DNA of 63,553 nucleotides, the filler included, from Collodictyon triciliatum (taxonomy: Eukaryota), in assembly GCA_043381765.1 (NCBI GenBank). It is 15 parts of 15 records of this genome, joined end to end, with 100 filler letters (N's around TTAATTAATTAA, not from the genome) between each part and the next. Parts side by side here need not be neighbours in the genome. Positions count along the whole stretch, not along the records: positions 12,813 to 16,955 come from JBHJMP010006458.1; 14 more parts are not named here. The stretch is one strand, 5' to 3'. Position 1 is the stretch's first letter; each line of letters begins with the position of its first letter. A program made the translations under genes and the position numbers. Of this stretch, positions 1-63,553 are shown one piece after another. The notes beneath the pieces were generated by a model. That model was not told the origin of the DNA, made no database searches, and worked only from the letters and a program-made list of their open reading frames with translations.

Positions 1-13153: not shown

Positions 13154-16100
13154 ATGGTTGTTCATCGCTGCCGCTGTCTGAACGTCTCGATCCACGTCGG
13201 GGATGACGTGCGTCAAATGACGGGGCAGCAAGTGCTCGAGGGCTCTTCAAAGTCGTCGCTCAGCTCGTCTATATCTTCAAACATGTCTGAGTTTGTAGTC
13301 GCCGAGGATCTCAGGGCCAAAGGGATCATGAAGAATGTGGGGCGAGCAAGTTTGGGAATCGGCGGGTTCAAAAAGGTTGGTAAATACAAACTTTTAAGAA
13401 AAGCATAGAGGAAGAGCATTAATAAATATAAACGATCCCCCGCCCCTTTCCTTTTTTTTTTTTTGGGCTATTATATTATTTATGAAATTAAATAGGTGCA
13501 TAAAAATTAAAATAAGGAAAACACGACCCTATCGAAGATTACATTCTATTCGCTATGATGCATATACACTTCTAGTAATCACGTAATCCGCACACACACA
13601 CACACACACACCATTCAACAGGAATACGAGGAGCTATCGTCGGTTCATCAATTGCCAAATGGCATTAAAATATATCGCTGTGATAATTGCTTTACAAATT
13701 TTATGGCAACATCGACGTCCCTTCCTACTGATATTGTGATGATAAACGCCGATCTCATCGTAAGATTTCTAGTTATGAATCAGTGTCCGTAATGTCTTCA
13801 TATTTATATCATCATACTCGGGATTTGTATTTATGGTGTATAGATGCAAAAGCAGATCCTTTAAGACTATACTTTACAAAGATAACGCAGTATGTAATAT
13901 ATCATTTTTCTTTTCGGGGAATCTAGGTAGGAAATGAAGCACACGAGGCCAGACTAACGCATGAAAAATACTCCAAGACTTTCCGAATAATTATTGACGA
14001 TCTAGATGTCTTAATGGAAGGTACTAATTTAATAAGTACAATTTGTCTTTTTATTTCTTTTCTTTTTTGTCTTTGGTATCTAATCTCTAAAAAATTGTTT
14101 CATATTAGCGGACTCAAATTATAGGATACCTAAAGGGATCGAATCACTGGAAAAGAAACTCCAAAGCCACATTGTCGAGAATGAAGCCATGGAGAAGAGA
14201 TTTATGCAAGATAGAGTGCAGTAGGGAATTTAAAACCTGCCAGACAAATTCCATATCTCTTGACCTCGCATGATTCATATACACTGTGAACTCGACACCC
14301 TTTTCTTTTTTTTCTTGAAATATTTATGTAAATACCAAAATACCGAAAAACTTTTTAATGTATGATTATATCACAATGTTCTTTTACCCATAGGGCATAC
14401 ACTCACAACCAGCAAATCCTCTTCAAAAAGTATCAGCTCAGTACTGCGCATCAGAGACAAATGCTAGTTGAAAGAATGTCCGACAAGAACAGAAAGCAGA
14501 TATCAGTGATCGGAACTCACAAACAGACCCTAACACTTTCTCTCCTCCCGAATGAAGCCGAAACAACACCAACTGCTTCATCTGGGGCATCATCGGGAAT
14601 CGGGTTTGTTCTGCCTCTTAATTCCTTCGCATGAAGGTTTAACTTGTCAACAAATTGTAGTGTCCATTCTTGAGCGAGTTTAAATGGATGTATGCGAACT
14701 CTGAAGGGCGGAGTCTAAAGAAAATAAAATAAAATAAAATAAAATAAAATAAAATAAAATAAAATAAAATAAAATAAAATAAAATAAAATAAAATAAAAT
14801 AAAATAAAAGTAAAGAAAAGTAAATAGCGTTCAGCCATCTTATATACCCACTATCCAAAGGGGCTAAGATTTAATTGATGCGACACTGTACCGTTTCTAT
14901 GTTATCTTTTTATTTTTATTTTTAACTAAACTCAGCATCTTACATATTAGACAAATACTATCTCTTCCTCTCACGCCATCGATCGGAGCAACAAAAAAGG
15001 TTTAATTTTTTTTTTTTTGTACTCTTTTGGCTGCCTCCAATTGCACACTAACAATTAACTTACTCTCATAATTTGCCATGGTACTTTGCATACACATCGA
15101 ACAAGCAGCTTCCTGGAGAAGAAAACACACCGAAGGTAAACAAATATCGAGGTTTATAATATGACTAACTAAATTAAAATCTTTCTAGACACATTCCTTC
15201 CTTCCTTCCTTCCTTCCTTCCTTCCTTCCTTCCTTCCTTCCTTCCTTCCTTCCTTCCTTCCTTCCTTCCTTCCTTCCTTCCTTCCTTCCACCTTTTCTTT
15301 TTTTCTTCTTTTCTTCTTCTTTTTTTCTTACAATTTGTTCTTTAACGCTTGAATTATGGACTGCAGCTGAAACCAGAGGAAAAGCCTGGGAAAAAGGGGT
15401 TGACCCAACCATCGAAAACACCGAGTTCATCCAGCAAAACTTCATCTTCGACAGGAACGAAGTCAATTCGCAGACCTAGTGCTTCTGAAAAACAAGAAAC
15501 AGGAAGTGGTATATACTAAAATTCCTTAAGTTATAACACCACATATAGCTAGACTTTATATTCCCCATAACTCTTTTTCCGTACATTCTCGCCTCATATA
15601 TATTTTTGTAAAGTATAATATATCTATCGCAGGAGATTACCAATGCAAGTCCTAATCGCACTATTTTTTTTTTGTCTGCAAGCTACACACAATATGAGGG
15701 CTAATTTCAAATATCACCATATTTTTTCTCACTTATTTCTTTTCATACATCAATAGTCTTCTCTTTCGAAGAAGAGCAAATCTTGGAGGACGAGATGCGT
15801 TCAAAAGGTCAGATATCAAAGTACGAAGAACACGAATACGAAGAGGAAGAAGCCGATATCCATCCCAAAAGTACTCAGACAAGAAAAGAAGCCAAACCAA
15901 CAACAACGTCATTATCTAGCCATTATGCAAAGTCGCTTGGTTCATCAACATCGACTCCTCTCGGTACTTCCGTGCCCATCTCGATTCCACCAACGTACGT
16001 CGCCCGTACAATGCATCTTTATTTTTCTGTTCTCCTACCATACTCTCGTCACACACCCCAGATGTGACATCGCCCTACGTTACCTTGTTTTAAATCACAT

Positions 16101-16469
16101 TTGTTTCATCCTGCAATAGTGGCAAAGCGTGGGACCGTGACAGAGAGGAGGATGAGGATGAAGAGGAACAACAAGAGGGAGAGGAGGTAAACATTACCTA
16201 TACATCTATACTACAATTTTAAACAACTAAATAAAAAAATAGAAAGAAAAAAGGGAAAGAAAAAAATGAAAACAAATGTGACAGCCTCTGGCGGTATCAC
16301 AACGAAAGCTTCACACTGTTTAGTGAGATTATTTGATTGCCCTCCATCTTCCACCATCTTCCTTCCTTTTTCCTCAACATAGCGTCTGATGCCACACCAA
16401 ATCGCGGCGTCGATGTTCGAGTACTCTTCTTCGTTCGACTCGTCGAGACGAAACACGACAAACATATGA
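13154..16469 (+). CDS. PRAS40/AKT1S1 (Lobe)-like putative TORC1 regulator, 12 exons
   Basis: Approximate exons 13154-13375, 13622-13759, 13927-14020, 14109-14220, 14394-14602, 14951-14999, 15109-15135, 15368-15509, 15757-15994, 16120-16186, 16383-16469 splice in frame (11 resolved here; one boundary set may hide a further small exon). Motifs: CRCLNV, VFSFEEE, HYAKSL, TSVPISIP, PHQIAASM, RRNTT. Confidence 0.7.
15195..15289. repeat. (TTCC)n microsatellite, intronic
   Basis: Perfect tetramer run. (AAAAT)n at 14721-14809 lies in another intron of the same gene. Confidence 0.98.
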
Positions 16470-17055
16470 GGAGAACCACACCCGCCAGCCGCGAGCAAAG
16501 CGGCAGCCCGAAAGTCGGGCGAGGAGCAACCGTTGGTACTCTCCCGTCTTTTGTTGCGCAACGAAAGGCCAGGAGGCCGCTCTTTGCCAGCCTGGAACTT
16601 GCAAGTCTCGTCCTGGCGTCCTTCTTGTTGCCCTCCTTTTGCCCTCCCCCGATTCTATTCCTTCCTTCCTTCCTTCTTTCCTTCCTTCCTTTCCTTTCCC
16701 TCTTCCTTTCCTTTCCCTCTTCCTTTCCTTTCCCTCTTCGCCAACACCATTAATGAGTACGTCGTGTAGAAAGCACACATCCGACAATTTTCCTTCTCAC
16801 TTTTTGCGGACACAAACACCCCCTTCAACATCTCCTCTCGAACCTGAATCCTGTAACGAAACCCTCCAGCAACATAAAAAAAAAACAAACAAAAAAACAA
16901 GTGAATAAACGAAAAGAAAATAAAAAAAAAAAAAAATAAAGAAACAAACAAAAAANNNNNNNNNNNNNNNNNNNNNNNNNNNNNNNNNNNNNNNNNNNNT
17001 TAATTAATTAANNNNNNNNNNNNNNNNNNNNNNNNNNNNNNNNNNNNNNNNNNNN

Positions 17056-17430
17056 ATTTTGTATTGCTGTCTCTTTGTTGTGATGAAGGTGCGGCATATG
17101 CTCTCCAGTGTGTCGAGATGCTTTTGTGGTAGGTGAGAGCCCTTCATGTTGTGGGTGAGGGTCGATAGCATGAGTTGGTTTATAGCCTCGCTTTTCCAAT
17201 GTCTGAAAGATGGAATCTTTTCCAAGAGGCGGTTACGGACTTGATATTGTTGACCAGCTTGTCCCACTTTTCTGTGCAGCTGCTCCCAAACATTATACCC
17301 AGGTATCTGAGTGCGTGGTTTGGGTATTTCCGGTCGATGTTTTCTGGTAGGATTCCGCCATCCTGTAGGCCGAATAGGATATCGTCTGTTTTGTTGAAGT
17401 TGATTTTACCTCCGACTGCAAGTGTGTATT
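17056..17430 (-). mobile_element. Degenerate non-LTR retrotransposon fragment (L1/Tx1-like RT thumb region)
   Basis: Across two frameshifts it reads YTLAVGGKINFNKT...LRYLGIMFG...KWDKLVNNIKSVTASWKRFHLSDIGK...INQLMLSTL...LPQKHLDTLESICRTFI. This follows the L1/Tx1 pattern G.KIN..K, YLG, W...LS..GK...IN.L..S. The segment is intronless. Confidence 0.8.
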
Positions 17431-17738
17431 CTTACATGTACCAATTTTCTAAAACAGCGCTTCGTGGTGTAACTAAATTAAAGCGCTCTATACTACTTTT
17501 TTCTTTAATGTGACATACATCATCAGCATATATGTCTTAAAGACCAATTCTTTTATTATTAATGATAATTAGGAAATGTTTCTGTTTGGCGCATAGATAA
17601 TCAAGAACAAAACAAATACACTTGTAAATTAAAAAAAAGCAATGAAAGGGAGGTATGCAAAAAAAAGTGATGAAGCGGAGTGAGTTTCTTAAAAGATGAA
17701 TTGTAAAGACTATTGCTCGAAAGCATCGATGCTATGAA

Positions 17739-17975
17739 CTATAAGATGGCGCATGGACCCTTACAACTTTGAGGCATATCTTCGGCGAGTGTATCAGATA
17801 TGCTTGGGGTCTTAATGAGGTGAGAATTCGGGTCCAAAAGTATGGCAAACATCTGACGGAACACTTCAATTACTTTTTCATTGAACTTGGCAGAAGTTTC
17901 AAAATGCTGTATATGCCCCTTTTTTGTCCCCTCGCAAACATTAGGTTCAAAAGGGAATCTTGAGCGCAAATCTAA

Positions 17976-18034
<59 letters not shown>

Positions 18035-19346
18035 AAGAATGTTTATTTTGAGTCTAAGCATATTTGACAGGTGAATATGAGTAGAAAAACTGTCCAAACT
18101 GGTTGTTTGTTTGTTTGTTTGTTTGTTTGTTTGTTTGTTTGTTTGTTTGTTTGTTTGTTTGTTTGTTTGTTTGTTTGTTTGTTTGTTTGTTTGTTTGTTT
18201 GTTTGTTTGTTTTTGTAAAGAAACAGGGTGTAAATATGGTATTCGAGTGTGAGAAACTAACCACATTTGTTCCTTAGAAGAAAAACAGTGACAGGGGGCT
18301 CTCCATCTTGTCTCTTTGGGTCATAATTATGTGTGGAATAGACGCAATCAACCACCTCTAGAGCCTACAATTGTTTGCAAGTAAAAAAATAAAATAATCG
18401 TTTTTGGTTAAGTTGGAGGTAGAGTTTGACAGTTAGCAATTCATGAAGGGTGAACCGAGGTTCGAGATCAATTAAATAGAAAGTTACAAACATGCTCTGT
18501 AAATCCGAATAAGTGTGATGATAAAAAAAAATACTAATTGTATATAGGGGACAAGGAATGGTGGGGATTTATCTGACTATCCATTATTATTTTTTCTACT
18601 ACGACATTCTATCTCGATGAAGCATACATGTGCGAGTGTCTTTGGATTGGTCGCATCGTAGCACACTATAAATCCCGTCTTTGTTGGGTCTCTTGGCTGT
18701 AAAAGCGGGGTATTCTCTGTACGAAAAGTTGTCTTTCAACTCTAAAACCTTATGACTTCGAAATGAAAGAATTTCACAGGCGCCATAGTTTTCAAAACTA
18801 CTATTTTTTTATTTAACTTAACTCTTCCTTCTGTATTTATTTTTATTTCTTTTTTAACTATTCTTTTCATTTGTTTTTTTTCTTCATTGATATATTATTT
18901 ATCTATTTGTTTATCTATTTATATTTATATTTCCTTTATTTCTTTTCAACTCTCACAAAAAAAAAAAAACATAAAAACATAAAAACAAAAGAACATAAAA
19001 AGGAAGAAAATCCCTATGTATCACGCTCTGTGAAACCTTGGATCTTGCTCTTTGTGACCTCGAGAGAGAGGCGATGATGGTGATGGACGATCTCCGCATA
19101 AGACGTGGTGTTTGAGCCTTGGGAATCCTCCACAACAACCTTGTGCGAGCGACCAAGGTGAAAGAAGCGGGTGATATACTCCTGAGAGCCGATGGTGGGA
19201 ACATGGTTGGCTTCGATCTGGTGGGACACGTACTGCTGACAAAGCGAGGTTTTGCCGACTCCGCTGTGGCCAAGAAGCACGACCCGGGGAAGACTTTCGG
19301 TTGACATAGCGCCTGAAGATAGTGCTTTGCCTTTGAAGAGATTCAT
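17739..19346 (-). CDS. Atypical Ras-superfamily small GTPase with CaaX (4 exons)
   Basis: G1 GHSGVGKT, G2 PTI, G3 DSQG, GFIVCYD, G4 NKCD, G5 ETSAK, C-terminal CAIL-stop. Exons about 19346-19037, 18716-18628, 18364-18262, 17972-17739. Confidence 0.9.
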
Positions 19347-19812
19347 GCATTGTTCATATTTAAGTGATTTTGGGCCCTTCTCTGACTCCCTTTGCGTTGT
19401 TTATGTCTTTGTTGCTGTTGTCTTCGTCTCCTGCTGGATTCTTCTGTTTGCGAGACTCATACGACAACAAGGAAATGTCATGATCGGCTGATGGATAACA
19501 TCTCTCGTAAATGAATGACCAAATAAATAAGACGGAGTGCTTTTGGGTTGGGATTCTCGCCTGTCAATGGGAATGTCAAGCTCTGATATCGTTTTCATCG
19601 CCCACGGCCTCTGAAAGGCCGAATACCTTTGTCATGATATGCATCTTTGCTTCTAATACCGCATATGCTGTGAGACAACCGAGAAGAAGGGGATGGCAGG
19701 AGACCCACGCTGTGAAAAAGCCCAAAGAGAAAGGCCCACAAAACAATCATTATATTTTTGAAAAAGGGAAGATGAGATGACAAGAGAAGAGAAGTAGGGT
19801 CTGCATGATTAA

Positions 19813-20937
19813 TCATTTTGCCTTTTTATCAGAGGGATTGACGGCGGATGGCCAGCCAAAAGTCCAGTTGACACTGACACGGGCAACAGGCTGTGCATCG
19901 GGAGTCTTTCGGGCTGCAGCATAGACTTCGCATTCCACAACGGCGTCTGAGATGGGCAGACGCATTTCGGGTTGTGCAGCAACATCGCGCAGGTGTTCCA
20001 TCCACTCCGGAGGGCACGATGCGACTACAACGAGAGTCCCGCGGGCCTTTTGGGTATAGTTTGCCTTGAGCGATGTGACGATGGCACGAGGGCGCAGCGC
20101 GTTTGCTACACGATTGATATCATTCAATGACTCAATCACATATATCTTGAATGAAGTAATAGAACAACAATCATCTCTCAACACCATACCATCAGTTGGG
20201 AAGAGATCCTGAACTGCTGTAAGAACAGCAAGTCCCGAACACATTTCAGCAGCGTTTGCTTGGGCAAGAGCGTGAACGGAGCTGAAAGGATTTTGCAAGG
20301 CCCAAAGCCCGCCGGGGACTTCAGCAGCTGCAAACCCAGGCTGCAGATGCCGGACCACAGAGCACACAGAACCCGAGTACGGCGCAGCAAAGTCGACGAG
20401 GCGAGAGAACAAATGTCCGCCGTCTGTGACTGGCGCAAGACTTTGCAGTGATGGGCGCAGCATCAGCCGAGTCACCTCAGGTTTTGCCCCACGCACAGAT
20501 AATTTGAGCGGTGATGATGGCAACGACAATAAGGATGACGATAGTGGAGCAGGTGACAATAAGGATGAGGATGCAGATGAAGGCGTCTGGGCGGCTGCCG
20601 ATAAGGATGCCGATGCCATCGGCGGCAGGGAGATAGATGAGGACGAAGACAGCGGAACAGAGGAGGACGAGGATGAAGATGCAGATGAAGACGTCTGGGC
20701 GGTTGCATCCAAGGCCTTGGGAAGTCCGTGGCAGGCCAACCAAAGCTCATGCAACCCGTCTGCAGAATTGAGGGCCCGCGATATCGGCGAAACCACCGGC
20801 CATACGCCCACACGGACAAGTCCGCGCATGCTCCGTGCAAGGCTCAGGGCCCGTGTCACTTGCAGTCCGATCGTGGGGCCGAGCACAACACCGCACAGCC
20901 CGAGACACACTGCAGTCACTTCCAGGGCTCCGATCAT
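19813..20937 (-). CDS. Hotdog-fold thioesterase (DUF4442/PaaI-like) with N-terminal hydrophobic segment and Ser-rich linker
   Basis: FSRLVDFAAPYSGSV...LQPGFA...NPFSSVHALAQANAAEMCSGLAVL...RAIVTSLKANYTQKARGTL resembles DUF4442-type hotdog domains. There is a probable 84-nt intron at 20189-20106. Confidence 0.8.
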   Translation of the reverse strand: MIGALEVTAVCLGLCGVVLGPTIGLQVTRALSLARSMRGLVRVGVWPVVSPISRALNSADGLHELWLACHGLPKALDATAQTSSSASSSSSSSVPLSSSSSISLPPMASASLSAAAQTPSSASSSLLSPAPLSSSLLSLPSSPLKLSVRGAKPEVTRLMLRPSLQSLAPVTDGGHLFSRLVDFAAPYSGSVCSVVRHLQPGFAAAEVPGGLWALQNPFSSVHALAQANAAEMCSGLAVLTAVQDLFPTDGMVLRDDCCSITSFKIYVIESLNDINRVANALRPRAIVTSLKANYTQKARGTLVVVASCPPEWMEHLRDVAAQPEMRLPISDAVVECEVYAAARKTPDAQPVARVSVNWTFGWPSAVNPSDKKAK

Positions 20938-21599
20938 GGCGGCTGGTCGAGATCTGGATATAAGTATGTTTTTTTGTTTTTTGTTTTTTTGCTTTGTTCT
21001 TTTTTGTTCTTTTTTGTTTTTGTTTGTTTTTTGTTTGTTTTTTGTTTGTTTTTTGTTGTTTTTTGTTGTTTTTTGTTGTTTTTTGTTGTTTTTTGTTGTT
21101 TTTTGTTTGTTTTTTGTTTGTTTTTTGTTTGTTTTTTGTTTGTTTTTTGTTTGTTTTTTGTTTGTTTTTTTGTTTTTTGTTTTTTTTTTTTTTTTTNNNN
21201 NNNNNNNNNNNNNNNNNNNNNNNNNNNNNNNNNNNNNNNNTTAATTAATTAANNNNNNNNNNNNNNNNNNNNNNNNNNNNNNNNNNNNNNNNNNNNAACA
21301 AACAAAAAACAAACAAAAAACAAACAAAAAACAAACAAAAAACAAACAAAAAACAAACAAAAAACAAACAAAAAACAAACAAAAAACAAACAAAACACAA
21401 ACAAAACACAAACAAAACACAAACAAAACACAAACAAAACACAAACAAAACACAAACAAAACACAAACAAAAAACAAAAAACAAAAAACAAAAAACAAAA
21501 AACAAAAAACAAAAACAAAAAACAAAAAACAAAAAACAAAAAACAAAAAACAAAAAAAATACAAAAACAAAAAACAAACACAAATATTCAGTCATGAAA

Positions 21600-24500
21600 C
21601 ACAATTGTTGAAGCCGTATCTCGAATGGAATTTATAATTCAAATCCATCTTGGCCAGCATCTCCACCATCCTGCACAAAATTGAAGGGAAGAATAAAAAA
21701 AATAATTCAAATCCATCTCAAAACTAGGCTGAACGAAGCGACACTGAAATTAGAGGACACAACAGAGGAGATCAAAGTATAACTCATAGACTATAACTAA
21801 TAACAATTAGCTCTGTATTCAAATGCACAGACAAGGGCAGTTAATTCGGCAACTCATAATTTTCATTTTACCACAGGAGAGAAACGAATTCGCCTCTTTA
21901 CTGCTTCGACAACTTTCTACGTATTCACACAAATCTGAACAACCTTATCAATCAAAGTATATATTATCTCCGCACGACCTTACCTGAACTTTTGCTACTT
22001 TAGTGTAGTTTACAAAATCAATGACCTTCCGTTTTGTGTGCTATATCATGAAACGCCCTAATTGACATACATACATATCACGTTCAATACGTGTCATAGT
22101 GTATCAGAAGCTAACAGCTGGCCTGTTTTGCAAGTTCTCATTAAAGAAAATGTCAGCCAATTAATATCACAAGTGGAGAAACTTTCATCACAGGTTCAAT
22201 CCCACTCCCATATCTATATCTCAACACACACAGCCAGGCCAGCTATGGTGCACATCATGTATTTTATTTCCTATTATTACTTTATATCAATATCAAACGC
22301 ACGTTATTTTTCGGGATTATTTATCACATAAACTCAAAATCAGTTGGTTGAGCACAAAAGTGAAATTCAGCGAAGGGACGAAATATACCGCGAAGTTACA
22401 AAGCAACTCGAAAGAACTCACGAGCAGGTCTGCTTGTATCGATTTGAAAGCAACACAATAGTTCATATTACTCCCTTCAATTGTGGTATCCACGTTTTAT
22501 CACACATGTATCTTTTTCTATATTCTCTTCATTTTGTAAATAAAATGTCATACTCGGCTTATAAAATTTGGGCAATATCTTTATTATCTCACCGATTAAC
22601 CTATCGCTCAGATATACTGACTCCTTCACTTATAGACTAGAGAAATGCAAGAGAATTTACACCAAAAGCACGCCGAGCAAATAGCGGAGATATCACAAGA
22701 ATCTGATACTGTCGCAGAAGTATATGGCACCATTATGAAAGGATAAATAAATCAAAGAGAATAATTGCCCTGATCACTTATTAACTTCTTTCCTTTCCTT
22801 TTCTTCTTTCATTCTTTTATTTGTTCTTGTCGCTGCAAATAATCAACAATGCATGAATGTTTTCAGAACCTTCGACGACAAATTCGCGAGTCCGATGAGC
22901 AAATATCAGTCCTGCAGCAGCAGTTAGAAGAAATTACTTTGCAAGTGAACCAGCAACACGAATATATGACCTCAACCGACGAAGACTTCAAACTTTTTCA
23001 GAGGGTTTTTTTTTATTGTCTATTTACATAAATCAAACTACACATCATATTACAGTTTTTTTTTATGGCAGCCCATAATCCCTCATGCTAGTATGTATTT
23101 CCACCCTTTCATCTATTCCATTGTTTTTCATCTTTTAGGCATTGTTTCTAGCCCTTCGTGGATTGAAGTCGAATGACATTAGAATCAAGGAATTAGTCCT
23201 TCAGAAAAAATTTGTTGCGAGTCGCCTCACCTTATTAGAAAAGATGCGCAAGGATTTGGCGGACTTAAGTCACGCTATGATTGGGGAATTTCGAAATGAA
23301 CCTGCAAATATTCGAAACCGAGAGTCGAGAAAATCATTACGGGGTGAATTTCCATCATCTGTTTATGTCATAGTTAACCGCCCCTATATCTTGAGTTTTC
23401 ATAGTGAAAATTTTATTGGTTTGAATTAGTTTTGCATTTAATTGATATTTTTTTTGGATATAATGTGGCTAATGGTAGCCGATGGTTATTTTGGTTAACT
23501 TTAAGTTCATTAATAATTTTATAATATAGTTATTGCAATCACCGTATTGGCGGCGTTGCGTATGAGCCGTTTCACCAAAGTACCACAATGCGGACCATCA
23601 TCAACTTTTGGATCTGAACGAGTTCATGTCTGTTCTCTGGATGATATATATGTCCCAAACAGTATGGCCATGCGATTACGTTACAATTACATGATTGATT
23701 TAAATTCTTTGGATCGAATAAAAGAAAAAATGAAAAGTTTCAAATCTTCAACACCATCCAAGAAAAGATTAAGCGAAAAAACTGTGTCATATACTTATTA
23801 TTCTACTTAAAAAAAGGAGAAGAAAAATAATAACCAAAAATAACCATGTTGATTGCATGCAGCCATCAACGAGACAATTGAAACTCTTCAGATTGGCTTG
23901 CAAACACATAATTCGGATGCAAAATGCCTGTCCATACTTCGTAGCAAATTCGAACCATCATTTGGACAAAGCGAAAAATACCTGTCCAGGTCGTTGCTAT
24001 TTTGGATTCACCGACAGGTATCTCATTTTCTCGCATGTTTGGCCAATGAATCCTTTTTTTTTCTTCAAAATTTACTATTCAACATGTACTCTTCTGTGCG
24101 ATGCGATTCGATTCATATATTTCTATCCTCCATCGTGTTTTCTATACACAGCAACCGCGGGGTATGAAGGCTTCGAGGCACATCTCCGTCGATAAATCGA
24201 TTGCTTTGATAAGAAAAACAACGCTTCAAATCTCAAAAAATTGCAGAGACTTGGAAAATGACAGGAACGTTCTTTTGGTGCAGCTAGAAACTATTGATAA
24301 GCAGAACAGTGGGTAAGAATCTCTATTTTCTTCCCTTCCTGAATTTGTAATCCCTTACCATAATAATGATTCGATGAAACGTCTAAAGTGTGAATATCGG
24401 AGCATTTTGCAGAGGATTGTTCACTGCAATATTTTCTCCAAATAAATTACTTATGTGAATTCATTATCGCGCAGCCTGGTTAGTAAGTTGCAAGAGTATG

Positions 24501-25246
24501 AAAAGAAATTTATAGAGCAATCTGAACTTGTAAATTACATGGAGTCCCAAATTCAAGACCTTCAGGTTTTCTCATGTTCATTCTCAAATCTTGCGCCCCT
24601 TTTTTCTATTTCTCTCTATTAAAATAATTCCTAGCCTCGCGGTATTTTAAACGAAACGAACTTGGCTCGTCCGCAACAGAGCGAAATTACAGGATATATT
24701 CCCCCGGAAAAATATCAAGAATTATTGCAAGCACACGAGGATATTATTCACAGTTTCAAGCGTGTGTCGTCAGAAAAGGTTTCTATGCGAATTTCAATAA
24801 AATAGAGCGCGTCAAGGTTACAAAACAACCGTTCTTGACAAATATTGTTTATGTGCTCATCATCCCATATTTGCAAAAGCATTTAAAGACTAGTCTTCAA
24901 CTATGATTCATTTTCCCTGTCTTCAGGAAAAGCTCCAGACTGATTTTGATGCACTGACCATGACGATGTCGAACATACGCCAAACACTCCAGAAATGCGA
25001 ACTCGAGTCCCGTGATAGAGCAGATGAATTAGAAAAGTACAAAAGGTTCGTGAGCGTATCAACCGGCTGGAATAAGAAAATTTCTTTGATATGTTGTGTC
25101 ATAAAAATATTATCATCTTGAATTGACGGATATTGATTAAACGGCACCGCACTTTTTCTGTATATATTTGACATCATAGAGTCCTTTCTGAAAAAGAGCG
25201 TGAAATCTCTAGCATTCAAGAGCTATTACACCAAAAATCAACCCAG
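21600..25246 (+). CDS. Long coiled-coil protein with internal PACT-like motif (CCDC171/pericentrin-like), internal fragment
   Basis: Many E/Q/K/L-rich exons. The spliced segment ELVLQKKFVASRL...RKSLR|VIAITVLAALRMSRF fits the PACT/CCDC171 QKK..L and V.AV.A..RM pattern. Confidence 0.6.
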
Positions 25247-25340
25247 GTACACCATAATTGATTTAAAGCTTCCTTTCTTTCATTTTCTCTTTTATTTGAG
25301 CCTCATATACTAAGCCTCAAAGTCGTCTTTTTAAATCCTT

Positions 25341-25436
<96 letters not shown>

Positions 25437-25942
25437 NNNNNNNNNNNNNNNNNNNNNNNNNNNNNNNNNNNNNNNNNNNNTTAATTAATTAANNNNNNNN
25501 NNNNNNNNNNNNNNNNNNNNNNNNNNNNNNNNNNNNTTTTCTTTCTTCTTTTTCTTTGTTCTCTTTTCTCTTTTTTTTTTTCTTTTTTTTTTTTCTCTTT
25601 TCTCTTTTCTCTTTTCTCTTTTCTCTTTTCTCTTTTTTCCTTTCCTTTTCTTTTCTTAATTTTTAATTAAAAAGTTAACGGCTTCGATTTTACATTCTTC
25701 TGATATCTATACAATGACAGCTTTCACATACTCAATTCTCTGGTCCATAGTCTTTTGTTTGTTTGTTTGCGCCAACTGCCTATTTCCTTTATTACGTTTT
25801 ATTATCAGTTGATGATCTTTCCCTTTCGTTTCTTATACCCTGGCGTTGAATTCCAACCCGGTAATTCGATCAATAAGAGGTTATGATGGCCAAAGTATGA
25901 GATTATTCATCCATGATATATTCTTTCTTTACAAACACCTAG

Positions 25943-27803
25943 GCTGCCCGCCTTATTACAACCTCTGCTTCCCATCTTCCTACCCCTTCGCTCAACTATC
26001 TTCACACCGGACAAGGTAATGAGAAATATGCATGCACACAACAATAATGAATATCAGAAATCGTCTGTGCTCTTTTCTCGTTCTTGAATATATCTTTCAA
26101 ATTATCCGTCATATGCATATGATACCCTACATCAGATATATCTTTGCACAATCTTGGTATTGCTTCGAATTCATTTTTTTTAAGGTGATAGCCACCTGTC
26201 TCGGTCAATATTTATGTTATTTATTTTAATTAGGGTCTATATTATCCGTGCTGCTACCTGCATGGTCCAATATTCTTGTGTCACGTACTAAGTGTTGCGT
26301 TTTGGCCAAGTCCGAAACTGTGGCAGCGAAGGCTACATTGCATACTGGAATAATGGATGCGCTCAATCGGAAGGTCAACGGTGGACCCCTCTTCTTTTAC
26401 AAGGTCAGCAATAGTCTGTTTTTCTAATGACTTTAGGATTATAACACATAAAGAAGCTTTTGGAGTAGGAATAAGCCCGGCCATGTACCTCCATATACCT
26501 CATTTATGAATCTTCTCACTGCAGTATAGTTCTAATCATAACGCGGGTGATTTGGTGATATCGTCGCGTGATGACCACGATGTCGCCTTCACAGACATCG
26601 CACCGGACGCACACTTTTGCTTGGCAGATCTGTCTGCCCTTTTTTGCCTGGGCGGGGACATTCGCATGATACCTGGTAATTCTGTCTCTTCATTGAAGCC
26701 ATCATTAAGTCTTGCTGGCAGTGGTGTCTTGGCATTTAGCTCCAAAGGCCGCATCGTCAAGATTGAGTTGAACCCAGGAGAGTCTTTCGTGGTGAACAGA
26801 AGGCAAGGCATACTCTGGAAAGATTGTCATATCTTTATCAGAATTCAAAAATATGTCATTCCTGATGACTGCTTCATTAGGTTTCTGTTGGCTTTTGATT
26901 CTAGTATCCAATTTGGAGGTGAAGATAGCGATTTAATTAGTAGGGTCAACAAGACCACTGTTGGGATAAATGTACGAAGTATTATATTTTAGAGATACTG
27001 AAACTAGAAAATTTAAACAACGATCTTCCGATCACACTCTCGTCTCATAGAACCCTTCATTTTAAATGCGAGCGAAGTGCATATTGAATGCTGTCTGAGC
27101 CGCTTGCGTTTTTTTCCACTTATGTCCTTGAATTTCTTTTACCGTAGTATCGCCCAGCCATTTTTTTTTTTGAAAAGATTATCGATGTAGGTTGTTAATA
27201 ATACCACGGAAATTGAGATAAGAAGAAACGTCAATTTTGATGGGACAAACCCAGAGTATTTTTTGCACTGTAATTCATGCATATTAAGTGGAAGGAAAAG
27301 ACGGAAATTCTATATTCTATGCTTTAGATGAAACATTCATCGCATTCTATGCGTAGAATAGCAGCAATCCGCTTTTAAAAGAACATACTCTATCTATCCA
27401 TGAATTAATTCCTGTCTTTATCTTCTATTTATTTGCATATTCTCATCACTGCTATCAGAGCCACTCTCGTGAATTTCAACGACGACCCTCAATTTCGCTC
27501 AAGTGACCTCGTGAAAGTAACATTTGTTTTCAAAATAAAAAGAGCCTATATTTCAATAAAAAAATTTTTTTTTGTTTTAATTCTGAATATGTATTGTCAT
27601 GTGTAAGTGATTCACACCTCAAATAATGAGACGAATAAATTTGTAAATATACATATATTCAAAACCTTATTATTCATGCATTTTATTCAAATACCCTCTC
27701 ATAATCACGTATACAGGTATTCGTCTCCGGTCAGTCGCCAGCGCCAGGAATTCTCTACCTCCAGAGTAATGTGGCTTCAAGAATGCAGAATCTGATAAAA
27801 TAA
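25943..27803 (+). CDS. AIM24: AIM24 (DUF124)-family protein; start not resolved
   Basis: GGPLFFYK, LAGSGVLAFSSKGRIVKIELNPGESFVVNRR|FLLAFDSSIQF and terminal PGILYLQS match AIM24 motifs. Confidence 0.75.
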
Positions 27804-28381
27804 GAACCGGCTAATTTGGCTCTCATGCATGGCAAAACATTTGGGCTGTGAGCAGGGATCCAAATGCCCTTCTTTGGGTTAATAAGATGTGGGTATCATG
27901 GGAATGCGGGTGGGATGCCATGACCTGGCGCGTTTTTCGGCGATCCTTTTCCTTTTGGCCAGGCGCGGAGTACGCGGAACCTAAATCTGGTGAAGATACT
28001 GCGCCCTCGGTTAACGAGCACCTGCTGGCATTCTATTTTGGAAAATATTTTCTGTTGTGGTTCCAATCCCAACACCAATCTGCCTCTGCGATTCAGGCCA
28101 CACACCGATATAACTTGTTTGCGGCAGAGCGATGCGCACAGGCTTACTGTTTCCAGACAACACAAACATATTTTTTTTTTCTCTTGCTCGCAATTCTTGT
28201 GAATTCTTCTCATACAAATCATAACCAATCGGCGTGCTTCTCAAAAACTTAACGACCTACAAGATACATCAAAAAAAAGTTTACTCTTGATTTTCATATC
28301 TGTATGGTTGCCAACAAACATTCTTTCGTGTAAATATTTATATATATGCAGAGCCTTAATTTGCGAGCAGAAGTCAAACCC

Positions 28382-29491
<1,110 letters not shown>

Positions 29492-30040
29492 GTTTGATAT
29501 CGTCTTGCAAGAGTCATGCATTTTTTTTAATTCTGAAGAAAATTATGCTTCTAATGGTATTATGTGTATGTATGTATGTATGTATGTATGTATGTATGTA
29601 TGTATGTATGTATGTATGTATGTATGTATGTATGTATGTATGTATGTATGTATGTATGTATGTATGTATGTATGTNNNNNNNNNNNNNNNNNNNNNNNNN
29701 NNNNNNNNNNNNNNNNNNNTTAATTAATTAANNNNNNNNNNNNNNNNNNNNNNNNNNNNNNNNNNNNNNNNNNNNCCCAGAGAAAGAGAGAAGGTAAAAT
29801 ATACTCAAGAGTGAGATAAAAAAGAGAGGATGTATGTATGTATGTATGTATGTATGTATGTATGTATGTATGTATGTATGTATGTATGTATGTATGTATG
29901 TATGTATGTATGTATGTATGTATGTATGTACAAATATATTAGATAGCTATACAAAAAGAAAAATGAAATCAACAAGACCAGAGCAGGAGGTATGATGCGA
30001 TTGGACGAAAGTGATTATGAAAAAAATCGAAAAGACATAC

Positions 30041-33000
30041 TTGATCAGCAGTTCCAACTTGAAAGCTGATGATGATTCCACTGCCTTTCGACTGTTTCTT
30101 ATTGATTTTGCCAAATTTGTTGTCTCGCAGAGCTGGATAATGCACAGCCAATATGGCAGTGTGGAAAGAAAGATATTCGGCTACGCGCTCTGCCGTGGAG
30201 TGTTGTGTTTGAAGCCGGGATGATAGGGTTTTCAATCCGCTTCGGAAAATGTTTGCATCGAAAGGAGATAGCCATGCACCCTCAGTGCTTTGAAAGAGCG
30301 ATACTAGTATATAAGACAACGTTCTTTGCATGATAATCCATCATTTTAAAAGTGTTATGGGTGTTGAATAAAGATTTTGTTCAAGTATGATGTCTATTTA
30401 GTAAAATAAATTTACTTGCTTCCGAATAGGCTTTGTCTTTGCAAAATATCAGCCCACACATCAAGTCAGACCTCCCAGAAAGCAGGGCAGTCTCTGTATA
30501 AATGACAAAGTCTGCACCTTGGCCCACTAGAAGAATATATATTGTGAAAATCATGGATTATCAAGACAACTGAATATACACTGCTCATCAGTGCGGATGG
30601 TCAAATAATACATATTGTTCTGAAGTCCTAGTTATTCGTTGAAGGGTTCATTTCTATAGAAATATTCTTGGGACCATGGATGGGTATATTACTTGGTTTT
30701 TGATACTGACAGGTCATCATGGAATTATCAACCACAAGGAGAACATTACGAGGCCTTAGTATCTCAGAATAGTTCTTTATGTCACCTGCCCTTAACATAG
30801 GTCTGCTTGGAGTCTCTATGTAAACCATGCGGGTGCTTTGGAAAACGAGATTAAGAAGCAATTTTATAATTTGATTTGACGTATAACTGCAAAGTGAAGA
30901 AATAATTCTGGCAGTAGTTAAAAATCAGCATAATTCGAAAAGTAAAATAAGATATACCAATTGTAATAGAACATAAGAAGGAAAACCTGGACGTCACCAA
31001 GTCGACGATACTGCACGTAACGTCAAATATGCGAACAAGACATCCAACACGGTTAGCTGCCTGGCACAATTGGCGGTATGTTGCCTCGTGAATATCATCA
31101 CAGACAAGGACCTCTTCTCCCGGTTTCAGCTTTTTGAAAATGATCGTGTATATGGTTTCTATGAGGTTAATTCGAACTATAATATTGGGTCAAATTGTAG
31201 ATGTTATTTATAGATATAAACCAACAAGTTTTAGCAACGCCACGATTGTAGTCGAACTGCTGTTGAATGAATGCGCATACGGAGAATCTGAATTGATTTC
31301 CTTAAATTACAAACTCAAATGAAAAAAAGGGAGATATTTGGAAACGAAAGATACAGTAAAGACAAGTATCGATGGCTAGCCAACCAAAGCCAAAACCTCC
31401 GCTATCTTGCGCAAATTGAGAGGAAGAACAAACAAATAAATGAAGACAGGTATATTTTTCATGTCTATTATGAGTATCCTTTTGCTCATTATTATTTTTT
31501 AGATGATGACATGCTTTAGGGTTATCATTACTGATAATTGGTCTTTAGATGTGTTAAAAAAGAAAAGATACACCATTATCTATGAATAAAATATGATATA
31601 GAAACAAACTCTCTAGTTTTGCAAGCTCTTTATCAAGGGCAGCGCAGTTTGAATCCATAGATATAGGCTTTGCCGAAGACTGCAATTGTTAAAAAAAAAA
31701 TTAATAATTAATAATTAATAATTAAAAAGTAAAAACTAAATAAATAAATAAATAAATTAAAAAGTAAAAACTAACTAACTAAACAAATAAATAAAAAGAT
31801 GAAGCAATAACATAAGTTGAAATATATAATAAAACATAAAAATAGGAAAACACTCTTAATCTACTATATAAAGATACACGAATAAAAATCAAGATTGAAA
31901 TGCGATCTATGGTATATGTTGCTTAAATAAACGGTAAAGAGTGTGTATATTTACTGGTCCACGAGAGTTACGGCGCAAATAGTTCCTCAGAAAACCACCA
32001 CTTTGTTTGGAATCCCTATTAAAATGCAAAAATATTGCAACTAAATCTTTCTATAAAGCAAGTAATACATATATTATAGAACTAAATTAATATCAGACCC
32101 AGGGGATGTAAAACTCGAGCCCATATTTGTCAAGGACAATGGAGTGCTTTGTCCCTAAATTGGGGGCAATCAATATGAAAGGTGTACATCAACACAGCTA
32201 CATCGAAAGAAAATACAAGAGACTCACGGAAGTTCTCGGGGGTGGCTCTGCAATATCATCACTTTCTCGAGTAGAAGACGAAATAGGTTTCAGATCAGTC
32301 AAAGCACAAAATGAGACAAAAGTGTCTTGCATAAAGCCTGTGCATTTTTTAAATATTCTTTTATAAACAATATAGCAAATAACTTAACACATATCTGTGT
32401 GTCAAAATATAATGGAATGAATAATGAATAATGAATATAGAATTTATGTGATGTGTGACACTGTCTAATCGAATAAGAGCTTGTCTCCAAACGATTTTAA
32501 GACAAAATAAGGGAGCGGGGTGAGAAAAAGGAACCTTGTATGACTGGTGACTCTAATTGGTCACTGATTTGTCTAGCTTGTTTGAAATGATCCTCTTATT
32601 TGATATGAAGGGCATAAATTAAGGATTACGATATTCGTTCTTTTAAAAAATTAAATGATTATGTACTGTCTGATAGATGGAGTAGTATTCATGAAAAAAT
32701 GAAAATCATTATACTAATAGTAAATATCATTGGATTATTTTACTAATCACGATTTGAAGGATACGGACTCTGTTTAATAACTCCACTTCATGTTGCGCTA
32801 CTTGCCTGTAATTTATTATATGTAATATAATAATATGAGTCGAATAAAGGAAAAAATATATGATAGAATAAGAAGGTATATTCTTTTGAAAAAAAGTTTA
32901 TATTGAATTGTGCAAGATACTGGTTTTTTTTCATAAATAAAAAACACACAGGTGCTAAATGCTAACTCAGTGGCAGGTAAATAACTGAGTTAATAAATAT

Positions 33001-33316
33001 TGTACCAACCTTGTGTAGATAATGTAGTTCATCGCTTGATGCAATGACGAAATATAACTTGAGAATTGCTTAACTTCCTGAATCGCTGAATCTTAACAAA
33101 CAAGCGACACACATCGAATATTATGATTCAAGAGTAAGTATGGCAAGTCGGACGTACACATGGAGCAAAGAAAGCCATATATATATGCAAAAAGAAGACA
33201 ATAGATATATATATATATATATGAAGAGGGAGTGAAGATATACCACATTGCTGTATCTTGGAAGGGTCGTAGTTTTGAAGACTCTTTTGCACGAGATCTA
33301 GCTCCACCTCGTTCAT
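30041..33316 (-). CDS. Cystathionine beta-lyase-like (Cys/Met PLP family) protein with N-terminal extension; catalytic Lys absent; 3' end truncated
   Basis: About 14 in-phase exons: ...ALDKELAKLE, LKPGEEVLVCDDIH, TRMVYIETPSRP, LVVDNSMM, GADFVIYTETALLSGRSD, EGAWLSPFD...GLKTLSSR, VAEYLSFH...VHYP, QSKGSGIIISF. Confidence 0.85.
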
Positions 33317-33849
33317 GAGAGGCTACGGGAGTTTGGCTACGCTTCTCAGGTCTCCTTACCAACGGGGCAAGGATGGTTGTAAGCGATGTTCGAGAAAGTT
33401 TGGGAGACAGGCTATACCCAAGAATGCGATGGAAAAACGACTGTTGCGTGTAATGGAGTGCGGCAAGGATTTCTCAGGGTATTATCAAAAAGCTTTAAAC
33501 TACTACATGGGAAAGCATCGAAAAAAAACCACCGCTTGCTCAGGAGTAAGGAACGTGCGGGGCGACGCAAAAAGTTTACGAGAGGAGGAAAGAGCAGGCA
33601 TACAAATTTCGTTGAAAAATAATATATATATGGTATCATTAGAACATTGCCACAAGTTTGTTCCCTTTCACGCTTCTTTTTTCTATTTGTTTTTATACAC
33701 GCAGGGCGTTCTAGGGTTCGTCTTTGAACCCGCCATTGATTCGCTTTGGTGGTTGGGTTTTATATGTTTTATTCTTTCAGTGTTTTTTTTTTTAATTGTT
33801 TTCTTGTTTTCTTTTGTTTTTCTGTTTTTTTTTTTGTTTTTTGTTTTTT

Positions 33850-33914
<65 letters not shown>

Positions 33915-34024
33915 NNNNNNNNNNNNNNNNNNNNNNNNNNNNNNNNNNNNNNNNNNNNTTAATTAATTAANNNNNNNNNNNNNNNNNNNNNNNNNNNNNN
34001 NNNNNNNNNNNNNNAATGATAATG

Positions 34025-34135
<111 letters not shown>

Positions 34136-34136
34136 T

Positions 34137-34167
<31 letters not shown>

Positions 34168-34256
34168 AGGAATGATGAGGAAAAGGAAAATAAAAGAACA
34201 CATAGTGATGACAGAATGGAATAAAATACTATGATTTAAACAATGTATTGGGCAAC

Positions 34257-35995
34257 CTTCCGCAAGTTTCACACCAGTTGCGTACGGTGCATCGCAGGAT
34301 TCATCTATCAACTTCAATTCTTCTTCATACAATTTCGACTCTTCGACCATCCCCGCCTCATTCAATATTAAAACTGTGTATTTTTTTGTTTTGTTTTTGT
34401 TTTGAATACAGTGTGTGAATAGATTAAAATTTCAGCAAAATGTTATCAACAAAGAACAATCGCCGAGGAGCAGCTCGAAACGGGGCCTTAATATTTTCTC
34501 CTGTGACTTCTGTTTGAATATATATCGGCACAGTTCTTGGTTGTGGGGCTGATTAATATGATATATGCACCTATATTCTCTAGAGTTTCTATTTGTATAT
34601 CGACATGGTGGATATTCCTGCTCAATTCTAACGCCTTCTGAAAATGCTCCAAGGCAGACTATAAAGAACATTTTTGAAAAGAAATACGCATATGGTGATT
34701 GTTGAGTACAACAAGTAATGGAGAGGGAGGTTTGTTTGCGAATCGGATAAATCCAAAGATATCGTGTGGTTACAGAATCAAAACCTTGCTGTCATGAGTC
34801 GTGCCGTTTGACTGGAAAATGCCTCCCAAGTAGCAAAGGGCAGACGCTTGCTCATCAACCATCCCGGCTGCCTCTGCCACGCCCAGTTGCTAGCGGAGAA
34901 GATCACATATAATATACCAGCGTCAGATACCGGTACACTCATTTTGCTACTAGTGGAGCAAAAAATAATGAAAAAGAATTGATACAATAAACTTCTTACT
35001 TTCTTATGCACATCTAAGGCTTTCTCGATTCGGCCGGCTGCTTTGTGGCATTCTCCCAGCCCGACCATGCAGGAGAGCAAAAAAGCATACTCATCCTGGT
35101 GTGTAATGAAAAACATCGAATAGTGTAAATGAATAATATTGTTTTTTTTTTATTTCGAGCTTTCTTTCAAATGAAATAGAAATATGCAGCGATGTTGGAA
35201 AAAGATTGGTGCTAATGATGCACTGTGGAAAATAAATAAATAAAAAGTAAATTAATAGCGATTGAATGATAACCTCCGACGAAAGTTGAATGGCCTTTTC
35301 AAACTCAGTGCATGCTCTTGTGTATCTTTGATTATTTTCGAGCAAACATGCAAATTCTTTGTGAAGGTCTCTGATGTAAATTCGCTCCTCCTATGAGCAT
35401 GGAAATATACTCATAATGTAATTATGTCTCATGCATATACTTCATATCGGTAGATATACATGCAAGTATCAAAAAAAAAAAAACAAAAAAAAAATACCTT
35501 CGATAATCCTGATTGTGCATCCAGGGTTTCAAATTGGATATGACTTTGATAAAATATGTCTATTTTAATAGACGTTTCTATAAGAAGTCTGTAATGTTCC
35601 AAACAGATGATGAGTAAAATGAATGTGCAGAAAAACATTTACTGATGTGGGCACTATGTCTTCAGATTGAAATATAAATAATTGCTTAAGCTGGTGATGT
35701 ACCTTGTAATCAAATATGCATTTTCGGCGCGGTGGGTAGTAATTCCTTGGTCATCCACTTGGCCGGCAAACGCCTTAGCACGATCATGCAGTTCGAGACT
35801 CTTATCGTACTAGAAAAGAAATTGAACCTCTCGTTTTTTTTTTCTTTCAAATGAACCGGCCAGAAAATGTAGGGGAAATAAAAAAAAAACTATCATCGAA
35901 AGAAAAACGTGAAGGTGTAACAAACCCTCCCCAATTCAAAGTGTACACTGCCGAGATTGATAAGTGCGTTGCACATGCTGAGTGGATTTCCTTTC

Positions 35996-36088
<93 letters not shown>

Positions 36089-37811
36089 TATTTACACCTC
36101 AATACCGGTAGTTAAATTTGCCGTTGTTTTGTTGATGTGAACAAATTGTATTAAAAAATAACAATATGATATATCTGTACATAATGGTTCAAAAGATAAA
36201 TGCAAACTTTTTTCACGGTTGTGTACATCTTTTCAAAGAAGCGAAGGGCGTCATTATACTGGTTAAGATGGAGATATACATTGCCAAGTTCAGTGTACCC
36301 GCTTTCAAGAGCCGGGGCATCCTTTACTTTCTCAGCTTTTTTTTTTTAAAAAAAAAAAAAAATTAAAATAACGTGGATGGTCGTCGTATTCGACCTCAAT
36401 ATGAAAACAAAAAATCAAATGTTCAGTCGCAATAACAACGGCTGTATGAGTGTTTGGGATGAACCATACCTATTTGAATTGCACTCAACAAACGTTGTAG
36501 AGAACTGTCAAATTCCTTCATCTCTGTCAGAATCATTGCACTGCGAAGTAGATTTAATGCATCACCGGATGTTTCATTTGATCGATTTTGCTTATTGTTG
36601 TATAATTGATACTCGTGACATCATTCTATATACCTATTTATTAGACACCTCGTTTCCATCAAATCCCATTCAGGGTTATTGTCATCGATTGCTCGAAGAA
36701 ACACAATCGTCTATGAAACGAAAGTTATATCAGATTGAAAATTCCTTTTTCCAGAAAAGAGTCTGTTCAGTAATCCGATAATTGGAAGAAAAAGTAGCAT
36801 CTATGTTTCATAGGTCATAACCAAGTAAGAAGAAAGAAAGAGAAATATAAAGAAGAGCTCCTTCTGGGTACCTCTAGACTTTTGTTTGAGAATTCATCCG
36901 CTCTTCTAACAGCATTTGTATATTTATCATGAGAAATATCACTTTGTTGCGCAGCATAATCGATATACACACTAGCAAGCGAACTGTAAGCTCTCTGATA
37001 ATCCGATGAAGTGAAATAAAACGAAATTATTATTATTAATAATAATAATCCATATAAATTAAGTTAATCATAAATATGCGCGACTATTCTTGGATTTATA
37101 TATAAAAAATTCTCGTTTGATTCATTCTTATATAGTTTAAAAAAGAATAGACATTCGCAAATGTGATGAAGAGTAGTTTTCTGAATTGTTTTGTACCTGA
37201 ATCGCTACTGTGTTACTTACACGGAGAGAAATAGCTAAACATTCTTCGTAATGCTTAACACTTTCTTCAAACATTCCCAATAAGTGCAATGCTGAACCTA
37301 TTTATTCATGATAGGATCAGTTTGATACAGAGAGAACACTTAAGTAAAATTCATTTCACAAACGAATACTTTGTTGGATTCATGGAATTTGTTCACCTGT
37401 GTTTCTGTAAGCGACGATTTTATCCGAGTCTGAGACAGCGAGCTTTAACTCTTGAATATGATATTTGAGGGCGTTTTTATACATACCCTATTTGTTTTTG
37501 TTTTGTTTATTAATTCATATTGTATGTCGAGAAAGCGAAAACAAGAATAGCTTCGTTATTGTACGTCATCAAATGTGCTTCTTGTTCCCCCCATCGCTCT
37601 CCTACCATCGACAGTAGACTTTTCGTATTTGAGAGTCAACATACACGTTCGTAGTGAATTTGCCCTAGTTCGCGACAAATCTTCAGTCTGTCCTTCTCCG
37701 TTCCAGGTCTGCTTTTCTCAAGGTATTTCAGTTTTCTAATCATCTCTGTGATCATACTGTCTCGGTTAGGGTCTGTTTGACTTGGGACAACTTTATCGAG
37801 GTAGAGGCCAT
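34257..37811 (-). CDS. TPR protein resembling the TONSL/TONSOKU N-terminus (5' part)
   Basis: ICRELGQIHYERGMYKNALKYHIQELKL...VAYRNTG...AIQRAYSSLASVYID...KSLE...METRCLINSAM is collinear with the TONSL TPR region as recalled. The TPR call is firm; orthology is less so. Confidence 0.6.
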
Positions 37812-38283
37812 TCGTCTCCGCTTCGTTCGATAGTGTGTTTCTATTTTTAGTTCAGTTTTTTTTTATGGGGTTGGTAGATGGAAAGGGAAACAAAAAATAA
37901 TAACAATATGTCACTTAATTGTTACTATCGATAATTGACCAAGAATTGATTGAACAAAAAAAACTTTTCCGAATTAGATGAATCGGTCGAGCGGATTTTG
38001 GATTGGCTCCTTAGAGAAGGTATGTTGGAATCCTTGTATACAAAGAACGCATTTAAAAGAAGTAAAGGAGAAAAGGAGAAAAGGAGAAAAGGAGAAAAGG
38101 AGAAAAGGAGAAAAGGAGAAGAAGAAGAAGAAGAAGAAGAAGAAGAAGAAGANNNNNNNNNNNNNNNNNNNNNNNNNNNNNNNNNNNNNNNNNNNNTTAA
38201 TTAATTAANNNNNNNNNNNNNNNNNNNNNNNNNNNNNNNNNNNNNNNNNNNNAATAAAAAAGAAAAAAAAATTTTTTTAAAAA

Positions 38284-38370
<87 letters not shown>

Positions 38371-38395
38371 ATTGTCAATGACTATGGCTCTAACC

Positions 38396-41972
<3,577 letters not shown>

Positions 41973-42305
41973 TTCTGCCCCAGTATTGATTTCTGCTGCA
42001 CTCCTTTTTAGTTGATGTTAAATATTGCACGTCAGGAGTTAGTTAGAGGAGGAAACTTCAAAAGAGACAAAAGAAAATAAAAAGAAATTAAAACAAAAGA
42101 GAACACCAAGGGGTTGCTCATTTTGCGCGTGATCTGAAATTGTTTCACTTAGGTTCTACTCACGTCCTTTTCTTTTTCTTTTCTTTTTTGTTTTTTTTTT
42201 ATTTTTTTGTTTTTGTGTTTTTGTTTTTTGTTTTTGTTTTTGTTTTTTTGTGTTTTTTGTGTTTTTTGTGTTTTTTGTGTTTTTTGTGTTTTTTTTTGTT
42301 TTTTT

Positions 42306-42388
<83 letters not shown>

Positions 42389-42491
42389 NNNNNNNNNNNN
42401 NNNNNNNNNNNNNNNNNNNNNNNNNNNNNNNNTTAATTAATTAANNNNNNNNNNNNNNNNNNNNNNNNNNNNNNNNNNNNNNNNNNNNTAT

Positions 42492-42582
<91 letters not shown>

Positions 42583-42590
42583 TTACAAAG

Positions 42591-45500
42591 CACTGACAAC
42601 AATATCACGAACTCCTGTGGACGACCACTTCGAAGGTTCATTATGAGTCGAAATAAGGATACAAATTCTATTTAACTATCAAACAAAACAGCTTATATTC
42701 AGTGGTTCTTCCATACTTCTGTAATAGACCAATATGAGTCGAAGTTTTTGCGGATTGGACACCAAGGAGATTCGTTGATGAAGACCAAGAAAACTCTTGA
42801 ACTCCAGCGATTCCAGGTTAGTCTTCACACTAATATTTTGGTACTATTTTAAAAATTATGGTCATCTGATATGATTTTCCCATGTAGTTTTTGAGCGACG
42901 ACTACATTCTTGCCATTTATGACAAAGATTCTATCAGTATTTACACTACTCCATCAATTATCAGAGAAGATGACTCAAAGTCACGGAAGTCCAAAGTAGA
43001 ATACCAGTGAATAATATTGAATATACTTTAGATTTCCTTCTTTTTTATTCGGGTCTGTGGCTGATTGTGTGCTGATTTTTGTAGGTACAAGCACCCATCA
43101 TTCTTGCAAAGAAACATGTGTGGTTTGNNNNNNNNNNNNNNNNNNNNNNNNNNNNNNNNNNNNNNNNNNNNNNNNNNNNNNNNNNNNNNNNNNNNNNNNN
43201 NNNNNNNNNNNNNNNNNNNNNNNNNNNNNNNNNNNNNNNNNNNNNNNNNNNNNNNNNNNNNNNNNNNNNNNNNNNNNNNNNNNNNNNNNNNNNNNNNNNN
43301 NNNNNNNNNNNNNNNNNNNNNNNNNNNNNNNNNNNNNNNNNNNNNNNNNNNNNNNNNNNNNNNNNNNNNNNNNNNNNNNNNNNNNNNNNNNNNNNNNNNN
43401 NNNNNNNNNNNNNNNNNNNNNNNNNNNNNNNNNNNNNNNNNNNNNNNNNNNNNNNNNNNNNNNNNNNNNNNNNNNNNNNNNNNNNNNNNNNNNNNNNNNN
43501 NNNNNNNNNNNNNNNNNNNNNNNNNNNNNNNNNNNNNNNNNNNNNNNNNNNNNNNNNNNNNNNNNNNNNTTACGCCGCCCAAAAGTCACCCACATCCGGT
43601 TGTTTTTCTTCAGTCGTCCCACTCACCATTACTGTGGATGAATGGTAGAGCATCAACCGCGCCCATGATGTCTGTCGTTGAAATGCCAAACGTAATAATT
43701 TACTCCACAAGTATATGAATATACCATACATATTTGAACTCTTATGTACGTTTTTTAGAATGCTTTGTGCTTGTGTCGTCAAGAGCATTTGGATGCGACT
43801 CCTGTTAGACCTAATATGTTCAAGGTAGATACATATTAGTGAAAATAACACAGGCAAAAAGTAACGCACTCTGGGAGATTTAAGAGAGAGGACGATGCTC
43901 TTCATGTAAAGTTGGACTGACTCTTAATTCATAATCTCTTCTTTTTCTTCTTATGTATGGAACGCAGATCATTATATATCTCCTTCACAAACGATCTACT
44001 ATCGCTATGACAATCCCTGTATTCCGGTGCGAATCATCAACTTTCAAGTAGGTCATTTGTGGTATTTCATTTCTTCATAGAAATATCCTATATTAACTGA
44101 ATTTTCTTATCCATCGTAGAAGGACGTTTGTTCTATTCTCAACTCTACACGATTTGCTTGTATGTTTGATTAACGTGCATTTAAACCCCTCCCCCCTTTA
44201 TTTGATTCAAAGTCGTGCATTCAATGCTTAATATGAAATCATGGTTTTATTTTTACTTTATTTATTCAAAGTATTAACACTTTACACTATTGCTCACTTA
44301 AAATCGCCAAAGATTATATATATCCCGAGGCAACACTTACAATTTGTTGATTGTGGTAATGAACACACATGTGAAGGACCATTTCATTTTAATGGTGAGC
44401 TACTTATATTTTCTTTTTTTTTTTTTTTCAGTAAGATGTTATCTATCGATATAACAGGTTCATCTTTAACTTCATCCGATTGGCACACTGATGACATGGA
44501 GGTTTGTTCGCCTTAAACTTACGCGTCTTTCTTTTTTTTGGAAAAAATATTCCCGATTTGTTTCGAGTATGCTCGATTCTGTTGACGATGTTTTATTTTG
44601 TGTCTATGTCTGATGTTCAGGCATATATGCTGGTGCCTTGCTCGTCTCCTGAATCCAGGTCGTACATAACTGCATCGGACGAGCAAGATTTGTGTACGAG
44701 TTTTGACTCCTTTCTAGTGCATTTTTTTATTTTTGTCTTTTAGAAATCCGTTGCAAATACCGTAATTATATTATCTCAAACGGGAAAAAAAACAGCCGCG
44801 GAGCACTTATTAAGTGTATTCGGGTCGAGCTTATATACAGTGAGAATTGATAAAAGTGTTTTTTTGAAAACAACACTAGACGAGGTAATTAAATATTTAT
44901 ACGAATTTTGTGCGCATAGTTGTTTCTCATGGCATACGGCATTCTTTCTAGAACGATACCACTGATAAATGTGTTGCTTATTTATTTAATTAGAATATTC
45001 ACCACGATGCCGAAGCAATGCATTTTGCTATCGCTCATCTTCAGGATGATATTCTTGTGGACCAAGTTGGCTTTTTTTCTAAAAAAAAAAAAAAAGAAGA
45101 AGAAGAAGCTTGTATAAAGTGTATTGATATTACAATAACCTCTGTCGGTCTTCTTTCGTCTCTTTTTTTTTCTCAACTCTGATAAATACACCGGAAATTT
45201 AGTTGAGCTCACCAATCACATCTAATGTGTGTGTTATAAAATCACAGATAATCATGGAAATCAACCAGTTTTGTCCCCATCGATTGACTTTTGAGCTACT
45301 GCGCGAGTATCTCATTGGGAAGCCATATCAGAATTTGAAGTCACAAGGAATTCCCTCTCATCTACTTCGCTTAATTCCGATATCGTCGTGTTCTCCATTC
45401 GGGAACTCGGAGGCTCGTGATGTATAATAAAATCACCTCTTAATTAATCTATATTCACACTTTAATATTCTTAGGTAGAATAATTCAAGATATACCACAT

Positions 45501-46222
45501 ATGAATCTATTATAAATTGTGTTGAAACCCTACGGCATCATGCAAATAATTATCACTCCATAATTTCCATATCTACTTCTAAAATCCTAGACTCGAAAAT
45601 CAAACGGTCTGAAATATGAATGTATGTCGAACGCAGCGAATTCTTTTTTTACTCCTGCACATGGTCGCTCGGTATACTAAATATAATCACCATTATTTTA
45701 ACAGTCTTACATTTATACAAACAAGGGTTGTCTGTGCGCCATATATTTTCATGAATCTGCTAACTGTAATTATGAATAATATATTCTTATAGCCCGACTC
45801 TATGCGCTTGACATTTGACCAAATCAACGAAATGGTTGGTTTATTTTCAAATTAAGACCCATTATTGTATGTTACTTCCCGAATGATGTTTTTGTTTTAA
45901 GAATGATAACATGGACTTTCATTTGTGTTACACTGTAGAGGCAAGCTCCTGTCCCCGACCAAGGTTCTCAAAATAAAAATGTTACTGTTCGGGGCTTAAT
46001 CAGGAGAATGAGCGAGATGTTTAAACCTGAAGATGCAAGTTAGTAGCTTCTCTCCTAATGTTATACTGGAGTCATCTTATCTGAATTCCCTTCATATATA
46101 TATTGGATACTCATTCATATGATAAAAAAAATCAAGTTAGTACTAACTCTGATTTCCTATCAGTTCGGTCGCAGGATAACACATTCACAGAAAGTAGTCC
46201 TGGGTTGTACACCAGAATTCAA
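42591..46222 (+). CDS. GSAP: Gamma-secretase-activating protein (GSAP/pigeon)-like, internal fragment spanning a gap
   Basis: QFLSDDYILAI, ILAKKHVWF, NALCLCRQ, IIYIPRQHLQFVDC, AMHFAIAHL and QIIMEINQFCPHRLTFELLREYLIGKPY are collinear with recalled GSAP blocks. End coordinates are approximate. Confidence 0.55.
43128..43569. other. Scaffold gap (N run) inside the GSAP-like gene
   Basis: 442 Ns with no spacer motif. A 17-N gap also lies at 52261-52277. Confidence 0.99.
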
Positions 46223-46533
46223 GTCATTAATCTGTATTTGAAACTTAAAACCTTTGTATTTTTTTGGTCTCATCGCTCTTGTATCTTCTAGCTTGTAATT
46301 TTGTTTTACTATATAAAAAAAAAAGCTGGCTGAAATCCTGACAGAGCATTTAGCTGACCACTATCCAAGGGAAACGAGGAACAGTTATTGGTCTCGCGAG
46401 TATATAATTGCGCAAGTATAATTTGTTTACACGCTTTCTGTCTCGAGTAATTACTTAGCATTTTATCATCACACAGTGAAAATTGATCCACTCTCCTGCC
46501 TTTATTCTTTCTATTTGATTTGTCTTGTTTTTG

Positions 46534-46622
<89 letters not shown>

Positions 46623-46722
46623 NNNNNNNNNNNNNNNNNNNNNNNNNNNNNNNNNNNNNNNNNNNNTTAATTAATTAANNNNNNNNNNNNNNNNNNNNNN
46701 NNNNNNNNNNNNNNNNNNNNNN

Positions 46723-46764
<42 letters not shown>

Positions 46765-47309
46765 AAAAAAAACAAAAAAACAAAAAAAAACAAAAAAAAA
46801 CAAAAAAATCTCATGCGTGAAATAGTCCTTTCTTTTTTTTCTTCTCCCCCTTTATATTTTTAAACGCTACAACCAACTATGCATACTCAAAAGTTTAAAA
46901 GATGCCGGTTAATAATCATATTACCTTTCTCATAGTTTTGTGAAACCACCAATAGTCTTGATCTTGATTATACCAATTACAAATGTGTAGTTATGATCCT
47001 TATATGTCGTACCACGTTCTCCCATTTTGTTATTTGATTTCTTGAACTCATTTCTATGATTTATTTCCCAATATTATTGAATCTCATTACATGTCGCATT
47101 ATCTACCCGAGAGCTATTTTTTTTTTTTGGTATACACTGATTGCATAAAAAAAATGCACTTTTACCTCCATGAATATTTTTTTTCCTTTATTCGATTTAC
47201 CTTCATAAATATAAGGGGTGATATTAATTACCTGGTAATAATCTCCGAGAAATGTCACATTTAACCTCCTCATTAGAAATTAAACCTATGCACAACGTTT
47301 AGATAAAGC

Positions 47310-50222
47310 ATGGACCTGGAAGAACTAGGACTGGGAAGCAATCGCACCGTCATTGTGATGCGTGTCGGAGAAAATTCAAAAGGAAAAGAATTTGTGATAC
47401 CATCAAACTGGTCATTCCAGCAACTCATCGAAGCAATATCCCACAAACTGAGCGTTACTTTACCAGTTAAATTATTTTCCCGTGATGGTTCCGAAGTTAG
47501 AGATATAGACTTAATCCAAGATAATGACACTCTATATGTTGGAGCCAAAGAAGTGAAGAGAAATTCTATCATGTTAGGACATGCAAAAGGTGACAATAAT
47601 ACTATTTAATTTTAATTTTTTTTCTAGCACTATCAATATCAGAGCAGATGGCTTCTTTATACTTAATTATTACTTGTAAAGCTTGTTCAAATTTCTTTAA
47701 CACCTCATCAACTTTTTTTTTGAAAAAACATTTTCTGAAGGGTTCACTGTGTCCTCAGTTGGCTCACCTCATGTACATAAACATAATGGAGGCACAAAAG
47801 AAGGAGCAGATAATGAAGTACCAACAGATGAAATCAGCAAATCGTTTGTGGAAAACGAATCGTTAAATGTGAATGGCCCTATAAATGGAGTAGCTCAAGC
47901 AGTAGGAAATAAAATGGAGTCTGCAAATCCTGATTGTAGTAAAGAAATAGATGGAGTACATCCCAGCATTAATACTAGCAACAGTTTGAATATCGGGGAT
48001 AGAATTGGGAACTATATACTAGGAAGATTTCTTGGGCGAGGTGGGTTTGGAGAAGTTAGACTCGCAACTCATTTCATTAGCCATGAGGAATATGCTCTCA
48101 AATTTATTCGTAAACAAGGAATCAAAGATTTTCAAAACGCTGAACGCATGTCCGCAGAAATCATGGCCCTTACAGTTTTGAGACATCCCAACCTTCTTCA
48201 CATGTTTGAGGTCATCGATACACAAAATGCTGCTTGTTATGTCATGGAATATCTACCTGGGGGCGATCTCCTGCATTATATTCTAGAACACGGTGAGCTC
48301 AAGGAGTTTGATGCGTACCGATTCTTCCAACAGTTATATTCCGGAGTTGAATACTGCCACAGCCAAAACATTATCCACAGAGATTTGAAACTAGAAAACT
48401 TGCTGCTCACTCGGGACCAAAAGACTTTGAAGATAGCTGACTTTGGGCTGTGCGGGGTGATCGTGCCTGATGTCACTGACCAGCACGGAGGAACTCGGTC
48501 CTATGCAGCACCAGAGTTATTTCGTGGGAAAACAGCCATCTCGCCCGCGCTTGACATCTGGTCTATGGGGGTCATTTTGTATGCAATGGTATTTGGTCGC
48601 TTGCCGTTCAATGTAGTCGATGCTTCAGGGGCAAAAATAGTCTCTGTGGAGAATATACAGAACGGTCGGTACTCTTTCCCGCCAGGAAAGGTATCAAGTC
48701 CTTGCCAAGACTTCATTTCAAGGATGTTGACAGTTTCGATAAAAAAGCGGGCATCCTTAGTAGATTTGTATTGCCACCCTTGGACAAATATTATGCGCCG
48801 AAAGAATACGTGGATGAATACAGAATCTGGTCGAAATGATATGGACCCAGATTCAGTCCTTCTAGACGACCTCGATGACTTGTTTGTCAAAAAGTCGGAT
48901 TCGCATACAAGTCTATCCAATGACCTTACATCTCCAGGAAACGTTAAATCTGTAAAGACAATCCAATCATTCAACCAATCATATGGTCATGATATATTTA
49001 CATCATGGTCCCCAAAAGTGACAAACCCAACAGGGAATGGGTCCTTCGTATCCCCACCACAGACTCCAAATACTTGGGATGATGAAGTCCCAATTTTTAG
49101 TCAGAAACTCACACCCGTTATCACAAAGCACGAAGCAAAGCAACTACCAAATATTCCTGGCCCAATACCAAAGAAAGTAACAGGAAAACCGGGAGCACAA
49201 GCTCAACTCACATCTCATTTACTTAATATGCAGACTTATGACCATGGAAATCAACCAGGGACACCGACATATAACTCTTCCAATCATAGAAGAAAAAGTG
49301 GTATAGATTTTCACTTGGATTCAAAAAGAAAAAAAAGGAAAAAAAGGAAAAAAAGGAAAAAAGAAAAAAAGGAAAAAAGAAAAAAAGGAAAAAAGAAAAA
49401 GAAAAAGAAAAAGAAAAAGAAAAAGAAAAAGAAAAAGAAAAAGAAAAAGAAAAAGAAAAAATGAAAGAGAATCCCCTTCCTATGATGTAGATTTTCTTTT
49501 CAATTTTGTGAGTCTTTCTTCCTTTTAACATCAAAACGAACGGGGTCAATTATAATCATTATCATTTTATTGTCCTACATGTACCAACCATTTATCTCTG
49601 GTTGATTTATAAGACATCCACCCACCCACATCCCACTTAAATGGCGCATATACACGCAGGAGACTACAATGTCGTATCGACAACCATCGAGCCCTTGGGT
49701 GATTTCAAAGCGAAAGAGCGAGGCCTTCAAACAAAGCCTCGCCCTAAGCTGGGAATCGACACAACCGGACAATACGAGGCTGCTGCAGAATCCCAAGCGC
49801 ATCTCAGCGGGCCGAAAGGATTGACAGGCGCGAAGCAGACACCCAAACGGCCCGGAGCCAAAGAGCCTTTCGCGCTGACGCAGCACTTCCCTGGGCTCAG
49901 TGGGCAAGCGAACCCAGGGCAAAGCCTTGCAGCGCGACGAGCAAAATCAGCTTCTCATGCCTACATTCAAAGCCCCAAGGAGGAGCGAGCGCAGCAGAGT
50001 TTGGAAAGTAGCGTCGAGGCTGCGGCTGTGAGCGGGCGAGGTTCATCGCCAAACGCAGTGCCAAATACTCCGACTTCGGCGAATGCAGGCCGAGTCTCGG
50101 ACTCTGGGCGGTACAAACACCTGACCGAGTTCAGGTCTGGATTTAAGAGCTACAACCAAGCGTATCGCAGAATGGCACAGAGTACACACTCGGGCGCTGT
50201 GTCAGGCAGCAATGGCTCGTGA
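47310..50222 (+). CDS. AMPK/MARK-related Ser/Thr kinase with N-terminal DCX/KHA-like domain (exons 47310-47589, 47741-49300, 49660-50222)
   Basis: GRGGFGEV, YALK, HRDLKLEN, DFG, YAAPE, DIWSMGVILY. Two phase-1 GT-AG introns join three ORF-track ORFs in frame. Exon 1 ends ...KLFSRDGSEVRDIDLIQDNDTLYV (DCX/KHA pattern). Confidence 0.9.
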
Positions 50223-50599
50223 ATGGTCTCATGGTGTATGATTGCGCAGTTATGGCTGTTGTTATTCGTCGCTATTTATTGATATTTTTGTCTTTGTTTT
50301 TTTTCTTATTCTTTCTTGTTCTCGTCGTTACTCCCCTAAACATTTTCTTCTTCTTTTATGCGATTCAAAGTTATTCTCCTGAATCTTAGTTTTTCTTCTC
50401 TGTTCCTTCTTTTATAGACATATAAAAATCTGGGTATGATTTCTTTCATGCAAATCATAAGGAGACTGTGAGTAAGAATAATAAGCTCCACACTATGGAG
50501 AGTCTGAATCGAATAAAAAAAAGAAAAGAAAAAAAAAAAAAAAAGGGAATAAAAAAATCATAAAAAAAAAAAAAAAAAAAACAAAAAAAAAAAAATCAG

Positions 50600-50639
<40 letters not shown>

Positions 50640-50807
50640 AGATGATATCATTGATAGTGACATAAAGGAAAAAAATATAGAATTTATGTCTAAAACCAAA
50701 GAAAAAAGACGAAAGGACATAGTGCTTCGACAAAATATTTACCTAAATCATAGTAAAATAACGATAGAAAAATTGATGGTAATGCAGTTTGACACCAGGG
50801 TGTATTG

Positions 50808-50856
<49 letters not shown>

Positions 50857-50956
50857 NNNNNNNNNNNNNNNNNNNNNNNNNNNNNNNNNNNNNNNNNNNN
50901 TTAATTAATTAANNNNNNNNNNNNNNNNNNNNNNNNNNNNNNNNNNNNNNNNNNNN

Positions 50957-50996
<40 letters not shown>

Positions 50997-51242
50997 TCTC
51001 TTCCCTTCTTTTCCTTTTCGTTTTCATCTCCCATTTGATACACATCTACTGGGTAGTGAGTTTACTGTCTCTATCGATTGTAAGGTTGGCTGCTTTTTTG
51101 GCCTTCAAAATTTTATTCGTTTCCTTTGCGTTGGTGTATATGTTTGGGTTCTTTTCTTTCTTTCTTTCTTTCTGTATATCTTTTTATTTCCCCCTCCCTT
51201 TCTTTCTCAAGCTCTGTTTGGAGGAGTCTGATGTGGTTTGAC

Positions 51243-54913
<3,671 letters not shown>

Positions 54914-54992
54914 CTGGAAGATAGACAAAGTGGTTTAATAATAACAATAACAATAACAACAAGTAGAAGTAGTAGAAGTAGTAGTAGTAGTA

Positions 54993-55090
<98 letters not shown>

Positions 55091-56267
55091 NNNNNNNNNN
55101 NNNNNNNNNNNNNNNNNNNNNNNNNNNNNNNNNNTTAATTAATTAANNNNNNNNNNNNNNNNNNNNNNNNNNNNNNNNNNNNNNNNNNNNTTGTGTTTTT
55201 TGTGTTTTTTGTGTTTTTTGTGTTTTTTGTGTTTTTTGTGTTTTTTGTGTTTTTTGTGTTTTTTGTGTTTTTTGTGATTTTTGTGATTTTTGTTTTGTTT
55301 TGTTTTTTCTAATTATGTTACAATTTTTAAGACACCTTGTTAATACTATCAAATAAGCCCGGCATTGTTCGCAAAAAGGTTTTCCACCCAGCTGAGACCT
55401 TGGATACTAGCGGACGCACTTTACCATTTGAAAGACGGATACTCCTTCTGGTCTGAAGTAAAAGAAAAGGAAAAAGAAAAAGAATGCGATGCAGCCGCAC
55501 ACCAAAGGTAATGGGGACGACGCTTTAAATTCCACAACAAGGTAACACGTATTGTGACGTCACCGTGACTCGGCTCCACGAAACCCACCGTCAACCCGCT
55601 GTCACAAAGGCGCAGCCAGACAACACCAACACACACACAAAACAGCGACACGCAAAGGCTGCACAGAGCCTTAAGGGCCACCCTTGCTGCCTGCTTATTC
55701 CAGTTGTCCAGTCTGTTGGACAGTGCGACATATTCTGAGGCTTTATGCTGGTCTCTTTGCCTCTGATTTTTGTTGTTTGACACGAGTGCTTTCCGATGTG
55801 GTTGAATGGGGCGTTCGTATAGGTTTTTTTCAACACCATTATCCACGCAACTCTTTCAAGTGAGGCTGGAATCGAGAGGGTTGAGTCATTTTTATTTATT
55901 TTTTTCATACTTTCTTTTCTAAGGAATTGTTTAAAGCGCTAGTTCATTGTTTGTGCACGCAACTCTCTCTCTCTGCCGATAAATAGTCTGAGTTGGTAGC
56001 GTAGTGTTTCTGTGCAAGGATATTTATTCAATCGATTTCAGAGAGAAAGAGAGAAAGAGAAAAGGAATACCACCCATCACCTCGCCAACAAACGAAAACA
56101 TAAACCCATAATGACCTCGGGCACATAGTCGTGCGTGATACGAACCTATGGAATGTTGTTTTTGTCATCCTTTCTGAAAGATGTTCCTTTTCTTCTGTTA
56201 CATAACGGCAGACGCAATAAAACAGGCGGAAGAAAAGAAAAAAACACAGAATCAGAACAAAAGCAGC

Positions 56268-59017
56268 ATGGGAAACACACACAACCGAGCCCGCTCATCC
56301 ACGGCTTCTGATGCGAAAGAAGCCCAAACGTCATCTAATGGAGACTCGCACAACGCGAAACGCAGTACTTCGCAGTCTGTAAGTGACTCTTTGATATATT
56401 CTTGGCTGAGACTCGCTTTCTTGGAGGATTTTTATGGAAAAAGAACAAGAAAATATATACTAAACACAACGAGACAGAAAAATGCCCATATGAGATAATC
56501 AACATAAACGAAATAACGAAACCAATAACTCGACGGTAAATTACTACACCCTTTGAGAATAATAAAATCTCACATCGTAGGAACTACTCAACCATGTGTA
56601 TGTATTCATTGTTTTAGTTTTCAGAAGATAGTAGCCAAACAAGCAGCCACCTCAGCTCCAAGAAGGGCAGCGGCAATCTCGCCACGTACCACTCAAACAC
56701 GCCGAATGGCACTTTGACCGACGAAACGACTCCGTCAGTGACGTCCATGACAGCAACTTCATCTCTCGCATCCTCGGAACGAACCAATCCACACTCTGCG
56801 CCCGTTACTCTTGGACACAATGACGAATTACCCAAGCAGCTTGTCCGTGCTCGTAATCTGATTCTCCCACCATCGACTTTCGGACGGGTTGATTACGATG
56901 CTGAGCTTCACGAGGCAATTAGGAGGGAGGCTGAATTCGCAAACAAACTCATGGACATTGTACTCCATCATGAAGCAGAGCTTCGAGGACATTCTCCTCA
57001 CTCCCCAGGCCGTTTGCTTCTCTCTGTGCTTGTATCAAAATAACAATACGTTTTTAGTTCATCTTTTTTTTCCAAACTCTTTTGCCTCTCTTAATTTGCA
57101 TTTGTTCTGCACAGATCATGTTCACTACCAACACAGAAGCAACACACTCGGAACATTGCGGACAGCAAACAGTTCTATGCAGCAACCGGATTGCGATGAA
57201 GTTCTCCGATGGTACCCTTTTCTTTCATACCTAGAATTTATCGTGATATGAAATCAATAACCCAATTTAATCAAATTATCTCTCTCCAGCATCAGCGTGG
57301 TGATGTACTGGCTCGTCTATGACGGAGAAAAGAAGGCTGACCACGTCGATGCAAAGTTTAACATCTTCCGCGAAGACATTCACCCAATCACGGTATGCTA
57401 TTTCATAATAATTTGATTCTTTGTATGCGCTGTAACTGTGTTGAAAATCTTGCTTAGTCAACATGTTCAGTAAGAATAATCGTTATTTGAGCATAACAAC
57501 TTTTAATGAGATATGCTTCTCACGATAAAATGAAGATTTTTTTTGTTCTTTACACCTCATATTTTCTTTCCTTCTTTCCTTCTTTCCTTCTTTCCTTCTT
57601 TCCTTCTTTCCTTCCTCTTTCCTTCGTGTCGTGTCAATTATGAATTCACTACTTTGTCCTAAACTTCTCAAGGTCAAGACCTCCTTCTCTCCCTCTTCAT
57701 CCTTCTCCCCTCCTGCACTTATGCGCCATGCTCACTCCAACCCATGCCTCCCATCCCTCAATTTTCAGAGGCAAGTTATCGCTGGGACACCTGAGCGCTC
57801 TGTGATTCTTTCGTACATAAAAAAGATACACATATCCTTCAGGGTAAGTTTCAAATATATTAGGATACTTATTAGACGGTAGATGCGCTATAGTTGCAAA
57901 TATTACACCTTCTCGGTATTTTTCACCACCTTTATTTCCTTAAAGAATTACATATTGGGATGCTAAACCATCGCCTGTAAATATTTTTCTGTGGAACGAT
58001 ATGTTATGGTAAACCCCGATAATAATAAACGATTTGAAACTACCTCCAGGCCACAATCGAGACGGCAATTATCACACTGATATACTTTGCACGTATCCAA
58101 ATGATTGGTGGTGTTCCCATCAACTCAAAAACCTGGAAACGTGTTCTCTTAGCCTCATATATTCTATCTTTCAAAGTTTGGGATGAGCTGGCCACCTGGT
58201 AACTATGAATTCCGTGATAGTTATTTCATCACATACAATTATTTTTGGCCATCTGTATTCCTTTATATTTGTTGAGTTCTGGAACTATCAACACAGGAAT
58301 GCAGATTTCTGCTCATTGTTCGAAAAGACCAATGTCCGCGACCTGAATGAATTAGAGAGAATCTTTATGGTACAATAGAATCCATCTTTATTCTCCAAAC
58401 ATCATGTAGATTATTCTTTCTTAAAAAAAATTAAATAAAACCAATTCTTTTATTCCACAGAATCTGCTTCAGTATACTGTGACCATCACAACCGGAGTGT
58501 AAGTGCACCATACTTCCCAGAAGAAAACATAACCGCTGGATTCTATCTTCAGATAAAAAAGTGCACAGAATAAAAGAAGGAAGATGGCACATTATATATC
58601 ACACAGAGGGTCTCACATGTAAAATTCCCTTACTGACAGATACGCCAAGTGGTATTACGAACTCCGAAGTCTCTCAGATAAAAGCTACCACGTATTCCCG
58701 TACGTCTTCTCTTCTGAACTAAACTGCTTTCAAACTTTTCGCTTGTAACTGTCCAAGTTGCAGAACTCATGTTTAGCCATGAGCCGTGTTAATCTCATGC
58801 GCCCTTTCTTTATGCTCTTATCCTCATCGTTGCATCTTCCTTCCCATCGATGTAATTATTAATGGTTATGGAAAATAGGGAGGGTGATGATGTCGAACCG
58901 GAAGACATGATTCGCATCGAGCACGAGACACACGCTCACGACCACCCTGACAAGTCACCAACCAGTCACGGCCTCTCCCGAACACCTCCCGGCTCCAACA
59001 GCCTGTCCGAGATTTAA
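56268..59017 (+). CDS. CCNY: Cyclin Y-like protein, complete, about 10 exons
   Basis: MGNT start; QQPDCDEVLRCISVVMY; NIFREDIHPI; TAIITLIYFAR...TWKRVLLASYILSFKVWDELATWNADFC...DLNELERIFMNLLQY...YAKWYYELRSL. Confidence 0.93.
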
Positions 59018-59108
59018 ACGTTCTAAGACAAATTAATATGAATCCAAAGAAAGAGAATAAATGATTCTGCCGCATCGAAACATCCTCTTGTTTTCCCTTA
59101 GGTTCTTG

Positions 59109-59321
59109 TTTTTTTCTTTTTCTTTTTCTTTTTCTTTTTCTTTTTCTTTTTCTTTTTCTTTTTCTTTTCTTTTTCTTTTTCTTTTTCTTTTTCTTTTTCT
59201 TTTTCTTTTTCTTTTTCTTTTCTTTTTCTTTTTCTTTTTCTTTTTCTTTTTCTTTTTCTTTTTCTTTTTCTTTTTCTTTTCTTTTATTTTTTCTTTTTCT
59301 TTTTCTTTTTCTTTTTTTCTT
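59109..59321. repeat. (TTTTTC)n microsatellite
   Basis: Direct reading. The complementary (AAAAAG)n lies at 49323-49461, inside kinase intron 2. Confidence 0.97.
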
Positions 59322-59507
59322 NNNNNNNNNNNNNNNNNNNNNNNNNNNNNNNNNNNNNNNNNNNNTTAATTAATTAANNNNNNNNNNNNNNNNNNNNNNN
59401 NNNNNNNNNNNNNNNNNNNNNTTTTTTTTTTTTTTCTTTTTTTCTTTTTTTCTTTTTTTCTTTTTTTCTTTTTTTCTTTTTTTCTTTTTTTCTTTTTTCA
59501 CTTGCAG

Positions 59508-61031
59508 GTATCATCATGGGTCGCCATGAGTATTGTGCGATGCGAAAGGCTCAAGGATAGAATTACAGTCTATTCAAAATTTGTCAAATTAGCAGAAGTA
59601 TGACATAGAACCTAGACAAATTTACATGAAACCCCCTGGCATTTGCATTTATTTATTTCATGGATTATGTGCGTACTGCCCATTTCTTAATGAATACATA
59701 CTCACATATATGTCTCCTTTATTCTTTTCCTTTTTTTTTCTTTCCATTAGTATTTGTATCAGGTGAACAACTTCGACTCTATGTTTGCTGTCACATCAGG
59801 AATTCTATCATCAGCTATTCACCGTCTGAAATTTACGCGTCAGGGGCTTCCCCAGGCAATGCAAAAGGTCTTTTAGGATTTTTCATTCTAATAGGCTGAA
59901 TTTATAATAGTATTTGGTATGGAAGGTTTTCTTTTTACACTTCATCATATATAAAGTATTGAGTAATAATTTGTGCGTAGACTTTGCATCAACTTTCTAC
60001 TTTGATTTCTCCGTATGGCTCCTACAAAGACTACAGAAGGACAGTAGAATCTTCAACCCCTCCTATAATTCCTTACATGTAACACTTCCATGATATTTTA
60101 TATGTATGGGATAATGTGATGTCATTCTTTAGATCACTTACATGTCATATTTTTATATTTGTTTATTTACTTTGTTTCTTTGTTTCTTTGTTTCTTTGTT
60201 TCTTTGTTTCTTTGTTTCTTTGTTTCTTTGTTTCTTTGTTTCTTTGTTTCTTTGTTTTCTCACTTCGCGTCCACCTGCGCGGTTTACATTCGGCTTTACA
60301 TTTAAAGAGGTTTGTTTTTTGTTTGTTTGTTTGTTTCTTGGCTTCAATTTTATCTCATATCTGGAATTATACTGTAACATTTCGGTTCATGACAATAGTA
60401 ATAATAATTAGGTGTGTATTTGACCGACCTTACCTTTATCGAGCACGGCAACCCGGATTTATTCCACGGGCTTCTTAATTTTCATAAGCTAGAACTTATA
60501 TACAAGTATATATACATGATATATCACAAGATTATGAATCGCCTTTATCTGCGACCGATAGCTCTTTGAGGAATTCTTGAGTGACTATCATTATATTTTG
60601 TATTTGTCAATCCCCTGGTTCCAATGATAGAAAGTCAAGAAGTGCTACTGAATGTATACCTCGAATAACCAAGCTTAAAGAAAATCTGATTATTTTGCCT
60701 ATTGTCTTTAGTGTCATCGACCGTGTACTTCGTTACCAAACATACAAGTTCGATATTTCGGAGAACTATGTAATTATTGATTTATATATGTTTATTCCCC
60801 TGGTTTCCTCTGACAGAAAATATCGGCGTGGTGTATTAGCGTAATAACCCATATGTTAGAGCTGTTGTTTGGCATTCCCATCCTTCAGAAATTAATTTTA
60901 ATATCATAATAAAATATTCGTAGGCGCTATCTGAATTCATCAACGAGCTCCCTTACTACGAGGATTCTGACATATACAGGCTCTCTCTTCAAGTTGAACC
61001 CCGCAACGCCCATTTGGATGAGCTGGTGTAG
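59508..61031 (+). CDS. RasGEF (CDC25 homology domain), 3' part
   Basis: [56 protein letters not shown]...[15 protein letters not shown]; stop at 61031. Confidence 0.93.
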
Positions 61032-61172
61032 TCTCCTGCCAGTCTCAATGGACACATATGTTTTTGCTGGGTCGTTCCAATTTTGTTATTCTGGTTTTTA
61101 TTCAGTTTGCATGTGGCCATTTGGGTTTGATTTTTTGGCCAGTCCTTTATAATTTTTTAAAATATATATATA

Positions 61173-61308
61173 TTAAAAAAATGACACTGGGGCAAGCAAC
61201 GTGGACTGCAAACTCAATACCGATGAATTCATCATCTCCTTTTTATCAAACGTGCCTGAGTTTGAAAAAAGAAAACTTTGTAATAGCTTATTTTTTCTTT
61301 CCCTTCCT

Positions 61309-61353
<45 letters not shown>

Positions 61354-63324
61354 TTTTTTTTTTTATTTTTTTTTTTTTTTTTTGATAAAACCATCCAATA
61401 TATAAAATGGGACTTGGATAAATTCTATGTTGTATGAGTTTTGTGAAATCATTCAGGCGTGATGGACCGTGTTTCCCTCTATATATAAGCGAATGAGTAA
61501 GTTGCCTATTTTAGTTAATGGCAGAAAGTCATTCATAATTTGTAAAGCAACCGGAATTTAATCTTCAAGCAAAAACAAAAAAAGAAAAACAAAGAAACAA
61601 AAGAAACTGGTTAAAAACAAAAGGCTGCTCGAGTATTCGCATATAGAAAGAATCATATAGAGAAAACCTTTTTCTGTTCGGCTGCTCAAAGGAACCTTCT
61701 GGCCGTGCTCTCGATTCGACAGTAGATAAACACCAAAGAAAGTCATCAAAACGCCAATAAAGAATGCAAAATATTGTCCAGTATCGAAATCATCTAATTC
61801 TTGGAAGTATATCCTGTTGGTGATAAAGTGGTTGAGTCTCTCACACGGAGTGGTGCTCCACAACTCATGGAGATTTAATAAATAGTTCCATAGATGCTTT
61901 TCTTTGTTTCTTCAATAACACATAGAAGGGGAAAGACATGTGTACCCTCCGCCAATGATAGAGAATACTGTCCAAATCACATAGAATACAGGAACTACAT
62001 ATAACGCATCAAATCTGCGCAATGCAAGGTTTATCAAAACAACCTGTGTGCGTTAAGATGGAATTAATTGATTAAAGTGTATGAAAGAACTTGGAGGCGG
62101 GATATGAATGCTAATTCTCCAGTGACATTCACAAAAAGTGAAGTGAATAAGATTACGGCAACCAACCACCCCTTATTTTTTTTCTCCTTTATTCGATTCA
62201 AAACCAACCACCCCTTATTTAACTCTCTTTTTGCTTTGATCCTTAATTGGCATTTGTAGTGGGAACAAATAGGATAGAATTGCTTAATTAAAAAAAACCT
62301 GGGACACAGCTGTTGCTATGGCAAAGAAGAATATCAGGTAAGTTAAAGGGTACACTAGCTGGTTATCCCCGTCAAATGTTGACTGAAGAAGTTCGGAACT
62401 ACAAATAAGAGATGCATGACCAAACAATTATTGAGGTGAAAGAATGGCAAATAAATCAAAACATTTTTCTTTAGTTGTATCTCATTGTATGAATGAGCCA
62501 TTTTTCTTTTAAAAATAAAACTCGAATTTCTCCTAATTAACCTTGGATTGGAAAACAAAATATTACGAGCATTTTGCTGTTAGTACTGTTTGTGATCCAA
62601 TCAAAGCACCGATGCAGGTATAAGAGAAAGCGAGAACCTTCTTCCACATCTCGTGCTGGTTTGCATCGTATAGTCTGTTATTGAAAGGAAAGGGAATGTG
62701 CTCAGTTCAATAATCAAAAAAAAAAACCTGTGCACAAAAAAAAAAAAAATCAAGGCCACATGCACATCAGAGTTTTTTTAAAAAAAAAATTAGTACAAAT
62801 ACATGGCAGATTCATCCATGTTATCTTGTTCATATTGATGTTCTTTATGACTATCAGATGTGTCAAATTCATCGTCGTTTGTTGGAAGATTCGATTTTGA
62901 TTGGTCATAAATTTGGATGATACGATTTCCTCTGTAAATCAATACTACTATTGAAGCTATCAAGCTGAATATGATGACAAAGTAAGCTATCATCCCAGGC
63001 TTTACATACAAATCAAGTAGCTGGTCCAATGTGTATTCTGTTGCCAGCAAATTTTTTAAAAAAAAATGGCACGGAAGCAAAAAAAAGTAAAGCAATACAT
63101 GTGGATTCATCTTTGTAAATATGGAATAAACTTGTGAATTCATTTAGGATAAAGTAAGGTTTATAGTTATTCTTAAATGTATATGTACTAGCTAAAGAGA
63201 ATAAACTATTTGGTATATATATATATATTCAACCTGACTCGGAATGATCTGCGAAAACAATAGCCAGAATAGCTCCGGCAATTATAGAGGCGGTGGCGAT
63301 AAGATCATTCTTACTGAAAGGTTC
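61173..63324 (-). CDS. NIPA-family magnesium transporter, 3' part (last exon tentative)
   Basis: GALIGSQTVLTAKC, LINLALRRFDALYVVPVFYVIWTVFSIIGG.IYFQE, FFIGVLMTFFGVYLLS; multiple transmembrane segments. Confidence 0.9.
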
Positions 63325-63495
63325 CTGATAAGAGCAAAAAAAATGAAGAAACCATTAATGTGTCTGAATAAAAGAATATGTGCAGTATAGATGAGTGTAA
63401 ACTCTTTTAATATTTCCTATCCATATCCATATTTTCATACTTTTTTTCGTTGTTTTTGTTGTTTTTGTTGTTTTCGTTTGTTTTTTTGTTTTTTT

Positions 63496-63553
<58 letters not shown>

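What the first reader, a model, noticed from the sequence alone, without database searches (positions are those of the whole stretch)
13154..16469. Hidden PRAS40-like gene with the full ordered set of TORC1-binding motifs in a probable protist
Seen: short exons splice in frame into one protein that the ORF track misses. In order it contains VFSFEEE (15757), HYAKSL...TSVPISIPPTGKAW (15921-16135), an acidic spacer, PHQIAASMF and terminal RRNTTNI-stop. Established: human PRAS40 has, in the same order, the TOS motif FVMDE (binds Raptor), QYAKS183LPVSVPVW (strand binding mLST8), RIAAS221M (helix binding the TOR FRB domain) and RLNT246 (Akt site). PRAS40 is mostly studied as an animal protein. Inference: a deep-branching PRAS40 orthologue, implying this TORC1 brake is older and more widespread than usually described. 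The terminal site lacks the -5/-3 Arg spacing of a perfect Akt motif and looks more like PKA (RRxT), suggesting different upstream wiring.
Basis: partly seen in the sequence, partly recalled or inferred. Interest (0 to 1): 0.82.

Follow-up and report, generated by a model that had tools for sequence, protein, structure and literature searches.

The report
PRAS40-like TORC1 regulator gene in a protist
A small spliced gene in a free-living freshwater protist encodes a disordered protein that carries, in the same order as human PRAS40, the short motifs by which PRAS40 docks on the growth-control kinase complex TORC1, which suggests that this brake on TORC1 may be older than animals.

Summary
The motif-bearing exons are real. 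Four GT..AG exons on the + strand (15367-15508, 15757-15994, 16120-16186, 16383-16469) read open and end in TGA. A cDNA contig supports the last junction (16186|16383). Codon statistics favour the claimed frame in three of the four exons.

YAKSL, IAASM and SVP.S.P each occur once in the 127,102-residue six-frame translation, all inside this gene, so chance is a very poor explanation.

The organism is not an animal. The neighbouring kinase is 62-63% identical to two Diphylleia rotans proteins and 44% or less to all others.

No sequence or profile search supports homology. Pfam on 7 exon pieces, PDB phmmer, phmmer over 1.84 billion proteins, a word-index search and a metagenome scan all found nothing. 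The spliced protein could not be submitted.

The extension back to 13154 is doubtful. The upstream exons have their own stop at 14632-14634, and a cDNA contig reads straight through the only in-frame donor.

Verdict: a PRAS40-like TORC1-docking protein outside animals, with family membership unproven and the 5' end unresolved.

The parts
15367..15508 (+). Predicted coding exon e6 (LKPEEKPGKKG...SIRRPSASEKQETGS). It starts in phase 0 and leaves 1 nt. It holds no ATG, so an upstream coding exon is needed.
   Evidence: Acceptor ctgcag|, donor G|gtatat. The codon score is 11.0 in the claimed frame against -10.7 and -13.9 in the others. GC is 0.46 against 0.28-0.33 in most flanking introns. No RNA support.
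15757..15994 (+). Exon e7. It carries the TOS-like FSFEE (15759-15773) with acidic flanks, HYAKSL (15921-15938) and SVPISIPP (15969-15992).
   Evidence: Sequence. Acceptor caatag|, donor AC|gtacgt. The codon score is 13.9 in the claimed frame against -4.1 and -5.9. YAKSL and SVP.S.P are each unique in the six-frame translation. A 172-nt DNA contig of metagenome run X1 covers 15799-15970 with 1 difference.
16120..16186 (+). Exon e8. It completes the Thr codon, then reads GKAW and an acidic spacer (DRDREEDEDEEEQQEGEE).
   Evidence: Acceptor caatag|, donor GAG|gtaaac. The codon score is 8.2 against -8.8 and -8.7. Its last 15 nt are joined to e9 in the cDNA contig of run X6.
16187..16382 (+). Intron (GT..AG) removed in cDNA.
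   Evidence: The X6 contig lies on 16381-16650. Its loose 5' letters end in CAAGAGGGAGAGG, which is unique in the window at 16172.
16383..16469 (+). Last coding exon e9: RLMPHQIAASMFEYSSSFDSSRRNTTNI plus TGA. IAASM is at 16401-16415 and RRNTT at 16446-16460.
   Evidence: Sequence. The cDNA contig of X6 covers it. IAASM is unique in the six-frame translation. The codon score is ambiguous here (1.4 against 7.5 in another frame).
16470..16650 (+). 3' untranslated region, at least to 16650.
   Evidence: The X6 cDNA contig is colinear from 16381 to 16650.
15078..15135 (+). Candidate first coding exon. The ATG sits in the context gccATGg. The donor GAAG|gtaaac leaves 1 nt and joins in frame directly to e7 (149-aa model). 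The alternative ATG|gtactt joins to e6 (178-aa model).
   Evidence: Open in-frame paths were computed. An X2 contig covers 14951-15156 unspliced. The codon score is uninformative. Unproven.
13154..14634 (+). Upstream five-exon reading frame: 13154-13375, 13622-13759, 13927-14020, 14109-14220, 14394-14634. It gives 268 aa and ends in its own TGA. It is either a separate orphan gene (favoured) or the N-terminal part of a 437-aa fusion through the donor at 14608.
   Evidence: Open path. Intron 14221-14393 is removed in the X2 cDNA contig, which then runs colinear to 14618. The claimed frames have the best codon scores. No family or relative was found.

Best explanation
Window 15367-16469 (+) holds the 3' four exons of a small spliced gene of a diphylleid-like (CRuMs) protist. 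They encode a Ser/Thr- and acid-rich protein that is probably disordered and that works like PRAS40, as a multi-site docking ligand, substrate and competitive inhibitor of TORC1.

Inferred mechanism:
- FSFEE with its acidic flank occupies the TOS groove of Raptor.
- About 58 residues on, the KSL/SVPISIPP stretch adds a strand to LST8.
- After an acidic linker, the IAASMF segment lies on the FRB surface next to the TOR active site.
- The Ser of KSL and the Ser of AASM, each followed by a hydrophobic residue, would be TOR phosphorylation sites.
- RRNTT, three residues from the C-terminus, would be phosphorylated by a basophilic (PKA/AGC-type) kinase and release the protein, possibly through 14-3-3 binding to a C-terminal phospho-motif.

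Shown here: the exons, one junction, the motif order and spacing, and the non-animal host. Inferred: every binding and phosphorylation step, and descent from the same ancestor as animal PRAS40. The start codon is unresolved.
For: 1. The exon chain is open with canonical splice sites. The e8|e9 junction is seen in cDNA. The claimed frame has the best codon score in 3 of 4 exons, and exon GC is 0.44-0.55 against 0.30-0.43 in its three introns.

2. Motifs occur in PRAS40 order. FSFEE fits the TOS pattern F/acidic/hydrophobic/acidic/hydrophobic and its PRAS40 variant FVMDE. The same review notes that acidic flanks are favoured. KSL matches 3 of 4 letters of the 'KSLP region'. IAASM and YAKSL equal the human strings quoted in the finding, which also agree with my recall. 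R.NT[ST] near the C-terminus parallels RLNTS of the human C-terminus printed.

3. Rarity in the window's 127,102 six-frame residues:
- YAKSL 1 time (expected 0.14).
- IAASM 1 time (expected 0.023).
- SVP.S.P 1 time (per-site probability 5e-7).
- R.NT[ST] 2 times, one of them here.
- All PRAS-type hits lie within 15924-16460 on one strand.

4. Spacing resembles human numbering (positions; human residue numbers are partly recalled; Thr246 and length 256 are):
- TOS-F to KS-Ser: 58 residues (human 54).
- Ser to Ser: 52 (human 38).
- Ser to Thr: 15 (human 25).
- Thr to the end: 3 (human 10).

5. Composition is that of a disordered linker protein: S+T 27%, D+E 19%, hydrophobic 16%.

6. The three-site binding mode of PRAS40 (Raptor TOS pocket, mLST8 strand, FRB helix 212-232) is documented.
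Against: 1. No search recognised the protein:
- Pfam gave 0 families for 7 of 7 pieces of the four exons at E<=10.
- PDB phmmer gave 0 chains for e7 and for e9 at E<=10, although PRAS40 peptides are in PDB entries such as 5WBU.
- phmmer of e7 against 1.84 billion representatives gave 0 at E<=0.001.
- The word-index search had 76 candidates and none at E<=0.01.
- The Atlas gave no usable hit.
- The metagenome scan gave 596 pattern matches and none confirmed.

2. The helical hydrophobic moment around IAASM is not among the top windows of the chain. After IAASM the sequence (FEYSSSF) has little in common with the human helix.

3. Motif differences: KSLG instead of KSLP, and a 10-residue insert before the SVP strand. 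There is no Arg at -5 of the terminal Thr, so it is not an Akt consensus.

4. There are no proline-rich stretches (P 7%), unlike the N-terminus of human PRAS40.

5. The junctions e6|e7 and e7|e8 and the start codon have no RNA support.

6. The human YAKSL and IAASM contexts could not be verified from any tool output. Text searches found no paper printing them.
Confidence: 0.55

Rival explanations
1. It is an orphan disordered protein with no TORC1 role. The resemblance to PRAS40 is a set of short strings in a low-complexity, fast-evolving protein and carries no function.
For: All sequence, profile and feature searches were blank. The region after IAASM is not clearly amphipathic. The TOS-type pattern is common: 45 hits in the window's six frames. 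The upstream gene in the same locus is also an orphan.
Against: Two exact 5-mers (window expectations 0.14 and 0.023) and a 7-residue pattern are each unique in the window. They fall in the right order, in one gene, near the C-terminus, with a basophilic Thr site behind them and a TOS-type motif about 58 residues before. My rough joint expectation from the per-site probabilities is below 1e-8 per window.
Confidence: 0.27
2. It is a functional analogue, not a homologue. On this reading a lineage-specific TORC1 ligand evolved PRAS40-like docking motifs independently, because the Raptor, LST8 and FRB surfaces are the same in all eukaryotes.
For: Short linear motifs arise easily in disordered proteins (general knowledge). 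There is no detectable similarity outside the motifs. PRAS40 was reported as animal-specific in a phylogenetic profiling study.
Against: Five-letter identities at two separate sites, the same order of four to five elements and similar spacing are more than convergence on loose consensus motifs usually gives.
Confidence: 0.13
3. One 437-aa protein runs from the ATG at 13154, with the Cys-containing, coiled-coil-like upstream part fused to the PRAS40-like tail by splicing 14607|15367.
For: The path is open and in frame. The tail exon e6 has no ATG of its own and needs a phase-0 upstream donor, and 14607|GT is one. The region 14635-15077 scores like an intron (about -110 in all frames, GC 0.28).
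Against: The X2 cDNA contig has intron 14221-14393 removed yet continues colinear from 14394 to 14618, across the proposed donor. A second X2 contig lies unspliced on 14951-15156, inside the proposed intron. The upstream frame has its own stop at 14632-14634. The donor GTTCTG is weak. Other in-frame starts exist (ATG 15078).
Confidence: 0.3

Closest known systems
PRAS40 / AKT1S1 (human; Pfam PF15798) and its fly counterpart Lobe
   Same: A disordered protein whose C-terminal half carries the same elements in the same order:
- a TOS-type motif (FVMDE in human, FSFEE here);
- a K-S-L site followed by a Val/Ile-Pro-rich strand;
- an acidic linker;
- an AAS-M site in a putative helix;
- a basophilic Thr site close to the C-terminus.

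The spacings are of the same order.
   Different: - No detectable profile or pairwise similarity on single exons.
- KSLG instead of KSLP, and a 10-residue insert before the strand.
- The helix region diverges after five residues.
- The terminal site is RRxT, 3 residues from the end, rather than RxRxxT, 10 from the end.
- No proline-rich N-terminus.
- The host is a diphylleid-like protist, while PRAS40 is described as animal-specific.
TOS-motif substrates of TORC1 (4E-BP1, S6K1)
   Same: They dock on Raptor by a five-residue TOS motif with acidic neighbours and make a second contact with the FRB domain.
   Different: Those proteins lack the LST8-binding strand and the KSL/AASM pair. The protein here shows no kinase domain in Pfam, and I saw no eIF4E-binding motif in its sequence.
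DEPTOR, the other endogenous TORC1 inhibitor of animals
   Same: A negative regulator that binds TOR directly.
   Different: DEPTOR is a folded DEP/PDZ protein that binds the FAT domain. No such domains were found here.

Membership tests
PRAS40 / AKT1S1 (Pfam PF15798 PRAS) | Significant match to the family profile or to a known member | tested here: not met
   0 of 7 translated pieces of exons e6-e9 matched any Pfam family at E<=10. 0 PDB chains matched e7 or e9 at E<=10. 0 hits came from 1.84 billion representatives. Caveat: only single exons could be submitted. The spliced protein, which carries all motifs together, was never scored, and HMMER filters drop most weak matches.
PRAS40 / AKT1S1 (Pfam PF15798 PRAS) | TOS-type Raptor-binding motif (F-x-hydrophobic-acidic-x; FVMDE in human) with acidic flanks | tested here: met
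   FSFEE at 15759-15773 is followed by EQILEDE. The pattern alone is common (45 hits in six frames).
PRAS40 / AKT1S1 (Pfam PF15798 PRAS) | KSLP region with the TORC1-site Ser, followed by the strand that binds mLST8 | tested here: inconclusive
   HYAKSLG at 15921-15941 has K-S-L but Gly for Pro. SVPISIPP follows after 10 residues. The KSLP region is named and the strand. The exact human letters around it are recalled or quoted by the finding, not taken from a tool.
PRAS40 / AKT1S1 (Pfam PF15798 PRAS) | Amphipathic helix (human 212-232) that binds the FRB domain and holds the second TORC1-site Ser | tested here: inconclusive
   IAASM at 16401-16415 is unique in the window. The helical hydrophobic moment there is not among the top windows, and the following residues differ. 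The helix is described.
PRAS40 / AKT1S1 (Pfam PF15798 PRAS) | Akt consensus site (RxRxxT) near the C-terminus that recruits 14-3-3 | tested here: not met
   The human C-terminus DLPRPRLNTSDFQKLKRKY has Arg at -5 and -3. Here SSRRNTTNI-stop has Arg at -3 and -2 of the first Thr (or -4 and -3 of the second) and none at -5. It is basophilic, but not an Akt consensus.
PRAS40 / AKT1S1 (Pfam PF15798 PRAS) | Proline-enriched N-terminal stretches | tested here: not met
   Pro is 7% of the e6-e9 chain and there are no Pro runs. The human feature is described. The true N-terminus here is unresolved.
PRAS40 / AKT1S1 (Pfam PF15798 PRAS) | Physical binding to Raptor and TOR/LST8, and inhibition of TORC1 | not testable with these tools
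PRAS40 / AKT1S1 (Pfam PF15798 PRAS) | Taxonomic range: animals | tested here: not met
   The neighbouring kinase (47701-49464) has its two best relatives in Diphylleia rotans (62-63% identity). All other listed hits are at 44% or less, in oomycetes, Andalucia, an aphelid, plants and a few animals. PRAS40 is called animal-specific.

The most novel reading that the evidence does not exclude
PRAS40 is not an animal invention. A three-site TORC1 brake (Raptor-TOS, LST8 strand, FRB helix, with both TOR-site serines) already existed in the common ancestor of CRuMs and Amorphea. It has gone unnoticed elsewhere because only its docking motifs are conserved. In this lineage it is released by a PKA/AGC-type kinase acting on a C-terminal RRNTT-NI-COOH motif, possibly a C-terminal 14-3-3 site, and not by Akt. 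On this reading the Akt input would be the animal novelty and the brake itself would be ancient.
Probability: 0.4. Interest if true: 0.78.

Novelty: new variant of a known kind. Interest (0 to 1): 0.6.

Why it matters
[quoted passage not shown] 2011, passage read). My three literature searches for a non-animal PRAS40 turned up none.

A PRAS40-type protein in a diphylleid-like protist would have three consequences:
- It would move the origin of this TORC1 inhibitor back by more than a billion years, to before the split of CRuMs and Amorphea.
- It would imply repeated loss, or undetected divergence, in fungi and other lineages.
- It would separate the ancient docking logic (TOS, LST8 strand, FRB helix) from the later Akt input.

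It also gives a compact natural test of which residues of the three docking elements are indispensable, because only those residues are shared. The claim is directly testable with recombinant protein and with human or yeast TORC1.

Tried and rejected
- Pfam on single exons. One search failed on my wrong coordinates and was corrected. One search had one piece too short and was re-sent. No family was found for the PRAS-like exons. Two of the five upstream exons gave only sub-threshold matches (DUF6393 at E 0.17, Lip_C at E 0.15).
- Word-index protein search with e7 among longer proteins: 76 candidates, none at E<=0.01.
- The same search with upstream exon 2: 1 candidate, none at E<=10.
- phmmer of e7 against 1.84 billion representatives: 0.
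- PDB phmmer of e7 and e9: 0.
- ESM Atlas with e7, named clusters only: no usable hit.
- Metagenome scan with e7: 596 pattern matches, none confirmed.
- No whole genome is held, so Raptor, LST8, TOR, Akt and 14-3-3 of this organism could not be looked for, and complex prediction was not used.
- Earlier findings of this scan: nothing.
- Sequencing runs: no listed holder is on record as RNA. All 7 holders have small shares (0.05-0.11).
- In the lay, parts without cover (e6, most of e7, and the whole tail in X2) are not used as evidence. The X3 read on 13620-13744 with 26 unplaced leading letters might be a spliced e1|e2 read, but its loose end was not listed.
- Papers PMC5750076 and PMC3199301 are not held. 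Text searches for the human peptide strings around Ser183 and Ser221 found nothing relevant.
- ORFs on the minus strand and in other frames over 13217-16905 gave only sub-threshold Pfam noise, so an overlapping gene was rejected.
- The hydrophobic-moment scan did not single out the IAASM segment.
- Supplementary tables of van Dam et al. 2011, which hold per-species presence and absence, could not be seen.
Full report
WHAT IS THERE

The window is eukaryotic nuclear DNA: about 35% GC, many microsatellites, N gaps and short GT..AG introns. In 15367-16469 on the + strand, four exons join in frame into 177 codons plus TGA:
- e6, 15367-15508
- e7, 15757-15994
- e8, 16120-16186
- e9, 16383-16469

Their acceptors are tgcag|, caatag|, caatag| and acatag|. 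Their donors are |gtatat, |gtacgt and |gtaaac.

- (V)FSFEEE is at the start of e7. The Val codon is split over e6|e7.
- HYAKSL is at 15921.
- SVPISIPP is at 15969.
- A Thr codon is split over e7|e8 and is followed by GKAW.
- The acidic run fills e8.
- PHQIAASMF and RRNTTNI-stop are in e9.

IS THE GENE REAL?

A codon-usage score was trained on 1,101 codons of three long ORFs of the window. The results:
- The claimed frame scores best in e6 (11.0 against -10.7 and -13.9), in e7 (13.9 against -4.1 and -5.9) and in e8 (8.2 against -8.8 and -8.7).
- The score is ambiguous for the 29-codon e9.
- Two of the gene's three introns score -22 to -56 in all frames; the 125-nt e7|e8 intron scores only -6 to -9.
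- Exon GC is 0.44-0.55. Intron GC is 0.30, 0.43 and 0.33.

Public runs hold only small shares of the region, but laying four of them gave positive evidence.

Run X6 has a 344-nt contig on 16381-16650. Its unplaced 5' letters are an adaptor-like string (...ACGCAGAGTACATGGGG) followed by CAAGAGGGAGAGG. That 13-mer occurs once in the window, at 16172-16184, the end of e8. The molecule therefore joins 16186 to 16383, and it runs on into a 3' UTR to at least 16650.

Run X2 has a contig with the same kind of adaptor. It skips 14221-14393 (GT..AG), so these two runs contain spliced RNA of this organism.

The junctions e6|e7 and e7|e8 remain predictions.

WHERE DOES THE GENE START?

e6 has no ATG, and its frame opens only at 15346. 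Three in-frame solutions exist:
(B) ATG 15078 (context gccATGg) with donor GAAG|gtaaac, spliced directly to e7, giving 149 aa.
(C) ATG|gtactt at 15078-15080, spliced to e6, giving 178 aa.

Evidence against A:
- The spliced X2 contig continues colinear with the genome from 14394 to 14618, across the donor.
- A second X2 contig lies unspliced on 14951-15156.
- The upstream frame ends in its own TGA at 14632-14634, giving 268 aa.

I favour two genes, at about 70%, but the 5' end is open. All three models keep every motif.

IS THE MOTIF SET MORE THAN CHANCE?

| Pattern | Times seen in 127,102 six-frame residues | Expected from composition |
|---|---|---|
| YAKSL | 1 | 0.14 |
| IAASM | 1 | 0.023 |
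| SVP.S.P | 1 | per-site probability 5e-7 |
| R.NT[ST] | 2 | per-site probability 2.2e-5 |
| loose TOS pattern | 45 | per-site probability 5.6e-4 |

The PRAS-type hits all lie between 15924 and 16460, on one strand and in PRAS40 order. Multiplying the per-site probabilities over generous distance windows gives a joint expectation far below 1e-8 per window. That figure is my arithmetic, not a tool output. Chance is not a reasonable explanation.

The spacing also resembles human PRAS40:

| Interval | Here | Human |
|---|---|---|
| TOS-Phe to KS-Ser | 58 | 54 |
| Ser to Ser | 52 | 38 |
| Ser to Thr | 15 | 25 |
| Thr to C-terminus | 3 | 10 |

The other human numbers are recalled.

WHAT THE LITERATURE SUPPORTS

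I read passages, not whole papers.
- The TOS pattern, its PRAS40 variant FVMDE, the preference for acidic flanks, the FRB-binding helix 212-232 and the mLST8-binding strand (PMC6325617; PMC7464330).
- A 'KSLP region' that binds mTOR-Raptor (PMC5053690).
- The human C-terminus 238-256, DLPRPRLNTSDFQKLKRKY, with Thr246 (PMC2708931).
- Proline-enriched N-terminal stretches and 14-3-3 binding (PMC5620322).

No tool output confirmed the exact human letters around Ser183 and Ser221. Searches were blank, and the structure paper is not held. For these letters I rely on the finding's quotation, which agrees with my recall.

WHOSE GENOME IS IT?

No genome is held. The long kinase ORF at 47701-49464 finds two proteins at 62-63% identity. 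Every other listed hit, among 120 shown of 2,119, is at 44% or less, and these come from oomycetes, Andalucia, an aphelid, plants, algae and a few animals. The two best are EukProt entries of Diphylleia rotans.

The alignment is colinear over the kinase domain. A short C-terminal motif is shared with the next ORF (49641-50219), while the disordered parts do not align.

Pieces of the locus at about 99% identity occur in freshwater metagenome runs.

The host is therefore a non-animal, diphylleid-like (CRuMs) freshwater protist, diverged enough from D. rotans that disordered proteins are no longer alignable. This rests on one gene.

DO SEARCHES SUPPORT HOMOLOGY?

They do not:
- Pfam: 0 of 7 pieces of e6-e9 matched at E<=10.
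- PDB phmmer: 0 for e7 and 0 for e9.
- phmmer over 1.84 billion representatives: 0.
- Word-index search: 0 of 76 candidates.
- Atlas: no usable hit.
- Metagenome scan: 0 confirmed of 596 pattern matches.

The weight of this is limited. Each exon carries only one or two motifs, and a five-residue identity cannot reach significance on its own. The spliced protein could not be handed to any search tool. I therefore do not file the protein as a member of PF15798.

HOW IT MOST LIKELY WORKS

All of this is inferred. The protein would be a disordered, Ser/Thr- and acid-rich chain (S+T 27%, D+E 19%, hydrophobic 16%) that binds TORC1 at three sites, as PRAS40 does:
- FSFEE binds the Raptor TOS groove.
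- KSL plus SVPISIPP binds LST8.
- IAASMF binds the FRB.

This would block substrate access, and the protein would itself be phosphorylated on the two Ser residues that are followed by Leu and Met.

The terminal RRNTT is a basophilic site of RRxT type, not an Akt RxRxxT site. Phosphorylation of the second Thr would leave two residues before the carboxyl end. From general knowledge, that fits C-terminal (mode III) 14-3-3 motifs. This last point is speculation.

Weak points of this reading:
- The IAASM segment is not notably amphipathic.
- KSLG replaces KSLP.
- There is no proline-rich region.

NOVELTY

The phylogenetic profiling paper calls PRAS40 animal-specific. My searches for non-animal PRAS40 found none. 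The passages read mention PRAS40 only as a mammalian component or in reference lists. Supplementary presence/absence tables could not be opened.

A PRAS40-like protein in CRuMs is therefore a new variant of a known kind. I give 0.55 to a PRAS40-type TORC1 ligand (most likely homologous), 0.13 to convergence and 0.27 to a non-functional resemblance.

OTHER STRANDS AND FRAMES

ORFs on the minus strand and in other frames across the locus give only sub-threshold Pfam noise. The repeats (AAATA)n at 14717-14814 and (TTCC)n at 15194-15289 lie between the upstream frame and e6.

Noticed in passing
window 13154-14634 (+): A five-exon reading frame of 268 aa has an N-terminal C-x-C, a later C-x-x-C (IYRCDNCF) and a coiled-coil-like C-terminal half. 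Intron 14221-14393 is removed in cDNA (run X2). No Pfam family passed threshold and no relative was found, so it looks like an orphan gene just upstream of the PRAS40-like exons.
   Followed up: partly
window 47701-49464 and 49641-50219 (+): A CAMKL/AMPK-related protein kinase (Pfam Pkinase, E 1e-63) is 63% identical over the kinase domain to Diphylleia rotans EukProt proteins. A conserved C-terminal motif lies in the next ORF, so the two ORFs are probably one gene interrupted by an intron or a low-complexity Lys run.
   Followed up: partly
window 19816-20940 (-): A long ORF has a DUF4442 (thioesterase-like) match at E 5e-17 and long Ser-rich tracts.
   Followed up: no
window 26510-26989 (+): An ORF gives a weak AIM24 (mitochondrial biogenesis) match, E 2e-4, below the curated cut-off.
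   Followed up: no
window 14120 and 16172 (+): Adaptor-tagged 5' ends of cDNA contigs fall inside coding exons. This suggests truncated RNA molecules or internal starts in the single-cell-type libraries X2 and X6. Both runs are from one study and are labelled as two different organisms, yet they match this locus at 99% or more.
   Followed up: no
window 12606-12927, 14717-14814, 15194-15289, 16658-16739: Dense microsatellites, (ACAT)n, A-rich runs, (AAATA)n and (TTCC)n, flank and separate the genes. Short N gaps at 12715-12810 and 16955-17050 show that the scaffold is pieced together.
   Followed up: no
window 13620-13744 (+): A 151-nt record of 'freshwater metagenome' run X3 aligns only from 13620, two bases before exon 2, with 26 leading letters unplaced. 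It could be a spliced exon1|exon2 transcript read in a run labelled DNA. The loose letters were not listed.
   Followed up: no

Follow-up and report, generated by a model that had tools for sequence, protein, structure and literature searches.

A cystathionine beta-lyase-like gene of Collodictyon triciliatum encodes a conserved, probable pseudoenzyme that most likely lacks PLP chemistry

A short contig of Collodictyon triciliatum carries a spliced gene whose product has kept the fold of eukaryotic cystathionine beta-lyase (CBL) and has lost the residues that hold the cofactor. We put at roughly 0.75 the probability that this is a real gene for a CBL-derived pseudoenzyme, that it is held under purifying selection, and that its product, most likely without PLP chemistry, acts by binding. 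The PLP fold is kept, and its own cofactor and substrate contacts (the Schiff-base Lys, YGG, SGM, the ETPSNP Asn and the GHSD His) are replaced. In the course of events that we propose, the dead state would have arisen before the split from a copy in Diphylleia rotans, and purifying selection would then have maintained it. Because the dead state seems to be conserved under selection, action by binding without PLP chemistry is the most likely outcome, and because a related species carries the same dead version, the job of the protein is probably non-enzymatic. The loss of PLP binding and of lyase chemistry is itself most likely, judging from the residues.

The window, by which we mean the whole stretch of 63,553 nt that was analysed, contains N runs that recur about every 4.2-4.3 kb. 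Its junctions consist of 44 N, TTAATTAATTAA and another 44 N, and lie between separate short contigs (n = 15). These linkers are six-frame-stop joiners, and the pieces between them fall slowly in size, from ~4.3 to ~4.1 kb. The contig of the pseudoenzyme gene extends from 29776 to 33914, with linkers on both sides. Elsewhere in the window, other contigs hold kinase, GTPase, PROPPIN and TPR fragments; since the window is made of joined contigs, these are not physical neighbours of the CBL-like gene and are uninformative about it. No second PF01053 gene, i.e. an active paralogue, was found on the 15 contigs.

The exon model was built by reading the minus strand and by aligning the best relative, the D. 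rotans protein P0002, onto the window. It comprises 12 exons on the minus strand, from 33316 to 30041, with 1254 nt or 418 codons and no stops. All 11 introns are GT-AG, so that 22 of 22 splice sites are canonical (AG/GT), in line with the preliminary description, which had reported preserved splice phases and no stops. Exon 1 (33244-33316) starts with an ATG at 33316-33314, and its product, MNEVELDLVQ..., agrees with the start of P0002. Exons 2 (33010-33091), 3 (32765-32805) and 4 (32535-32594) encode an N-terminal helical extension, the helical part of which ends in exon 5 (32228-32337), where a poorly conserved linker begins. Exon 6 (31955-32050) contains the conserved box SGGFLRNYLRRN; of all junctions in the model, its 5' boundary at 32050 is the most doubtful. 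The first exon with detectable homology to the PLP fold is exon 7 (31610-31679; SSAKPISMDSNCAALDKELAKLE). The range originally given for the gene, 30041-31680, holds for exons 7-12 and misses the six further exons at 31955-33316. Pfam PF01053 was detected in four of the six exon ORFs of the window copy that were submitted, with E-values from 1e-19 to 0.019.

The altered motifs lie in exons 8-11. Exon 8 (31287-31226) encodes FNSSSTT at the site of the phosphate-binding SGMAA (FxSGMAA), and exon 9 (31129-30987) encodes DDIHEAT at the site of DxYGGT, in agreement with the earlier readings of SSS for SGM and HEA for YGG. In exon 10 (30693-30835), ETPSNP has become ETPSRP (Asn to Arg), and VDNSMM has kept its Asp. 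Exon 11 (30416-30526) reads GQGADFVIYTETALLSGRSDLMCGLIFC, with YTETALLSGRSD at the site of HSATKYLxGHSD. The codon in the column of the Schiff-base Lys, at 30488-30486 within exon 11, is GCC, hence Ala; GCC differs from both Lys codons at all three bases, and the replacement is, as had been claimed, beyond a single-base change. ETPSRP, VDNSMM, LSPFD, GLKTL and HYP, listed previously as preserved structural motifs, were all found in the window copy.

Exon 12 (30041-30303) begins the C-terminal domain; its end is in phase 0 and is followed by the donor GTATGT, and later exons are off the contig. The first part of intron 12 (29776-30040, minus strand) contains a (CATA)n microsatellite, and the contig ends inside this intron, 265 bp past the donor of exon 12. 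For this reason, ~83 C-terminal codons are missing for the window copy. The last ~83 residues of P0002 had no counterpart in the window, and a Smith-Waterman comparison of its C-terminal 90 residues with the minus strand of 20000-30060 gave only chance-level scores (≤33). The gene had been described as intact. With ~83 residues outside the contig, intactness is unproven for the window copy.

Of 95 candidates in a search with exon 12, just P0001 and P0002 were retained; both are isoforms of a single Trinity transcript labelled Diphylleia rotans in EukProt, and P0002 is the complete ORF of that transcript (510 aa). It aligned end to end with the 418 residues of the window copy, of which 277 (66%) are identical, as either an orthologue or an old paralogue. 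Identity amounted to 57/96 (59%) in the N-terminal helical part, 34/64 (53%) in the linker and 186/257 (72%) in the PLP fold. This similarity makes the organism of the window a probable diphyllatean relative of D. rotans. At the Lys site P0002 reads YTETALLSGRSDLMCGL, with 17 of 17 residues identical to the window copy. Its other motifs are DDIFEPT (FEP for YGG), FSSCSTS (SCS for SGM) and ETPSRP, and in the C-terminal part beyond the window copy it has RFGSEAS for SxGGxxS and LVCISVGSE for xRxSVGIE, with Arg replaced by Cys. P0002 may stem from prey contamination of the D. rotans transcriptome. No second cluster of the dead kind appeared among the best 150 of 10,508 hits in a phmmer search of 1.84 billion representatives; active proteins come no closer than 30-40% identity.

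In solved CBL and CGL structures, the Tyr of YGG stacks on the PLP ring, the SGM loop binds the phosphate, the Asp of VDN pairs with the pyridine nitrogen of PLP, and the substrate carboxylate is held by the C-terminal Arg in xRxSxGxE. We aligned every PF01053 domain of 270 collected proteins, which gave 268 domains complete at both motifs. The Schiff-base Lys is present in 265 of the 268; in the remaining three the column holds Ala (P0002), Arg (P0204) or Thr (P0172). With family-invariant columns defined by a conservation of 90% or more across 77 active homologues (n = 62), P0002 keeps 43/62 and has replaced 19/62, among them N168K, G198C, Y222F, G223E, G224P, N267R, S314T, K317A, H322R, H459W and R477C. 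The window copy also keeps 32 of the 33 columns of this kept set that it covers. Seven of 15 comparable replacements are exactly the same in the two copies (K→A, N→K, G→E, N→R, S→T, H→R and G→A). Judged by what a functional CBL needs, both copies lack the Schiff-base Lys, YGG, SGM and the Asn of ETPxNP; both are also without the His of GHSD, and P0002 is without the His of MSH, the C-terminal Arg and the SxGG loop.

These replacements bear directly on whether the protein retains catalysis or PLP binding, holding the cofactor non-covalently or performing other chemistry in a remodelled pocket. Both copies retain the pyridine-nitrogen Asp (VDN, in VDNSM) and the Thr before the Lys column, and the remodelled loop is identical between them; such perfect conservation suggests that the pocket region matters. 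Against this, the 19 replaced columns include the Lys, the two Gly residues in YGG, the SGM Gly, the Asn in the NP motif and the GHSD His, a Lys-less domain is as rare as three in 268, and P0002 has in addition lost the C-terminal Arg and the MSH His. P0002 moreover has acidic residues in the YGG loop (E223) and beside the former Lys (E315), positions which we take to be in the neighbourhood of the cofactor phosphate. We therefore regard retained catalysis or PLP binding as very improbable.

P0204 and P0172 resemble the window copy and P0002 in being PF01053 members with the Lys column replaced, but they keep more of the other motifs and have no N-terminal extension. In the tree they fall on separate long branches in the other part, beside P0012 and P0197, so that their Lys losses are independent of that in our pair. 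An alternative exon supplying the Lys motif, one of the possibilities raised in the preliminary description, was found in the window neither by tblastn nor by a six-frame motif scan of its whole length. The tblastn search with nine active homologues returned 178 HSPs, of which 41 coincided with exons of the model. Among the other 137, the 12 best HSPs were all on other contigs, the top one with E = 0.019.

Two kinds of simulation addressed neutral evolution. When the window CDS was left to drift neutrally to 66% identity, it gained 7.9 stops on average, and none of the 500 runs remained stop-free; as indels were left out, this test is conservative. The 141 observed replacements relative to P0002 have a mean BLOSUM62 score of +0.57 (+0.81 in the PLP fold), against a simulated mean of -0.57 ± 0.14 with 0 of 300 runs reaching +0.57, a comparison in which global alignment slightly favours high scores. 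Retention of the ORF and the conservative nature of the replacements thus reject neutral decay. Taken with the kept fold and with replaced residues that are common to the expressed D. rotans ORF, these simulations support the earlier view of a selected, catalytically dead paralogue, its death being read from the residues.

The same data speak to the suggestion that the window copy is a recently inactivated pseudogene and that only the D. rotans copy is functional. The 3' exons are absent from the contig, and the tip branch of the window copy is 3.4 times longer than that of P0002 (0.30 vs 0.089), which could reflect relaxed constraint in its lineage. The missing 3' end, however, is accounted for by the break of the contig within a microsatellite-bearing intron, and a pseudogene sits poorly with a frame free of stops over 418 codons, with canonical sequence at every splice site and with 32 of 33 comparable family-invariant structural columns intact. 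Recent inactivation is in our view quite unlikely.

P0002 matched PF01053 with E = 8e-79 and 265 bits (cut-off 27). Its AF2 model has a mean pLDDT of 83, and blocks within residues 175-505 are mostly at 91-98, with 74-80 at 451-470. In Foldseek, the model matched structures of CBL, CGL, CGS and MGL with E ~1e-34 and target-normalised TM scores of 0.77-0.88. The predicted structure thus indicates that the fold-type I PLP architecture is kept. A predicted complex of two copies of P0002 residues 171-510 scored 0.00 and has no bearing either way.

As for origin, the best PDB sequence match of the pseudoenzyme is Arabidopsis CBL (1IBJ, E = 9e-56). The best NCBIfam model is TIGR01329, the eukaryote-type CBL, at 238.7 bits, less than half of its equivalog cut-off of 487.5. 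In a tree of 41 rows, the window copy and P0002 form a clade with 100% support, defined by these two sequences, with a stem of 1.74 changes per site, whereas the median tip is 0.46 and the crown 0.39. The long stem and short crown point to a burst of change followed by constraint. The pair falls in a 24-row CBL-type group with the SFGS motif, of which the named members, or members of their clusters, include the lichen-fungus protein P0036, banana chloroplast CBL and a Diacronema protein, and its placement indicates derivation within the CBL-type clade of plant, haptophyte and fungal CBLs. Eukaryote-type CBL (TIGR01329, 1IBJ) therefore shares with the pseudoenzyme the fold, the closest PDB and NCBIfam matches and the tree group; the pseudoenzyme differs from it in having no Schiff-base Lys, YGG, SGM or detectable N-terminal arm, and in carrying ~170 extra N-terminal residues for which no relatives were found.

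The N-terminal extension of the window copy, ~165 residues long, is new relative to the family. In P0002, AF2 predicted a helical part at residues 3-96 and, after it, a Ser-rich, disordered linker at 97-170 that carries the conserved basic box GGFLRNYLRRN. Single-sequence AF2 of the extension gave mainly one long helix at residues 18-78 (pTM 0.43). Relatives of the extension were absent among proteins of 280-893 aa, and there was no usable Atlas hit and no significant Pfam family.

In active enzymes of the family, the N-terminal arm with its Y-x-R and NPT reaches the active site of the neighbouring subunit and completes it. Our profile alignment gave no counterpart of this arm (profile positions 1-53): homology begins only at position 54-55 of 382, and the Pfam match starts at position 55. 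The preliminary description had read the YxRxGNPT loop as PISMDSNC, a reading that is unsupported, since the detectable homology begins past the loop. The loop thus appears lost or unalignable, and not substituted residue for residue, and in the pair a lineage-specific extension, about 165-175 residues long, appears to have taken the place of the family arm.

The state of the arm bears on a further possibility, that the protein is a non-catalytic subunit supporting catalysis in an obligate heteromer, contributing trans residues to one shared site as LCB1 does for LCB2. The active sites of the family lie at the dimer interface, as seen in CBL and CGL structures. hLCB1, although devoid of the PLP lysine, is indispensable in a heterodimer that has a single active site (PMC3794620). 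MAFFT, and MAFFT alone, sets the Y-x-R of GGFLRNYLRRN in the Y and R columns of the family, but at the cost of an insertion of 7-8 residues and in a region with pLDDT <50; unsupported by the profile alignment, this match is a lead only. With positions 1-53 having no counterpart, we consider supporting catalysis in an obligate heteromer clearly unlikely.

The absence of any detectable trace of the arm also weakens the idea of a hetero-tetramer, which had been put forward for this gene. Because the site of a partner would be short of trans residues, a subunit with a modulatory or negative effect is a more natural version than one that supports catalysis as LCB1 does. Our leading guess, a tentative one, is accordingly that the protein assembles with catalytic subunits that share its fold and acts in these oligomers as a modulatory, probably negative subunit, possibly controlled by the linker. 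We give about equal weight to a ligand sensor or a scaffold with no relation to CBL, which would put the remodelled, charge-rich and perfectly conserved pocket to use.

More specifically, the charges of the former PLP pocket (K168, E223, R267, E315 and R322 in P0002 numbering) are conserved in both species. The pocket might be a site for a metabolite or a protein and, together with the helical N-terminus and the RRNS linker, might make the protein a regulator through which diphyllatean protists link the state of their sulfur amino acids to some other process. We hold this to be a speculative and rather improbable scenario; if it were true, the Cys/Met PLP family would gain its first stand-alone, neofunctionalised member.

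The preferred reading, a binding protein most likely without PLP chemistry, matters for annotation: automatic pipelines would name the gene a cystathionine beta-lyase, and the organism would be wrongly assigned the corresponding step in making methionine. It also concerns a protein conserved in two members of a deep, little-studied eukaryotic lineage, with a novel N-terminal region, and would offer a clean case in which to ask what use a PLP fold finds after losing its cofactor. The literature on Neurospora met-7, whose product may lack a PLP site, contained no mention of cofactor-site loss. In the open-access full text that was searched, no lysine-less member of the Cys/Met-metabolism family came up, in agreement with the preliminary description, which knew of no example. 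In our assessment, the gene encodes a real, lineage-restricted pseudoenzyme, and dead PLP-enzyme paralogues are known, in the literature found, only from other families.

Three such cases serve for comparison. LCB1/SPTLC1 is a lysine-less subunit of serine palmitoyltransferase that has been retained, with its partner and the heterodimer demonstrated (PMC3794620). Like our protein, it is a fold-type I PLP paralogue that persists without the PLP lysine and other catalytic residues. Unlike it, LCB1 belongs to the alpha-oxoamine synthase family and has a shown heterodimer, whereas the C. triciliatum pseudoenzyme is known from sequence and has apparently lost the trans-acting arm. Plant TSB-like is a dead PLP-enzyme paralogue kept for an allosteric or binding role (PMC12727527); it is of fold-type II, belongs to another pathway and has two key residues changed, compared with 19 invariant columns in the pseudoenzyme. 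The N-terminal module of C. elegans CBS-1 is a PLP-less, inactive copy of a transsulfuration enzyme beside an active one (PMC3316156); this module is likewise of fold-type II and is fused in cis to the active copy, whereas the pseudoenzyme stands alone. By analogy, TSB-like and the CBS-1 N-terminal module show that there is precedent for the reuse of PLP folds of the kind proposed here (PMC12727527, PMC3316156).

The pseudoenzyme gene contains a conserved box within exon 6 (31964-32014, minus strand), which reads SGGFLRNYLRRN. The box showed no difference between Collodictyon triciliatum and Diphylleia rotans, while the Ser-rich linker surrounding it was disordered and poorly conserved. It may be a leftover of the N-terminal Y-x-R arm of the family or, alternatively, a basic regulatory site of the RRxS type. 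In the family tree, the tip branch of the window copy (0.30) was 3.4 times longer than that of the D. rotans copy (0.089); lineage rate, relaxed constraint and small errors in the gene model are candidate causes.

The window comprises contigs of ~ 4.1-4.3 kb each, arranged from longest to shortest. They are joined by linkers of 44 N, TTAATTAATTAA and another 44 N, at 14 junctions (window positions 4146-4245, 8469-8568 and so on to 59322-59421), and the order of genes on the two sides of a linker is meaningless. Apart from the linkers, there are two ordinary gaps, 43128-43569 and 52261-52277. The contig of the pseudoenzyme gene, like the contig next to it in the window, terminates in microsatellite or homopolymer sequence. 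The linker between the two has (CATA)n/(TGTA)n repeats on either side (29560-29675 and 29830-29930), and poly-T occupies the opposite end of the gene's contig (33850-33914), which fits assembly breaks at such simple repeats. A protein kinase ORF of 587 aa, with a complete PF00069 domain (E 1.8e-63), runs in one uninterrupted frame on the plus strand (47701-49464), on a different contig from the pseudoenzyme gene. Three partial, ordinary eukaryotic genes on the minus strand also lie on other contigs, namely a DUF4442 gene fragment (19813-20880, E 4e-17), a Ras/Roc-type GTPase exon (19014-19400, E 2e-8) and a PROPPIN exon (2658-2996, E 1.5e-8).

Some database proteins of the family were also notable. 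P0122, P0123, P0124, P0127 and P0139 (762-935 aa) each carry two PF01053 domains in tandem. In three of them, P0122, P0127 and P0139, the second domain is degenerate at the YGG and GHSD motifs and retains the Lys; such proteins may carry a partly dead partner within the same chain. The Schiff-base Lys is replaced by Arg in P0204 (392 aa) and by Thr in P0172 (359 aa). These two proteins lie on separate long branches, in a part of the tree other than that of the pseudoenzyme pair, which points to independent losses of the Lys.
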